Origin: Desulfotomaculaceae bacterium
GTDB lineage: Bacteria > Bacillota > Desulfotomaculia > Desulfotomaculales > Pelotomaculaceae
NCBI GenBank assembly: GCA_028709235.1
Contig: JAQVXL010000002.1
Coordinates: 9,633 to 73,632 of the forward strand
Direction of reading: 5' to 3'
Length of the DNA: 64,000 nucleotides
Every line of letters begins with the position of its first letter. The first letter of the stretch is position 1. Position numbers and translations under genes: made by a program. This document shows, in pieces, positions 1 to 64,000 of this stretch. Below the pieces are notes generated by a model. That model was not told the origin of the DNA. It made no database searches and worked only from the letters and a program-made list of their open reading frames with translations.

Positions 1-352
1 AAATTTGCAGGGATTAATGGTTGAAATATAACCTTAAAAAAAGAGTTGCCAATCCAAACATGAGGAAGGGCTTAATCAACCAGCTGCTACCTGTTGATAT
101 TAGTATAGCTTGAGGATGCTTTCCAACATTCTTTATTGACTGAAAATCAATTTTCATCATCATCGGATAAATCATAATCCAAATGAGAATTGCAATCGGT
201 ATGTTTTGACCTGCAAATTGAATCTTCTCCAGAATATTGGGAACAGTCGGCAAAAACTTGCCAATTAGTATTCCCACTATCATGCAAAGGAGAACCCAAA
301 TTGTTAGATATTTCTCAAAAAACCCAATTCCTTGTGCCTTTTGATTGCTCAT
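1..352 (-). pseudogene. acr3: ACR3-family arsenite efflux pump, 5' part; frameshifted near 36-42 and running off the window edge
   Basis: MSNQKAQGIGFFEKYLTIWVLLCM...IPIAILIWIMIYPMMMKIDF...SWLIKPFLM is the ACR3 N-terminus. The ORF stops at 14, but one extra T in the T7 run restores LFFKVIFQPLIPAN to the edge. Confidence 0.85.
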
Positions 353-410
353 ATATTTCCCTTCTCTCAAAATATATGTAACCTGATAATTTCCCCCTTA
401 CCTTTAGTTG

Positions 411-722
411 CTAAAAAAGCAACTGTACAAACTCTTCATTTTTAAGTGAATATATATACTCAGATATATTCACATTAAGCAACACCGACTTTAACTGCGT
501 TTTATCATATCGTTCGCCTGTAAATAATTTTTCCAACTCTTCTACGGGCTTTACCTCAAAGAAATCCCCATAGGATTTACAAATGTATATACTTCCATCC
601 TTAATATCCATTGTGAGAGATATACTTCCAACATCAAACCGGATTTCTTTTCTATAGCTCATTTGCGGCGAATGACCAAAATTCCATTCCCATGTATTAT
701 ACTTACTGTTTCTAATCTGCAT
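411..722 (-). pseudogene. lplA: Lipoate-protein ligase A C-terminal fragment (5' part lost)
   Basis: SKYNTWEWNFGHSP...GSIYICKSYGDFF...EELEKLFTGERYD matches the LplA C-terminal region; the catalytic N-terminal two-thirds are absent and replaced by IS3 sequence. Confidence 0.7.
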
Positions 723-1245
723 ATAACATATATCTGGACCAGAGAGGGCTGGCTCTACCTGAACGCCCTGCTTGACCTCTATGATCGCTCCATAGTAGGT
801 TGGGCCGTGGACAGCAGGATGAGAACCCGACTGGTTTCCTCCACCCTTGAAAGAGCAATTCGCCGAACCAATGCCGGCAAAGGTTTACTCATTCATTCAG
901 ATCGTGGTGTCCAATATGCCAGCAATGAGTATCAGAGCATTCTTAAGAAAAACGGTTTTATATGCAGCATGAACCAAAAGGGCAATTGTTACGATAATGC
1001 TCCAATGGAATCCTTCTGGGGCAAGCTCAAAACAGAATGGCTTTACGGGCGGTCCCTTTATACAAGAGAACAGGCTAAGTCGATCTTGTTCGAGTATATA
1101 GAGCTATTTTATAACCGAAAAAGACTTCATTCCTCAAATGGCTATGTTGCACCACTAACAATGATAGACACCGTTTTATCATGATATTTAATACTATGAG
1201 CAGTTATTTGAGTTTCTTGGTGCCTACAGGTCTTGGGCAAGGTCA
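716..1245 (+). mobile_element. IS3-family remnant (integrase core C-terminus plus right end)
   Basis: HITYIWTREGWLYL...DLYDRSIVGW...HSDRGVQY...GNCYDNAPMESFWGKLKTE...YNRKRLHS is the IS3 OrfB DDE core. The first Asp (DITY) reads HITY at the junction. A plausible right end finishes ...gggcaaggtCA at 1245. No left end or orfA. Confidence 0.85.
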
Positions 1246-1287
1246 ACATGTCAAATATTTGATCCTTGTCTCATCTGTTATCGGGAT

Positions 1288-1339
1288 GTAGTGCAGGTGC
1301 GGCTTCAGCCGCACATTTGCCGGATGAAGCCGCACCTAC
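1288..1339 (+). repeat. GTAG-type REP-like palindrome with inverted partial partner (doublet)
   Basis: GTAGTGCAG-GTGCGGCT-TC-AGCCGCAC-AT followed by the inverted copy ccggatgaagccgcacctac. Confidence 0.65.
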
Positions 1340-1417
1340 AGCGGGAAAGGGTCTACGGGGCACAAAGAGTAAATCAACAGGAAAACATAATGTAAACTTA
1401 TATCTTTGGGGGTTGCT

Positions 1418-1954
1418 ATGAACAACCAGCTTATATTGTGGTCGATGATGCTCTTGCCCTGGTTGACTCTTTTTTTGATGAAGAGAGATGATCTCAAACG
1501 CTTTATGCCGGTTGGTTTATTAGGTGCAATTACCAGTATGATCGCTGCGGAAGCAGGCATTTCGTTGAAACTGTGAGCCATCAGAGAGACGATTTTCCCT
1601 CTGAGTCTAATTTTGCCACATCGACTGGGCCTGGCGCCAGTAGTCACAATCTGGCTTTTTAAGTTTGCATATGGAAAGTTTTGGCGCTATATTGCCGTAG
1701 ACGCAATTTTAAATCTGGTATATACGTTTATTTTTGCCCCCTGGCTGGCCACCAGGGGCATATGGGCAAATATTAATGGAACATACTTAAGCATATATTT
1801 AATTGTCACTATAGATGGACTATTACTATATATATACCAAATGTGGCATGAGAACGCCCTGGTTCCGGCTGTTAAAAAACCTTTTTCCAGGAAATTGCAG
1901 CCGGCGGTGTCGAAACCAACTTTTGAGGATGAGAACAACAAAAATAACCGATAA
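1418..1954 (+). pseudogene. Conserved Firmicute membrane protein with in-frame TGA at 1574-1576
   Basis: GGGGG RBS then MNNQLILWSMMLLPWLTLFLMKRDDLKRFMPVGLL...SLKL*AIRETIFPLSLILPHRLGLAPVVTIWLFKFAYGKFW, continuing in frame into track ORF 1613..1954. Confidence 0.75.
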
Positions 1955-1964
1955 AAAATATGGC

Positions 1965-2753
1965 TTATATTTTTTCCGCTTCAATCATATAAGACGCCAC
2001 AAATTCTTCTACGTTCTTACCAGGAACCCAGCTTTTGATAATCTCTTTGCTGTTATCCTTTGGAAACAAGCGGATGTTTTCAAAACCGGCATTCTGAAGC
2101 ATGGTTCTAATGTTTTCCACATACTCGGCGCCTGCTATGCAGCCGGCCATACTGGCCAGATCATTCTTGATCCTCTCCGGCAATTCTGCTGTGGCCACAA
2201 CATCTGATATCGATATCCGCCCGCCGGATTTAAGCACCCTGTATGCTTCATTGAAAACCTGCTGCTTATCCAGTGACAGATTGATCACACAATTTGAGAT
2301 GATCACATCAACTAATCCATCAGCAGCCGGTATGTGCTCAATTTCTCCCAACCGGAACTCAACATTTTTATAACCGCTTTTTTCAGCATTTTGCCTGGCC
2401 AGCTTAATCATTTCCGGAGTCATATCCACCCCAATGACGAACCCGGTTGCCCCCACCTGCTTCCTGGCCAAAAAACAATCAAATCCGCCGCCGCTGCCCA
2501 GGTCAAGTACCGCTTCACCTGCTTTAAGCGCCGCCATAGCGATTGGATTTCCGCATCCCAATCCCATATTGGCCTGGGCAGGTATATCTTTTAAGTCGCT
2601 TTCAGAATAACCGATATTAAGGGCTGCCTCCTTAATGTTAACCTGTGGGCCGCTGCAGCTGCAACCACCACTGCAGCACCCTCCGGCAGCACCCTGCAGG
2701 GCAACCTGGGAATAGTTCTTTCTGATAAAATCTCTAACTTCTTCTTTTTTCAA
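1965..2753 (-). CDS. arsM: Arsenite S-adenosylmethionine methyltransferase
   Basis: ANMGLGCGNP, VLDLGSGGGFDC, VIISNCVINLS and AGCIAGA motifs; Cys-rich N-terminus; ars context. Confidence 0.95.
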   Translation of the reverse strand: MKKEEVRDFIRKNYSQVALQGAAGGCCSGGCSCSGPQVNIKEAALNIGYSESDLKDIPAQANMGLGCGNPIAMAALKAGEAVLDLGSGGGFDCFLARKQVGATGFVIGVDMTPEMIKLARQNAEKSGYKNVEFRLGEIEHIPAADGLVDVIISNCVINLSLDKQQVFNEAYRVLKSGGRISISDVVATAELPERIKNDLASMAGCIAGAEYVENIRTMLQNAGFENIRLFPKDNSKEIIKSWVPGKNVEEFVASYMIEAEKI

Positions 2754-2782
2754 AATACACAGCCTCCATACGATTTGGCTAT

Positions 2783-3106
2783 TTACTTCTTACAGTCGCA
2801 GTTGATATTGCCGGCAACAATCTCTTGCCAATCTCCGAGAACATCATGTGTCCAACAATCATCCGCACCTGCTGCTTCACGCATGGTCAGGGCAAAGATA
2901 TAAGATAATTCCTTGACCGTTGCGCCGGCTTCTAAGGCGCCTTTGAAATGTTTGAGCACACAAGGCTTAGAACGGCCTTTAATGGAAAGAGCAAAGCAGA
3001 TAAATTGATATGTTTTTTCGTCAATCATTCTTTTTTCTTGATAAAGCTGATCGATCTCATCCAGCTTTTGGGTAAATTCCGGGAAAAATTCTTCTAACAT
3101 TCTCAT
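2783..3106 (-). CDS. Carboxymuconolactone decarboxylase/AhpD-like protein
   Basis: IDEKTYQFICFALSIK...CVLKHFKGALEAGATVKEL pattern of the CMD family; inside the ars operon. Confidence 0.8.
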   Translation of the reverse strand: MRMLEEFFPEFTQKLDEIDQLYQEKRMIDEKTYQFICFALSIKGRSKPCVLKHFKGALEAGATVKELSYIFALTMREAAGADDCWTHDVLGDWQEIVAGNINCDCKK

Positions 3107-3134
3107 TAAAAACAGCCTCCTTAATTAGCTTTAA

Positions 3135-3365
3135 TTATTTTAATAACGCCTTTATTTCATCGACCTTTAAGACCTTACCGACAACTTTTACTTCCTCATC
3201 AATCACTAAAGCCGGCGTCATCATCACACCATACCCGGCAATCACTTTTAAGTCCTGCACTTTCTCAATAGTCGCGGCAAGCCCCAGTTCTTCTACAGCC
3301 TTTCTTACGTTTTGCTCCAATTTATTACACTTGGCGCAGCCTGTTCCTAAAATTTTAATGATCAT
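3135..3365 (-). CDS. Small thioredoxin-like redox-active disulfide protein (MTH895-type)
   Basis: IKILGTGCAKC...YGVMMTPALVIDEEVKVVGKV. Confidence 0.9.
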   Translation of the reverse strand: MIIKILGTGCAKCNKLEQNVRKAVEELGLAATIEKVQDLKVIAGYGVMMTPALVIDEEVKVVGKVLKVDEIKALLK

Positions 3366-3404
3366 TTAATTTATCCTCCTATTCTTATATTTTATATTCT
3401 TATA

Positions 3405-4424
3405 TTACATTAGCAAATGCCCAAACACATTGAATGTATATCCAATGATAATAATGCCTAAAGTTACAACTGAAAAGAAGATGGCCAGAAGCTTTATTTT
3501 AACCGCCGTTTTAAGCATGATTAACGAAGGAAGGGAAAGTGCGGTCACCGCCATCATGAAGGAAAGCGCAGTGCCTAAACCTACCCCCTTATAAACTAAT
3601 GCTTCGGCTATAGGCAAGGTGCCAAAGATATCCGCATACATCGGGACCCCGACAATAGTGGCAACAAGTACTGAATACCACTTATCCTGCCCCAGCACCG
3701 CAGATATGACATTTTCAGGTATCCAGTTATGAATAGCAGCGCCTATCCCGACACCAATCAAGATATATAGCCATACCCTTTTGACAATATTCAGCACCTG
3801 TTCTTTGGAATAATCAAGGCGGTCCCGTACGGTCAGCTCATTTTGATCTATATCAATCATGGCATTGCTGTAAACAAAAGACTCTACATGATTTTCAAGT
3901 TTAGCATTGCCGATGATGGTCCCTCCGATCACCGCAAGAATAAGCCCGACTACAACATAGGCGAAGGCTATCTTCCAGTTAAAGATGCTGGCAATAAGGA
4001 GTATAGACGCCAGATCTACCAGCGGAGATGAAATTAAAAATGAGAATGTAATCCCCAATGGCAGGCCGGCACTGGTAAATCCAATAAACAACGGTATCGA
4101 CGAGCAGGAGCAGAAGGGAGTTATAGTGCCCAGCAAAGCCCCTAATATGTTTCCTGTTATTCCCTTGTATCCACCTAATATTTTTTTCGTTCGCTCAGGG
4201 GGGAAGAAGCTTTGGATATAGGATATTGTAAAAATAAGCACAGAAAGCAATATAAATATTTTCACCACATCATATATGAAAAAATGAATACTGCCGCCCA
4301 GTCTATCCTGGATACTAAGCCCCAAAGCCTGCTCTACAAACTTTTGCACCAGATCGTACAGCCATTGCATCTTGAGCAATTGATTGTTAAGCCATTCAAA
4401 TATAAACACGTACAGCCACCTCAA
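3405..4424 (-). CDS. DUF318/ArsP-family permease
   Basis: Multi-pass membrane protein with TPFCSCSSIP, FLISSPLVD and GVPMYAD motifs; downstream of arsR. Confidence 0.85.
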   Translation of the reverse strand: MRWLYVFIFEWLNNQLLKMQWLYDLVQKFVEQALGLSIQDRLGGSIHFFIYDVVKIFILLSVLIFTISYIQSFFPPERTKKILGGYKGITGNILGALLGTITPFCSCSSIPLFIGFTSAGLPLGITFSFLISSPLVDLASILLIASIFNWKIAFAYVVVGLILAVIGGTIIGNAKLENHVESFVYSNAMIDIDQNELTVRDRLDYSKEQVLNIVKRVWLYILIGVGIGAAIHNWIPENVISAVLGQDKWYSVLVATIVGVPMYADIFGTLPIAEALVYKGVGLGTALSFMMAVTALSLPSLIMLKTAVKIKLLAIFFSVVTLGIIIIGYTFNVFGHLLM

Positions 4425-4437
4425 ATTTCTGTTTCAT

Positions 4438-4773
4438 TCAGTCATTTACATTACAGCATTGATCCGGATTCAATTCTTTACAAATGCAATTTTCCTTGTT
4501 GGAAGTGATGTCGCAGAAGAATTGTTTTGTTTTGGCAATGCCCTCGGCACTGAGAGAATAATACGTCCATTTTCCCTCGTTTCGGCTAACAACCAAGCCA
4601 CACTCGCATAACAATTTCATATGATGTGAGAGGGTGGACTGGGACATGGCAAACTTCTCTAAAATCATACAGGCACATAATTCCCCGCAAGAGAGCATAT
4701 CAACAATCATCGCCCTTCTGGGGTCACCTAACGCTTTAAATACCCTGGAACCTTCTATATAAAATTTATCCAT
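4438..4773 (-). CDS. arsR: ArsR/SmtB-family repressor
   Basis: FKALGDPRRAMIVDMLSCGELCAC...MSQSTLSHHMKLLCECGLV; Cys-rich C-terminus; heads the ars operon. Confidence 0.9.
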   Translation of the reverse strand: MDKFYIEGSRVFKALGDPRRAMIVDMLSCGELCACMILEKFAMSQSTLSHHMKLLCECGLVVSRNEGKWTYYSLSAEGIAKTKQFFCDITSNKENCICKELNPDQCCNVND

Positions 4774-4896
4774 ACCTCCACCTCACATTCAATTTTTTCG
4801 ATATGATTTTATAATACGCCTCATATCGATATGTGTCAATATGTAAATAGAATTAGAAAAAAACTAATGAACCGGACAACCTGCTGATTAAAACAG

Positions 4897-4925
4897 AACA
4901 ATCCTGTCAACCCAGTCATATTATA
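4897..4925 (+). promoter_or_regulatory. Putative sigmaK (mother-cell) promoter
   Basis: AACA-16 bp-CATATTATA fits the B. subtilis sigmaK consensus (mACm-N16-CATAnnnTA); upstream of the Cys-rich genes. Confidence 0.45.
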
Positions 4926-5182
4926 TTAGAAATGGATGGTTTTGCGCCGCCACCTGGCATTGGTTAAAGCAGAAGCAGTTAACATGCTTACGTGCTTACG
5001 GGACAGTATAAAGCAAGCATCGTGGCGTATGGTGAAAATGAGATACACACTTTAGGAATGGCTGACATAATGAGGGCATTATTAAACAGTTCAATATATA
5101 TTGAATATTTTTCCAAAAATGGTTCCTGCTCCAAACTTACAGGAATACAATACACCATCCAAAAAGAAAGGTGTGTTGTTTT

Positions 5183-5485
5183 ATGTCAGATTCTAACGTA
5201 AAAATTCTACAAGCGCCAACGGAATGTCCGGCAATTGTTAATGAGACAGTGTGTGTTCAAGCTGAGGTTACGATTACTCCAAATGTAGTAGTCGGGACAA
5301 TTGAATCTTTTTGTGTGGGAGAACCGGTAATAGGGGCCTGTCCTGGAACACCAGTTGCAGAATGTACCTTTACGGTCAGCCAGAACATATGTGTTCAGAT
5401 TCCTCTTACGTTTTCCGCCGTGGCTGCCGCAGTGCCCACAGGTATTGTTTGCGGCGAACCAGCGGTGGGAGGATGTGCTGTATAA
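5183..5485 (+). CDS. Small Cys-rich hypothetical protein (single repeat domain), putative spore-surface protein
   Basis: GAAAGGTGTG RBS; domain CPAIVNETVCVQAEVTITP...SQNICVQIPLTFSA...GIVCGEP; no signal peptide. Confidence 0.7.
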   Translation: MSDSNVKILQAPTECPAIVNETVCVQAEVTITPNVVVGTIESFCVGEPVIGACPGTPVAECTFTVSQNICVQIPLTFSAVAAAVPTGIVCGEPAVGGCAV

Positions 5486-6781
5486 CGATACGATTTTACT
5501 GGATGGGTAGTCTGGTTATTTACTGATGCTATCCCATCAGTAGATTAACTCATGATAATAGCCTCCTGGTAGTTATCCGCCGGGACATTATAAACCCGGC
5601 GGGTAACAATATTACACACTTGGAGGCAATGTAATGAAAGGTGGATTTCAAATGGGAGATACCAGTTTTGATCTGGCGGATAGTTCCTCGCAAGTGAGGC
5701 AAGCTGGTACAACATTAACAGCGACCATATCCGCAACAGGTCATTTGACTCGGACATTTCCTTGGACGATTAATAAGTCTGTTACACCAGCTTCCTTGAA
5801 CGTCTTACCTGGTGGCACCGGCACCGCCGTGTACACCATTACGGTCACGAAAGGCACCGGTGTAGATGCGGCATTTATTGATGGTCAAGTTTGTGTCACT
5901 AACGGAGGGGCTTTAGCAACTGAGAATCTTACAATTGTCGTCGATCTAACTATGCCACCCTCTTCCGCAATTATTGCCTCGGTACCCGTGGATGTCAGCA
6001 TGCAACCTGTTCTGCAGCCAGGCGAAACATTCTGTTACAATTACCGTGTTGATATTCCAACCGGATCAATTGTCCCTGGCGGGACCTACAAGGTGACCGC
6101 CAATATCACTATTACCAACCATTCCGGTCATATAGGCACTCCTTTTGGCCCCAGCCCCAGCGATACAATTATCCTGGCAACCACCCCGACGCTGATCAAC
6201 GATACCATCCACGTGGATGATACCAACGGCATGTCGTTTACTTTCAGTGCCAGCGGGTCTCAAACATATGACAAGACATTTACCTGTGAGAACGAGGGGA
6301 CAAACATTAACACCGCAACAATCCGAGAGACCGGACAACAATCTTCAGCCAGCGTAATAGTAACTTGCGGATGTCCAGCAATGGTTAATGAGACAGTGTG
6401 TGTTCAAGCCGATGTTACGATTACTCCAAGTGTTGTAGTCGGGACAATTGAATCTTTTTGTGTGGGGGAACCGGTAATAGGGGCCTGTCCTGGAACACTA
6501 GTTGAAGAATGTACCTTTACGGTCAGCCAGAACATATGTGTTCAGATTCCTCTTGCGTTTTCTGCTGTGGCTGCCGCAGTGCCAACAGGTACTGTTTGCG
6601 GCACACCAGCGGTGGGAGGATGTGTTTAATAAGATTTGCTATCAGCTAGATGGATCTAGTTGATTTGCTGACGCTATCTCACAGGTAGATTAGCTCATGA
6701 CGATAGCCTCCTGGTAGTTATCCGCCGGGACATTATAAGCCCCGGCGGGTAATATAATACCACACACTTTAGAGGCAATGT
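5225..6781 (+). repeat. ~410-bp direct repeat (5225-5632 and 6372-6781)
   Basis: Near-identical coding segment (gttaatgagacagtgtgtgttcaagc...ggtgggaggatgtg) plus the shared downstream intergenic sequence (gatagcctcctggtagttatccgccgggacattata...cccggcgggtaa...gaggcaatgt). Confidence 0.9.
5652..6629 (+). CDS. Thr/Val-rich beta-sandwich-like protein with C-terminal Cys-rich repeat domain
   Basis: AAAGGTGGA RBS; N-terminal region WTINKSVTP...AVYTITVTK; the C-terminal ~85 aa are a copy of the 5183..5485 domain. Confidence 0.8.
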   Translation: MGDTSFDLADSSSQVRQAGTTLTATISATGHLTRTFPWTINKSVTPASLNVLPGGTGTAVYTITVTKGTGVDAAFIDGQVCVTNGGALATENLTIVVDLTMPPSSAIIASVPVDVSMQPVLQPGETFCYNYRVDIPTGSIVPGGTYKVTANITITNHSGHIGTPFGPSPSDTIILATTPTLINDTIHVDDTNGMSFTFSASGSQTYDKTFTCENEGTNINTATIRETGQQSSASVIVTCGCPAMVNETVCVQADVTITPSVVVGTIESFCVGEPVIGACPGTLVEECTFTVSQNICVQIPLAFSAVAAAVPTGTVCGTPAVGGCV

Positions 6782-6828
6782 CATTTTCCTACATATAAGA
6801 CTATCATTATGAAGGGTGCTGTAGAGTT

Positions 6829-7551
6829 ATGTCCGATATAAGTATAAATACCAAACCAGTTACCCAAACGGATTGTCCGGTAATTGTAAACGAGACAGTG
6901 TCTGTCCAGGCTGATGTAACGGTTATTCCAAGTGTAGCAGCCGGGGAGATTGAATCTTTTTGCGTAGGAAAGCCGGTGATTAATCCCTGTCCAAAAAATC
7001 CATGCACCTTTAAGGTCAGCCAGAATATTTGTGTTCAAGTTCCTCTTACATTCTCTGCCAATGCTACAGCAGTACCAGCTGGTATCGTTTGCGGTACACC
7101 AGCGGTAGGAACCTGTAAAGCGAAAACTGACTGCACGCAATCAATGGGCTACTTTCTTAGCCATCCGGATGTGACCAACGCTTTAATTTTGGCTGCGGGC
7201 GGCTCAATCGTGCTGGGGAAAGTTGGTACTGGTAAAGGTCTCAGCTTCACTGTTACAACAACTAATGCGGGCAAAGTCCTGTCGCTTAATACGCCTTCGC
7301 CGCCGGCGCCAGTTTCGGGTATATTTGCTAATCAATATAAAAACCTTTATGCAGAGCTTCTCACAGCTAATTTAAACGTGTTAAATGGGGAAACTTGCTT
7401 TTTTGCCACTGAGTCAATCAATGCAGCAAATAAGTTCCTGGCCAACTCCCCTCCGGGTGGAATGGCAGGAGCGCCAGCCGTACAAACCCCACTGGCACAA
7501 TTCAATCTGGAGACGGCGCCAGAATGCACAAAACATTGTCCCGGGGAATAA
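6829..7551 (+). CDS. Protein with N-terminal Cys-rich repeat domain and an unknown C-terminal domain
   Basis: DCPVIVNETVSVQADVTVIP...SQNICVQVPLTFSA third copy, then CTQSMGYFLSHP...LYAELLTANLNVLNG. Confidence 0.8.
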   Translation: MSDISINTKPVTQTDCPVIVNETVSVQADVTVIPSVAAGEIESFCVGKPVINPCPKNPCTFKVSQNICVQVPLTFSANATAVPAGIVCGTPAVGTCKAKTDCTQSMGYFLSHPDVTNALILAAGGSIVLGKVGTGKGLSFTVTTTNAGKVLSLNTPSPPAPVSGIFANQYKNLYAELLTANLNVLNGETCFFATESINAANKFLANSPPGGMAGAPAVQTPLAQFNLETAPECTKHCPGE

Positions 7552-7631
7552 ATCCGATCTCATTTTAAGATACTTAAAATAAGCTTGTACCAAGCTTTGG
7601 TTTTTGCACAATATATATTAAAGAAAAATAA

Positions 7632-7657
7632 AGGACTACAGGAACACCTGCAGTCCT
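7632..7657 (+). terminator. Putative intrinsic terminator
   Basis: aggactacagg-aaca-cctgcagtcct hairpin followed by attgtttt. Confidence 0.5.
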
Positions 7658-7954
7658 ATTGTTTTAAATGCCTGCTTTGCCATTATAATATTTTATAAAT
7701 ATCAGGGAAATATATGAACAACAAAATATGGAGGGATGGAATTAGCCGGCATATAACAGTTGACCATTAAAAGATTAAAAGATAATATATCATTAGTTTC
7801 TACGGTGGGATAAATTACATATTCAAAGGTCCGGGATGCGGGATATTCAGTCACAATGGAGCCCACTGATGTTGCTATACCAAGCGAACCCCCTATGCAT
7901 ATATAAATTATATTACCTACAACTTAGGAAATCATTAAGGGAGGATGATCAATA

Positions 7955-8620
7955 ATGTCTGCAAAAGATTTATTGGACAAGGGCGCAGTGCTGCAGCGGG
8001 ATAAAGAAACATATGCCGTGGTTCCTCATATGCCCGGTGGGCTGGTAACTCCGGCTGCGTTGAGAAAAATAGCAGATGTCGCAGAAAAGTATAATGCCCA
8101 GGCCCTAAAGCTTACCTCTGCTCAACGCTTGGCGATTGTGGGTTTAAAGGAAGAAGATCTGGACAATGTCTGGCAGGATCTGGGCATTAAACCCGGTGCT
8201 GCCATTGGACTATGTGTACGCAGCATCAAGTTTTGTCCGGGAACTACATTTTGCAAACGGGGACAACAGGATTCCGTAGGCCTGGGATTAAAACTGGATG
8301 AGCGTTATCACGGTCTTGAGCTGCCCAGTAAATTCAAGATGGGTGTAAGCGGTTGCGCCAATTCCTGCGGGGAAAATCATTTCCGTGATGTGGGCGTAAT
8401 GGGGATGCCGAAGGGATTTCGATTGATGGTTGGCGGAAACGGCGGCGTTGTTCCACGCATTGCCCAGACTATTTATGATGGACTGGATGAAGAACAGGTC
8501 CTGAAAAAAATCGATAAGATCGTCAAGGTCTATACCGAGGGCGCCAAAAAGCGTGAGCGACTGGGCAAGTTCATCGAGCGAATTGGTTTAGAAGAGTTTA
8601 AAAGCAAACTTGAGGAATAA
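7955..8620 (+). CDS. Half-size nitrite/sulfite reductase 4Fe-4S/siroheme-domain protein
   Basis: GGLVTPAALRKIADVAEKY...LKLTSAQRLAI ferredoxin-like half-domain; CPGTTFC and SGCANSCGE Cys motifs; LPSKFKMGVSGC. Confidence 0.85.
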   Translation: MSAKDLLDKGAVLQRDKETYAVVPHMPGGLVTPAALRKIADVAEKYNAQALKLTSAQRLAIVGLKEEDLDNVWQDLGIKPGAAIGLCVRSIKFCPGTTFCKRGQQDSVGLGLKLDERYHGLELPSKFKMGVSGCANSCGENHFRDVGVMGMPKGFRLMVGGNGGVVPRIAQTIYDGLDEEQVLKKIDKIVKVYTEGAKKRERLGKFIERIGLEEFKSKLEE

Positions 8621-8638
8621 CCGTATCCCCATTGTATA

Positions 8639-8664
8639 AAAAAGTCAGCTTCGGCTGGCTTTTT
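8639..8664 (+). terminator. Intrinsic terminator
   Basis: aaaaagtcagc-ttcg-gctggcttttt. Confidence 0.75.
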
Positions 8665-8842
8665 CCTGTTTTTACCTCCAGCGATCCTGCCATCCGATTA
8701 TGCAGTTCGTTTCAAAATTTTTTGGTATATTCCCCGGGTGATAAAAAATACCAGAGGCGCATTTTCAAACGCATCTGGTATTAAAGGAGTAAATCATCTT
8801 ATCCAGGTAACCGGGTTAACTAATTTGCTAAACAAAACGGAT

Positions 8843-10291
8843 TTATTGGATCGCGCCGATCATCCGCCAGTAAGGTAAACACACCAGTATAGTTACAAAG
8901 ACCGCTATGATGTAGCAAAGTCCTGCTGTAAATACGTGGCCGGCTGCCCACCCTTTGTTCTGTATTATTCCTTCCGCCATCAGCATCCACGGCTGCTGGT
9001 AACCTAGGAGAAAGAAGTTTATGCCCGCCAGGTAAGCAAAGGTTGGCACCAGCGGGTGAATCCCAAACTGGTTGAATACGGGAATCAGGACGACCGCTGT
9101 AAGCGCTATGGTGGAGAAACCCCAGGGCACGTCGATAAAGCGAATCAGCATGATCCCCGCTGTCAAGATCAGCATGAAGATCAGGGGGTTGGACGCAAAG
9201 GAAAGTATTGTTGGCTGCAGTATCGGGGTAATCCACTCGGAAACCTTCGCATCCATAAAAATAGTCGAAAGACTGATCGTGACGCCAAAGAATACGATTA
9301 CGTCCCAGTTGGCGCCGGTCCCTATCTCCGATGGTTTAATGATGCCGAATAACAGCAGTAAAACAAGGGCTAATAAGGCTGACCCGGCAGCGGGTATGCC
9401 ATGCATCTTTTCAGTAGTAAATAGAATCAGGCAAGCCACCAGGATCACTGCTGTAATTATTTCATCACGGCTGATCTTCCCCAGGGCAATGTACTCATCC
9501 TTAAAAGTGTTGCGATCGATGCCGATTGCTTCTTTGGGCTTCATTAATAAAACAACCAGCACTACATATACCAATGTAACTGTGAACCAGGGCAGGGCCA
9601 GTATTTTAAACCAGTTGTCAAAAGTGGCCAGCGGTTTTAGCTCTGCAGGCAGGAATCCGACCATTATTGGCCCGGACAATGACCCGGTCAGCCAGCCGGT
9701 ACCCGGGAAAAGACACATAGCAAAGGCTATGAGGGCGATGAAGGCGGAACCTTTGGAATTGTATTTTAATTTGCAAGCCTCAATAACGCCCATAGCGATA
9801 GGCATGACAATCGCCAGGCGCACTGTGATCGAGGGCGTTAAGGCCGAAAGCGCTATCCCGATAATGAACCAGCTGATGGCCATCGTAATCCAGCTCGGTT
9901 TAAATATTTTTAACACCAGGTAGGCAATCCTGGTGCCAAGTCCTGTTTTTTGCAGTACAAAACCGAAATACAGGGCCGGGATCAGGATCCAGACTGCAGA
10001 ACTGACAAACCCGGCAGCAACAGTTGTATATTTAAGTCCAAAAACAAGACCGCCGCCGACCAGGAGTCCGCATCCGGCCATAAAAGGCACGTTATTGGGC
10101 TTGAAAATCCACAAGCCCAGAGTGGCAATCACAACGCCCACCATGTGGTGACCTACCGGCGCCAAACCGCTCAAAGGCTTGGCTATGCCAATAAAAAGAG
10201 CGATTAAAAAGACGATGATCGTCCCCATAATTCTGGGGTCTAACTTTCCCTTTACGGGCAAGGCCCCTTGAGTGCTAGTTTGTTGATCCAT
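8843..10291 (-). CDS. SLC13/DASS-family anion (dicarboxylate) permease
   Basis: About 13 hydrophobic segments; FVLQKTGLGTRIAY, LTPSITVRLAI and WDVIVFFG motifs typical of DASS. Confidence 0.8.
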   Translation of the reverse strand: MDQQTSTQGALPVKGKLDPRIMGTIIVFLIALFIGIAKPLSGLAPVGHHMVGVVIATLGLWIFKPNNVPFMAGCGLLVGGGLVFGLKYTTVAAGFVSSAVWILIPALYFGFVLQKTGLGTRIAYLVLKIFKPSWITMAISWFIIGIALSALTPSITVRLAIVMPIAMGVIEACKLKYNSKGSAFIALIAFAMCLFPGTGWLTGSLSGPIMVGFLPAELKPLATFDNWFKILALPWFTVTLVYVVLVVLLMKPKEAIGIDRNTFKDEYIALGKISRDEIITAVILVACLILFTTEKMHGIPAAGSALLALVLLLLFGIIKPSEIGTGANWDVIVFFGVTISLSTIFMDAKVSEWITPILQPTILSFASNPLIFMLILTAGIMLIRFIDVPWGFSTIALTAVVLIPVFNQFGIHPLVPTFAYLAGINFFLLGYQQPWMLMAEGIIQNKGWAAGHVFTAGLCYIIAVFVTILVCLPYWRMIGAIQ

Positions 10292-10854
10292 AATATTTCA
10301 GCTTAACTCCTTCCTACATTTTAAATATTGAATTAACTAATTTAAAATTGCAATAACTACCCTTAACCGCTTGATCCTCCCCCTTCATTATGCAAAATAT
10401 CCCTTGAACCGTACTGCGGAGCACGGTGTTGACCTGTACAAGTAGAATTACTCACCATGCAGGAACACTGAAATGCATCTATTTAAATGGCCTAGAGAAA
10501 GGTTACCAATTCGACATAGTTATTTCTACAAACAAATTGGCCACAAAAAGTGGTCATTTACTGCCCATTTTATCTGATTAAGAACTTAGTCATTTAAAGA
10601 AGTATTATAAAGCGCCAATTCAAGCTAGTTTCCTGAAAGTATTTATTAAAATTTTGAAATTACATATTATTAAGAAGAATATGTAATTTCAATGAACCTG
10701 GAACATCATTATTGCCAGGCATGGCAAGGAGAGCTTATCTGGCTCACCCCGTAAAACAAGTGACAGATCCCCGGCATTTAGCATATTGCCGGGGATCCGT
10801 CAAATAAAAACAATACCAAATTGTTTGGATCAATAAGGACGCTGCCGGGGTAGA

Positions 10855-11046
10855 TCAGGCCCCCAGGATATCGGCGGCATCAGTAATGTTTAGTTCCAGC
10901 ATTTTTATCATTGCGGACATTCTAACAACGTTCATTTCCACACATTTATTGCCACAGGCGCAGCCCAGTTCTTTTAAATTTTCCGCTTCCTGTTTTATAT
11001 TAGTAATAATATCTGCCATTTCACGGATTTTTGCTTTCTCGATCAA
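10855..11046 (-). CDS. Small helical hypothetical protein, co-transcribed with the ligase
   Basis: GAAAGGTGG RBS 36 bp after the ligase stop; KQEAENLKEL...NVVRMSAMIKMLELNITD. Confidence 0.65.
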   Translation of the reverse strand: MIEKAKIREMADIITNIKQEAENLKELGCACGNKCVEMNVVRMSAMIKMLELNITDAADILGA

Positions 11047-11081
11047 AAGGTATCGCCACCTTTCTGTAATTACTTCCTGAA

Positions 11082-12407
11082 TTACTTCCTGAGATCTTTA
11101 AAACGCCTGGCTTTTACTTGATACCTGGGCAGGGTATCATAAGGGTGACTTTCATAAATATAGTTAAGGTTGGTCTTTATTCTCAGGGTTTTAGCCAATT
11201 CGGCCTCTACTTCTTTTTCCTGGCCCTCACAACCTGGCGCCAATTCATATTTTAGAATGATCTTGTCAACTTCCCCATCTTTTTTCACAATTAATTCATA
11301 CTCGTTACCTAGTTGAGGCATACTGCGCACAACCTCTTCCACCGCTACCGGACTAAACAGTACCCCTTTAACTTTGGTAATATGGTCAATACGGCCATGA
11401 ATCCCGCCCTTGAAGATGCGGTGTGTGCGGCCGCAGGCGCATTTGTTTTCACTCCACATAGCCACGTCTTTAGTGTCGTAGCGGACGCATGGCTGGGCCA
11501 TCCGGTCAAAAGCGGTCATAACTACCTTCCCGAGTTTATTAGGCTCTTCAATAGGTTCCCCGGTTTCCAGATCCAGAAGTTCCGGCAGGAAAAACCCCTC
11601 GTTAACATGCATGCCGCCCGGTCTATAAGCACACTCGTATCCCCAGGCGCCCATTTCCGTCGCCCCGATATGGTCATATACATTACAGCCCCAGGCGTCT
11701 TCCATTCTTTTCTTGGTGGTGGGAACGCTTGCGCCCGGCTCACCCGCGCACAGGATTTTCTTAATCCCCAGTTCCCGCGGGTCCATGCCCAGTTTCCGGC
11801 AAGTATCCGCCATACCAAGTACATAAGTAGGCGTAGCCATGAAAGCGGTGGTCTTAAGCTCCTTCATTTTCATTATTCTTTCTTCGGTGTTAAGGAGGGC
11901 TCCGGAAACAACCTCGCAATTGATTTTTTCAGCAGCATAATGGCCAGACCAGTAGGCGATAAATACATTGTAACCAAAGGGGAGGAAAACCCTGTCGGTA
12001 TTCCTGAAACCCATCGCCCACAGAAACTGACACCAGGTTTCAGCCCACCATTCCCAGTCCTGCCATGTATCAGGCTGAACTATCGGTTGTCCGGTGGTGC
12101 CGCTGGTTTGGTGGTAAATTGTGACCTCTTCCAATGGCACGCAAAGAGAATCGCCGTAAGGCCACGGTTCCTTAAACTGGGCCCTGCGGTAACTTTCCTT
12201 TTCCAGCATTGGCACTTTCTTGATATCATCCCACGTCCGGATATCCTCGGGAGTCAATCCAACCGCATCATAAAGACCCCGGTAAAGTTTGGACCGGTCA
12301 TACACCCATTTCAAAATCCTTTTAAACTTTACCAACTGTAGTTCTCTTAACTTTTCCGCTGGCATGGTTTCTAAAATTGGATTCCAATAGATTTCCGGGC
12401 TTTGCAT
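11082..12407 (-). CDS. Phenylacetate-CoA ligase (PaaK)-family aryl-CoA ligase
   Basis: HQTSGTTGQP (A3), AGEPG, YDHIGATEMG, VRYDTKD and GRIDHITKVKGVLFSP; GGGAGG RBS before ATG 12407. Confidence 0.9.
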   Translation of the reverse strand: MQSPEIYWNPILETMPAEKLRELQLVKFKRILKWVYDRSKLYRGLYDAVGLTPEDIRTWDDIKKVPMLEKESYRRAQFKEPWPYGDSLCVPLEEVTIYHQTSGTTGQPIVQPDTWQDWEWWAETWCQFLWAMGFRNTDRVFLPFGYNVFIAYWSGHYAAEKINCEVVSGALLNTEERIMKMKELKTTAFMATPTYVLGMADTCRKLGMDPRELGIKKILCAGEPGASVPTTKKRMEDAWGCNVYDHIGATEMGAWGYECAYRPGGMHVNEGFFLPELLDLETGEPIEEPNKLGKVVMTAFDRMAQPCVRYDTKDVAMWSENKCACGRTHRIFKGGIHGRIDHITKVKGVLFSPVAVEEVVRSMPQLGNEYELIVKKDGEVDKIILKYELAPGCEGQEKEVEAELAKTLRIKTNLNYIYESHPYDTLPRYQVKARRFKDLRK

Positions 12408-12796
12408 TTTTAAGCACCTCCCATTTAGTTGCTTATTTGATAAAAAAAGCAAGTGTCTTATTAAAACCCTAGCTTTTTGCCAACTTAACTATAAACTACC
12501 ATGCGGAATGTTTTATTATAATAACCCGGAATGTCGGAACATTTAAGCTTTTACTGTCCTAATTAGCGGTATCAGACAGAACTTAACATAGCCTCTACCA
12601 TAATGCTTATTCTATAGCCGCTATTCATAATCTTCAGTAAATTCCCCTCAAAACCTTGTGTTAATGATTTCCACAGATATGTCAAATCCGTGTAAATATT
12701 ATTTTGGAAAAACCCTTTACAGGTGGTAATATTAATAATGTAATGCAACAGCTGTTTGATCATCCTAATAATTATAAAATTGGTGGTGTTTAATAA

Positions 12797-13660
12797 TTGA
12801 CTGTTATCGACTTTCATGTTCACCTGACCGAAATGGAGACACTTACACCAAATATTTTTGAATTATTATCAGGCGCTTACCCGGCCAGAAAAGATTTTGA
12901 GGCATTTTGCATAGAATACAGCAATCCTCATCACTATTTACGGTTAATGGATCAGTCGGAAGTAGATTATGCTGTTGTTGTAGCAGGCAGCAAGACTATG
13001 CCCACCAGTACCGCCATGAATGAACTAGTAGAAGATTTTTGCCGGGTAAGCCCGAGATTAATACCATTTTGCACGCTGAATCCTTACCGCCATCCCAAAA
13101 TAGGCCAAAAATTAGAGGATTTATGTTTAAATCATGGCTTCAAGGGACTGAAGCTTTATCCCCCCTACAATCATTTTTACCCCAATGACCAGCTGCTGTA
13201 TCCTTTGTACGCGGTTGCCGAAAGGCTGGGCCTGCCTGTGCACTTCCATACCGGGTCATCGATATTTGCCAACAACCGGATCAAATATGGGAATCCCATC
13301 TATTTTGATGATGTGGCTGTAGACTTCCCGGACATGAAAATCATCATGGCCCACGGGGGACGCGGACCATGGTATGACGAAGCAATGAGCATGGTCCGCC
13401 TGCACAAGAATGTTTATATCGACATTGCCGGCCTGCCCCCGGTAAAGATTTTAGAAATTTTCCCCGACATGGAGCGGTTCGCCCATAAGTTTATTTTTGG
13501 CACTGACTGGCCTACTCCCGTTTTTAATTTGGTTAATAGAAAGGCTGCTGTAATTGATGTTAAAAAGAACATTAAAACAATCAAGAACTTAAACATTTCC
13601 CAGGCGGCAATTGCCAAAATACTGGGTGAAAACGCCCAGCGACTCCTGGGATTACTCTGA
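12797..13660 (+). CDS. Amidohydrolase_2-family metal-dependent hydrolase/decarboxylase
   Basis: IDFHVH, GFKGLKLYPP, PVHFHTG, IIMAHGG and FIFGTDWP motifs. Confidence 0.9.
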   Translation: MTVIDFHVHLTEMETLTPNIFELLSGAYPARKDFEAFCIEYSNPHHYLRLMDQSEVDYAVVVAGSKTMPTSTAMNELVEDFCRVSPRLIPFCTLNPYRHPKIGQKLEDLCLNHGFKGLKLYPPYNHFYPNDQLLYPLYAVAERLGLPVHFHTGSSIFANNRIKYGNPIYFDDVAVDFPDMKIIMAHGGRGPWYDEAMSMVRLHKNVYIDIAGLPPVKILEIFPDMERFAHKFIFGTDWPTPVFNLVNRKAAVIDVKKNIKTIKNLNISQAAIAKILGENAQRLLGLL

Positions 13661-13768
13661 GGCTTTCAGGCGCACTGCAGCTTACAATACAACGCAGTGG
13701 ACATAAAATGACAGCCCCGGCGAGGTCTGGCCTGCAGGGGCTGTCAACAATGACAATACTATGCTTTA

Positions 13769-13876
13769 TTAAAACAGATTCTTAATCAAGGCGCTTAATC
13801 CGAGTACTACTGCCAGCAGTATATAAATAAACACTCATGGCGGACAGTTTTTATACCAGGGCTTCTTTGTCTCCAT
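13769..13876 (-). CDS. Candidate 35-aa membrane micro-selenoprotein (CPPU motif), not in the ORF track
   Basis: GGGGAGG RBS, ATG 13876; METKKPWYKNCPP-TGA(13837-13835)-VFIYILLAVVLGLSALIKNLF-TAA; hairpin UACUG-CUGG-CAGUA 13 nt after the UGA; directly downstream of prxU. Confidence 0.55.
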
Positions 13877-13973
13877 CTAAATCCCTCCCCTGTGCTGCCA
13901 CCTGGGAACTCTGGTACTTCCCCATGCTGCCAGGCCAACGCTGGCTGAGCTTATTTACTTTCCTGCTTTTTTT

Positions 13974-14687
13974 TTAATCTTCGAAAGCCTGCTCCACCTT
14001 CCAGGCCTTCCAAACGTTACCAACCAGGTCTGTACCGGGCTTCAGGGTCTGCTTGCCCGGCTTCCAGCCGGAAGGAGTAACCTCGGCGCCGCCTGTAGCC
14101 CTGACTAATTGGAAGGCTTGCAGTTGACGCAGTGACTCACTGACATTACGTCCCACCGGCGGGGTCAGGACTTCAAACCCCTGGATAATCCCATCCGGAT
14201 CAATGATGAATCTGCCCCGGGTCTCCACGCCGCTGTCTTCATCATATATGCCATAGGCCCTGCCGATGCTTCCATCCTGGTCGGAACACATCATGAACGG
14301 GATATCATGTCCAATCATCTTGGACAGTTCAATGTCATTCCACACCTTGTGTACGAAAACACTGTCAACACTTACAGACAGCACCTCCGCGCCCAACTTC
14401 TGGAATTCAGGATATTTCGCAGCAACTGCTGCAACTTCTGTTGCTCAAACGAAGGTAAAATCCCCCGGGTAGAAACATAATATTACCCATTTCCCCTTCA
14501 GTTCGGATAATCCAATATTCTTGAATTTACCCTGATGAAAAGCCCGGGTTGTAAAGTTGGGGGCTGGTTTTCCCACTCTGATCATAGACTTTTTGGCCTC
14601 CTTTACTGGTTCAGTTGAAATGTCTGTCTCAACATTCATTTTCTGAATTGGCGGTCTCTGACATCCTGGTTTAGATTCCTCCGGCAT
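13974..14687 (-). CDS. prxU: Selenocysteine-containing peroxiredoxin (AhpC/TSA), 237 aa via UGA readthrough
   Basis: Track ORFs 14445..14687 and 13974..14396 are in one frame: CFYPGDFTFV-TGA-ATEVAAVAAKYPEF, with TGA at the peroxidatic Cys position; also RGRFIIDPDGIIQ and GRNVSESLRQ. Confidence 0.92.
14419..14444 (-). promoter_or_regulatory. Putative bacterial SECIS of prxU
   Basis: 12 nt after UGA: GCAGC-AGUU-GCUGC hairpin with G in the apical loop. Confidence 0.55.
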
Positions 14688-14808
14688 CTACTCACCTTCC
14701 TTTTCTGAAAACATTCGAACCGACATCCATAAATTATTGTTATGATTTGTAATTATATCATAACTTACCTTTATGGGAAATAATTTACTAGTTTAGAATA
14801 ACAAATGT

Positions 14809-15807
14809 TTACCGGTCCCAGCTCTCTCTCAATACCGGGGCGGCGTCTTCCGGCGCCATTGGGTTAATGTACACTCCTGTGGCCACCTCCACCCCGGCAG
14901 CCACGAGCAGCCTGGGGGTAAATTCCATATACCAGTGGTAGCCCGGCTCGTAAGGGGAGTTAACCGGCGCCGTATTGATTGCAAAATTATAGGAAGGATT
15001 GTCCAGGGCATGAACTATAGCCATGCTGAGTTTTTTGCAGAACCAGGCCAGTTCCTTTTCTTCCGCTTCTGTCAGCTGGCCAAAATGTTCTGTATGGCGT
15101 TTAGGCACAATCCAAGTCTCATAGGCAAATCGTGAGGCGTAGGGACACAGGGCTGTAAAATATTTACCCGCATAGACAATCCGTTCCCTGCTTTCCTGTT
15201 CTTGCTGCAAGATATCACAGATCAGACACCGGCCCTGAGCTTGATAATATTGGGGCAGGCCGTCATTCTCTCCGGGTTTGAAAGGAAAACCGAGAATCTG
15301 GCTATGGCCGTGCCCCAGGGAAGCGCCGGCAAACAAACCGCGGTTTTTATAGATCTGGATATATTTGATGCGCTCATCTTCAGCCAGCGCATTGTAACGT
15401 AACTTAAAAGTGGCAACAATCATTTCTATCTGTTCCAGATCTAATTCATGAAAACCAGTATCATGCTGCGGTGTTTCAATTATCACTTCATGTTTCCCCA
15501 GACCGTTGCAAAAGCGGTAGAGCCCCATCTGTTTTTCCTCTAATTCCCCGTCCAATGCAAAGGCAGAGAACTTGTTGGGGATAGTACGGACCAGCCAACC
15601 CCTGCCGTCCGGGCCCTCCTTGCTCTTTCTAAAAGCTAAAATTTCAGGCGGGGTAGCAGCTTCATTTCCTTCACAGAACGGACAGAACCCGGCCGGGGCG
15701 CTGGCAGTTTCCACTTTCATAACAGGAAAATCCTTCGGCTTTAAAGTCAAATTAGATGATATTGATACCCACTTATTCTTAACATTATCTTTTCTTATTT
15801 CTGACAT
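14809..15807 (-). CDS. galT: Galactose-1-phosphate uridylyltransferase
   Basis: CPFCEGNE, VRTIPNKFSA, GKHEVIIETPQH, GASLGHGHSQI (HxHxQ) and YHWYMEFTPRL. Confidence 0.9.
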   Translation of the reverse strand: MSEIRKDNVKNKWVSISSNLTLKPKDFPVMKVETASAPAGFCPFCEGNEAATPPEILAFRKSKEGPDGRGWLVRTIPNKFSAFALDGELEEKQMGLYRFCNGLGKHEVIIETPQHDTGFHELDLEQIEMIVATFKLRYNALAEDERIKYIQIYKNRGLFAGASLGHGHSQILGFPFKPGENDGLPQYYQAQGRCLICDILQQEQESRERIVYAGKYFTALCPYASRFAYETWIVPKRHTEHFGQLTEAEEKELAWFCKKLSMAIVHALDNPSYNFAINTAPVNSPYEPGYHWYMEFTPRLLVAAGVEVATGVYINPMAPEDAAPVLRESWDR

Positions 15808-15975
15808 TATAATACCTCCTGGTTCAGTTTTGATAAATATCAACATATTTATTGCTGTAAATATGTACTATATGCAATAATAGAAACAGATTTTATTAAA
15901 AAAAGAAGCTTCTGAGCTCTATTTTCGCATATACTGATAACCGGGTATATTTTTATTTTGTAAAGGTAATTTTAG

Positions 15976-16554
15976 ATGGAATTTTATAACTATACACATG
16001 TGATTGCTTACGTAAACCAGTTTGGCGCATATGCCCCGTTGGTATTCTTTTTACTGTTTGTGATCCAGGCGATGCTGCCGGTGTTTCCTTATGTGATATT
16101 GGCTGCTGCGGGAGGTTTTTTGTTTGGTTTCCAGCAGGGGATTTTATTAGCCTGGTCCGGCGCCCTTAGCGGCGCTTCTTTGGCTTACTGGATCTGCCGG
16201 TGGTTTGGCATCGGCAGTTTTCTGAACAAGTACTATCTGCGTTACGGTTATGACGAACACAAACTTAGTCCCGGGACAGCTTTTTGGACCATTATCATCG
16301 CCCGGGTGATTCCTGTTGTGCCTACGCCTTTGATCAATGTGGCCGCGGCCCTGGGAGGAGTCTCTTTTCCAACCTTTTTGCTGGCTTCAGCGATAGGCAA
16401 GATACCTGCTGCGGTTTTATACACCGGTTTGGGTCTGGCCCTCTTTCAAGCCCAGGATGTCAAAACTATTCTTTTTATTATCGCTGCAGGCATATCCATC
16501 ATGATTCTGGCCAGGTATGCGGCAGGCCAATGGCGCCGGCAAAAACTGAATTAA
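15976..16554 (+). CDS. TVP38/TMEM64 (DedA/SNARE-associated) membrane protein
   Basis: PVFPYVILAAAGGFLFG...ARVIPVVPTPLINVAAAL...FLLASAIGKIP. Confidence 0.9.
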   Translation: MEFYNYTHVIAYVNQFGAYAPLVFFLLFVIQAMLPVFPYVILAAAGGFLFGFQQGILLAWSGALSGASLAYWICRWFGIGSFLNKYYLRYGYDEHKLSPGTAFWTIIIARVIPVVPTPLINVAAALGGVSFPTFLLASAIGKIPAAVLYTGLGLALFQAQDVKTILFIIAAGISIMILARYAAGQWRRQKLN

Positions 16555-16573
16555 TGCTCTTAATAAACGGGCA

Positions 16574-17950
16574 TCAGCAGAAATAGATACTGCCACCGAT
16601 AAATTCCCTGATAATGGAATTATAAGGCACTTTGGCCACATCCATCGGTTCAAAAAATGACAGCAGGTTCATAATGCGCTCCTTGCACTCATAAAAAGGG
16701 CTGTCCTCACCTATTTTTTCCAAAGAAGCCTCGGCGAAAGGACGCAGCGCGTTCATTTCATAGAGCATGCTGGAATTAAACATCACGTCTGCTTCTTCCT
16801 GAAACCTAAAGATATTTTCGTATTCACTTTTACGGACGCTGGGCCACTGATTGAAGGTTTTTTCAGGATCCGTTCCCCTGAATCGATCATCTCTTACCAG
16901 TCTGCGGATCAACCTGGCATCAGTGGTGGGAATCCTGTTCATAAAGTCGATATTGAGCCCGCCCAGGGCGCTGAGGTAGACTTTATAAATATGATTTTTA
17001 TTGATGCCGGTTACCAACCTGGGATTCAGCGCGTGAATTCCTTCAATAATGAGGATATCCCCGGGCCCCAAACATATGGTTTTTGTCTCTTTTGACCGGC
17101 AGCCCTGTAAAAAATCAAAGGCCGGGGCTTCAATTGTCTCCTCGCCAATCAGCTTTTCAATATGATCGTGCAGCAGTTCCAGGTCCAAAGCCTCTGGACA
17201 ATCGAAGTCATAATTGCCTTGTTCATCACGTGGAGTTTGCAACCGGTCTAAAAAGTAGTCGTCCAAAAAAAGCGGAACAGGATTCAAGCCATTTACCTGC
17301 AGTTGAGTAGACAGTCTTTGCGCAAAAGACGTTTTGCCCGATGAGGAAGGCCCGGCAATCAGCAGCACACGCAAAGCGCGGCGCTGCTGCAGGATCATGT
17401 CGGAAATATCTGAAATTTCCTTTTCATGCAGAGCCTCTGCAATACTGAGCAGTTTCAAGCTCTGCCCTGAATTGATATAAGAATTCACGTCCGAAACCAA
17501 TTCCACATTAATATTATTCATCCACCGCTGGTACTTTTCAAAGGTAGCAGATAAATGAAAGGGCGGAGCAACAGGGACAGGTTTGTCGATCTTCTGGTCC
17601 GGAACAGCAAAGTTTACTATAAAACCGTGAGAAAAAGGGGTGATCACAAAGGGCTCGGCCATTGCAGGGCTCAAATAGGCCGGATAAATTACTCTGGCCT
17701 TGATGTCATCGACTTTATAATGATAATACCCGCTATTTTTGCAAATAAACTGGATTGGTTGGTTTTTTTTCACCCAATCCTGCAGCTTGATCCCAATCTG
17801 CCTGACCTCTCTGACAGAGAGAGCGGAGCCAGCCAGTGTGCAAAAAATCCCTTCCAAAATAGAATAAGATGTTTTCAAGGTTTCTTCCGGAAATAAATCA
17901 TGGATCACTTTTATTAGCCCCAGTTTTACTGTCTGGCGGCCTGGACGCAA
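16574..17950 (-). CDS. Nucleoside (uridine) kinase with N-terminal ThrRS-like domain
   Basis: IAGPSSSGKTSFA P-loop, LDDYF, IIEGIHALN, RLIRRLVRD and ADVMFNSS. Confidence 0.85.
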   Translation of the reverse strand: MRPGRQTVKLGLIKVIHDLFPEETLKTSYSILEGIFCTLAGSALSVREVRQIGIKLQDWVKKNQPIQFICKNSGYYHYKVDDIKARVIYPAYLSPAMAEPFVITPFSHGFIVNFAVPDQKIDKPVPVAPPFHLSATFEKYQRWMNNINVELVSDVNSYINSGQSLKLLSIAEALHEKEISDISDMILQQRRALRVLLIAGPSSSGKTSFAQRLSTQLQVNGLNPVPLFLDDYFLDRLQTPRDEQGNYDFDCPEALDLELLHDHIEKLIGEETIEAPAFDFLQGCRSKETKTICLGPGDILIIEGIHALNPRLVTGINKNHIYKVYLSALGGLNIDFMNRIPTTDARLIRRLVRDDRFRGTDPEKTFNQWPSVRKSEYENIFRFQEEADVMFNSSMLYEMNALRPFAEASLEKIGEDSPFYECKERIMNLLSFFEPMDVAKVPYNSIIREFIGGSIYFC

Positions 17951-18022
17951 ATGAGTTTCCCGTATATTTATTGTTATTCACCTCTGTATAGTAATCCAGC
18001 CTTTTTAGATTGGGAGCAGCAG

Positions 18023-18733
18023 CTAAGAGAGGCATTTTTCTTTCAGGGGACAGTCCCGGCAAGTAAGAGTACCCTGGCAGGGTTTTCCCTGGGGCCGTTC
18101 ATAGCTCCGTTCAAGTAGTACTCTGCTCCAGCCGATCACCGCTGTTACTGATTTAACTGGCTGCAGTAAGTGATGAGAGGTCACAGTAAGGCCGATCTTT
18201 CCACCACTGACGCTGTCTATAAATTGCCGCTGGTGTGCCAGGGGCCAGTCCCCGTAACCCGGGCTGAAACGGGCCGTCGGGTAATAAGCGCTGCGTCTGA
18301 TATCCCGGACGGCTATAGCGTCAAGAATTTCTATAGTATGTTCAGCAGCTGCCGAGGCAATACCATTGAAGATAAAGGCGTCAGCCGCGCCGGCTGTTTG
18401 CTGCAATCCGCCCAGGTGTTCGTCTATTGCGGGCCCCAGGGTGGCCGCCAGCAGGGTGATCTTTTCACAGTCAGTAAAATGAGCGACTGCGCGGGGTCCG
18501 GCGATGACCAGGCTGGCGTCATCCAGTACCACCCGGTCCGTGGTTATGGAGCGGATCGAGCATACCCGGATCAGCCCTTGCGGTTTGGCCAGTTGGGTAA
18601 TGGACCGCAGGTAAGTATCGATTAATTTATCTACATTGGCCGGGAGGGGACCAGGCGTCAGCCCCAGATTAAGAAAGGGATAGATTTCTTCTCTGTCCAG
18701 CAGGAGGGGCAGGTTAAGAGTTCTCATGTTCAT
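18023..18733 (-). CDS. Stand-alone B12-dependent methionine synthase activation-domain protein
   Basis: AATLGPAIDE...RFSPGYGDWPL...LQPVKSVTAVIG; overlaps the metH stop by 4 bp. Confidence 0.85.
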   Translation of the reverse strand: MNMRTLNLPLLLDREEIYPFLNLGLTPGPLPANVDKLIDTYLRSITQLAKPQGLIRVCSIRSITTDRVVLDDASLVIAGPRAVAHFTDCEKITLLAATLGPAIDEHLGGLQQTAGAADAFIFNGIASAAAEHTIEILDAIAVRDIRRSAYYPTARFSPGYGDWPLAHQRQFIDSVSGGKIGLTVTSHHLLQPVKSVTAVIGWSRVLLERSYERPQGKPCQGTLTCRDCPLKEKCLS

Positions 18734-21144
18734 AATCCAGGCGCCAGAGAAAATCCCCTTACAATCTTCACTGCCTCCACCGCGTCAGCCCCATAGCCGT
18801 CCGCGCCGATTTCCTGCGCATATTCAGCTGTGACCACCGCCCCGCCTACAATCACCTTAACACCTGGCAATTCCTGCTTGAGCAGTTTAATCACCTGCGG
18901 CATTTCCACCATAGTTGTAGTCATTAATGCGCTTAAGGCTACCACACCCGCCTTTTCCCGGCGGGCCGCTTCCAGAAAAGCCTCGGCCGGCACACTTTTA
19001 CCCAGGTCGATCACCCGGAAGCCGTGATTCTCTAGCAGGGCTGACACGATATTTTTGCCAATATCGTGAATATCACCCTTTACCGTGCCGATCACGATGG
19101 TTCCCCCCTGTGCCGTCTGTTGCCTGGGGAAATTATCCTTCAAATAAGTAAAAGCCTTTTTCGCCGCGTCCCCGGCCAGAATCAACTGGGGCAAGTACGC
19201 TTCTCCCCGGGCAAAATGCCCGCCGATCATTTCCAGGGCGGGGATAATCCCTTCATTTATAACCGACAGGACATCACTCTTTTCCAGCAGTTTCTGCACC
19301 AGGGGGATGACGGTTTCCTGCTGTCCGTTTAAGATAGCTTGTTGCAGGGCCGGGCCGGGATCAGCCGGGTCAACATCCTCATTTACAGGGGGATTGGCCG
19401 GGGAACCCAGACTGCCGGCCTGGGCCAGGTAGTTACGCGCGCCGGAGTCACGCCCCGTCAGGAGGGCGCCGGCAATCATTGTTTCCCTAATCCTGTGGTC
19501 AAGGGGGTTGGTGATGGCAGCATCCAGGCCGGCGCCCAGGGCCAGTGACAAGAAAGCCGCATTAAGCCAAGAACGCTGGGGCAGGCCGTGTGAGACATTG
19601 CTCAGCCCCAGGACTGTATTAACCCCCAAATGTTCTTTGACCAGAGTAATAGCCCGCACAGTTTCCAGGGCCAACTCAGGGGAAGTGGCCGCTGTAAGGA
19701 CCAGACAGTCAATGATCATGTCCTCTCGCGGCAAACCATAGTGTTCCGCCGCTGCTAAGATCTCTCTAGCGATATCCAGCCTTTCTTCCGCCTTGTCCGG
19801 AATACCGCTTTCGTTCAGGGTTAAACCCAATACTGCAGCGCCATACTTTTTAGCCAGAGGCAAGATGGAGTTGAGGCTTTTCTTATCGCCGTTGACAGAG
19901 TTAATTAAAGCCTTGCCCTGGAATTCCTGCAGCCCTTTTTCCAGAGCGGTCGGATTAGTACAGTCCAGCACCAGCGGGCAGTCCAGGCTCATCTGCAGCC
20001 GCCGTACACCTTCCGGCAACAGCCGGGTTTCATCTCCTCCTGCCAATCCGGTGTTGAGGTCCAGCAGCAGGGCGCCGGCATCCAGCTGGAGCGCCCCTTC
20101 CTGGATAATAAAATCCCAATTTTGCTGCCGCAAGGCTTCCGCCACAGCTTTGCGGGCGGAAGGGTTAATTCTCTCGCCGATCAAAACCGGCAGCTCTTTG
20201 GATCCTAATGTTACAGCCCGGCTGCGGCTGGCCAGACGTGTGGCCGGCGGCCCTTCCTGCTCCGGCAGGGGCGCAGGTTCCCGTGCGGATAAAGCCTCCC
20301 CCATAGCCTTGATATGGGCGGGAGTGCTGCCGCAGCAAGCGCCAATCAGATTAACGCCCAGATTCCGGAAAGGCTCGGTGAAACGGGCCATATCCTGAGG
20401 AGTTTCCTTAAAGACTGTTGCCCCGTTAATGAGGACGGGCATACCGGCGTTGGGTTCCACCAGCAGGGGCAGCCGCGTGAACTGCCGGTATTCTTTCATG
20501 ACCGCCAGAAGCTCGGCAGCGCCGGTGGAACAGTTCGCGCCGATACAGGCGGCGCCCATTGCTTCCAGTACAATGGCGGCAATTTGCGGGCTGGTACCGG
20601 TGAGGGTCCTCCCTTTGGTATAGGTCAAAGAGCAGGCTACCGGCAGCCCGGTATATTTCCTGGCCGCGACGAGGGCAGCGCGTATCTCGCCTAAATCAGA
20701 GAAGGTTTCTAAAAAAATAAAATCCACCCCGCCGGCCTCCAGAGCCCGGGCCTGCCGGCCAAAGACTTCTACCAGCTCTGTCCAAGGCAGGTCGCCCAGG
20801 GGGGCGGGAAATTGTCCGGTAGGTCCGATAATACCGGCTACAAAGGCCCGGTCCTGCACAACCTCACGCGCCAGCCTGGCCGCCGTTATATTTACTTCCT
20901 CTACCAGATCGGCCGCGCCGTATTCCTTTAATTTCAGCTCTGTGCCGCTTAAGGTATTTGTCTGGATCACCTGGGCGCCCGCTTCCAGGTATGCCCGGTG
21001 CACCTGCTGCACAGCCAGGGGATGAGCCAGCATCCAGAGCTCCGGGTTTTCTCCCGGCGGCAGCCCCTGTTCAACCAGCATGGTGCCCATAGCGCCATCC
21101 CCCAGCAGGACTTGTTTTTTCAAGGTTGTAATAAAATCAGCCAT
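18730..21144 (-). CDS. metH: Cobalamin-dependent methionine synthase (Hcy-, pterin- and B12-binding domains)
   Basis: DGAMGT, GANCS, GACCG, IGERINPS and GTVKGDIHDIGKNIV (DxHxxG); SALMTTT. Confidence 0.92.
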   Translation of the reverse strand: MADFITTLKKQVLLGDGAMGTMLVEQGLPPGENPELWMLAHPLAVQQVHRAYLEAGAQVIQTNTLSGTELKLKEYGAADLVEEVNITAARLAREVVQDRAFVAGIIGPTGQFPAPLGDLPWTELVEVFGRQARALEAGGVDFIFLETFSDLGEIRAALVAARKYTGLPVACSLTYTKGRTLTGTSPQIAAIVLEAMGAACIGANCSTGAAELLAVMKEYRQFTRLPLLVEPNAGMPVLINGATVFKETPQDMARFTEPFRNLGVNLIGACCGSTPAHIKAMGEALSAREPAPLPEQEGPPATRLASRSRAVTLGSKELPVLIGERINPSARKAVAEALRQQNWDFIIQEGALQLDAGALLLDLNTGLAGGDETRLLPEGVRRLQMSLDCPLVLDCTNPTALEKGLQEFQGKALINSVNGDKKSLNSILPLAKKYGAAVLGLTLNESGIPDKAEERLDIAREILAAAEHYGLPREDMIIDCLVLTAATSPELALETVRAITLVKEHLGVNTVLGLSNVSHGLPQRSWLNAAFLSLALGAGLDAAITNPLDHRIRETMIAGALLTGRDSGARNYLAQAGSLGSPANPPVNEDVDPADPGPALQQAILNGQQETVIPLVQKLLEKSDVLSVINEGIIPALEMIGGHFARGEAYLPQLILAGDAAKKAFTYLKDNFPRQQTAQGGTIVIGTVKGDIHDIGKNIVSALLENHGFRVIDLGKSVPAEAFLEAARREKAGVVALSALMTTTMVEMPQVIKLLKQELPGVKVIVGGAVVTAEYAQEIGADGYGADAVEAVKIVRGFSLAPGL

Positions 21145-21346
21145 CCAAACACCCCTGTACAATATTATTTGACGAAAACCAGTAAGTATGAAAACCGGAA
21201 AGTATATTAATCCTGATTATATTTCAGAAGGACAAGAATTTCTACAGGCAGATGGGCTAAATAATTAAAAATAAAAACCCATCCCCCCTGTATTCAGGAA
21301 AACCACCGGGATGGGTTCTATATTGAAACACAGCAACTATTACCGT

Positions 21347-22279
21347 TTATTCCCCGCATCTAAGCAGCAGGGCGTCCCATCTTTTGTCAACCTCAGACTG
21401 GAAGTGTTCTATCAGCTGTTCGTTTCCTTTTTTGAACATATGCTTGAACCGGCCCTGTCTCTTCAAAAACTCCTCCACCGGCAGCTTGTTTTTCGGCTTG
21501 TAGCTCAGCACCCATTTACCCTCTATTACTTCAAATAAAGGCCAGTAGCAGGTATCAATGGCCAATCTGCATATTTCCATGATGTCTTCCGCTTCATATA
21601 TCCACCCGCGGGGACAAGGAGCCATTACATTTAAGAAAGCTGCGCCGGGAGTATAAATGGCCCTTTCCGCCTTTTCATGCAAATCTCGTAGATTTTTAAA
21701 TAATGTCGTCTGGGCCACATAAGGAACATTATGTTCCGCAATAATAGCCGCCAGGTCCTTTCTGTACTGCGGTTTACCGTTTGACACTTTACCCACCGGT
21801 GATGTTGTTGTATCAGCATACATCGGCGTAGCCGAAGAACGCTGTATACCGGTATTCATATAGGCGCCATTGTCATAGCAGACGTAAACCAGATCATGGT
21901 TTCTTTCCATTGCCGCGGAAAGAGACTGCAGTCCGATATCATAGGTGCCACCGTCACCGCCAAAAGCAATAAATTTATAGACGCCGTCAACTTTGCCCTT
22001 TTTTCTTAATACTTCATAAGCTGCCTGCACACCGCTGCAGGTTGCCCCGGCGTTTTCAAAAGTATTGTGGATGAAAGAATCCTGCCAGGCCGTATGCGGG
22101 TACATAAAGGTGGACACCTCTAAACAAGATGTGGCGCAGGTGATCACGGCTTGATCCTCATCACGCAAACCGCGCAATACGTTCCTGACAGCGATCGTGC
22201 CGCCGCAGCCTGCGCACATCCTGTGTCCGGGGGCAAGACGTTCTTTCTTGTTCATAACTTCTTTAAAATTATAGGCCAT
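21347..22279 (-). CDS. porB: Pyruvate:ferredoxin oxidoreductase beta subunit
   Basis: GHRMCAGCG, GGDGGTYDIG...YDNGAYMNTGIQRS TPP motif; PCPRGW. Confidence 0.92.
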   Translation of the reverse strand: MAYNFKEVMNKKERLAPGHRMCAGCGGTIAVRNVLRGLRDEDQAVITCATSCLEVSTFMYPHTAWQDSFIHNTFENAGATCSGVQAAYEVLRKKGKVDGVYKFIAFGGDGGTYDIGLQSLSAAMERNHDLVYVCYDNGAYMNTGIQRSSATPMYADTTTSPVGKVSNGKPQYRKDLAAIIAEHNVPYVAQTTLFKNLRDLHEKAERAIYTPGAAFLNVMAPCPRGWIYEAEDIMEICRLAIDTCYWPLFEVIEGKWVLSYKPKNKLPVEEFLKRQGRFKHMFKKGNEQLIEHFQSEVDKRWDALLLRCGE

Positions 22280-22292
22280 TTTTCTAATCCCC

Positions 22293-23474
22293 TTATTCCC
22301 TTAATGACAAATACCGGTATTTATCACCCGCATCATTTGTTTGATCAATCTCAATCAGGTCCTCAAAAACAGAGGTGATGCTTTCCACTGTAACATCCCT
22401 GCCGCCCAGGCCATAAACATAGTTGATTACTACGGGCATTAGCCGGGCATTAAACAAGGCGCTTTTTACTTCCGCCCCCAGGGGTCCGCACTGGGCATTA
22501 AAGCTTTCCGTCCGGTCCATGCAGGCGATCACTTTGGCCTTTTGCAAAGCGTTCGCGATTTCTTCCCCGGGGAAAGGCCGGAACAACCTGATTTTGAGCA
22601 AACCAACCTTTTTGCCTTCAGTTCTCAACTTATCGATGGCGTCTTTGGCAGTGCCGGCGGCAGAGCCGATGATCACCATCGCGTAATCGGCGTCCGCCAG
22701 CCTGTACTCTTCGAACAGTCCATATTCCCTGCCGCTTAACACCGCAAATTCTTTGGCCACAGCCAGAGTAACCTGTTGGGCATTTTTCAGCGCTTCCAAC
22801 TGCGCCCTTTTTGCTTCCATGCAATAGGCCGAAACAGCATATGGCCCCACAGCCAGAGGCTGCTTGCCGTTGAGCAAATAGCTGTCCGGACAGTATTCGC
22901 CAACAAACTTCCTTACTTCCCCGTCTTTTAATAATTCAATATTTTCCACGGCAGCGCTGGTAATAAAGCCGTCCTGACAAATCATAATCGGCAGCCTGAC
23001 CCTGGGATGCTCCGCTATTCTGTAGGCCTGGACAAAGTTGTCATAAACCTCCTGGTTATTCTCAGCGTAGATCTGAATCCAGCCCGAATCTCTGGCGCCC
23101 ATCGAATCTGAATGATCGCAGTTAATATTAATCGGCCCGGACAAAGTTCTGTTTACTAAAGCCATGGCGATGGGCAGTCTATTGGAAGCGGCAACATAAA
23201 GCACTTCCCACATTAAAGCCAGTCCGCAGGACGAAGTGGCCGTCAAAGATCTGGCCCCCGCGGCTTGGGCGCCTATCGCCGCCGACATGGCGCTGTGTTC
23301 ACTTTCCACAGGAATAAATTCCGTTTCCACCTGGCCATTGGCTATAAAAGTAGAGAACATGTGCGGAATTTCTGTGGATGGTGTAATCGGGAAAGCTGAC
23401 ATTACGTCGGGGTTTATTTGCCTCATGGCTATAGCAACAGCTTCGTTTCCTGATAGCCTATCTCTGATTGACAT
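22293..23474 (-). CDS. porA: Pyruvate:ferredoxin oxidoreductase alpha subunit
   Basis: AFPITPST, VESEHSAMS, TATSSCGL, NRTLSGPINI and YGLGGRD. Confidence 0.92.
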   Translation of the reverse strand: MSIRDRLSGNEAVAIAMRQINPDVMSAFPITPSTEIPHMFSTFIANGQVETEFIPVESEHSAMSAAIGAQAAGARSLTATSSCGLALMWEVLYVAASNRLPIAMALVNRTLSGPININCDHSDSMGARDSGWIQIYAENNQEVYDNFVQAYRIAEHPRVRLPIMICQDGFITSAAVENIELLKDGEVRKFVGEYCPDSYLLNGKQPLAVGPYAVSAYCMEAKRAQLEALKNAQQVTLAVAKEFAVLSGREYGLFEEYRLADADYAMVIIGSAAGTAKDAIDKLRTEGKKVGLLKIRLFRPFPGEEIANALQKAKVIACMDRTESFNAQCGPLGAEVKSALFNARLMPVVINYVYGLGGRDVTVESITSVFEDLIEIDQTNDAGDKYRYLSLRE

Positions 23475-23780
23475 TTATTTTTCCCCCATTTTCATTACAA
23501 TCGCGCCAAAGGGACACACTTTGGCACAAATTCCGCACCCTTTGCAGTGTTCATAGTCATAGTCCGCTCTTTGATAATTATCTACCGGTATCGAGCTGTC
23601 AGGGCAAACAGGCACACAAAGCAAACATTGCTCACATTTTTCTTCTATAAATACAGGAGTATTCACTCTCCAGTCCCCTGTATTGAATAGCCTGGAGTTT
23701 CCTGCGGCCTCAATCTTGCAGCCCTCTGTAATATCTCTCCAGGAAATATTTTCTGTTATTTTAGTCACATCTATCGCCAA
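23475..23780 (-). CDS. porD: Pyruvate:ferredoxin oxidoreductase delta subunit
   Basis: TGDWRVNTP; two ferredoxin motifs CEQCLLC...CP and CKGCGIC...CP. Confidence 0.92.
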   Translation of the reverse strand: MAIDVTKITENISWRDITEGCKIEAAGNSRLFNTGDWRVNTPVFIEEKCEQCLLCVPVCPDSSIPVDNYQRADYDYEHCKGCGICAKVCPFGAIVMKMGEK

Positions 23781-24362
23781 CTAACTAACCTCCTGTAAAG
23801 TCATCCTTAAAGCCTTCATATTCCCTTCAATAACCGCTGGTTTATTCGCAAATTTATGTTCAAAAGATTGCTGCATCTCACTTAAGAAGGTTTCGTCTGA
23901 CATCACTCCGCTGACCTTGACAATGGCAGCCAGCATCGGAGAATTAGGAAAGTACTTGCCTAAAGATTCCATAGAAATTCTCCTGGCGTCGATGGTATAT
24001 ACCCTCCCTTTGTAACCATTTAAATATTTTTTAATTTCTTTTATATCCCTGGCGGTATTTACAATTAAAGCGCCTTCATTGCTTAGTCCTTTTGTCACAT
24101 CGACAGCTTCAAATAAGGTTTCGTCAACCACCACAACATAATCCGGTTCATAGATGTTGGAATGGACTCTGATTTTGTTGTCACTGATTCTGTTATACGC
24201 TGTGATTGGCGCCCCCATCCTTTCCGGGCCATACTCCGGAAAACCCTGCACATATTTTCCGGTACTAAAAACAACATCCGCTAACAATAAAGCGGCCGTT
24301 TTGGCGCCCTGGCCGCCCCGGCCATGCCATCTGATTTGAATTAGCTCTTTCACCAAAATCAC
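23781..24362 (-). CDS. porC: Pyruvate:ferredoxin oxidoreductase gamma subunit
   Basis: IRWHGRGGQGAKTA, FPEYGPERMGAP and PNSPMLAA. Confidence 0.92.
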   Translation of the reverse strand: MILVKELIQIRWHGRGGQGAKTAALLLADVVFSTGKYVQGFPEYGPERMGAPITAYNRISDNKIRVHSNIYEPDYVVVVDETLFEAVDVTKGLSNEGALIVNTARDIKEIKKYLNGYKGRVYTIDARRISMESLGKYFPNSPMLAAIVKVSGVMSDETFLSEMQQSFEHKFANKPAVIEGNMKALRMTLQEVS

Positions 24363-24571
24363 TCCTTTGGAAAACGCTTCTATTACTAAAAATAATTCTC
24401 CCTTAGATATTCCATAACATTATATATTATTTTCAAGATTCCCACTATAAAAATTTATCACAATATTGAATAAATTCTTTTTTCTTTTTTTCGCCTGCTA
24501 AATTATAGAAAGGGTAAACTAAGAAATTATGGAATTTATATAAACGGATCAAATTTTCGGGGGGATTTTGT

Positions 24572-25216
24572 ATGTCTAATAGAATTGAGTTTGTCAGAAA
24601 CTATAATGATTTAAGCACTGACAAAGGCTTCCAATTTGAATTTTGCTGTGACCGATGCGGAACAGGTTATCGCACCCGTTTTAAGGCCTCGGTTACCGGG
24701 ACTATATCAAATGCTATTGACGCGGCCGGTGGTCTTTTTGGCGGCATACTGGGCAGGGCGTCCAGCCTCAGTGATCGTGTTCATTCGGCGGCCTGGGAAA
24801 AAGCGCATGACGGGGCTTTTGTGGAGGCTGTCAATGAATTAAAGCCGGACTTCATTCAATGCCCCCGCTGCTCTGCCTGGGTCTGCCGAAAAAGCTGTTG
24901 GAATACCAAGCGGGGACTCTGCAAGGATTGCGCTCCGGATTTAGGCGTGGAGATGTCCGCGGCGCAAGCGAGCCGGTCTGTGGAAGAAGTCTGGGCCCAT
25001 GCCAAAATGTCAGCGGAAGATAAAAAACTAAGCGAAAGCAATTGGCGGGAGACAGTGCGGGCCAGCTGCCCCGAGTGCGAGGCGCCACTGGCCACTAATG
25101 CAAAATTCTGCCCGGAATGCGGCGCAAAGCTGAAAACTGCCAGCAATTGCCCCGGCTGTGGCTTTGAAATCAAGTCAAAAGCCAAGTTCTGCCCGGAATG
25201 CGGCGAAAAACTTTAA
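24572..25216 (+). CDS. Multi zinc-ribbon (double zinc ribbon) protein
   Basis: CDRC, CPRC...C...C, then CPEC-AKFCPEC and CPGC-AKFCPEC. Confidence 0.85.
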   Translation: MSNRIEFVRNYNDLSTDKGFQFEFCCDRCGTGYRTRFKASVTGTISNAIDAAGGLFGGILGRASSLSDRVHSAAWEKAHDGAFVEAVNELKPDFIQCPRCSAWVCRKSCWNTKRGLCKDCAPDLGVEMSAAQASRSVEEVWAHAKMSAEDKKLSESNWRETVRASCPECEAPLATNAKFCPECGAKLKTASNCPGCGFEIKSKAKFCPECGEKL

Positions 25217-25284
25217 AACTCGGGATTAAAATAGTTTTGTGTAAATAGAAATTCCTACTTGAAATTTGTACTTTTGATATTTAA

Positions 25285-25314
25285 AAACCCACCTGTTTTA
25301 ACGCAGGTGGGTTT
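25285..25314. terminator. Bidirectional terminator-like hairpin
   Basis: aaacccacctg-ttttaacg-caggtgggttt between convergent genes. Confidence 0.65.
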
Positions 25315-25418
25315 ATTTGCCGCTAAAGGCGTTTCAAGTCATAAGAGGGCGGTAACACCGACCTCTTGTGTTGTAGACAAAGTCTCTATGGCGTTGCATC
25401 CGCTTACTATATGATTGT

Positions 25419-25682
25419 TCACTTGATCTTACCCGCACACTGGTAAGCCGCTGCCAGGATGCCAAGCCCGCCCATTATTGCTATTATTGAACCCACAACT
25501 CTGTGTTTCATAATAGATTGTTCTAAATATATCAGATATTTATCGGTATCCATACTACCGTAATTAGCCTTCATAATATTAGATATTTCATGATTACTCA
25601 AATTTATGCTGTTCATTAATATTATTAGTCCGATCACAAAGATAACGCCAAAAATTATTAATTTTAGATGACTATTTTGCAT
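25419..25682 (-). CDS. Small two-TM hypothetical protein
   Basis: GGGAGA RBS; two hydrophobic segments flanking GSMDTDKYLIYLEQ. Confidence 0.65.
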   Translation of the reverse strand: MQNSHLKLIIFGVIFVIGLIILMNSINLSNHEISNIMKANYGSMDTDKYLIYLEQSIMKHRVVGSIIAIMGGLGILAAAYQCAGKIK

Positions 25683-25884
25683 AAATATCTCCCCTTTTTA
25701 ATTCGTTATATTTTAGGAAGCGTTTAGATTAATCTCAAATGGTATTCTACATAATTTTATGATCTTCCTTTCCAGTTGGAAATATAACTAATAAAATCTA
25801 CTTTTCACCCCAAGAATATAGTTTTTATATTAAGAAAACATAATGTATGTAACATATCGTTTTCTCCGAAGGGATGGGGTAACG

Positions 25885-28551
25885 TTGAAACCATACGTTT
25901 TGCACTTTGATCAGATAGACCGCACCGGCTTGCCTGACGTGGGGGGTAAAGGCGCCAACCTGGGGGAAATGAGCCGGGCGGGTTTTCCCGTTCCCCGGGG
26001 CTTCTGCATTACCACACGCGCTTATAAGGAGTTCACCGCGGCCAGCACTGAGATGGACGGACTGCTGGATATGCTGGACCGGCTGCAGCCGGATCAACTG
26101 GACGAAATCAGCAAACTGGGCCGGCGGATCCGGGACCACCTGCAGTCCCTCGCCATACCTGAAACTGTTAAATCGGCCATTATCGAGGGGTGGCAGCAGT
26201 CGGGGGAAGACCGGGAGTACGCCGTACGGTCCAGCGCCACGGCGGAGGATTTGCCCACGGCATCTTTTGCCGGCCAGCAGGAGACTTACTTGAATGTGCA
26301 AGGCACTGATCAGCTGCTGCAGGCCGTGCGTAAATGCTGGGCTTCGCTGTTTACCGACCGCTCCATTGTCTACCGCGTCAGAAACAGATTTGACCACCGA
26401 ACCGTGTTTTTATCGGTGGTGGCGCAACGGATGGTCTTTCCCGAAGTGTCCGGGATCATGTTTACCGCCGACCCGGTAACCGGCAACCGGAAGGTAGTAT
26501 CCATTGACGCAAGTTTCGGCCTGGGAGAAGCGCTGGTATCGGGCATCGTCTCCGCCGATTTATACCAGGTCAAAGCGGACAAGTTGATCAAAAAACAGAT
26601 AGCCAGGAAAGAAATAGCCAGGAAAGAAATAGCCGTTTATGCCAGACCCGGGGGTGGCACGGACAATTTGGAAATTGCGGAAGAGATGCAGACGGCGCCG
26701 TCTTTGTCCGACGGGCAGGCAATCAGGCTGGCGCGAATGGGACGAAGCATTGAAACGCATTTCGGCAGCCCGCAGGATATTGAGTGGTGCCTGGCGGATG
26801 GCGAAATATTTATTTTGCAGAGCCGGCCGATTACCACGCTCTACCCCGTTCCGCCGGCAGAAACCGGTGATCAAGTGCGCCTTTTCCTGTCATTCGGTCA
26901 TGTGCAGATGATGACCGAAGCCATCAAGCCCCTGGGCATATCGGTGCTGAGGACTCTAATTCCTCTGGGTAAAAGTACACCGCTGGGAGAAAGCGGCCTC
27001 CTGGTGGAAGCCGGCGGAAGATTGTATTCCGACGTGGTCACCCGGCTGCTTGAATATCAACAATTAAGTAAACGGCTGCCCGAATTACTGCTCAACGTCG
27101 ATGAAATGTTCAGCCAGGCTGTGCGGGAATTCATGGAAAGGGAAGAGTTCCAAACAGCGGTACGCCCCGGTAAAAGAATCAAATTTTCCTTGTTAAGAAA
27201 AACCTTCCCCACGGCGCTCGCCATTCTAAAAAATATCCTGTACCGAGAAAATGACCAGGCTATTGATATGATGAACCGGTTTATCGCCGAAAATGTCGAT
27301 GAAAGCAGGAAACTGCTGCACGAGGTATCCGGCTCGGACCGGATCACGCGGATCCAGGAAATTCTGCATACCATCCTGGCAATGGCTGTTGCCAGGGTAG
27401 CCCAATATCTGCCGACCGCGCTGATTACATACAAGCTCATTGAAAACCTGTCCCGCCGGTGGCTGGGCGACACAGCCGAGATGGGCGGCATCAGCAAATC
27501 CCCGCCGGGTAATGTGACGACTGAAATGGGGCTGGCGCTGGGAGATGTGGCCGACGCGGTGAGAAACCATCCGGCGGTGATCGAATACCTGGAACATGCC
27601 TCCGACGAAACATTTTTTGAGAATTTAAAGGCTGTTCCCGGCGGAGAAGAGGTCCTACCGGTTTTTCTGGGGTTCTTCGAACGCTACGGGATGCGGGGTA
27701 CGGGGGAAATCGACGTGACCCGCCCGCGCTGGCGCGAGGTTCCGACCCAGTTGGTCCCCGCTATTCTGGGCCATATCAAAGGCGTCAGACCCGGGCAGCA
27801 CCGTCTTGATTTTCTGGCGGGCAAAAAGGAAGCTGAGCTTGCTGCCGAAAGGCTGCTGGAACGACTGCGGGCAAAGCCCCTGGGGTCTGTCAAGGGCAGG
27901 ATCATGCGGCGGCTGATTAAGGTCCACCGCTTTCTGATCGGGATCAGGGAACATCCCAAGTATTTCATTGTGCAGAATTTCGATCTGATCAAGCAGGCCA
28001 TCTTGCAAGAGGGGGCCGGACTGGCCGCAGACGGAGTCCTTGAGGATGCGGAAGATGTTTTCTGGCTGTCGCTGCAGGAAATTAAAGAAGTGTTAGAAAC
28101 ACGGCGGCTGGACCGCGATTTAATCAATCGACGCAAAGAAAAATTCCAGCGCGATGAGAAGCTGGCTCCTACCCGGGCCATAACCAGCGAGGGAGAAATC
28201 ATCATCGCCAAACCGGGTGCCCACGTGCCGCCGGGCGCACTGGCGGGGAGCCCGGTTTCGGCAGGAAAGGCTGAAGGCCGGGCCCGAGTGATACTAAAAC
28301 TGGGAGAAGCAAAAATGGACAAGGGAGATATACTGGTGGCGCCTTACACCGACCCGGCCTGGACACCGCTGTTCCCGCTGGCGGCCGGCCTGGTGACGGA
28401 AGTCGGCGGCCTGATGACCCACGGCGCAGTGGTGGCCCGTGAATACGGCATTCCCGCAGTGGTAGGAGTGGAAGAGGCGACCCGCAAAATCCGGGACGGG
28501 CAGAAAATACGGGTGGATGGCGCCCGGGGCTTTGTGGAGATACTTGAGTAA
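25885..28551 (+). CDS. rph: Rifamycin phosphotransferase (Rph)-like PEP-utilising enzyme
   Basis: N-terminal ATP-grasp (VGGKGANLGE, AVRSSATAEDLP, PQDIEW, LQSRPITT); central domain with LSFGHVQMMTEAIKPLG and RGTGEIDVTRPRW; C-terminal His-swivel GGLMTHGAVVAREYG; lacks the PEP-binding C-terminus of PpsA. Confidence 0.75.
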   Translation: MKPYVLHFDQIDRTGLPDVGGKGANLGEMSRAGFPVPRGFCITTRAYKEFTAASTEMDGLLDMLDRLQPDQLDEISKLGRRIRDHLQSLAIPETVKSAIIEGWQQSGEDREYAVRSSATAEDLPTASFAGQQETYLNVQGTDQLLQAVRKCWASLFTDRSIVYRVRNRFDHRTVFLSVVAQRMVFPEVSGIMFTADPVTGNRKVVSIDASFGLGEALVSGIVSADLYQVKADKLIKKQIARKEIARKEIAVYARPGGGTDNLEIAEEMQTAPSLSDGQAIRLARMGRSIETHFGSPQDIEWCLADGEIFILQSRPITTLYPVPPAETGDQVRLFLSFGHVQMMTEAIKPLGISVLRTLIPLGKSTPLGESGLLVEAGGRLYSDVVTRLLEYQQLSKRLPELLLNVDEMFSQAVREFMEREEFQTAVRPGKRIKFSLLRKTFPTALAILKNILYRENDQAIDMMNRFIAENVDESRKLLHEVSGSDRITRIQEILHTILAMAVARVAQYLPTALITYKLIENLSRRWLGDTAEMGGISKSPPGNVTTEMGLALGDVADAVRNHPAVIEYLEHASDETFFENLKAVPGGEEVLPVFLGFFERYGMRGTGEIDVTRPRWREVPTQLVPAILGHIKGVRPGQHRLDFLAGKKEAELAAERLLERLRAKPLGSVKGRIMRRLIKVHRFLIGIREHPKYFIVQNFDLIKQAILQEGAGLAADGVLEDAEDVFWLSLQEIKEVLETRRLDRDLINRRKEKFQRDEKLAPTRAITSEGEIIIAKPGAHVPPGALAGSPVSAGKAEGRARVILKLGEAKMDKGDILVAPYTDPAWTPLFPLAAGLVTEVGGLMTHGAVVAREYGIPAVVGVEEATRKIRDGQKIRVDGARGFVEILE

Positions 28552-28714
28552 AGTATAGGGGACAGCTTTCATGCTTACTTCATGCCTTTATTATCAAATC
28601 AGGTGTATACTTCTGTGTCAGGTGCTGCGTTCCTTTTTAAGGCGCCGTATGCCTCCCGGAGCAGATTTCCCTAAAACGATAAGGCCATCTGACCACTTTT
28701 AACAGAGTTCACTG

Positions 28715-28810
28715 CTATAAAATTATTTGTGATTTTTTTTATTTGTTTTCCGAAAGATTTTAAGAAAATTTATATCGAAACGATCCATTATATTAAAAAT
28801 AATCTTAAAT
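28715..28810. repeat. 96-bp AT-rich direct repeat, intact copy
   Basis: ctataaaattatttgtgattttttttatttgttttccgaaagattttaagaaaatttatatcgaaacgatccattatattaaaaataatcttaaat; the second copy is 38480-38506 plus 39940-40008, split by ISL3. Confidence 0.9.
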
Positions 28811-29220
28811 ACAAGCATGGTTATTAATATAATGATCAGGTAATTTAAAGTGTAATTTGTACCCATTTCTTAAATAATATCATTCCTTAATTAAGATAAG
28901 AATTGTTAAAATTTGTTTTGCCTATTACATTAGTTTGGTTAATCAAAATCCCACCAACACCTTTTACATCATAATATGGTTAAAACCCCATGATAAAAAT
29001 TTTCTTTTTCATGTTATTTTCTCCTTTTTTTTGAATTCGTCAATAGGTGATAATTTTAAATTTCCAGCAAAGACTACCTAAATATTTCCTCTTTCAACCA
29101 GGAAAAATGACAGTTCAGAGAGAGCGGGCGGGTTTAGCGGCGGCGGGAGTTTGGAAATATTTGATAAGCAAGCTGTTGTTTGTTATACTCAAAATAGCAT
29201 TACAAGGTGGTGAAGGTTCC

Positions 29221-29597
29221 ATGTCAGCTCGAAAAACTCCAAATATACAGGTTGAAAAGTTATCCCCTCAACTTGAAGATCTGGCGAAGATTTATCCCAA
29301 AGTTATCGCAGCCTACCTTTTTGGCTCCCAGGCCTCCGGCCGCCCGACCCCTTTGAGCGACGTGGACGTCGGGATACTGATGGATGGCGACCTGGCAGAC
29401 ATGGAATCGTTCAGGATCGAAATGAGCCTGCTGGGGGAACTTCAAAAAATATTTGAAACAGATAATATCGGCTGGTACATATTTACTGGGATTTGGATAC
29501 GTCCAGGGTCCACAACATCATTCAAACCAAGCTGAGTGATTTCGAAGATTTCAAACGCTATATAATGAGGTTCCTTGCTCAGGCTGAAAAACAGTAG
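29221..29597 (+). pseudogene. Internally deleted MNT (MntA)-HEPN (HepT/DUF86) toxin-antitoxin pair
   Basis: AAYLFGSQASGRPTPLSDVDVGIL (GSx10DxD) up to ~29468, joined in another frame to RLVHIYWDLD...DFEDFKRYIMRFL (HEPN C-terminus), stop 29597. Confidence 0.8.
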
Positions 29598-29764
29598 TCG
29601 CTAGCTTATATTTCTAAAACTAAGAAAAATTTATCTATCCACACCTTAGGGACCAGCCCATCCCTATGATTATAACATGTCTGGCAGAGTGAGAAATCAT
29701 CACCGTCAAACCGGGTGCCCCCGCTTATCAAACAAACTGATTGGTTAGACTAAGGAGTGGGCTA

Positions 29765-30220
29765 ATGGGAGTAAACACAAAATCAAAGCGATTCATTGCT
29801 ATAGCAATATTAAATGTCGCTCTACTGGCTTTACCAACTTTGGTAAAGGTTCACTATGCAGCTCTTTATTACGCAGTGATCATTCTTTTAATACCAATCA
29901 CAATTTATAGAATAGTCTTTGAAGAAAAATTTGAGAAAAGGTTCTATCAAAGGTGGCACAAGGCGAGAGAACAAGGGTTTTGGATAAACGTTGTTCGTGA
30001 AGGGCTGCGGACACTGGTATTCATGGTTGTAGTCGTCAGCATATCACAATTCTTTGGCAATGGCCTTACCCCAATAGAGATAATGTCAAAGCTGCCAGGC
30101 AATGCATTGGCATGGATATTATTGCTTCTTTTGGCATTCAGTTTAATAGCTGGAATAATTGCCTTGTATGAGAATAACAACAGGTACATCCGAATTTATT
30201 ATGCTAAGAAAAATAACTAA
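29765..30220 (+). CDS. Hypothetical membrane protein (4 TM)
   Basis: TAAGGAG RBS; hydrophobic segments; FYQRWHKAREQGFWINVVREG. Confidence 0.7.
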   Translation: MGVNTKSKRFIAIAILNVALLALPTLVKVHYAALYYAVIILLIPITIYRIVFEEKFEKRFYQRWHKAREQGFWINVVREGLRTLVFMVVVVSISQFFGNGLTPIEIMSKLPGNALAWILLLLLAFSLIAGIIALYENNNRYIRIYYAKKNN

Positions 30221-30261
30221 CGGCAATCCGTGAGGCGGCGGCTGGCCAGAAACGCCCAAGA

Positions 30262-30951
30262 TCACTCAAGGGCACGGTCAACCGCCCCTTTGGCGTGGAT
30301 TACCGTGGTATCGAAAAGCGGCACAGCGGAATCCTCCTGCCGTACCAGCAGGCCGATTTCGGTACAACCCAGGATAATCCCCTCCGCCCCGGCGTCTGTT
30401 AAACTCTGAATTATTTTTTTATAGCGGTCCCTGGAATCCTGTTTTATAAGTCCCAGGCACAGCTCCTGGTAAATTACCCTGTTGACAAATTCCCTGTCTT
30501 CGCTGCCGGGAACCAGGACCCTGATCCCTTTCCTCTCCAGGCGGGATTTATAAAACTCCTGCTCCATCGTGTACCTTGTCCCCAGGAGCCCTGCAGTTTT
30601 AATCCCCCCTGCCAACACCTCAGCCGCAGTAATATCCGCAATGTGCAGTAACGGGATGCCAATATTAGCCTCGATCTGTCCGGCGGTTTTGTGCATTGTG
30701 TTGGTGCAGAGCAGGATAAAGTCCGCTCCAGCCGCTTCAAGGCCGCGAGCTGCCTGAACCAGAACATTTCCCGCCTTTTCCCACTCGCCGTTTCTTTGAA
30801 AAATCTCTATTTCCTCAAGGTCTACGCTGTAAAGGATGCATTTTGCGGAATGCAGGCCGCCCAGCCTGGCTTTAACTTCTTCATTGATAATCCGGTAATA
30901 TAAGGCTGACGACTCCCAGCTCATCCCGCCTATCAACCCGATTGTCTTCAT
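30262..30951 (-). CDS. Aspartate/glutamate racemase family (YgeA/RacX-like)
   Basis: MKTIGLIGGMSWESS, CTNTMH, LLGTRYTME and IILGCTEI catalytic Cys pair. Confidence 0.92.
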   Translation of the reverse strand: MKTIGLIGGMSWESSALYYRIINEEVKARLGGLHSAKCILYSVDLEEIEIFQRNGEWEKAGNVLVQAARGLEAAGADFILLCTNTMHKTAGQIEANIGIPLLHIADITAAEVLAGGIKTAGLLGTRYTMEQEFYKSRLERKGIRVLVPGSEDREFVNRVIYQELCLGLIKQDSRDRYKKIIQSLTDAGAEGIILGCTEIGLLVRQEDSAVPLFDTTVIHAKGAVDRALE

Positions 30952-31078
30952 AATATTAACCTCCAATCCTACTAAAATTATTATAGTACACCTGTGAAAT
31001 ATTTATCAATCTGCCTATATTAATTAATACCGCCCCCCTGCTTCCTTCCCCCGGAATAAGAAAACATCTAACGTGTGC

Positions 31079-31109
31079 TTGACCTTGACCTAAGGTAATG
31101 GTTTATGAT
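31079..31109 (+). promoter_or_regulatory. MerR-type promoter/operator (19-bp spacer)
   Basis: TTGACC-19 bp-TATGAT with dyad ACCTT-GACCT-AAGGT in the spacer. Confidence 0.8.
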
Positions 31110-31132
31110 GGACTACGAAGGGAGGCGAGCCC

Positions 31133-31900
31133 GTGGGTTATACGGTCAACCAGATGGCCCAGCTGGCAGGAGTGACGCTCCGGACTTTGCGCTACTACGA
31201 TAAAATCGGGCTGTTAACGCCGCATACAAGGACTGCAGCAGGTTACAGGATTTATTCCCCGGCAGATGTGGAAAAGCTGCAGCAGATCCTCTTTTTCCGG
31301 GAACTTGATTTTCCCCTGGCCCGGATCCGCGAAATACTCAATGACCCCGTGTTTGACAGGCGTGGCGCGTTAAAAATGCAGGCCGAACACCTGGAAAAGA
31401 GAGCGGCCAGGTACCGCAAATTGTCTCAGCTGGCCAGAGAAACGCTAAAAAACTTAGAAGGAGGAAATAAAATGGCTAAAAAGGATATGTTCGCAGGCTT
31501 TGACTATGATCAAATGCTGGAGGAACAAAAACAGTACGAGGATGAGGTAAAAGAGCGCTGGGGCAATACTGAGGCATATAAGGAGTCAATGTCCAAAACC
31601 GCCAGGTACACCAAAGAAGACTGGGAGCGCATAAATGAGATGCAAATGCAGAACCTCAAGGACCTTTGCGACCTGTACAACGCCAAAGTTCCCCACGACG
31701 ACCCCCGGGTCCAGGCAGTAGTCGACAGGTCAAGAAAATTCATCAGCGATAATTTTTACCAATGTCCACCTGAGGTTTTCAGCGGGCTGGGACATATGTA
31801 TGTTACCGACGAGAGATTTACCGCGTATTACGAAAAATTTGCTCCCGGCCTTGCGGCGTACTATAATGATGCCATTCAGTTTTATTGCACAAATAACTAG
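31133..31900 (+). CDS. MerR-family regulator with TipAS ligand-binding domain (Mta/TipA-like)
   Basis: YTVNQMAQLAGVTLRTLRYYDKIGLL...GYRIY; C-terminal EVKERWGNTEAY...LGHMYVTDERFTAYYEKFAPGLA. Confidence 0.9.
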   Translation: MGYTVNQMAQLAGVTLRTLRYYDKIGLLTPHTRTAAGYRIYSPADVEKLQQILFFRELDFPLARIREILNDPVFDRRGALKMQAEHLEKRAARYRKLSQLARETLKNLEGGNKMAKKDMFAGFDYDQMLEEQKQYEDEVKERWGNTEAYKESMSKTARYTKEDWERINEMQMQNLKDLCDLYNAKVPHDDPRVQAVVDRSRKFISDNFYQCPPEVFSGLGHMYVTDERFTAYYEKFAPGLAAYYNDAIQFYCTNN

Positions 31901-31955
31901 CGCCCCATATTGAACTATTTCCCTGTGAGGTTTGCAGTAAAAGTAAAGGCGCCGC

Positions 31956-31987
31956 CAAATAACCTTTCATTAGTGAAGGGTTATTTG
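31956..31987 (+). terminator. Intrinsic terminator
   Basis: caaataaccttt-cattagt-gaagggttatttg followed by ttattgtt. Confidence 0.65.
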
Positions 31988-32040
31988 TTATTGTTAGAGA
32001 AATATATACACCGGTTAATTCAATATGGCGGTGGGAAAAG

Positions 32041-32499
32041 ATGAACCGGAATGATCTGCAAAAAAGGGTACGGGTATGCGCTGGGGAACTGGTTGCGGAA
32101 AAAGGCTACGTCAGCCCGCTAGACCTGCTGGTAAAAATGGAACGGTTAACGCCGCGGCAAGTAGAAGACTGGCGCTTGCGGCGCATTCCGTATCTGGAGC
32201 GCGTAGCTACAGGCAATTTAAGCAAGATGAATACGATTTTGCTGGCCCTGCGCAAGTTTGCCAGATCTACGGGACTAAAACCTTCGCCAACCGCTTATAT
32301 GTCATGGGGGAAAGGGCCCAAGCAGAGATTGCGCTTTTCCAAATACGGAAACCCTCGTGTGGAAGAACAGTATTCCACTCACTATGTTACTAAAAGTTTC
32401 GGGAAGTCCCGAAAGATAATAGATGAGTCAGACGCTCATAGCTCAGGAGCACATTCGGAAACGACAAAAAACAAGGACAAGTATGAGGATGAAGAATAA
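32041..32499 (+). CDS. Conserved basic hypothetical protein
   Basis: KGYVSPLDLL...EDWR..RIPYLERV...GLKPSPTAYMSWGKG...LRFSKYG; TAATG overlap with the next gene. Confidence 0.75.
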   Translation: MNRNDLQKRVRVCAGELVAEKGYVSPLDLLVKMERLTPRQVEDWRLRRIPYLERVATGNLSKMNTILLALRKFARSTGLKPSPTAYMSWGKGPKQRLRFSKYGNPRVEEQYSTHYVTKSFGKSRKIIDESDAHSSGAHSETTKNKDKYEDEE

Positions 32500-34451
32500 T
32501 GAAAGAAGGCCATGATTTCAAGCTATTATTGATGGAGATGAACCAATATATCCGGGATTACATTGCCGGCCGGGGCTTAGCTTATTATGAAAAAAAGCTG
32601 GTAGAGGATGTCCGAATCAAGGAACCCTGGATCCATGCCACCGTCCTGGGCAATTACGGAGATTATAAAGTCAAGGTGCACATGACTGACTTCAGCAAAA
32701 GCCGGTGCGGCTGCCCTTATGATGATTACTGCAAACATATGGCGGCAATCGTTTATTATGTTACCCGTGAGTGCTCCGATCAGCCGGTTTGTAATAAATC
32801 TGCCGGGTTTTCCCATGCGGGAGCGCCCGGTGCGGCAGATACTATTGAAGAAGCCCCGGAACAACAGCCAAGCCGTCAACCAGATAACGATCTTCAACAG
32901 CGCCTGCAAAACATGGAGAAAGATGATTTGCTGGAAACCATAACCCGGCTGGTGGAAATTGAGCCATCAACTAAAGAAACACTTCGTCTTATCCTCACTG
33001 AGCGTGAACGAAACGCAAGTTTACATTCGGACCGGATTCGCCAAAAGGGCCTGTACAGTTCCCTCGCCTACTATCAAAAAGAATTTCCCGCTATTTTAAA
33101 ACAGTGCGAATCCCTGTTCAGCAAAATAGAGAGTTCTGATGAAGACTACGATGACAACTATGAATACGAGAGCTATTATGATGACTATGAATACGAGAGC
33201 TATTATGATGACTATGGCGACATGAGCAAATGGGATTACACCAAAGGTTTGGAGATTTTGCGCCGTTATGGTCAGGAATTGCTGAAAATGGTTATCGCAG
33301 AATATTACATATCCGGCACTGTGGGATTGCTGGTTGCAGTGATGGAACTGGAAGATTGGATCACCAGGTATGATGATGAATATGGCGAAAACGAACTTGT
33401 CGACTTTTGTTCGGAGTTTGAGGATTACCTGTGGGAAGCGCTGGAACGCGTGCGTGATTACCAGCTACGCGAACCGCAAGCGCAAACATTCTTACAAGAA
33501 CTCATTGATTGGATTATTCTTCAGTGCAAAAATCTGGACGATTTATCGTCATGGATCTCTGTTCTGAATAATTGTATCCCGGATAAAAGGTATCTCTGGC
33601 ATCTAAAGGAAAGGATCATAAAGCTCGACAGGGGCTTCCTGCAGAGCGCCCGCCTGGATGATGAAAAACACCGCAGTATTTTGGTATCCTGGTGGGTGGA
33701 ATTGTGTTTATCCCTGGGGCTGGAAGAAGAGGCCAAACAAACCGCGGGTATAATGGCAGGCTCATCCCAGCCTGAGGCTTCCGTGGCTTATAGTTTTGTA
33801 CGATATTATGAAAGATTAGAGCGCTGGCCAGAGGCGATTGTGGCAATGCAAACCATTTTGCTTACTGGCTCCATGAATAATCCACACGATTACCAGCGGA
33901 TGATCAGTTTGCACGAAAAAACCAGCAACACCCAGGGAATCAAAGACTGGTACGAAAAATGGTTCCTGTCCTACCCCGACTTGGAATTATTCAAACAAAA
34001 TGCCGCCCTCATAGAAAATGACGCCGATCAAGAAGCTAAAATCAGCAGATGGCTGGAACACCTGGAGCAAAAAAGAGATTATATACTTTTAATCAGCATA
34101 TCTCTTAACCATCTGGATGATATCGATAACGCCTGGTCCGTATTTCTCAAACACAAGGCCCTGAGCCAGGTAGACGAGCCGGTAATACTCAGACTTTTCA
34201 AGGCGATGAAAAAATATGCGCCGGAGAAACTAATCCCCGTTTACCGTGAATTAGCGCTAAATAACATCAGTGCTAGGAATCGCCCGGCTTACACCAGGGC
34301 GGCCAGGTGGATGAAGGATTTAAGGGAAGTGTGCGGTTTATCCGGAAACGAGGAAACATGGATAGCTTTTCACAGTAAAATAATGACGGAATACCGCCGG
34401 TTTCGCGCCTTGATGGAAGAAATCAGGGCGGCAGGGATTGGACAGCCATAA
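32499..34451 (+). CDS. SWIM zinc-finger protein with long helical C-terminus
   Basis: HATVLGNYGDYKVKV...SRCGCPYDDYCKHMAAIVY (CxC...CxH). Confidence 0.85.
   Translation: MKEGHDFKLLLMEMNQYIRDYIAGRGLAYYEKKLVEDVRIKEPWIHATVLGNYGDYKVKVHMTDFSKSRCGCPYDDYCKHMAAIVYYVTRECSDQPVCNKSAGFSHAGAPGAADTIEEAPEQQPSRQPDNDLQQRLQNMEKDDLLETITRLVEIEPSTKETLRLILTERERNASLHSDRIRQKGLYSSLAYYQKEFPAILKQCESLFSKIESSDEDYDDNYEYESYYDDYEYESYYDDYGDMSKWDYTKGLEILRRYGQELLKMVIAEYYISGTVGLLVAVMELEDWITRYDDEYGENELVDFCSEFEDYLWEALERVRDYQLREPQAQTFLQELIDWIILQCKNLDDLSSWISVLNNCIPDKRYLWHLKERIIKLDRGFLQSARLDDEKHRSILVSWWVELCLSLGLEEEAKQTAGIMAGSSQPEASVAYSFVRYYERLERWPEAIVAMQTILLTGSMNNPHDYQRMISLHEKTSNTQGIKDWYEKWFLSYPDLELFKQNAALIENDADQEAKISRWLEHLEQKRDYILLISISLNHLDDIDNAWSVFLKHKALSQVDEPVILRLFKAMKKYAPEKLIPVYRELALNNISARNRPAYTRAARWMKDLREVCGLSGNEETWIAFHSKIMTEYRRFRALMEEIRAAGIGQP
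33157..33216 (+). repeat. In-frame 27-bp tandem repeat (2.2 copies)
   Basis: ACTATGAATACGAGAGCTATTATGATG x2 plus ACTATG; encodes YEYESYYDD twice. Confidence 0.95.
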
Positions 34452-34595
34452 TAACAATCTGTACTGTTTCATGATCTCAAGAAGCCCCCCGTTTTTTCAT
34501 CTCTTTTGTCGCGTCACTATTGACTTCCTGCCGCGCGACCATCCATTCGTACAACCTTTAACTATGCTTCGTCGGAAGTAAAGTTCTGTCTTTCA

Positions 34596-34624
34596 TGCAA
34601 CGAAAAGCGGTATTTTTCGTGTAT
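34596..34624 (+). promoter_or_regulatory. Putative ECF-sigma autoregulatory promoter
   Basis: TGCAAC-16 bp-CGTGTAT (AAC -35 and CGT -10 motifs of ECF promoters), 40 bp upstream of the sigma gene. Confidence 0.65.
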
Positions 34625-34665
34625 ATAAGTGAAAGGCCTTTCATACGACAAAAAAGGAGTAAAAC

Positions 34666-35223
34666 ATGGATGATAGCAAAATTGTAGAACTATATTGGGA
34701 GCGCTCCGAAAATGCTATTGTTGAAACATCGAAAAAGTATTCGCGTTATTGCCGCTATATTTCATTCAACATCCTGCACAATAACGAGGATGCAGAAGAA
34801 TGTGTCAATGATACATACATGCGAGCATGGAACTCGGTCCCCCCGCATCGTCCCAACTGCCTGTCAACATTTTTGGGCAAGATAACCCGCAATCTGTCAT
34901 ATGATAAATACAAAAAATATAACGCTGAAAAGCGTGGCTTCGGGCAAACTGACTTTGTTTTATCAGAACTGGATGAATGTGTGCCGTCATCCGAAAGCGT
35001 TGAACAGACCATTGATGAAATGGCTTTAGTGGATGCAATTAACCGCTTCCTTACCTCACTGACACAGACAGACCGCAAAGTGTTCATGCGCCGGTATTGG
35101 TATGCAAGCCCGATAAAGGAAATTGCCGGGGCTTACGGAATGAACGAAAGCAAGGTAAAATCTATACTGTTCAGGGCGCGGAACAAATTGAAGCTGCATC
35201 TTGAGAAAGAAGGTGTGTTGTGA
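34666..35223 (+). CDS. ECF sigma factor
   Basis: DAEECVNDTYMRAWNSVPP region 2; region 4 RKVFMRRYW...IKEIA...KVKSILFRARNKL. Confidence 0.92.
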   Translation: MDDSKIVELYWERSENAIVETSKKYSRYCRYISFNILHNNEDAEECVNDTYMRAWNSVPPHRPNCLSTFLGKITRNLSYDKYKKYNAEKRGFGQTDFVLSELDECVPSSESVEQTIDEMALVDAINRFLTSLTQTDRKVFMRRYWYASPIKEIAGAYGMNESKVKSILFRARNKLKLHLEKEGVL

Positions 35224-35224
35224 T

Positions 35225-36016
35225 ATGAAAAATGAAAAGATTTTCAAGGCCATCGGCAGAGTCGATGATCAATATATCAAAGAAGCCGCCCCTGCCGTAC
35301 CAAAAGAAAAGAAAACTCAAAAGCGCTCATGGGTAAAATGGGGCGCCGTAGCTGCGTGTTTATCATTGCTGATTTTTGGAGCTGCTCTGTTATTCAATGA
35401 TACTACTCCTGGATTTGATTTGACTCGCTCAACCGGTTCCGTTTCGGTCAAGTATATTGACCCCGACGAAGTGCCTACAGGCGTCAATAGTAACGTAGCA
35501 TTGCCATACCTTTCTGAAGAAGAACTGTTTACCAAGTATGAAATGATTGCTTTCAAGGGAACGGTACAGAATATTGAGAACATTTTAATTAAATTTGGCG
35601 AGGCTTTTCAGTACTATTCAATTGCAACAATTCAAGTGGATAAGGTATATAAAGGAGATATAGAAACAGAAAGCTTACTGCGTGTGCTGGTACCTTATGC
35701 ATATTCTGACGGGGTGGGAATAGAGGATAGTGAAACAGTTGCAAACCTTAAAGTTGGCATGACGGGAATATTCACGCCGAAGAAGTGCGATGAAACAGGA
35801 ACCACCGATGATTTTCGTCAATGGGGAGAAAGCAGAATTGTTTTGGCTGACATAGCTGCTTATAGATTTTCAGATGGCGTCCGCTGGATGTTCCTCGATA
35901 CAAATGAAGGACTGGTTTTTGACCGGTATAGTTATGATGGAGCGGCTGATGCGAAGACGCTTGACGATATTGAGAATTATATACATGATGCTCTCAAAAT
36001 AGTTAGTAAGGTGTAA
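35225..36016 (+). CDS. Putative single-pass anti-sigma factor
   Basis: Directly after the sigma gene; IFKAIGRVDDQYIKEA N-terminus, TM WVKWGAVAACLSLLIFG, extracytoplasmic domain. Confidence 0.75.
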   Translation: MKNEKIFKAIGRVDDQYIKEAAPAVPKEKKTQKRSWVKWGAVAACLSLLIFGAALLFNDTTPGFDLTRSTGSVSVKYIDPDEVPTGVNSNVALPYLSEEELFTKYEMIAFKGTVQNIENILIKFGEAFQYYSIATIQVDKVYKGDIETESLLRVLVPYAYSDGVGIEDSETVANLKVGMTGIFTPKKCDETGTTDDFRQWGESRIVLADIAAYRFSDGVRWMFLDTNEGLVFDRYSYDGAADAKTLDDIENYIHDALKIVSKV

Positions 36017-36046
36017 AAATGGAAAACTGTTCTTAAAACTAATCGT

Positions 36047-36082
36047 AACGGCGGCCTTGATAAAATAATCAAAGCCGCCGTT
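36047..36082 (+). terminator. Intrinsic terminator
   Basis: aacggcggc-c-ttga...tcaa-a-gccgccgtt followed by ttc. Confidence 0.65.
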
Positions 36083-36274
36083 TTCATTGTAATTTGATGT
36101 AATACATTGGGAAATTCTTATATCTATAATAAGTCGGGATTTCATAGATAGAAATAAATTGATAGAAACTAAATTTGACTTCTGCCTTACTTGCCGTTCT
36201 GCGGAAATCTTGAAACCACGCTAAAAACATGAGCCTCGCTTACAGGCAATTGCCGAAAATCTTCCTAAAGAGGG

Positions 36275-36324
36275 TTGACGTTCGTTTTAGACAATTGTAG
36301 AATACTACTAAAGACAGTTGTCTA
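36275..36324 (+). promoter_or_regulatory. sigmaA promoter with BlaI-type operators
   Basis: TTGACG-17-TAGAAT overlapped by TAGACAATTGTAGA and followed by AGACAGTTGTCT (ACA-N2-TGT dyads). Confidence 0.75.
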
Positions 36325-36340
36325 AAAAGGAGCTGGTTCT

Positions 36341-36718
36341 ATGAGTAAGCTGAAAAAACTGCCCGATGCAGAGTTTGATGTTATGAAAGTGGTATGGGCA
36401 AATGAACCACCTATTACCACCAATATGATTATGGAACAGTTGGGCAAGAAAAAGAAATGGAAAGCGCCAACCATTCTTTCTTTGATGCTTCGGCTGGTAG
36501 AACGAGGCTTTGTCAGGACAGAGAAAATCGGTAAAGAACGCACTTACTTCCCCCTTATCAGCAAAGAGGACTACTTGAAATTTGAAACAGGCGAATTTAT
36601 GGAGCGTTTTCATGGGAATTCTTTTGCCAGCCTGGTTGCTGCCCTGTATGATGGTGACAAATTAAAGGACAGCGACCTTGATCAACTGGCACAGTGGCTG
36701 AAAGAAAAGAGGGATTAA
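36341..36718 (+). CDS. BlaI/MecI/CopY-family repressor
   Basis: LPDAEFDVMKVVW...WKAPTILSLMLRLVERGFV...YFPLISKEDY. Confidence 0.92.
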   Translation: MSKLKKLPDAEFDVMKVVWANEPPITTNMIMEQLGKKKKWKAPTILSLMLRLVERGFVRTEKIGKERTYFPLISKEDYLKFETGEFMERFHGNSFASLVAALYDGDKLKDSDLDQLAQWLKEKRD

Positions 36719-36719
36719 T

Positions 36720-38450
36720 GTGGAGGCGTTTATAAGAACCCTACTGGAATGCTCTGTTGCTATGGCGGTAATATCCTTAATCTATATGTATGCTGCGCCT
36801 CGCTTATCTAAACGGTATAGCGCTAAATGGCTATATTATGCTTGGCTGATGATTGGGGCAGGTTGGATATTTCCCTTTCGCTTCCGGATTGAGCTGCCGT
36901 TTTTCCAGGTGCAGGACGTGAATATACCTGCAACACCCGTGCAATTTCTCCCGCCTGCCGGCGATACGCTCCCATCCCCCATTACAACAGCCGGTGATGT
37001 TGTGAACGCTCCGGCAGCGATGACCTTATGGTGGCTGCTTGCGGCCATTTGGATTTTAGGTGTTATCAGCGTCGTAGTTTATCATATCTTGCGGCACAGG
37101 CGCTTTATTAAGATGGTGAACCGGTGGAGTGAACCTGTGACCGACTTGAAAAGTTTGGGGATTTTAAACGCCTTGAAGTCTCAACTGGGAATTAAGAAGC
37201 AGCCAGGGTTAAGCGTGTGCCAGAGCATCACAAGCCCCATGCTCGTTGGCTTTTTCCGGCCTACTATTTTGTTGCCGCTTCACAAAAATGAAGGCAATGA
37301 ATTATCCCTTATTCTAAAACATGAGCTAATTCATTTCCAACGGCATGACCTTTGGCATAAGGCGCTAATTTTGGCGGCAACCGTGCTCCATTGGTTTAAC
37401 CCCGTAGTCTACATCATGGCAAAAGCGACTGCGTTACAATGTGAAATATCCTGTGACGCGCTGGTTTTACAGGGCGCAGATTTCCAAAAGCGCAAACAAT
37501 ACGGCGAAACTATTATTGGTGTTGTCAGGAACGGGGCGAAGTTCCGCACAGCATTATCAACTAATTTTTATGGAGGGAAAAAAGGCATGGAGAATCGTAT
37601 TTCTTCAATCATGGACACAAAACGAAAGAAAACTGGCGTTATAATCCTTTGTGCAGTACTTGCCAGCATTATAATAACCGGAGGAGTGGCGCTGAGTGCA
37701 CCTACATCTGACAAGCAGGACAAACAGGATGTATTATCGCTTGTGGAAAACTTTGGTGATATGCTGAAAATGGTTACACTCACAGCGCCCCAAGACATTG
37801 TAGCGAAGAGTATAGAAGAACATTATTCGGGATATGTCACGCCGGAGCTTTTGGCTATGTGGCAATCCGATCCGCTGAGCGCGCCAGGCCGGACTCTTTC
37901 AAGCCCCTGGCCGGACCGGATTGAAATCACGGACATCACGTTTGGTGATGGAGAATATACCGTTTCCGGAGCCATTATTGAAGTCACAAGCACCGAACTG
38001 CAAAACGGTGGAGCCGCTGCAAAATATCCGGTTACGCTGCTGATAATAAAGCAGGACGACCGATGGCTTATATCCAATGTAACTCTCGGCTCACCTGTTG
38101 TTGCTGGGCCTCCCGACGCGGATGCCAATACTGAAGGCATCTCCTATACACAGGAAGAAATCGATGCAGCAATGAAGGCGGCGGAAACCTATTTTCAGGA
38201 GATAGCCACAAGTCGAACTATGGAACGAATATGGTTTGACAAAGAAGCATGCACCAAAATGCGCTCCTCTTATATGCAATATGGAAACGGAAGTATCAAC
38301 GGCGTTAAGGAGGAAAATGTGATTGTTCTTCTTTGCGATTTTGAAATAAAAGACTACTCTTCCTTTGAAGGAAAATATCCAAGCTGGAATTTAATCTTTA
38401 TTAGAGAAAATGGAGAAAGTTCGTGGGTATTGGACGATCAGGGATATTAA
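36720..38450 (+). CDS. BlaR1-like M56 metallopeptidase sensor with non-PBP extracellular domains
   Basis: SPMLVGFFRPTILLP, LKHELIH (HExxH), LHWFNP and CEISCD; the C-terminus lacks the SxxK penicillin-binding motif. Confidence 0.88.
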   Translation: MEAFIRTLLECSVAMAVISLIYMYAAPRLSKRYSAKWLYYAWLMIGAGWIFPFRFRIELPFFQVQDVNIPATPVQFLPPAGDTLPSPITTAGDVVNAPAAMTLWWLLAAIWILGVISVVVYHILRHRRFIKMVNRWSEPVTDLKSLGILNALKSQLGIKKQPGLSVCQSITSPMLVGFFRPTILLPLHKNEGNELSLILKHELIHFQRHDLWHKALILAATVLHWFNPVVYIMAKATALQCEISCDALVLQGADFQKRKQYGETIIGVVRNGAKFRTALSTNFYGGKKGMENRISSIMDTKRKKTGVIILCAVLASIIITGGVALSAPTSDKQDKQDVLSLVENFGDMLKMVTLTAPQDIVAKSIEEHYSGYVTPELLAMWQSDPLSAPGRTLSSPWPDRIEITDITFGDGEYTVSGAIIEVTSTELQNGGAAAKYPVTLLIIKQDDRWLISNVTLGSPVVAGPPDADANTEGISYTQEEIDAAMKAAETYFQEIATSRTMERIWFDKEACTKMRSSYMQYGNGSINGVKEENVIVLLCDFEIKDYSSFEGKYPSWNLIFIRENGESSWVLDDQGY

Positions 38451-38506
38451 AAAATAACGTTGTCATCAGAAGAAAACGACTATAAAATTATTTGTTATTT
38501 TTTTTA

Positions 38507-39931
38507 GGTTCCTCGCTGAATCGTGTGGGTAAACAAATGTTCCTATAAATCATAATATAAAAACTGAATGGTAATTATGGCACTTGAAGGAAGAGCCTTT
38601 GTCGGGAACGAAATGTAAAGTAAGTTTCGATTCCTTGAACTTGAATAGGAGGCCTTCTTCATGAATTACCAAATGTTATTCACCACTGCCTTAGGTTTAA
38701 CACCTCCGTGGGAGGTACAGGACATAAAGTTTTCTGAATCTCAAAACCGGCTGGATATATGGGTAGGTTTTCCTGAAGGAAATACCTTTACCTGCCCTGC
38801 ATGTGGCCAGCCCGGCATGTCGGTGTATGATACCAAGGAAAAGACCTGGCGACACCTGAATTTCTTCCAATTCCGCACTTACCTGCATGCCCGTGTTCCC
38901 CGTATAAAATGCTCAGCTGGCTGCAAGGTTAAGCAGGTCATGCTGCCTTGGGCCAGGCCGGGCAGTGAATTCACCCTGCTCTTTGAATCATTAATTATGC
39001 TGCTGGCCCAGGATATGCCGGTTAATGCTATCGCTAAGTTAACCGGTGAACATGATACCAGGTTATGGCGAATACTCTACCATTACGCTGAAGAAGCCCG
39101 GGCACAGTTGGATTTCTCGGAAGTTAAGCAAGTAGGCGTAGATGAAACCGCCGCTAAAAGGGGTCATGATTACATCACCCTTTTCGTAGACTTGGATAAG
39201 TCCCGATTGCTCTATGCTACACCCGGCAAAGGGAAAGAAACTATTGATTCCTTTGTAACAGATTTACATAACCACCAGGGTACTGCCGGCCAAATTAAGA
39301 ATGTATGCTGTGATCTTTCACCCGCTTTTATTGCCGGAGTTAAATCGTCTTTGCCCCAGGCCCAAATGGTCTTTGACCGCTTCCACATCATGAAAATCAT
39401 AAATGCAGCAGTGGATGAAGTGCGCAGGTATGAAAGTCGTGAAAATGAAGCATTAAAAAAGACCCGTTATATATGGCTTAAAAACCAGCAAAATTTAACT
39501 GCTAAACAGCGTAACAAGCTTGAAAGCTTAAAATATGAGCATCTGGATACTGTGCGCGCATATAACCTAAAGCTTTCCTTCCAGGGCCTTTTTGAGCAGC
39601 CAAATCGGGGCTCCGGTGAGAAATTTTTAAAACGCTGGTATTACTGGGCTACCCATTCCAAGCTAGTCCCGATGGTTAACGCGGCTCATACCGTTAAAGA
39701 GCACTGGAATGGTGTTCTGAACTGGTTTAGTTCCCATATCTCCAACGGTATCTTGGAAGGGATCAACAGCCTCATCCAGGCCGCTAAAGCTAGAGCAAGG
39801 GGATATCGCAATGGCAAAACCCTTATAGCAATGTCTTACATAATTTCCAGCCATCTTGACTTTAATTTGCCCAGCCTATGCCCCTAATGGTTAATTTTAT
39901 AAGTATCACCCACACGATCTAGCGAAGAGCC
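38507..39931 (+). mobile_element. Intact ISL3-family insertion sequence (1425 bp)
   Basis: IRL GGTTCCTCGCTGAATCGTGTGGGT and IRR (reverse complement) GGCTCTTCGCTAGATCGTGTGGGT; 8-bp TSD TTTTTTTA at 38499-38506 and 39932-39939. Confidence 0.95.
38661..39887 (+). CDS. ISL3-family transposase
   Basis: CPACG zinc finger, WRHLNFF, VGVDET, CDLSPAF, FDRFHIM and SNGILEGINS. Confidence 0.95.
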   Translation: MNYQMLFTTALGLTPPWEVQDIKFSESQNRLDIWVGFPEGNTFTCPACGQPGMSVYDTKEKTWRHLNFFQFRTYLHARVPRIKCSAGCKVKQVMLPWARPGSEFTLLFESLIMLLAQDMPVNAIAKLTGEHDTRLWRILYHYAEEARAQLDFSEVKQVGVDETAAKRGHDYITLFVDLDKSRLLYATPGKGKETIDSFVTDLHNHQGTAGQIKNVCCDLSPAFIAGVKSSLPQAQMVFDRFHIMKIINAAVDEVRRYESRENEALKKTRYIWLKNQQNLTAKQRNKLESLKYEHLDTVRAYNLKLSFQGLFEQPNRGSGEKFLKRWYYWATHSKLVPMVNAAHTVKEHWNGVLNWFSSHISNGILEGINSLIQAAKARARGYRNGKTLIAMSYIISSHLDFNLPSLCP

Positions 39932-40467
39932 TTTTTTTATTTATTTTCCGAAAGATTTTAAGAAAATTTATATCAAAACGTTCTATTATATTAAAAATAA
40001 TTTTAAATTTTCAGCAAGTTTATATCCTTTACTGGAAAAATAGTAATTTTTGAATTAATTACCCTCTTTTGCGGGCAAAACTAAGGTATTTATAATAATA
40101 AGTAGATTTTTTTAGTGACAGCACTCAAACGGTGCAAAAAAGAGACCCGTCATGTCCAAGTATTGCTTGACATGGCTGGTCTTTTCTTATTGATGACCCT
40201 TTCTGCTGCTATATACGCGAAAATTGATTATTTGACCTACTGTGTAGTAATAACCAGAATCGCTGCTCAAAAGGATTAGCGAAGTTCAGTCAAAACAGAC
40301 AGTATAGTGATTATTATTGAATCCTATTTGCACATAGAAAAAGGCGAGCTGACATGATAAATTTTTACACTAGGCAGTTTAGTGTATATTAGGAAATTAT
40401 TATTAGTATGGATGTCATCTGTAAGAAAGGAGCGTAACGGATGTTAGTACTAAACTAATTAACTATA

Positions 40468-41682
40468 TTGAAAGGAATGATCAGAATATTGTCAGAATCG
40501 GCTGTGGAAACTAAACACCTTTGGGCAAGGAATTTTTTTATACTGATAATTGCTAACTTTGCATTATTTATTGCTTTTTATATGTTGTTTCCTACATTGC
40601 CCGTCTACATTAAAGAAATAACCGGAAAGGATGCTCTGACCGGCCTGGCAATGGGGGCTTTACTCCTGGCCGCCGTGTTGTTCCGTCCCTTCGCAGGAGC
40701 CCTGATCGACACCGGTAAGCGTAAGGCTGTTTTTTTATTTGGTACGGCTGTCTTTTTCCTTTGTACCCTTTGCTTTAATCTAGCGCCTGCTCTATTAATC
40801 CTTTTATTAGCTCGTTTTATGCAAGGTTTTGGCTGGGCCTATTGCAATACGGCTGCCGGTACTATAGCCAGCGATATTATTCCCAAACCCCGCTTAGCTG
40901 AAGGGATGGGTTACTATGGTTTATCTTTAAGCTTAGGCATGGCGATTGGTCCCGCTTTAGGTCTTTTTCTGATTCAGGGTTACAGCTTTCAGCTTATGTT
41001 TAATATTTGCGCCGGATTTGTATTATTATCTTTTTTATTAGCACAATTTATAAATTACCCAAATGTAAAAATAACTACAACAAAAAAACCGCTCTCAATA
41101 AAAACATTTTTTGAAAAGAAAGCCCTCCATCCTTCTCTGGTAATATTTTTTACATCCATTGGCTATGCGGCTGTAGTATCTTTCCTGGCCTTGTTCGGTC
41201 AAGAGCGCCAGGTAAGTGATATCGGTCTTTTCTTCGTGGTGTACGCTATTAGTCTTACCGTTTTTCGTCCCTTTTTCGGTCGTTTGGCCGATACTAAAGG
41301 GTATGCTATTGTTATGGTTAACGGGTTAATTCTTTGTAGTTTAGCTATGATAATTATCTATTTTGCCCACACCTTGCCTGTTTTCATTTTAGCCGGCATA
41401 GTTTACGGAATGGGTTACGGCGCTGTTCAACCCACTACACAGGCTCTTTCCGTTCTATACGTACCGATGGAACGGCGCGGGGCTGCCACCGCTACTTTCT
41501 TTTTATTTTTAGATTTAGGTATGTGTTTGGGCGCAATTATGTGGGGTTTTGTTGCCCAATACATTGGTTATGGTTTAATGTATCTCATGGTAATAATCCC
41601 GACTTTGCTTGCCCTGCTTGTGTACCTTCTTTTCCCCCGCCTGGCTGAGATGCGGCAGGATGAGCTTAGTATAGCTAGTTGA
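40468..41682 (+). CDS. MFS transporter
   Basis: 12 TM; RPFAGALIDTGKRK and GRLADTKG motif A copies; true start may be TTG 40489. Confidence 0.9.
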   Translation: MKGMIRILSESAVETKHLWARNFFILIIANFALFIAFYMLFPTLPVYIKEITGKDALTGLAMGALLLAAVLFRPFAGALIDTGKRKAVFLFGTAVFFLCTLCFNLAPALLILLLARFMQGFGWAYCNTAAGTIASDIIPKPRLAEGMGYYGLSLSLGMAIGPALGLFLIQGYSFQLMFNICAGFVLLSFLLAQFINYPNVKITTTKKPLSIKTFFEKKALHPSLVIFFTSIGYAAVVSFLALFGQERQVSDIGLFFVVYAISLTVFRPFFGRLADTKGYAIVMVNGLILCSLAMIIIYFAHTLPVFILAGIVYGMGYGAVQPTTQALSVLYVPMERRGAATATFFLFLDLGMCLGAIMWGFVAQYIGYGLMYLMVIIPTLLALLVYLLFPRLAEMRQDELSIAS

Positions 41683-41842
41683 CAGAAATCACCGATGTTC
41701 AAAAGGGTCATTATATATGTCAACTTCCGGTCAGGCAATTCCGTCAGCTTTTGGACTTTTAAACCTGGTAGTTACAGTTTATTTCATGGCCGCAAAAATG
41801 GTAGAATAATCGTTGTAGAAGTTTTTAATACGGGAGGAAAAT

Positions 41843-42853
41843 ATGGAGTACAGGACACTGGGGAAAACAGGGCTCAGGGTCTCCGCGACCGGGTTCGGCG
41901 GCATACCCATCCAGCGGGTCTCGGCTGTTGAGGCCGCTACCATTGTTAACAGGGCTTTGGACCTGGGCATCAACTTTTTTGACACTGCCCGGGGTTACAC
42001 CGACAGCGAAGAAAAGCTGGGCGCTGTTCTAAAATTAAGAAGAGAAGAGGCCGTCGTCGTCACCAAATCAATGGCTAGAACTAAGGAAACGATGGCCGCG
42101 GACATCAGGAAAAGCCTGGATACGATGGGCCTGGACTATATCGACCTGTACCAACTGCACAATGTCAAGAACAGAAAAGAGCTGGACAGGATTCTAGGCC
42201 CGGACGGCGCCCTGGCCGCCCTATTGGAGGCAAAAAAGGCAGGCCTGATCCGGCACATCGGCATCACGGGACACCTCAAGGATTTTTTGGCGGAAACGCT
42301 GCAGTTGGAGGCAATTGAAACTGTACAATTCCCGTTCAACGCGGTGGAAACCGTAGGTGTGCCGCCACTGCTGGAACGGGCCGCAGAGAAAGGAACAGGC
42401 GTCATTGTGATGAAGCCCCTGGCCGGGGGCGCATTGACAAACAGCAGTCTCGCCCTGCGCTATATTTTGGCGCATACCGTGACGACAGTAATACCCGGCA
42501 TGGACTCCCTGGAACAGGTGGAGGCAAACGCCGCGATTGGCAGCGCCCCGCTGCCCCTGACTGCAGATGAGAAAAAAACGCTGGATGAGGAAGTAAATAC
42601 CCTGGGCGGGGCATTCTGCAGGCGCTGTGAATACTGTAAGCCCTGCAGCCAGCGGATCGACATCCCCACGATATTTTTGCTGGACGGCTATTACACCAGG
42701 TACAACCTGCAGGATTGGGCCAGGGAACGCTATCAGGGCTTAAAATCAAAAGTGGACGCCTGCGCCGACTGCGGCGAATGTGAAGAAAGATGCCCTTATG
42801 ACCTGCCTATCCGCCGGATGCTGACCGAAGCAGCGGCCCGGCTGACAACTTAG
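41843..42853 (+). CDS. Aldo/keto reductase with C-terminal 4Fe-4S domain
   Basis: GFGGIPI, FFDTARGY, YIDLYQLH and MKPLAGG; CRRCEYCKPC and CADCGECEERCP. Confidence 0.9.
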   Translation: MEYRTLGKTGLRVSATGFGGIPIQRVSAVEAATIVNRALDLGINFFDTARGYTDSEEKLGAVLKLRREEAVVVTKSMARTKETMAADIRKSLDTMGLDYIDLYQLHNVKNRKELDRILGPDGALAALLEAKKAGLIRHIGITGHLKDFLAETLQLEAIETVQFPFNAVETVGVPPLLERAAEKGTGVIVMKPLAGGALTNSSLALRYILAHTVTTVIPGMDSLEQVEANAAIGSAPLPLTADEKKTLDEEVNTLGGAFCRRCEYCKPCSQRIDIPTIFLLDGYYTRYNLQDWARERYQGLKSKVDACADCGECEERCPYDLPIRRMLTEAAARLTT

Positions 42854-42946
42854 CTGGCGGTACCGGGTAACTAAACTGAAAATTGTAGGTGCTAATTTAT
42901 CCGCACAGCTGTTACGAGATTCTAACAAGTTAGGCGCTACCGCGCC

Positions 42947-42975
42947 ATGTTCGATTGAAATCGAACCTACACTAC
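42947..42975 (-). repeat. GTAG-type REP-like palindrome (same family as 1288-1316)
   Basis: Minus strand GTAGTGTAG-GTTCGATT-TC-AATCGAAC-AT. Confidence 0.65.
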
Positions 42976-43113
42976 TGGTTTTCATCCTGCTGATGGCCGC
43001 TTTAGCGGTATGGATGTCTAAGATATTGTTCTTATACTAACAGCGAGGAAATACCAACCATAATGCAGAGATGAGTTAATATGCGCCTCTTTTGGCTTTC
43101 TTGAGCAACCGGG

Positions 43114-44343
43114 CTACATCCCTTTACTGATCCGTTCGATGGCCTTCTCCGTGTTTTCCCTGGAAGCAAAGGCGGTCAACCGGAAATATCCCTCGCCGTG
43201 AGCGCCGAAACCGGCGCCGGGAGTTCCCACCACATTAACTTCCCGCATCAGCTTGTCAAAGAAATCCCAGGACTTCATCTCGCCGGGGGTCTTGAGCCAG
43301 ATGTAGGGGGCGTTTACCCCGCCGAATACTTTGTAGCCGGCTTCCTCCAGCCCCTTCCTGATAATCCGGGCGTTTTCCATGTAGTAGCCGATCGTAGCGC
43401 GCACCTGTTTTTTGCCCTCGTCTGTAAAGACCGCGGCTGCGCCCGCCTGCACTGGGTAGGAAACCCCGTTAAACTTGGTAGTCTGCCTCCTCAGCCACAG
43501 CAGGTTGAGGCTGTGCGCCCGGCCGCTGCCATCATACAACTTTACCTCTTTGGGAACTATAGTGTAAGCGCACCTGGTGCCGGTAAAGCCGGCTGTCTTG
43601 GAAAAACTCCTGAACTCCACCGCCACCTCGCGGGCGCCTTCAACCTCAAAAATGCTGTGGGGCGCCTCATCCTCCTGGATGAAAGCCTCGTAGGCGGCGT
43701 CGAACAAGATCACCGACTTGTTTTCCCTGGCGTAATCCACCCATTTCTTAAGCTCTTCCCTGGATATGGTCATCCCGGTCGGGTTATTGGGAAAGCAGAG
43801 GTAGATCATATCCACCCTGGTAGCAGGCAGAGGCGGCTTCATGCCGTTTTCCTCGGTACAGGGCAGGTACACTATTTTCTCAAACTGTCCTTTATCGTTA
43901 ACCATGCCGGTACGACCAGCCATAACATTGCTGTCCACATAGACCGGATAAACCGGGTCGCTTACCGCCAGGATATTGTTGACGCCGAAAACCTCCTGGA
44001 AGTTGGCGGTATCGCTTTTGGCGCCGTCGCTTATAAATACCTCGTCAACAGCCAGCTCGACTCCCCTGGGCTTGAAATCGTTTTCGATAATTTTCTCGAT
44101 CAGGAACTCATACCCCTGCTCCGGGCCGTAACCCCTGAAGGTTTCCTGCCTGCCCATCTCCTCCACGGCCTTTTTCATTGCTTCTATTACAGCAGGCGGC
44201 AAAGGCCGGGTGACATCACCAATGCCCAGCCTGACAATATCCGCTGCAGGGTTTTCCTTTTTGAACTGGTCCACCCTCCGGGCTATTTCCGAAAAAAGGT
44301 AACTTCCGGGCAGCTTAAGGTAATTCTCGTTAACTCGGGCCAT
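43114..44343 (-). CDS. dapL: LL-diaminopimelate aminotransferase
   Basis: [54 protein letters not shown] and GTPGAGFG. Confidence 0.95.
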
Positions 44344-44531
44344 ATTACTTTTCCACTCCTTGTCTTATGTAACTTTTACTAGCAGGTATTATATAACTAA
44401 ACACAACAATTACAAATTCCTATAAAATTAATATTTCATTACCAAGTACCGTATAAAAATTAGCGAAATAGAAGGAATAAGGATATAGCTGGCAAATATC
44501 TTAACATATAACGCTAAAAATCAGAAAAAAA

Positions 44532-46985
44532 ATGAGAAAAAACATGAAAGCAAAGTATTTGATGCTAGCCCTTATTATACTTTTAATTTTTACCACCACC
44601 GCCCAGGCCACTGCGGCTCCGTCTGCCTTTCAGGATATTGAAGGTTCTTTTGCCAGAGAGGCAATTCTTCAACTGACAGGACTGGGAATCACCAGTGGAC
44701 TGGGACCCAATGAATTTGGTACCGAACAAGGTATCAGCCGCGGCCATTTTGTTGTTCTTTTAGCCAGAGTGCTGGGGGTTCAGCCTTATTCTCCCGCCAC
44801 AGCCACCTTTTTAGATCTGCCCCTTACCGCGCCGGAATCAGGATATGTGGAGGCTATGTGTAAACTTGACCTGGTAACGGGTAACGGAAACAAGATAATG
44901 AGACCCAATGATCCGCTCAAACGGCAGGATGCCGCTGTTTTGCTGGCCCGGGTGCTGCCGGAGGAAAAAATTGAGACGCCTTCGCTTAACGGCAGGTACC
45001 TGGATGAAAACCAGATTTCACTATATGCTGTGCCAAGCGTGGCTTATATAACCTGGAAATCCTTGATGTGCGGCAGTGACAACCTCTTTCGCCCGCAGGA
45101 GGAATTAACCAGGGCGGAAGCCGCCGTACTAGCCGGCCGTTTATTAAAGATTAGAAAAGGACAAGCCCTGACCGCTTTCCCGGTTGTCTCCGCCCGGCAG
45201 ATGCAAATAAAAACTGAGGAAACTAAAAATATTGCATCGGACAATTCTCAGAAGTTCCTGCCTTTTACAACTGTGTATGGGCTGGATGATCTTACTGCCG
45301 GCAGCATCTCCCCGGACGGCTCTTTTTCGGCCGGGCTTAAACCGGCTAAAGCCACCATCACGGTTAACGCAGGATACAACTCCTACCAGATCCATACCAG
45401 TGTTGCTACAACCGGCAAGTCAAAAAAAACAACGGATAAAAACACTGTAATTGCCGCTACCTATTTACCCGAAGAGGAACTTACTAAAGAGGCAACCTAC
45501 AAAGTGGAAGCACACGCGCCCGACCGGGGTTTCCAGGAGACAGAAGATAAAGGTTATCCCGGCCCCGAAGAAGGCCTTATTTCCCGGGACAAAACATGGA
45601 CAGGCTTTTACCGCCAGCAGGGACGGGATATTCTTGTGGATTTAAAGAAGGTCGCCCCTGTTACAAAAATCTCTCTGGAATTTATGCAGGAAGCCGACTC
45701 CGGTATTTACCTTCCCCTGTTTATGAACTGCTCTTTGTCGGCAGACGGCAGGGATTGGTATCATCTGGGACAGGTCGGTCATAGCATTTCACCAGCCGAT
45801 CCGGCGGTGCAAATTAAGGACTTCACTCTGACCTTCCCGCCTGTCACCGCCCGCTACGTTAAGCTCAGTTTTCCGGTGGACGTCTTTGTGTTCGCCAGAA
45901 GCCTGTCCATTAAAGGAACAGCAGACCTGCCGCAAAGACCGGAAATCCTGGCGCACGCGGAACACTCCAAGCGGAGCGCCGATACCTACTTGCAGATCCC
46001 GGACATCAAAAACATTTTACTGGCCTATACAGGCAGCCACGGTGAACCGGGCACATGGACCTACCAGGATTTTTTGCCCATGCTGGTTTACGTGGACAAA
46101 AATTACAGCATAGAAGGAAAGATGTTTGATACCATGCTTTTTCTTCACTATCCCGATTTGGCCTGTACCAAAGAAGAATGGAACGCTTACGCCGAGGACC
46201 TTTTTGCCCCTGGAACGCAGCTGTCGGCCCTGGAGGATACTATGGCCCGCTTGAATAAAATACCTGATTACCAGGGAAAAGTAAACGTCATTCTTACCAT
46301 TCCCTATCCCGACGGGCAGCAGGTAAACTTCGGCATTTTAGAAAGCGGCGGCAGCCCACTTTGTTTCAGTGAAAAGAAATTCGGCAAAGACAAGGCGGCC
46401 GGGGACCGCCTGCTGGCTGTACAGTGGTTTTATAACAACCTGAAGAGCAAGTGGGAGCAGGCGGGGTTTAAATACCTCAACCTGGCCGGCATATACTGGT
46501 ACAATGAGAATATGGACCCAACCGCACCCGGCGATATAGAACTGGTGCAAAACACGGCCCGGCTGGTGCGCAGCGACAACCTGAAATTTTTCTGGATTCC
46601 GTTCTTTGGCGCGCGGGGCTATGACGTTTGGAGAACATACGGTTTTAGCCACGCTTTTCTGCAGCCCAATTATTACGCCGGCAACGTTCCCCCGGACGAG
46701 CGCATGGAAAATGCCGCGCAACTGGCCAAACGTTATAATCTTGGCCTCGAGATCGAATGCGATGACGGCATACTCTACGATAACTCTGAATATTACAACC
46801 TGTTTTATAAGCAGCTCGCTATAGCAAAACAACTAAACCTCGACCAAGAAGTGTCCTTTGCCTACTACGCGGGCTCAAAAACCCTGGTCAGAGCCTGGCG
46901 CAGCGAAAACCAAAAAATACGGTCCATCTACGACGATATATACAAATGGCTCAATGGAACATACAGTGCGCCGGCTATTCAATGA
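44532..46985 (+). CDS. Secreted S-layer-homology protein with discoidin-like and DUF4855-like domains
   Basis: Signal peptide; three SLH-like repeats (ISRGHFV, LKRQDAA, LTRAEAA); F5/8-like DLKKVAPVTKI...PVTARYVKL; C-terminal MFDTMLF...LAGIYWYNE...FFWIPF...AFLQPNY...GLEIE. Confidence 0.75.
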   Translation: MRKNMKAKYLMLALIILLIFTTTAQATAAPSAFQDIEGSFAREAILQLTGLGITSGLGPNEFGTEQGISRGHFVVLLARVLGVQPYSPATATFLDLPLTAPESGYVEAMCKLDLVTGNGNKIMRPNDPLKRQDAAVLLARVLPEEKIETPSLNGRYLDENQISLYAVPSVAYITWKSLMCGSDNLFRPQEELTRAEAAVLAGRLLKIRKGQALTAFPVVSARQMQIKTEETKNIASDNSQKFLPFTTVYGLDDLTAGSISPDGSFSAGLKPAKATITVNAGYNSYQIHTSVATTGKSKKTTDKNTVIAATYLPEEELTKEATYKVEAHAPDRGFQETEDKGYPGPEEGLISRDKTWTGFYRQQGRDILVDLKKVAPVTKISLEFMQEADSGIYLPLFMNCSLSADGRDWYHLGQVGHSISPADPAVQIKDFTLTFPPVTARYVKLSFPVDVFVFARSLSIKGTADLPQRPEILAHAEHSKRSADTYLQIPDIKNILLAYTGSHGEPGTWTYQDFLPMLVYVDKNYSIEGKMFDTMLFLHYPDLACTKEEWNAYAEDLFAPGTQLSALEDTMARLNKIPDYQGKVNVILTIPYPDGQQVNFGILESGGSPLCFSEKKFGKDKAAGDRLLAVQWFYNNLKSKWEQAGFKYLNLAGIYWYNENMDPTAPGDIELVQNTARLVRSDNLKFFWIPFFGARGYDVWRTYGFSHAFLQPNYYAGNVPPDERMENAAQLAKRYNLGLEIECDDGILYDNSEYYNLFYKQLAIAKQLNLDQEVSFAYYAGSKTLVRAWRSENQKIRSIYDDIYKWLNGTYSAPAIQ

Positions 46986-47158
46986 GCCGGCGCACATTTC
47001 TAGGTACTTAAGTTGGGACTCCACTTCCACTAAAAAGCGTTATAAGAACTGCCGTGACACCGGGGGGCAGCCAGCTTTCCTCAAAACAGGTGGGACACAT
47101 GTGAAGGGGGCCGATAATTGTTAATTACTCAACTAACAACGAGGGACTGTCCCCGATT

Positions 47159-49081
47159 TTAGGCGGTGGCGCCTGCAAACTGGCTGTTGTAGAGTTCGGC
47201 GTAAAAGCCGCCCTGGGCCAGCAGCCCGTCGTGGCTGCCCTGCTCGATGATGGCCCCGTCGTTCATCACCAGGATCAGGCCGGCATCGCGGATTGTGGAG
47301 AGCCTGTGGGCGATCACAAAACTGGTCCGGCCTTTCATCAGGTTCGTCATCGCCTGCTTGATCAATATCTCGGTCCTGGTGTCGATGCTGCTGGTGGCCT
47401 CGTCCAGGATCAGGACAGCCGGGTCAGCCAGGATGGCCCGGGCTATGGTCAGCAGCTGCTTCTGGCCCTGGGATATATTGGAGGCCTCCTCGTTCAGAAC
47501 GGTGTCATAGCCGTCCGGCAGCGTCTTGATGAAGTGGTCGGCGTTGGCCGCTTTAGACGCCCTGATGATCTCCTCCTCGGTGGCTCCTTCCCGGCCGTAA
47601 GCAATGTTTTCCCTGATGGCGCCGTTGAACAGCCAGGTATCCTGCAGCACCATACCGAACATGGTGCGCAGGTCACCCCGCTTCATGTCCCTGATATCCA
47701 CGCCGTCGACGGTAATACAGCCGCCCTGCACCTCGTAGAAGCGCATAATCAGGTTGACCAGGGTGGTCTTGCCCGCTCCGGTGGGCCCGACAATGGCGAT
47801 GGTGCTTCCTTCTTGCACGTCTATGCTCAGGTCTTTCATCAGAAGTTCATCCTCTTTGTAGCCAAATTTCACATGCTCGAATTTGATCCGGCCCCGGGGG
47901 AACCTGATTACCCGGGCATTTTCCCTGTCCGGGATCTCCTCCTCCTCGTCCAGGATTTCGAATACCCGCTCCGCGGAGGCTGCCGTGGACTGCAGCACAT
48001 TGGCTATGTTGGCCACCTGGATAATCGGGTGAGTGAACGACCTGGTGTACTGAATGAAAGCCTGGATATCACCAATTTCTATTTTCTTTTGCGCCACCAG
48101 CAGGCCGCCTACGACACAGGTAAAGACATATCCCACATTACTGATAAAGTTTAAGGCCGGGAAAATAATGCCGGACATAAACTGCGCTTTCCAGCCCGCT
48201 TGATACAGCCTGTCGTTGATCTCCCTGAACTTTTCAATAGAATCCTCCTCGCGGCCGAATACCTTGACGATTTTATGCCCGGCATACATCTCCTCCACAT
48301 GGCCGTTGATCTCCCCGACGTATTTCTGCTGTTCCGCGAAATACTTCTGGGAACGCCTGGTGATCCGCAGGGTAATCAGCAAGCTGGCGGGCAGCGTAAA
48401 CATAGCAATCAATGTCAACAGGGGGCTGATGCTCAGCATCATGATCAAAATGCCGATCACAGTCACAAAAGACGTGATCAGCTGGGTCAGGCTCTGCTGC
48501 AGCGTTGTGGCAATATTGTCCATGTCGTTGGTCACCCGGCTCAGGATCTCGCCGTAGCTGCGCTGGTCGAAGTATTTGAGCGGCAGGCGGTCAAGTTTAT
48601 CCTTGACATCGTTACGCATCCTGTAAACAGTGTTCTGGGACACGCTGGACATGATATAGCCCATGATAAAACTGAACAGGGAACTGATTAAATATAGCGC
48701 CGCCAGCAGCAGCAGGATCTTGCCCACATATTCAAAATCAAACCCCGGAATGGGCTGTCTTTGCAGTTCATCGATCACTGCAGCAGGCATATTTTCCTGG
48801 ATTGCGGTGTGCAGCTGGGTATAATAGCTATACCTGGCCAGCACCCCTTCAGCTAGTTTGGTCGTGGCCATGCCCATGATTTTAGGGCCGACAATCGAAA
48901 AAACGGTGCTGGCGATGGCCAGGAAAAACACCGCTATAAAGCTGTACTTCTCCGTCTTCAGGTAGTCTGTCAGCCTTTTTATGGTCCCCTTGAAGTTCCT
49001 CGCTTTTTCTACCGGCATCCTGCTGCCGTGCCGGCCACCCCGTCCCGGGCGGACGGGCTGTTGAGTTCTCTGTTCACTCAT
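47159..49081 (-). CDS. ABC exporter, fused permease/ATPase (second subunit)
   Basis: GPTGAGKT, ISQGQKQ and LILDEATSS; likely start MSEQRTQQ at 49081. Confidence 0.92.
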   Translation of the reverse strand: MSEQRTQQPVRPGRGGRHGSRMPVEKARNFKGTIKRLTDYLKTEKYSFIAVFFLAIASTVFSIVGPKIMGMATTKLAEGVLARYSYYTQLHTAIQENMPAAVIDELQRQPIPGFDFEYVGKILLLLAALYLISSLFSFIMGYIMSSVSQNTVYRMRNDVKDKLDRLPLKYFDQRSYGEILSRVTNDMDNIATTLQQSLTQLITSFVTVIGILIMMLSISPLLTLIAMFTLPASLLITLRITRRSQKYFAEQQKYVGEINGHVEEMYAGHKIVKVFGREEDSIEKFREINDRLYQAGWKAQFMSGIIFPALNFISNVGYVFTCVVGGLLVAQKKIEIGDIQAFIQYTRSFTHPIIQVANIANVLQSTAASAERVFEILDEEEEIPDRENARVIRFPRGRIKFEHVKFGYKEDELLMKDLSIDVQEGSTIAIVGPTGAGKTTLVNLIMRFYEVQGGCITVDGVDIRDMKRGDLRTMFGMVLQDTWLFNGAIRENIAYGREGATEEEIIRASKAANADHFIKTLPDGYDTVLNEEASNISQGQKQLLTIARAILADPAVLILDEATSSIDTRTEILIKQAMTNLMKGRTSFVIAHRLSTIRDAGLILVMNDGAIIEQGSHDGLLAQGGFYAELYNSQFAGATA

Positions 49082-49085
49082 ACGC

Positions 49086-50813
49086 TCACGCAATCTCCTC
49101 TTCCGACAACTGGGAGGAAACAATTTCACGGTAAACCCGGCATGATTCCAGCAGTTCCCTGTGCCTGCCCATACCTGCCACCCGGCCTTCTTCCAGTACG
49201 ATAATCCTGTCCGCATCCATAACCGTCCCCACCCGCTGGGCTACAATAATCACGGTGGAAGCAGCGGTCTCATTCCTGAGCGCGGCCCGCAGCCGGGCGT
49301 CAGTCTTATAGTCGAGGGCTGAAAAACTGTCGTCCAGGATATATATCCCGGGCTGGCGCACCAGGGCCCGGGCGATGGAAAGCCGCTGCTTCTGACCCCC
49401 GGACAAATTTGTCCCGCCCTGGGAGATCATCGATTCATATCCATCCTTCATCCCGGCAATGAATTCACCCGCCTGGGCGATTTCCGCCGCGTGGGCCACT
49501 TCCTGATCAGTCGCCTCAGCCTTGCCGTAACGGATGTTTTCTGAGATAGTCCCGCTGAAAAGGACAGGCTGCTGGGGCACGAACCCAATCCTGGCCCTGA
49601 GCTCTTTCTGTTTGATCTGCCGCACATCCACGCCGTCCACCAGGACTGAGCCGCCGCTGACGTCGTAAAAGCGGGGAATCAGGTTGACCAGGGTGGACTT
49701 GCCCGCGCCTGTACCGCCGATAATGGCGGTCACCTCGCCGGGGGAGGCGGTAAAAGACACATTGCTGACTGCGGGCAGCTCGGCGCCGGGATAGCTGAAA
49801 TTGACGTCCTGAAACTGGACAACACCTGTCCGGCCGCCGGTTTTAATAGTCTGGGGCGGGTCGACAATACCGGGCTCTATATCCAGCACTTCATTGATCC
49901 GGATTGCTGAAGCCTGCGCTCTCGGCAGCATCACAAACATGATCGTAACCATGACGATGGAGAACATCACCATCATCGCGTACTGGATAAAAGCCATCAT
50001 GTCGCCCACCTGCATCATGTCCTGGCTGATGCGGTGGCCGCCAAACCAGATGATGGCGACAGTGGTTAAATTCATGATCAGCATCATCAGCGGATGCATC
50101 ACCGCCATTATTTTGTTCACTCTGATGGCGTTGTCGGCCAGATCCCGGTTGGCCGCTTTAAAACGTTTATTCTCCCTGTCCAGCCTGTTGAAAGCCCGGA
50201 TCACCCTGATGCCGGTAAGGTTCTCGCGCAGGACCAGGTTGACCTGATCAAGCTTGACCTGCATGGCTTTAAACAGGGGTACGACAACCGTGGCCAGCCT
50301 GCCGATCAGGAACATCATCAGCGGCAGCGCCACAACCAGCAGCAAAGTAAGCTGTTTGTCCTTGGAATAGGCCATGATGATGCCACCCACGCTCATTATC
50401 GGCGCGTATACGATAAAGCGCAGGCCCATGATGACCAGGTTCTGCACCTGGATAATGTCGTTGGTGGTCCTGGTGATCAGGGAAGCAGTACCGATCTTGT
50501 CGAATTCATGTAGGGAGTAGCTCTCTATGCGTGAAAAAACCCTGTCGCGGACATCCCTGCCGAAGCTCATACCGATAATTGAAGAGAGGAAACTGGCGAT
50601 AATTGAACATATACTGATCACCAGAACTACTACCAGCATGTAGCTGCCGTATTTCCAGATGTAGCCGGTATCGCCCTTCATCATGCCGTTGTTGACGATT
50701 TCCGCCATCAGCGTGGGGAGAAACAGGTCCGCAATGGACTGGCCAAAAAGAACCAGTATGGCCACGACCAAGTACCAGCGATAGGGCCTTAAATGCAAGA
50801 ATAACTTTACCAT
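49086..50813 (-). CDS. ABC exporter, fused permease/ATPase (degenerate-site subunit of a heterodimer)
   Basis: GGTGAGKS, LSGGQKQR and ILDDSFS (non-canonical Walker B). Confidence 0.92.
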   Translation of the reverse strand: MVKLFLHLRPYRWYLVVAILVLFGQSIADLFLPTLMAEIVNNGMMKGDTGYIWKYGSYMLVVVLVISICSIIASFLSSIIGMSFGRDVRDRVFSRIESYSLHEFDKIGTASLITRTTNDIIQVQNLVIMGLRFIVYAPIMSVGGIIMAYSKDKQLTLLLVVALPLMMFLIGRLATVVVPLFKAMQVKLDQVNLVLRENLTGIRVIRAFNRLDRENKRFKAANRDLADNAIRVNKIMAVMHPLMMLIMNLTTVAIIWFGGHRISQDMMQVGDMMAFIQYAMMVMFSIVMVTIMFVMLPRAQASAIRINEVLDIEPGIVDPPQTIKTGGRTGVVQFQDVNFSYPGAELPAVSNVSFTASPGEVTAIIGGTGAGKSTLVNLIPRFYDVSGGSVLVDGVDVRQIKQKELRARIGFVPQQPVLFSGTISENIRYGKAEATDQEVAHAAEIAQAGEFIAGMKDGYESMISQGGTNLSGGQKQRLSIARALVRQPGIYILDDSFSALDYKTDARLRAALRNETAASTVIIVAQRVGTVMDADRIIVLEEGRVAGMGRHRELLESCRVYREIVSSQLSEEEIA

Positions 50814-50892
50814 CTATATAAATCTCCGCTTAGTGTAAATATTGGCATAACCATCATTCATTACCTGCCGGGCATAAGGACCAGACTGCCAT

Positions 50893-51327
50893 CTATAAAT
50901 TCCTCAAGATTACCATAACTCTTTTCAGCATATGATCCAGCTCTGCCAGTTCCTCATCTGAAAGCAGCCTGAGTTTGTCCATCAGCTCAATTCTCATTTC
51001 CGCAAATATCTCCCTGAGCATGTTCCGGCCTTGTTCAGTTACCTCTATGCGCACGATGCGCCGGTCATATTCGTCTGCTTTTTTAACCAGCAGGCTCTGG
51101 TGAACCAGTTTGTTAACAATGGGCGTCAGCTGTTGTTTTGATATCTGCATCTCTTGAGCCAGTTCAGACATCGACAGGGAGCCCTTCCGGTACAAGGTTG
51201 AAACCGCAAAATGTTGAACATGGCTCAGGTGGGAGCGTGTTTTCTGTTCCAACGGCCTGAAAAATTTGTCCCGCATGTAAGCCAAAAGCGTGAAAAAGTT
51301 GCCGGCAGTATTTTCTAAGTCGCTAAT
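50893..51327 (-). CDS. MarR-family regulator
   Basis: LSMSELAQEMQISKQQLTPIVNKLV...DEYDRRIVRIEVTEQG; start uncertain (a GGGGGTG RBS points to ATT 51327). Confidence 0.88.
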   Translation of the reverse strand: MSDLENTAGNFFTLLAYMRDKFFRPLEQKTRSHLSHVQHFAVSTLYRKGSLSMSELAQEMQISKQQLTPIVNKLVHQSLLVKKADEYDRRIVRIEVTEQGRNMLREIFAEMRIELMDKLRLLSDEELAELDHMLKRVMVILRNL

Positions 51328-51375
51328 TTTAACACCCCCATGACAGTTTATTACCAGTAGCAACAGTATATTATA

Positions 51376-51417
51376 AACGCCCTTAATAGTAAACAACTAT
51401 TTACTATTAAGGGCGTT
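51376..51417 (-). terminator. Long hairpin after the CoA-transferase gene
   Basis: 18-bp inverted repeat aacgcccttaatagtaaa / tttactattaagggcgtt. Confidence 0.6.
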
Positions 51418-51447
51418 GTGTTTTTTTACGTCAAAAACAGCTTTTAT

Positions 51448-53007
51448 TTAGTGCGATTCAACCATTTGCTTGAGTTTCCCCCACTGTGGCTCAAATATTT
51501 CCTGGGGCATTTCTTTTAAATTGGGAGAAATCCTGGGTCTGAAATCCATAATGGCCAGAATGTCTTTTTCCAAGTCGAGACCGGGCGCAATTTCGATCAG
51601 GGTTACCTCGCCGTCTTCCAGGGCGAAGACAGCGCGCTCGGTGACATAGAGTATTTTCTGTTTGTTTTTCTGGGAGTTCTTACCGCTGAAGGTAACCTGG
51701 GTAACTTTTTGCACAAATTTTTTAATATTGCCCTCTTTCACAATATGGATCCGGCCGTCCTTGACCTCGTATTCCGCACCGGCGGTCATGGTACCGACAA
51801 AAACCACTTTCTTGGCGGTCGATGAGATATTGACATAGCCACCCGGCCCTACAACTTTGGTGCCAAACTTACTGACATTTGTGTTGCCTTCCTGGTCAAC
51901 CTGGGCAGTTCCTAAAAAACATATGTCAAGCCCGCCGCCGTCATAAAAGTCAAACATGCTCGGGTGCTCAATCGTACATTCAGAGTTCCACGTGGACGGG
52001 AAATCAGGCCCTTTGGCCGGCATGCCGCCAAAGTTACCTAACTCTGTGGTGAGCGTCATCATGTCGATTACGCCTTCCTCCGCAGCAACACTGGCAACCC
52101 CGTCAGGCATACCAATACCCATGTTGACCACAGCTCCCGGCCGCAATTCCATAGCCGCCCTGCGGCCGATAATCTTGCGCTCGTCCAGAGGAAGGGGAGG
52201 TACGCTGTCCAGGGGTGTCCTGTTATCGCCGCAAAGGGCAGGATTGAGGTAGGTGACCTTCGTTTGCAGGTGATTTTCCGGTTTGCCGACAACGATGTAA
52301 TCCACCAGGACTCCCGGCACTTTTACAGTCTTGGGATGAAGCGTGCCGGGTTTGCTCACGTACTGTACCTGCGCAATCACAATACCGCCGTTGTTTTTTA
52401 CCGCAGTGGCCAATTGCAGCGCTTCCAGGAACAAACACTCTTTATCCATCGTGAAATTGCCGTTTTCGTCGCAGCTGGTGCCGCGAATAACGGCAACATC
52501 AATGGGGAAAGTTTTGTAGTACAAATACTCGTCCCCTTCGAACTCAATCACTTTCACCATATCGTCCTTGGTGATATCGTTTACCTTGCCGCCCTCCAGA
52601 CGTGGGTCGGCGTATGTGCCCAATCCCACTTTGGTGATCACGCCAACTTTTTTCCCCGCCATTTGCCGCCATAAATGGGTCATGACTCCCTGGGGGAACA
52701 GGTGACACTCAATTTTATTGTCAAGAACCAGTTTACCGTATTTGGGCGACTCGCCTATATGCCCCCCAATGTGCTTTCTAACCATGCCCTCATGAGCAAA
52801 ATGGTTGAAACCCCTTTCCTTATGGTCGCCGCAGCCGCAGCTGTGGGTGATAAATAGGTCTCTTGGATGCCCGGTGGCAAGAAAGCGCTTCTGCAGGGCA
52901 ATCGCCACTTCTTCGGCAAAGCCGCACAGACCTGCCGTGGTCCATGCTACACAGTCACCGTCCTTAATCGCCTCTACTGCTTGCTCCGGAGTAACAACTT
53001 TTGACAT
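51448..53007 (-). CDS. Family I acyl-CoA:acetate CoA-transferase (propionate CoA-transferase-like)
   Basis: PQGVMTHL, VGLGTYADPR, AVIRGT, VVNMGIGMP, LTTELG (catalytic Glu), GPGGYVNIS and YVTERAVF. Confidence 0.9.
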   Translation of the reverse strand: MSKVVTPEQAVEAIKDGDCVAWTTAGLCGFAEEVAIALQKRFLATGHPRDLFITHSCGCGDHKERGFNHFAHEGMVRKHIGGHIGESPKYGKLVLDNKIECHLFPQGVMTHLWRQMAGKKVGVITKVGLGTYADPRLEGGKVNDITKDDMVKVIEFEGDEYLYYKTFPIDVAVIRGTSCDENGNFTMDKECLFLEALQLATAVKNNGGIVIAQVQYVSKPGTLHPKTVKVPGVLVDYIVVGKPENHLQTKVTYLNPALCGDNRTPLDSVPPLPLDERKIIGRRAAMELRPGAVVNMGIGMPDGVASVAAEEGVIDMMTLTTELGNFGGMPAKGPDFPSTWNSECTIEHPSMFDFYDGGGLDICFLGTAQVDQEGNTNVSKFGTKVVGPGGYVNISSTAKKVVFVGTMTAGAEYEVKDGRIHIVKEGNIKKFVQKVTQVTFSGKNSQKNKQKILYVTERAVFALEDGEVTLIEIAPGLDLEKDILAIMDFRPRISPNLKEMPQEIFEPQWGKLKQMVESH

Positions 53008-53244
53008 TTTATTTTCCCCTTTCTTTAAATAAAAATTATCCCTAAAATAAATGAGACAACTTTAATGTTCCTCTAAACATTCAGTAAATTCTAAATTTTG
53101 ATAAAAACTTCATCATTTCCAGCCCCTGTTGAACAAGATTTCGTATATAATAAACTTATTGAAGCTTAAGAAAGACATTAAATTTATGCACCCAATATGT
53201 ACTTACTCTGATATTACTTCAAGAGTTTCGAAGGAGTGAATATT

Positions 53245-54186
53245 ATGGAAATGCATCAATTGGAATATGTGTTGGCTGTAGCAAAATACCGGAATTTCAC
53301 ACGTGCGGCAGAGCACGTCAATACATCGCAGTCTACGCTGTCACAGCAGATCAGCAAACTAGAAAATGAACTGGGTGTCAGTCTATTCGTGAGAACAACC
53401 CGCTCCGTAGAACTTAGCCCGGCAGGAGTTGATTTCATCTCTCACGCCGAGCGGATCATGTCGGAGGTAACTGATGCCCAGCGGTGCGTCAATGAATATG
53501 TGTCGGTTGAAAAAGGCGACCTTAAATTGGGGATCATACCGGTAGTCGGTCATTACCGCATTCCCAACTTGATTTCATCTTTTAAAAATAGTTTTCCCCG
53601 GGTACAATTAAGCCTGTGGGAAAAACAATGCTGCGAACTGCTTGGTATGCTGCAAAACTACGAAATTGACGCGGCTTTCGTCCACCAACTCTGCGATGAC
53701 ACCAATATCCATTTCATCCCCGTGGTAACCGACTATATGGTTATCCTCACCAATAACAGCCATCCCCTGGCGAACAATAAATCAGTAAGCCTTGATGAAC
53801 TGCGAGATGAAGATTTCATAATCCCTCCCCCCACTTCCGGATACAACCATGATTTCCAGGAAGCTTGCCACAAGGCAAGTTTCAAACCAAAGATAATACT
53901 GACCTGCTCCTCTGTAAAAACAATTCTTGGCCTGGTACGTGAGGGAGTCGGCATTGCAGCGCTTCCATCCGGTGTTTCCTACATGGATTGGGGGTTCGGC
54001 ACAAAAAACTTAATTCTGACACCAAAAATTAATTCGATTATCTACCTGGCCACAAAAAGTAAAAATTTATTTCCGACGCTCAAGGAATTTATAAGGTTTA
54101 CTGCCCGCTGGAGTAAAAACCAATCCCCCGCGAATTACTTCAAATTCATACCAATTAAATTAACCACCGCCGGTCGAAAGCTGTAG
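53245..54186 (+). CDS. LysR-family regulator, divergent from the CoA-transferase
   Basis: LEYVLAVAKYRNFTRAAEHVNTSQSTLSQQISKLENELG...LFVRTTR. Confidence 0.95.
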   Translation: MEMHQLEYVLAVAKYRNFTRAAEHVNTSQSTLSQQISKLENELGVSLFVRTTRSVELSPAGVDFISHAERIMSEVTDAQRCVNEYVSVEKGDLKLGIIPVVGHYRIPNLISSFKNSFPRVQLSLWEKQCCELLGMLQNYEIDAAFVHQLCDDTNIHFIPVVTDYMVILTNNSHPLANNKSVSLDELRDEDFIIPPPTSGYNHDFQEACHKASFKPKIILTCSSVKTILGLVREGVGIAALPSGVSYMDWGFGTKNLILTPKINSIIYLATKSKNLFPTLKEFIRFTARWSKNQSPANYFKFIPIKLTTAGRKL

Positions 54187-54252
54187 CTGCCCACCACGAA
54201 AGCGGACGAATAACGGGCCCTATTCTATGCCGGCTGGGGTTATTTATACACC

Positions 54253-54335
54253 ACAGGTGGGGGGAGATACCCCCACCTGTCCTGCTTGGAGGGTGGTTAT
54301 ACGCAGGTGGGGCATGGCATGTGCCCCACCTGCGT
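54253..54335. repeat. Pair of CAGGTGGGG...CCCCACCTG palindromes
   Basis: acaggtgggg-ggagatac-ccccacctgt and acgcaggtggggca-tggcatg-tgccccacctgcgt; related core at 25285-25314. Confidence 0.7.
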
Positions 54336-54551
54336 TTCAGTATCTCTGCCTGTGGCCATTGCCTGTTTCCATTTACTTTCTGAGGGTCTGATTTAATTTT
54401 AACGCACTATGTGAATAAGGTAAAATAACTGTTTATGATAGCTTAATTAGCCAAGCATATTTATGTTTTTATAATGGTTTTATTAGTTATGCTAATTAAT
54501 TGCGAAGGGGCTTGCATTTATTCCTTGCCGCCTTGTAATACCTGAAAAAAT

Positions 54552-54589
54552 AAACGCGAACTGCCGCAATATTAAGGCAGTTCGCGTTT
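54552..54589 (-). terminator. Intrinsic terminator facing left
   Basis: 14-bp stem aaacgcgaactgcc / ggcagttcgcgttt followed on the minus strand by attttttc. Confidence 0.75.
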
Positions 54590-54898
54590 AACATTGTATC
54601 GGGAATATGAGGTGTGAAGCCATTTCATGTACCTTACCTTCATTTCTTTGCCAGAAGCGGGGATTCTCCACCCTCCCTACTGTAATTTATTTGCTTTTAA
54701 GGGTTTTGATACTATAATACTAGACAGTGTTATCCGGAATTTACTATCTGCTTTAGCCATAGAGATTGTTTACTTCGAATGATAACGTTGAGTTATAGTA
54801 ACTGGGAGGTGGTAAGAAACGCACAGTTTTTAAAAATTAAATAGGTACCGTTTTTGACATCAACATTGTTAAAAAACTATTGCAAAAGGAGGTAAGAA

Positions 54899-55120
54899 AT
54901 GGAATCAGCAGGAGAATTAAAATTTGTCGATATAAAAGAAGGCATTGGAAGAATTGAGGACCTTTCCAAATTATATACCGATGCTTTAAGAAAAAAGGTA
55001 GAAAAGCTCGAAAGAGTAAAAGAATTAGATGTTTCAAAAGCTGTTAATATTGAAACAAGAAATACAAACCAGTATGCTAACTTATTCCTTAGTAGTTATG
55101 AACTCAACTATATCAAATAA
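54899..55120 (+). CDS. Small hypothetical protein
   Basis: Near-perfect AAGGAGGT RBS 5 nt before ATG; charged helical 73 aa. Confidence 0.55.
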   Translation: MESAGELKFVDIKEGIGRIEDLSKLYTDALRKKVEKLERVKELDVSKAVNIETRNTNQYANLFLSSYELNYIK

Positions 55121-55312
55121 TCTTGACCTTGAAACCTGATACAAATGGACTATTTTAAAGAGACTGGCGTTGCAGGCCAGTAAGAACCCTTTACAAATAT
55201 ATATTATTAACACATATGTTATACCCTTTAAAAGGGATCGTTTCAGAATATGCAACGTATCCTTTTTGACGGTCTGAGAAGGGCGGTATTGTATCACCCT
55301 TCTCTTTGTTGG

Positions 55313-56233
55313 TTAATTTAAAAATCCTTCCAGGATAGTATCCTCGGCATCTTTTTCTGAAAGACCCAGGGTCATCAGCTTGATCAACTGTTCACCGGCG
55401 ATTTTACCGATGGCGGCCTCATGCACCAGCTGTGAATCAGCATGCTGGGCGGAAATTTCCGGGATGGAGCGAACCTTCGCCCCTTGCATTATGATCGAGT
55501 CACACTGCACATGGCCCCGGCAGCGATTTAGACCGATAACACGCGGGTAGAAAATCTGCTGCGAATTATCCCTGGCCACCGAACGGGAAATAATCTGCGT
55601 GGAGGCGTCCAGGCCAATCAACTCCACCGTCATTCTGGACTCGGCAAACTGGTCCCCGTCGGTCAGCATTCGTTCAACCATATAAAGATGGCCGTTATCA
55701 TGCACGAACGCCTCTGTCTCACGCAGGGTATTGTCAACACCGCTGATCTGGACCAGTTCCATCTCAGCGTAGCCGTCTTCTTCCACTTCGACTATGGTCC
55801 TGGGGTTAAGGATTCTTTTTCCTTCGCCTTTTCCCTCGCCATAGTGCTTTTCCACATAGCGCATTCTGGCGCCCTTGCGGATGATAAAATTATGCACGCC
55901 GTCGTGCTGGGCGTTTTTATCACCCGGATTATGGATACCGCAGCCGGCAATGATGGTCACATCCGCTCCTGCGCCGATATCAAATGTATTATAAACAAGA
56001 TCGTGCAGGCCCTCAGCTGTCAGTATTACCGGGATGTGCACGCTCTCCCCCTTGGTGCCGGGTTTAACAATAATATCGATGCCGGGTTTGTCTATTTTTG
56101 TCCTGATCTCGATATTAGGAGTAACGCTGCGGTCAACACCGACCCCGTTTTTACGGATATTATACGCTCCTTTCGGGGTGCCGTGTATGTCAGCGATCAT
56201 TTCCAAAATATGTTTGTCAATATTATTAAGCAT
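55313..56233 (-). CDS. sufB: SufB/SufD-family beta-helix scaffold (minimal SUF-like system)
   Basis: GAYNIRKNG, IIAGCGIHN, HVQCDSII and LVHEAAIGKIAGEQLIKLMTLGLSEKDAE. Confidence 0.85.
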   Translation of the reverse strand: MLNNIDKHILEMIADIHGTPKGAYNIRKNGVGVDRSVTPNIEIRTKIDKPGIDIIVKPGTKGESVHIPVILTAEGLHDLVYNTFDIGAGADVTIIAGCGIHNPGDKNAQHDGVHNFIIRKGARMRYVEKHYGEGKGEGKRILNPRTIVEVEEDGYAEMELVQISGVDNTLRETEAFVHDNGHLYMVERMLTDGDQFAESRMTVELIGLDASTQIISRSVARDNSQQIFYPRVIGLNRCRGHVQCDSIIMQGAKVRSIPEISAQHADSQLVHEAAIGKIAGEQLIKLMTLGLSEKDAEDTILEGFLN

Positions 56234-56235
56234 AT

Positions 56236-56967
56236 TTATCCCACCCTTTCGTTGCAGTCCCCGCGACATGTACATGTAGCATCTTGCATGATCAGCGGCC
56301 AGACCTCTTCCTTTCGGCCCTTTTCCTTGATGCCGCCGTCGGCAACCAGGATAATCTCGTCAGCCAGGTTAATAATCCTTTCCTGATGGGATATCAAAAT
56401 AATGGTTGTGTCATACTGCTCGTGCAGGTTATTGAAGGTCTCGATCAGCCTGCTGAAGCTCCACAGATCTATGCCCGCCTCAGGCTCGTCGTAGATGGCG
56501 ACCTTCAGGTCTCTGGCCAATAGCGTGGCGATTTCGATCCGTTTCACTTCGCCCCCAGACAAACTGGTGTCAACCTCCCTGCCGATATAGTCCTGGGGAC
56601 AGAGCCCCACGCTGTAAAGATAATTGCAATCCTCACAGGTCCTGTTTTTACCACACGCTATCTCCAGCATTTTACCGACAGTTAAACCTTTGAAACGGGG
56701 CGGCTGCTGGAAAGCATAGCCGACTCCCAAGCAAGCCCGTTCGGTAATGCTGAGTGACGTGATATCCTGACCATTTAACAGGATCTTACCGGCAGCAGCC
56801 GGGTAAATGCCCATAATAGCCTTGGCCAGGGTTGATTTACCGCCGCCGTTCGGCCCGGTGAAAACATACAGCAGATGGTCTTCCAGTGTTAGATTTATAT
56901 TCCGCAGGATCTCAACAGGCCCGTTTCTCCCCTCCAGGGATACGGAGAGGTCCTTGATTTCCAACAT
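56236..56967 (-). CDS. sufC: SufC-like ABC ATPase
   Basis: GPNGGGKSTLAK, GYAFQQP, SLSGGEVKRIEIA and YDEPEAGID. Confidence 0.88.
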   Translation of the reverse strand: MLEIKDLSVSLEGRNGPVEILRNINLTLEDHLLYVFTGPNGGGKSTLAKAIMGIYPAAAGKILLNGQDITSLSITERACLGVGYAFQQPPRFKGLTVGKMLEIACGKNRTCEDCNYLYSVGLCPQDYIGREVDTSLSGGEVKRIEIATLLARDLKVAIYDEPEAGIDLWSFSRLIETFNNLHEQYDTTIILISHQERIINLADEIILVADGGIKEKGRKEEVWPLIMQDATCTCRGDCNERVG

Positions 56968-57113
56968 GAACATCACCTCGATATTTTAGACGTTACTTAT
57001 GGGTATTATGATAACAACAAACATTTTCTAATCTATTAAGAAACTATTAAAAAATACTAAAACCACCCGGCCGGGTGGTTTAAACTGCAAATGTTTGCCA
57101 GTATCGGGTACGG

Positions 57114-59678
57114 TTACAATACATTTCTTGTTTTTTTGTGGTCAACCTCGATAGCGCCTTCCCACACCAGGCTGATAAATAAACGGGCAATCTCCGGATC
57201 GAATTGTGTCCCGGCATGGTTTTCTATCTCGTTAAGGGCGGAATTAACATTTAAGGTGGCTCTATACGGGCGATCCGAAGTCAGCGCGTCAAAGGCGTCA
57301 GTTACCGCCAAGCACCTGGCCAGCATAGGAATATTGTCACCCTTCAACCCCCTTGGATAACCCTTGCCGTCCCATCTTTCATGGTGTCCAAGAACAGCCG
57401 GTATTACATGGTTCATGGACGGCAGGTGCTTGATAATAGTAATAGACATTTCCACATGTTTTTTGACTATTTCATACTCTTCCATAGTCAGTCTGCCTGT
57501 CTTGGTCAGAATGTTCTCCGGTATGCCTATCTTACCCACGTCATGCAGCAAGGCCGCCTCTTTGACAATCTCCAGGTGCGACTTGTCCAGGCCCAGGGCG
57601 CCTGCCAGAACGGTCGCGTACTCAGCGACTCTCTGAGAATGCCCGAAAGTATAATGGTCCTTGGCGTCAATAGCTGCTGTCAGCGCATATATTGTCGCAG
57701 TATTAGCGGGTTTGATGGTTGATAGACTATCATTTCTTTCAGTCTCATCAGGTGAGAAATCGAACTGCGGGGTATATACGACCGTCTTGTTCTTTCCGCT
57801 GTTCTTAGCGGTATACAGCGCCAAATCGGCTCGCTTCAACAACTCCTCGCCGTTGGCAGCGGCATGGGGGTAGGTACAGACGCCAATGCTGGCTGTCAAA
57901 AAACGCTGAGTCACATCGGCTATGTTAAAAAATGTCCTCTGGATCTCCAGCCGTATTTTTTCAGCCAGGTCATAAGCCCTTTTGGAATCAAAATAAGGCA
58001 GTATAATAGCAAATTCTTCACCGCCATAACGGCAGGGAATACCCTTTTGACCGACAAGTCTAACCATGATCGAAGCAACCTTCTCCAGTGCTTTATCTCC
58101 TTCGAAATGACCGTACAGGTCATTATAGAGCTTGAACAAATCCAAATCGAAAAGCAACAAGGACAGCTCCGCCGAACCGACTTTTTCCACATGTTCCGAC
58201 AGCGCTTTGCGGAAATACCTATGGTTATACAAATTAGTAAGGCTGTCTGTTAAGGCCTCGGCCTTGGCGCGGTTAAAAAGCCTGGCATTGTCAAAAACAA
58301 TCGCGCTGGAGGCGCCGAGGTAGGTGAGCAGATCCAGATCATCAAGAGTATAGGCGGTACGATTAATTTTATCCGTCAGCAGCAACATTCCGATTAAATC
58401 TTTCCTGCTCTTAATGGGAATGATAACCTCGATATCCATGTCGTTGAGCAACTTCTTTTCTTTTTCCCACATGGATAAGAAATGAGGCAGGGAGTACAGT
58501 TCTTCTCTTGTCAGGCTGGTGTTGTTGCCAATCAGCCATTTGACAATCGGATTGTCAAATGGAATATGGATATCCGGTTTGCATACTTTTGAGGATGTAC
58601 AAAAGACATGGTAATACGCCCGCTCTTCATTTTTCAACATAAGCAGTACTTCCTTGGCACGGATAGCCTGCAGCACAGCCCCAATCAACTCCGCGGCCAT
58701 ATCGTTCAGATCCAGCTTGTTGGAGATGCTGTTACTGAATTGTTTAAGGGCCTGCCGCTGGGAATAATCCGCTTTATAGAACATCCTGTCGACCAGTTTA
58801 TTGGTAAACCTGTACAGCGGTTGGAAGACCACAGCGATCAGAAGCGCGGAAAAAGTAATAAAATAAGTTGATAGCTGCTGATATAAACTACCAATGTTTT
58901 TCTCAAAAAAGAAAACAGTATAAACATATATGCCTGTGAGAAGAACTAAAAATATGGAATAAACCAAACCCTTTGTTAACATAAAGCGCAATTCCAGCAT
59001 GCGGTATTTGTAAATTGCATATACAATAAGCAGGGCATTGATAAAACATGCCAGAATATCCACCGGGTACTTTCCTATCGCTTGAATAAGGTTGAAAATT
59101 ACGCCGACGAACATGATTAACAACCCGGCTATTATCGGAACAATCTGGCTGTAGGTGGTTTTACCCTCTTTCAGGTAATGGCGCACTTTATATATAATGA
59201 AAAACATGAATATAAGCATAAATATGTATAATGGTGGCGCCATCTCACCCAACACATAGTAAAATTCAGTTGATGTAAATGATATTCCATATTCCGTAAC
59301 AGTAGTTGTAAGTACACCGGCGTCTATGACTACGAGGCCGAACAGGTTTAATACCACTGCCGCAACCGTCAGGACGCCCCAGAAAGCCAACTGCAGATAA
59401 TTGATGGAATTCGTAAATACAGAGATGAAGCAATACAGTAAAAACGGAACGGTCAGCATGCCCATGACCATTGCCCTGTTCCAGAAAAGCACTCCGGGAT
59501 AGAGCTGCATTTTCATAAACAGTGAGGAGGCCGTCCAAACAATTAGGGCGGCCAAAAGCAGCATAAAAACACGGATAAACTTATCCTTCTTGGATAGGAA
59601 AAAAAACATCATCATCAGACAATAGCTGGCTAATGCGATTATTGGCACTGCCCAGAAGAATATTTGCAAAAGCGGCAT
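57114..59678 (-). CDS. 7TM-sensor (HisKA_7TM-like) GAF-like GGDEF + HD-GYP protein
   Basis: About 8 N-terminal TM segments; DSLTNLYNHRYF, DLDLFKLYNDLYGHFEGD and RYGGEEF; AKDHYTFGHSQRV, LLHDVGKIGIP and HHERWDGKGYP. Confidence 0.92.
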   Translation of the reverse strand: MPLLQIFFWAVPIIALASYCLMMMFFFLSKKDKFIRVFMLLLAALIVWTASSLFMKMQLYPGVLFWNRAMVMGMLTVPFLLYCFISVFTNSINYLQLAFWGVLTVAAVVLNLFGLVVIDAGVLTTTVTEYGISFTSTEFYYVLGEMAPPLYIFMLIFMFFIIYKVRHYLKEGKTTYSQIVPIIAGLLIMFVGVIFNLIQAIGKYPVDILACFINALLIVYAIYKYRMLELRFMLTKGLVYSIFLVLLTGIYVYTVFFFEKNIGSLYQQLSTYFITFSALLIAVVFQPLYRFTNKLVDRMFYKADYSQRQALKQFSNSISNKLDLNDMAAELIGAVLQAIRAKEVLLMLKNEERAYYHVFCTSSKVCKPDIHIPFDNPIVKWLIGNNTSLTREELYSLPHFLSMWEKEKKLLNDMDIEVIIPIKSRKDLIGMLLLTDKINRTAYTLDDLDLLTYLGASSAIVFDNARLFNRAKAEALTDSLTNLYNHRYFRKALSEHVEKVGSAELSLLLFDLDLFKLYNDLYGHFEGDKALEKVASIMVRLVGQKGIPCRYGGEEFAIILPYFDSKRAYDLAEKIRLEIQRTFFNIADVTQRFLTASIGVCTYPHAAANGEELLKRADLALYTAKNSGKNKTVVYTPQFDFSPDETERNDSLSTIKPANTATIYALTAAIDAKDHYTFGHSQRVAEYATVLAGALGLDKSHLEIVKEAALLHDVGKIGIPENILTKTGRLTMEEYEIVKKHVEMSITIIKHLPSMNHVIPAVLGHHERWDGKGYPRGLKGDNIPMLARCLAVTDAFDALTSDRPYRATLNVNSALNEIENHAGTQFDPEIARLFISLVWEGAIEVDHKKTRNVL

Positions 59679-61291
59679 TAAATTACCTCTTTCCCATTTA
59701 CACCGCGCGAAATTTTTAAAACCTTCAAGATATCGTAATGAGACGGATTTATCTTTCTAAGCCTCCGCCCATAAGTATCGTAGTATTGACTGATAGTACC
59801 GGTCGGTATGATTGACACTGTCAGGGGGTCAATTCCCAGCAGGTATTTCAAATCATTATAATCGGTGTCAACATACCGAAAATATATTGAAAGGTGTTCC
59901 CTGATGATGTCCCTGGTCGCCGCCGCGCCGTGCAGCCCTTGCGCCCCCACTTCAACATAGAGGTGTATAAAAGCCCTGTTATGCTCGTCAAATTCCTTGA
60001 CAGCAAACCAATCATTAATATCGAGCTTGGAAAGTTTTATAGCATCACTGATGGTTACCTCTGAAATACGTGTAAAACCGGCCAGATCTATAATTCTCGG
60101 ATCCCGGTCAATATAGGCGAAGTGCGGCAGCGCGACACCTTCTTCCTCATTACCCAGAGACAGGCATTTAAAAATATCACCGATCCTGTACCGGGCGAAA
60201 GCGCCTCCTTTTAAACTTGATATCACCAGCTCATATTCATTTCCCGGTACCAGTTCGTCCAGGAGATATGTATTCGGCACATAGGAAGGATCATCAATAT
60301 TCTTTTCCAACTCTGATTTTGGAATAAATTCATAAAAACAGACATCGGGGAAAAAGACCATACCGTCCTTACTCCAGGTTTCCGTGGCAATACAGGTGGG
60401 TTCCGTACCGCCAAAGATCTCCAGGGGCTTGACTCCCCAATAATCCTCTATCTTCTTTTTTAAGCTCGCGCTATCTGTACCGGAACAGATCAATCCTTTT
60501 AGGGTCCAGATATCCTTTGGCCTGATAGGTTCTTTATTATGTTTGCTGTTACTCCAGGCTTTTAATAAGCGATAATTCATTTTCGGCGAATTCTTAAAAA
60601 AACTTGAGCGACTACCGGAACCGCCTGAAGCGAAGGTTTCACTTATTTTCGCGATGACGCTGCTCAAGCCGAAAAACAGGTCGATACCCTTTTGCAGGCC
60701 CATTTTGAAACCAGTTTTATTTCTCTGCCCAAAACTCATTTTCTCCGCTTCATTTGTCGGCGGCAGAAAATTTATTGACAATTCACCGGAAATGACATGG
60801 GGCACAATACCTGTAAGGTAAGGCAGCGGCGCCATGCCATAGAGGAAATTTTCTCCTCCCCTTAATGTGAAATGCCCTTTTTTGCTGCTGGTGGCCAGGA
60901 TCATGCAGGTGATAAAAGTATTTTTGTGACATTTAATCATGCTCTCGGTATAGGGAGCTGTTTTAATCGGTTTATCGCCGCCTTCCCAGGTTGTTTCAAT
61001 CCACAGCACGGGCTTTGTGGGCAGAGCTGATTCCACCTTTTGCAGTAAGATATCCGCATAATCGTCATAAGTGGTAAGGGGAACATCCTGCCTGTATTCC
61101 TCTACACTGGCCGGCTTTTTCCCCTTCATGATCCGCCAGCCAAGCTCACAATTGGCGTACAAATCAAGCTGTTCCAACATAAGCCGGTTTTGGATCTCCA
61201 TAAAACCGGCTAATGGAAGATCTAAAAAACCGCAGTACTGTTGCCAGATTTGATCATATTGTTTTTTACGAAGTTTTTGATCCAGATTCAT
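59678..61291 (-). CDS. GH3-family acyl-acid amido synthetase-like protein
   Basis: VPLTTYDDY, ETTWEGG..KTAPYT (divergent motif I), FGGTE (motif II), CFYEFIP, YELVIS...FARYRIGD (motif III); TAATG overlap with the downstream gene. Confidence 0.85.
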   Translation of the reverse strand: MNLDQKLRKKQYDQIWQQYCGFLDLPLAGFMEIQNRLMLEQLDLYANCELGWRIMKGKKPASVEEYRQDVPLTTYDDYADILLQKVESALPTKPVLWIETTWEGGDKPIKTAPYTESMIKCHKNTFITCMILATSSKKGHFTLRGGENFLYGMAPLPYLTGIVPHVISGELSINFLPPTNEAEKMSFGQRNKTGFKMGLQKGIDLFFGLSSVIAKISETFASGGSGSRSSFFKNSPKMNYRLLKAWSNSKHNKEPIRPKDIWTLKGLICSGTDSASLKKKIEDYWGVKPLEIFGGTEPTCIATETWSKDGMVFFPDVCFYEFIPKSELEKNIDDPSYVPNTYLLDELVPGNEYELVISSLKGGAFARYRIGDIFKCLSLGNEEEGVALPHFAYIDRDPRIIDLAGFTRISEVTISDAIKLSKLDINDWFAVKEFDEHNRAFIHLYVEVGAQGLHGAAATRDIIREHLSIYFRYVDTDYNDLKYLLGIDPLTVSIIPTGTISQYYDTYGRRLRKINPSHYDILKVLKISRGVNGKEVI

Positions 61292-61311
61292 ATGCGACCC
61301 CCTGTTCAAGG

Positions 61312-61860
61312 TTATGCATTCTTTATACTGGCAAGATTGGGGATCAGGAATGGGACTTCTTTCTTGTACTGGTCATAACCATTTAAAGCAGCAGGGAAGA
61401 ACCAGCGATCTTGAACATAAACATAAATTATATCCATAATAGTCCAAATGATCCCCCCCCACATCATCATTATTTTTCCTGATGCCAGCCAGAGGAAAAG
61501 GTAAAAAAGGAAAAACCAGATCACGCCCGGATGCCGGCAGAGAGCGTACATGCCACTGTCCACAACAGTTTTTCCCCGTCCTGCCTCCTGGTAAGTTAAA
61601 CTAAATGGCAGCGCGGCAAATAAAGTATAGAGAAGCATCAAGAGCGCACCAATTGACAGCGCCCCGAAAAACACTTTTAGATAAGTGAAAACTGAAAAAC
61701 CCCCATAATCCCCCAACAAAATACCGGCGGTGGAGGCGGCCAATAAAAGGAGGCCGGCAGCAAAACTGATGTTAAGACCTTTTTTATGAAACCTGACTTT
61801 ATTGAGATCAAAAATGTAGAAAAATATAAAAGCCAGACAACCGGTTAAAATAAATACCAT
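61312..61860 (-). CDS. ICMT/PEMT-like integral membrane methyltransferase
   Basis: Several TMs; VVDSGMYALCRHPGVIW and YDQYKKEVPFLIP match the ICMT/PEMT C-terminal SAM-binding signature. Confidence 0.8.
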   Translation of the reverse strand: MVFILTGCLAFIFFYIFDLNKVRFHKKGLNISFAAGLLLLAASTAGILLGDYGGFSVFTYLKVFFGALSIGALLMLLYTLFAALPFSLTYQEAGRGKTVVDSGMYALCRHPGVIWFFLFYLFLWLASGKIMMMWGGIIWTIMDIIYVYVQDRWFFPAALNGYDQYKKEVPFLIPNLASIKNA

Positions 61861-62085
61861 ATATTACACACCCGATCATATATTAGTAATATTTTATATT
61901 GACAATAGCAATTCCTGCTTTTGTCAGTTAAAATTATAGTTTTCACTATATTGTCATTATTTGCCTCATTTTACAGGGACAAAAAAACTCGCTGTAAAAA
62001 ACAAGTTTATCATTAACTTTAGATATTGAACATTGCTCTTTTATCTAATTTTTTCCCAGAGCAATACTATATTTTTTATTAATAC

Positions 62086-63648
62086 TTAAATAACCGGGGT
62101 CCTTAGCGGCGGGAAGTTACCCCTGTAGAATATATCGATTACAGCCTGCTCCATACTGCTGTAACTATCAAAAATGCCAGGGATACCTTTTAACGTGAGC
62201 CTGGTTTGCTTTAAATCGAATATTGAAAGAATGCTGTTAATCGCTTTAGCTGGTTTAAACTCTTTGCGGGACTGCAAATATGCCAGAATGTCATGCCCTT
62301 CCAGCCAATCCTGCCCCGTTAAATAATGGGGGTCGTATTCAATTATGGTGCATTTCTTTTCTTCGATTTTTTCCCCGGAAAGCGACGAAGCAATAAATAC
62401 TTTTTCAGAGATATCGTCCCTGGGCATGCTGTAGCCAGCGAAGATTATATGTTTGGCATGTTTTATCAAAAGGCCCATTTCTGTCTTGATCTCCTCGAGG
62501 GGAGCTATGGGTCTCTTTTTTATTACAGTTTGCAGTTCCAGCGGCATATCGTAGGGATAGGTCTTTTGGTCACAAAAGGGGCATTTGATCACACCCATGT
62601 CATTTTCCTCACCCTCGTTATATTGCCAGCCCTGCTGCAATTCTGCAACTAGTGAAGGGCCGAAAACAAGAGCGGAGTGCCTGTCCCAAACATGGCCGAA
62701 AGATATTACCAGCTTGCCGCATTGGGGGCACTGTCTCGAGCCAAAAATACCGTGTGGATAAAGGAGCTTGCCCATCCTCATGATCCTGGAAGGATACTTA
62801 CTATCATTTATTTTTATCGCCTGGGTCTCATTGGCGGAATACACAATTACGTTACTATTTGTACCAATATTTCGCGTGGCAATTGTTGTCCCCAGGTCCA
62901 TAAACAGGTGCAACGGCAGGTTATTTCCCAAATATGGCGGGCTGTCGTTCCTATTTTCATGGGCGTTGAACAGGGCCCATATTATTAATGGATCCCAGTT
63001 GAACGAAACTATAGCATAAGAAAACAGGTAGAAATCCCGTGTGTCTTCCTTAAAGCCCATTTTCTCATACTCGAATGCTTCCCTGATCATTAATTCCGCC
63101 AGGACATCGGCAAAGTCATGATAAAACTGAGCATTACTGATCTTGGACTGGGTGCCGCCCTGGACGGCCACTCTTTCCAATTCTTCTGTTAATAATTTAA
63201 GGCAGTTCTTAGCCGTGCTAACTCTTGGCTGCTCAATGAAGTATTCTTCTTCTTGATCATTAAGCGTTTCAATCCCAAGTTTGTTATCGATAAGCTGGTC
63301 AATCAGCGTAAATAATTCCTGCAGGTTTAAATTGGCTTTGCAGCCGGTATCAATATCCAGTGACTTCGGGCTGCTCTTAGCAATATACCTGAGGGCTTCC
63401 AGATCATAGGTCCTGGACAACTGCTCATCACTGCATAATTGAGACAACAGCTTATTAAACCCATCCTTGAGCTGGTCTGAGATAGATATTCCCGGAAAAA
63501 GCCTGGAGTAATCCAAGCGGAAGCCCGGGAACGGCTGCTTCAGAATATGAGTCAGCGCCCGGGCAATGTCACTGTTGGTCAGAAGCCCGGCGCTTTTTGT
63601 TGCGCCGGCTCCCCATAATACTACCGTCTCCGGCCATGCGTTTTTCAT
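62086..63648 (-). CDS. Stand-alone SIR2-like protein with Zn-ribbon inserts
   Basis: VVLWGAGAT, IVSFNWDPL, LLYPHG and IIFAGYSMPRDD match the SIR2-like GAGxS / TxNYD / KLHG / GYSxxD series; CPQC and CPFC pairs. Confidence 0.75.
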   Translation of the reverse strand: MKNAWPETVVLWGAGATKSAGLLTNSDIARALTHILKQPFPGFRLDYSRLFPGISISDQLKDGFNKLLSQLCSDEQLSRTYDLEALRYIAKSSPKSLDIDTGCKANLNLQELFTLIDQLIDNKLGIETLNDQEEEYFIEQPRVSTAKNCLKLLTEELERVAVQGGTQSKISNAQFYHDFADVLAELMIREAFEYEKMGFKEDTRDFYLFSYAIVSFNWDPLIIWALFNAHENRNDSPPYLGNNLPLHLFMDLGTTIATRNIGTNSNVIVYSANETQAIKINDSKYPSRIMRMGKLLYPHGIFGSRQCPQCGKLVISFGHVWDRHSALVFGPSLVAELQQGWQYNEGEENDMGVIKCPFCDQKTYPYDMPLELQTVIKKRPIAPLEEIKTEMGLLIKHAKHIIFAGYSMPRDDISEKVFIASSLSGEKIEEKKCTIIEYDPHYLTGQDWLEGHDILAYLQSRKEFKPAKAINSILSIFDLKQTRLTLKGIPGIFDSYSSMEQAVIDIFYRGNFPPLRTPVI

Positions 63649-63773
63649 TTATAACACCTTAATTCTAAAAATGATGCAAAACCCTGCATGGTCACGTATT
63701 CTGCTTTAATCACATTCTAACCCATACTCATGTTCCTATCAACCAGTTTAATTATACAGAAATTGTCGACATG

Positions 63774-63811
63774 CAAAGCGTGCCGGGAAGACGCTCCTCC
63801 GGCACGCTTTG
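63774..63811 (-). terminator. Hairpin after the upstream partial gene
   Basis: caaagcgtgccgg / ccggcacgctttg 13-bp stem. Confidence 0.55.
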
Positions 63812-63892
63812 TTCAACCGCTTTTAAACTGTCCGGAAACAACAGTAAAGCTCCGTTTTATTTATTAGTTGATTGTGGATTATCGGGATAGAT

Positions 63893-64000
63893 CTATGCCG
63901 GATACCGCAGCCCCTCGACCTGTAATTCCTGATATACGAACCTGTCACCCTCCAGGGAAATCCTCACCCCTGCCGGATCGATAACAGCCCATTTTAAAAT
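63893..64000 (-). CDS. 3' end of an unidentified gene entering from the window edge
   Basis: Open frame ILKWAVIDPAGVRISLEGDRFVYQELQVEGLRYPA* followed by a hairpin. Confidence 0.5.
   Translation of the reverse strand: MLKWAVIDPAGVRISLEGDRFVYQELQVEGLRYPA

Follow-up and report, generated by a model that had tools for sequence, protein, structure and literature searches.

The locus lies on the minus strand of the window, i.e., of the whole 64-kb stretch of DNA that was analysed. It comprises prxU, a gene for a selenocysteine (Sec) peroxiredoxin, followed by a micro-ORF of 35 codons that contains an in-frame TGA. Coordinates of all features are collected in Table 1. The micro-ORF had been proposed in an earlier note on this DNA, based on a Shine-Dalgarno sequence (SD) and an ATG that open the frame METKKPWYKNCPP-TGA-VFIYILLAVVLGLSALIKNLF-TAA. 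Each of these sequence statements was verified on the minus strand, and the spacer to prxU on the same strand, given there as 97 nt, measures exactly that. An in-frame TAG is located 5' of the ATG. That gene callers overlook the micro-ORF is borne out as well: the ORF list of the window contains only its 21-aa post-TGA piece, started at GTG, and misses the whole micro-ORF, and no relative was found in the protein collection.

Table 1. Features of the prxU/micro-ORF locus, in window coordinates
Feature	Position	Strand	Remarks
Sigma-70-like promoter match TTCCCA-16-TGnTATAAT	14779-14752	minus	10/12, consensus match only; upstream of prxU
prxU, Sec-peroxiredoxin, 237 residues	14687-13974	minus	NCBIfam NF040737 peroxi_PrxU, 385 bits; AhpC-TSA domain
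prxU Sec TGA	14447-14445	minus	in FTFV*ATE; peroxidatic codon
prxU SECIS hairpin	14432-14419	minus	single fold
Shine-Dalgarno sequence GGGGAGGG (GGGGAGG(G))	13890-13883	minus	6 nt 5' of ATG
Micro-ORF, 35 codons + stop	13769..13876	minus	METKKPWYKNCPP-U(TGA)-VFIYILLAVVLGLSALIKNLF-TAA; proposed micro-selenoprotein gene
Start codon ATG	13876-13874	minus	opens METKKPWYKNCPP
Cys11 codon TGT of C-P-P-U	13844..13846	minus	TGT/TGC swap among homologues, residue invariant
In-frame TGA, proposed Sec14 codon	13837-13835	minus	TGA in 9/9 distinct homologues
Post-Sec segment VFIYILLAVVLGLSALIKNLF, 21 residues	13772..13834	minus	17-residue hydrophobic core, predicted single transmembrane helix
SECIS-like hairpin UACUGCU-GGC-AGUAGUA	13821-13805	minus	7-bp stem; loop starts 19-20 nt after UGA
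Stop codon TAA	13771-13769	minus	end of micro-ORF
Terminator-like hairpin GACAGCCCC...GGGGCUGUC, then AUUUUAU	13745-13703	minus	9-bp GC-rich stem, after micro-ORF
Weak promoter-like site	13681-13709	plus	
Hairpin	13933-13946	plus	

TGA occupies the catalytic site of prxU in 80/80 related loci, including all Pelotomaculum-type loci that carry the micro-ORF, from which we infer that the Pelotomaculum/Desulfotomaculaceae clade decodes UGA as Sec. For the host itself, the UGA of prxU points to Sec decoding indirectly. Within the 64-kb window, ARAGORN found no tRNA genes, tRNA-Sec included, and a Pfam and size-based search of the scanned ORFs found no selA, selB or selD. Over the window and the metagenome loci scanned, prxU is the only other gene that is interrupted by TGA.

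Co-transcription is likely, given a promoter match in front of prxU, a terminator-like hairpin behind the micro-ORF, and no terminator-like site on the minus strand in the interval that separates the two genes. That is, promoter, prxU, micro-ORF and terminator probably form one transcription unit in this clade. The micro-ORF and the terminator-like hairpin are both conserved in the three related loci L001, L002 and L004, whereas the prxU/micro-ORF spacer differs among them in both sequence and length. Metatranscriptome contigs of related organisms cover prxU, reach position 13895 and end just short of the micro-ORF.

Conservation of the TGA and its frame

On the prxU side, homologues were sought in species-level genomes, whose 80 closest prxU loci were scanned for C-x-x-(stop or Cys) with a hydrophobic run behind it. 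The same micro-ORF was found directly behind prxU in 3/80 loci, namely L001, L002 and L004. All three are Pelotomaculum/Desulfotomaculaceae MAGs in which the TGA, the downstream frame and the stop position are kept. On the metagenome side, a degenerate DNA pattern was used to scan contigs for PWYKxCPP with TGA, TGC or TGT right behind it. This resulted in 15 loci, where only these three codons were admitted at the Sec site, such that TAA or TAG orthologues are invisible to the pattern. True homologues make up 11 of them, all with TGA and an in-frame hydrophobic tail. The 4 matches with TGC or TGT, candidates for Cys forms, were rejected as chance matches since they are without the hydrophobic tail.

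Window and homologues together amount to nine distinct sequences, which represent at least five lineages and differ in GC content (36-51%) and in their neighbours. All nine share SD and ATG, PWYKxCPP, the in-frame TGA, a hydrophobic tail and a TAA or TAG stop. The SD is represented in each by a purine-rich run 5' of the ATG, and the tail extends over 21-24 codons after the TGA in the same frame. Since the same layout recurs in nine distinct sequences, the architecture is beyond chance. A family pattern that leaves the Sec codon free would read, e.g., CCNTGGTAYAARNNNTGYCCNCCN + NNN + hydrophobic tail. Four of the nine sequences were found without constraint on the Sec codon, and all four carry TGA.

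No further copies were found by an nhmmer search with the family profile in all 95 fetched loci. A tblastn search of plasmids returned a chance Streptomyces match and nothing else, and a scan of viral contigs with TRR at the Sec site had no matches. The sequencing runs that match three of the family members are metagenomes only, with no cultured isolate among them. The micro-ORF belongs to a conserved but unannotated family of predicted 35-37-residue proteins in anaerobic Firmicutes.

From PWYK onwards, the nine sequences align with zero indels. The pooled pairwise pN/pS is 0.20 over the nine codons that precede the TGA (shifted frames 3.9-8.5) and 0.50 over the 21 codons that follow it (shifted frames 1.2-2.0). 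Synonymous changes are plentiful on both sides, e.g., Pro CCC/CCT/CCA and Cys TGT/TGC, Gly+12 GGA/GGG/GGC/GGT and Leu TTG/TTA. That is, the micro-ORF frame is under purifying selection on either side of the TGA. The earlier note had listed homologues with TGG at this site and a post-TGA frame that is not conserved as observations that speak against Sec. No homologue with TGG was found, and the frame is kept, with synonymous changes. As to a genome without Sec machinery, which the note had listed as well, prxU indicates indirectly that the organism decodes UGA as Sec. The alternation of TGA and TGC (Sec/Cys) that it had named as support is not seen, i.e., every true homologue found has TGA.

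Strain variants were taken from 8 metagenome runs that were picked by k-mers across prxU and not by the Sec codon. They show many substitutions within the micro-ORF, among which the TGA is never changed; one strain contig of 5x depth has a 1-nt insertion in the tail of the micro-ORF. A Cys form was also sought in a collection of 5.8 billion proteins, using the padded peptide with Cys at the Sec site as well as a padded profile of 8 sequences, and none was found, which is a weak negative since ORFs of 35 residues are detected with low sensitivity. A micro-ORF family without Cys forms is atypical in that almost every selenoprotein family includes them, although they are a usual and not a strictly defining trait of such families.

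If the TGA were an ordinary stop, either the 13-residue METKKPWYKNCPP alone would be made, or re-initiation would provide a soluble micro-peptide of 13 aa and a hydrophobic one of 21 aa. We consider this quite unlikely. Potential second starts are indeed at hand: the codon right after the TGA is GTG or ATG in 6/9 sequences, an ATG, GTG or TTG occurs within two codons in 9/9, and it is the 21-aa GTG ORF that the ORF list contains. However, chance alone would place Val, Met and Leu codons in any hydrophobic segment, and two lineages have ATT and GTA right after the TGA. Furthermore, none of the nine sequences has an SD before this codon. Given the missing SD and the variable codon (GTG, ATG, ATT or GTA), an independently started second ORF is unlikely. 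The lack of a Cys form and the ascertainment of metagenome matches with TGA, TGC or TGT only would also be in accordance with an ordinary stop. On the other hand, the true stops of the family are TAA or TAG in 9/9 sequences while the internal codon is TGA in 9/9, including the 4 found without codon bias. An ordinary stop also leaves the same-frame zero-indel junction and the invariant CPP before the TGA unexplained, and it does not account for a SECIS-like hairpin with frozen synonymous sites at canonical distance, described below. The in-frame TGA is best read as selenocysteine, i.e., the sequences make Sec insertion at this codon quite likely.

Structure and codon constraint downstream of the TGA

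A common hairpin, CUGC(U)-GNN-(N)GCAG, is predicted by RNAalifold for each of the nine sequences. Its core is CUGC / G(C/U)AG, where the four core pairs are invariant or G-U wobble, and its loop reads (U)G[G/U]N(N), i.e., G followed by G or U. Two outer pairs are found in the majority of the sequences, where C-G is once exchanged for A-U. The earlier note had drawn the hairpin as UACUG-CUGG-CAGUA, starting 13 nt after the UGA. The start stands and this register can form in the window, but it is not conserved, and the homologues favour a 3-nt shift of the 3' arm. For prxU, the hairpin GCAGC-AGUU-GCUGC was reported there to start 12 nt after the UGA, and we find it at this distance.

The passages of PMC13188914 that give the bacterial SECIS (bSECIS) model list a loop of 3-9 nt, a stem of at least 4 bp, a loop spacing of 16-37 nt, and G in the first two loop positions, then G or U. 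The micro-ORF hairpin fits these constraints as published there (PMC13188914). The MFE is -7.5 kcal/mol or lower in 8/9 sequences. A simple bSECIS filter is passed by 7/9 sequences (L081 and L082 fail), to be related to a background of 8.5% of TGA triplets in the window that pass as well. The hairpin is small, with an RNAalifold consensus energy of -4.3 kcal/mol, where shuffles often reach the observed scores. Compensatory changes are nearly absent, and covariation is uninformative for this hairpin because the sequences are too few and the stem hardly varies. A gathering-threshold scan of the window with Rfam gave no matches, which is uninformative since no bacterial SECIS family was seen in Rfam.

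A clearer signal is provided by the codons that form the stem. The stem bases come from Leu+6, Leu+7, the third base of codon +9 and the first base of codon +10. Leu+6 is encoded by CTG in 9/9 sequences, Leu+7 by CTG in 8/9 and by TTG, which still pairs, in the remaining one, and codon +9 is GCA in 8/9. The loop codon is free (GCA, GCG, TTA, TTT), and other conserved Leu and Gly codons vary too. In the AT-rich loci (36% GC), CTG accounts for only 9-12% of the Leu codons, and the frozen stem codons are therefore not explained by codon usage. That is, synonymous sites are frozen only in the hairpin stem, which is an RNA-level constraint.

These observations also bear on a Sec-independent read-through of a leaky UGA, in which a near-cognate tRNA would insert Trp or Cys and the product would be no selenoprotein. 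This is very unlikely in our view, even if frame conservation shows read-through and not the inserted amino acid, and even if the hairpin is weak and without covariation. The UGA of prxU, 97 nt upstream, indicates active Sec decoding in the host, and the hairpin agrees with the SelB-binding consensus in its loop (G followed by G or U) as well as in its spacing. The TGA is located at the second redox position of C-x-x-U, the commonest selenoprotein context. Moreover, none of the orthologues has fixed TGG, TGC or TGT, any of which would provide Trp or Cys at lower cost. A reassigned genetic code was discarded since the prxU TGA aligns with the catalytic Cys/Sec site. Overall, we regard the 35-codon gene as a probable source of a genuine Sec-containing micro-protein.

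Predicted product, neighbours and candidate functions

For the decoding of the micro-ORF, we propose that ribosomes start at its SD-preceded ATG. At the UGA of codon 14, SelB and Sec-tRNA(Sec) would act on the hairpin located 13-30 nt downstream, such that Sec is inserted instead of termination. Translation would then continue for 21 codons up to the TAA.

Lys is abundant in the head of the predicted product, whose net charge ranges from +1 to +4 and which contains the invariant P-W-Y-K-x-C-P-P-U. Over the 17 residues after Sec, the mean Kyte-Doolittle hydropathy is 1.9-3.0 in all homologues. Invariant tail residues are Tyr+4, Leu+6, Leu+7, Gly+12 and Leu+16. At the end of the tail, 4-6 residues carry a net charge between 0 and +3, and the charge bias is ambiguous on topology. 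The placement of CxxU just before one hydrophobic helix, as put forward earlier, agrees with both the sequence and the hydropathy of the homologues. The product is thus pictured as a single predicted membrane helix with the Cys-x-x-Sec pair at its first turn, at the membrane surface. CxxU and CxxC redox centres occur at helix N-termini in thioredoxin-fold proteins.

With regard to gene neighbourhood, the micro-ORF is found beside prxU in the window, L001/L088, L002 and L004/L083. It is missing within 4 kb at 77/80 closest prxU loci. This includes L003, whose PrxU is 89% identical: similarity is lost just before the SD, and there is no micro-ORF. Four other lineages that carry the micro-ORF (L081, L082, L084, L090/L094) have no prxU in their fetched DNA. 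Outside the clade, the micro-ORF is located behind HD-GYP signalling proteins in two lineages, and other neighbours are a zinc-ribbon protein upstream in one lineage and an aminotransferase downstream in another. The only recurrent functional neighbour is the peroxiredoxin. No metal transporter and no mer, cop or ars gene adjoins the micro-ORF in five contexts. The window also contains an ArsP permease gene, located 9 kb from the micro-ORF.

By analogy with the CxxU and CxxC centres of thioredoxin-fold proteins, the micro-protein would most likely perform selenolate/thiol-selenenylsulfide redox chemistry. That is, it would form a membrane-anchored selenol/thiol redox centre that cycles between the selenolate/thiol and the selenenylsulfide state and could act on peroxides or disulfides near the membrane. 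The link with prxU in one clade suggests a role in peroxide defence. As a tentative and rather uncertain proposal, we consider a Sec-only family without Cys forms that acts as a minimal peroxidase or redox relay at the membrane surface, i.e., a bare C-P-P-U on an anchor. A relay might, for instance, reduce lipid hydroperoxides or pass electrons between thioredoxin or PrxU and membrane targets. In a purely functional sense, such a minimal peroxidase or relay would be the bacterial counterpart of membrane-directed GPx4 or SELENOK.

A serious alternative to redox catalysis is metal binding. The Cys-Pro-Pro-Sec head could be a soft-metal or metalloid site (Hg, Cu, Cd, As) at the membrane, and the micro-protein a metal-handling accessory subunit; we hold this possible at a similarly low level. 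It draws on the sequence and on the precedent of P1B-ATPases and Mer transport proteins, which bind metals through Cys-Pro-x motifs in or beside their membrane helices. Small residues at Ala+9 and Gly+12 suggest helix packing against a partner, and the ArsP permease gene mentioned above would fit as well, though it is 9 kb off. The table of a 2026 review lists organometallic or mercury chemistry as the assigned role of several clostridial selenoproteins that were described recently. Against a metal site stand the five contexts without an adjacent metal transporter, mer, cop or ars gene, and the peroxiredoxin as the only recurrent functional neighbour.

The earlier note had suggested a membrane-anchored selenol/thiol partner that could reduce PrxU or hold it at the membrane. 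Adjacency and probable co-transcription in the window, L001/L088, L002 and L004/L083 are in accordance with such a dedicated PrxU partner, which we nevertheless regard as unlikely. It is not backed by conserved synteny with prxU: only 3/80 closest prxU loci carry the micro-ORF, adjacency is confined to the Pelotomaculum/Desulfotomaculaceae clade, and the four other lineages have the micro-ORF without prxU nearby. In addition, NCBIfam names PrxU thioredoxin-dependent.

A small hydrophobic peptide similar to type I toxins, whose synthesis is throttled by the UGA and an antisense RNA, is extremely unlikely: size and hydrophobic helix are similar and the two plus-strand sites of Table 1 could frame an antisense transcript, but both are located where L001, L002 and L004 lack conservation, such sites are at chance level (3 found vs. 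1.7 expected), the micro-ORF has a strong SD, and the invariant PWYKxCPP head as well as the UGA are foreign to known type I toxins. A regulatory leader peptide was rejected since a terminator and not a gene follows the micro-ORF.

Implications and relation to known systems

The proposed decoding mechanism is standard for bacteria. What appears to be new is the family, together with its small size and its predicted membrane anchor. We know of no bacterial selenoprotein smaller than 35-37 residues and of no other membrane-anchored micro-selenoprotein. Searched with C or X at the Sec site, the micro-protein has no match in Pfam (E <= 0.01) and, apart from EssA, no family match in NCBIfam even at E <= 10; the EssA match (E = 0.12, 12 bits) was rejected as a hydrophobic-helix artefact. 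A membrane micro-selenoprotein is neither listed in the 2026 review's table of prokaryotic selenoprotein families nor described in the accessible text of the deep-Sep paper, and the accessible text of the BSepDB paper (111 families) mentions none. A full-text literature search for CPPU together with selenocysteine returned unrelated plant work only.

According to the same accessible texts, existing selenoprotein pipelines (deep-Sep, BSepDB) build on Cys homologues or known families, or require a minimum ORF length, and a family like the one studied here is therefore structurally invisible to them. If confirmed, it would be a new selenoprotein family unseen by current pipelines, and the selenoproteomes of anaerobes would be under-counted among micro-ORFs. 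It would also offer a tiny natural system that consists of a 39-nt head, a UGA and a 17-nt hairpin, the last embedded in the coding region of a membrane helix. This would allow studies of SelB/SECIS requirements and of isolated CxxU chemistry at a membrane surface, and it could serve as a model for RNA-structure and protein constraints that act on the same codons.

Among known proteins, bacterial CxxU selenoproteins are a close point of reference. With SelW-like/Rdx proteins (Cys10-x-x-Sec13), GrdA and AhpD-like proteins, the micro-protein has in common an N-terminal CxxU, the UGA at the second position and the motif at a helix start. Also common to bacterial CxxU selenoproteins is a small intragenic hairpin with a G[G/U] loop, 16-37 nt downstream. 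In contrast to them, the micro-protein has no globular fold, its post-Sec helix is a predicted anchor, and no Cys forms were found. SelW-like/Rdx (PF10262) gave no Pfam match, and 35 residues cannot form the thioredoxin-like fold of this family, in which CxxU is located in the beta1-alpha1 loop; the resemblance is limited to the motif and its N-terminal position.

The selenobacteriocin (TIGR04081), UXX-star, KCU-star and NF041239 CC/Se families, all listed in the 2026 review, are similar in that they are short or have Sec in a terminal motif, occur mainly in anaerobes and stem from comparative genomics. Their Sec is located by the C-terminus or in a precursor peptide, in contrast to a Sec before a membrane helix. 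None of the four was found in the NCBIfam scan, even at E <= 10.

PrxU probably shares the transcription unit with the micro-protein in the clade, and Sec, the reactive residue of PrxU, would have this role in the micro-protein too. The SECIS elements are alike too, each with a 5-7-bp stem, G as second base of the loop, and a start 12-13 nt after the UGA. On the other hand, PrxU is a soluble AhpC/TSA enzyme of 237 residues with TxxU and an unrelated sequence, and most prxU loci are without the micro-ORF.

With regard to size and anchoring, CydX, AcrZ, KdpF and MgtS are bacterial small membrane accessory subunits of 30-50 residues with one helix. Like the micro-protein, they are overlooked by gene callers and have conserved small residues on one helix face. 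To our knowledge, none of them contains Sec or CxxC/CxxU, and in contrast to them the micro-ORF family has no conserved adjoining partner gene.

SELENOK and SELENOS are eukaryotic proteins of 94-189 residues with an N-terminal helix, a Sec near the C-terminus and the SECIS in the 3' UTR. They resemble the micro-protein in being small, with a single transmembrane helix and the Sec in a short unstructured segment on one side of the membrane. There is no sequence similarity, and in the predicted micro-protein the order is reversed, i.e., Sec comes first and the helix last.

prxU and the presence of the micro-ORF among near relatives

The peroxidatic site of prxU, the Sec-peroxiredoxin gene upstream of the micro-ORF (the proposed CPPU micro-selenoprotein gene), is TGA in all of its 80 closest relatives, i.e., Cys is found at this site in 0/80. 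Plain ORF calling cuts prxU into two pieces, and the only one listed is the 140-aa C-terminal part. Coordinates are provided in the table.

We compared positions 4700-4900 of L003, a related prxU locus, with L004, a prxU locus that carries the micro-ORF, and with window 13877-13973. The PrxU of L003 is 89% identical, yet the micro-ORF is missing there. L003 and L004 have the spacer 3' of prxU in common, and the similarity of L003 ends just before the Shine-Dalgarno site of the micro-ORF. L003 is a close relative without the micro-ORF, which is therefore present or absent among near relatives.

Features of the window and of two metagenome loci (L082, L084)
Feature	Position	Strand	Remark
ArsP-type permease	window 3405-4424	-	
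Amidohydrolase	window 12797-13660	+	convergent with micro-ORF
Weak promoter-like site	window 13681-13709	+	
Perfect inverted repeat TGTCA-TTGT-TGACA	window 13746-13759	-	between micro-ORF stop and terminator stem
Hairpin with T-rich tail	window 13933-13946	+	
prxU, Sec-peroxiredoxin	window 13974-14687	-	Sec TGA 14447-14445; hairpin 14419-14432
GalT/HIT-like protein	window 14809-15846	-	upstream of prxU
BlaR1-like M56 peptidase	window 36720-38450	+	
Two tandem ABC exporter genes	window 47159-50813	-	
CoA transferase	window 51448-53007	-	
HD-GYP protein, HAMP-HD_5	L082:2924-3754	-	micro-ORF directly 3'
HD-GYP protein, PAS-GAF-PAS-GGDEF-HD_5	L084:2496-5762	-	micro-ORF directly 3'
Molybdopterin oxidoreductase	L084:2-1834	+	~0.6 kb from micro-ORF, opposite strand

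Flanking elements and a contig with a frameshift

The inverted repeat is kept in the window, L001 and L004, while L002 (like these a prxU locus with the micro-ORF) differs by one base. The promoter-like site and the T-tailed hairpin on the plus strand could delimit a transcript antisense to the micro-ORF. Neither rises above chance level, and relatives do not conserve the sequence there.

One contig of a sludge metagenome (run X13, depth 5) carries a 1-nt insertion at window 13798/13799, i.e., a frameshift within the part of the micro-ORF that encodes the hydrophobic tail. Near-identical contigs of runs X7 and X9 are without this insertion, which is either an assembly error or the mark of a decaying copy. 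The window has its best k-mer matches in metagenomes from landfill, compost and sludge.

Neighbours outside the prxU clade

The molybdopterin oxidoreductase of L084 is incomplete: the locus ends before its N-terminal part, the place expected for a formate-dehydrogenase Sec. Directly 5' of the micro-ORF, two unrelated lineages (L082, L084) encode an HD-GYP (PF13487) signalling protein, an adjacency that could have arisen by chance or could be a second gene context in which the micro-ORF recurs.
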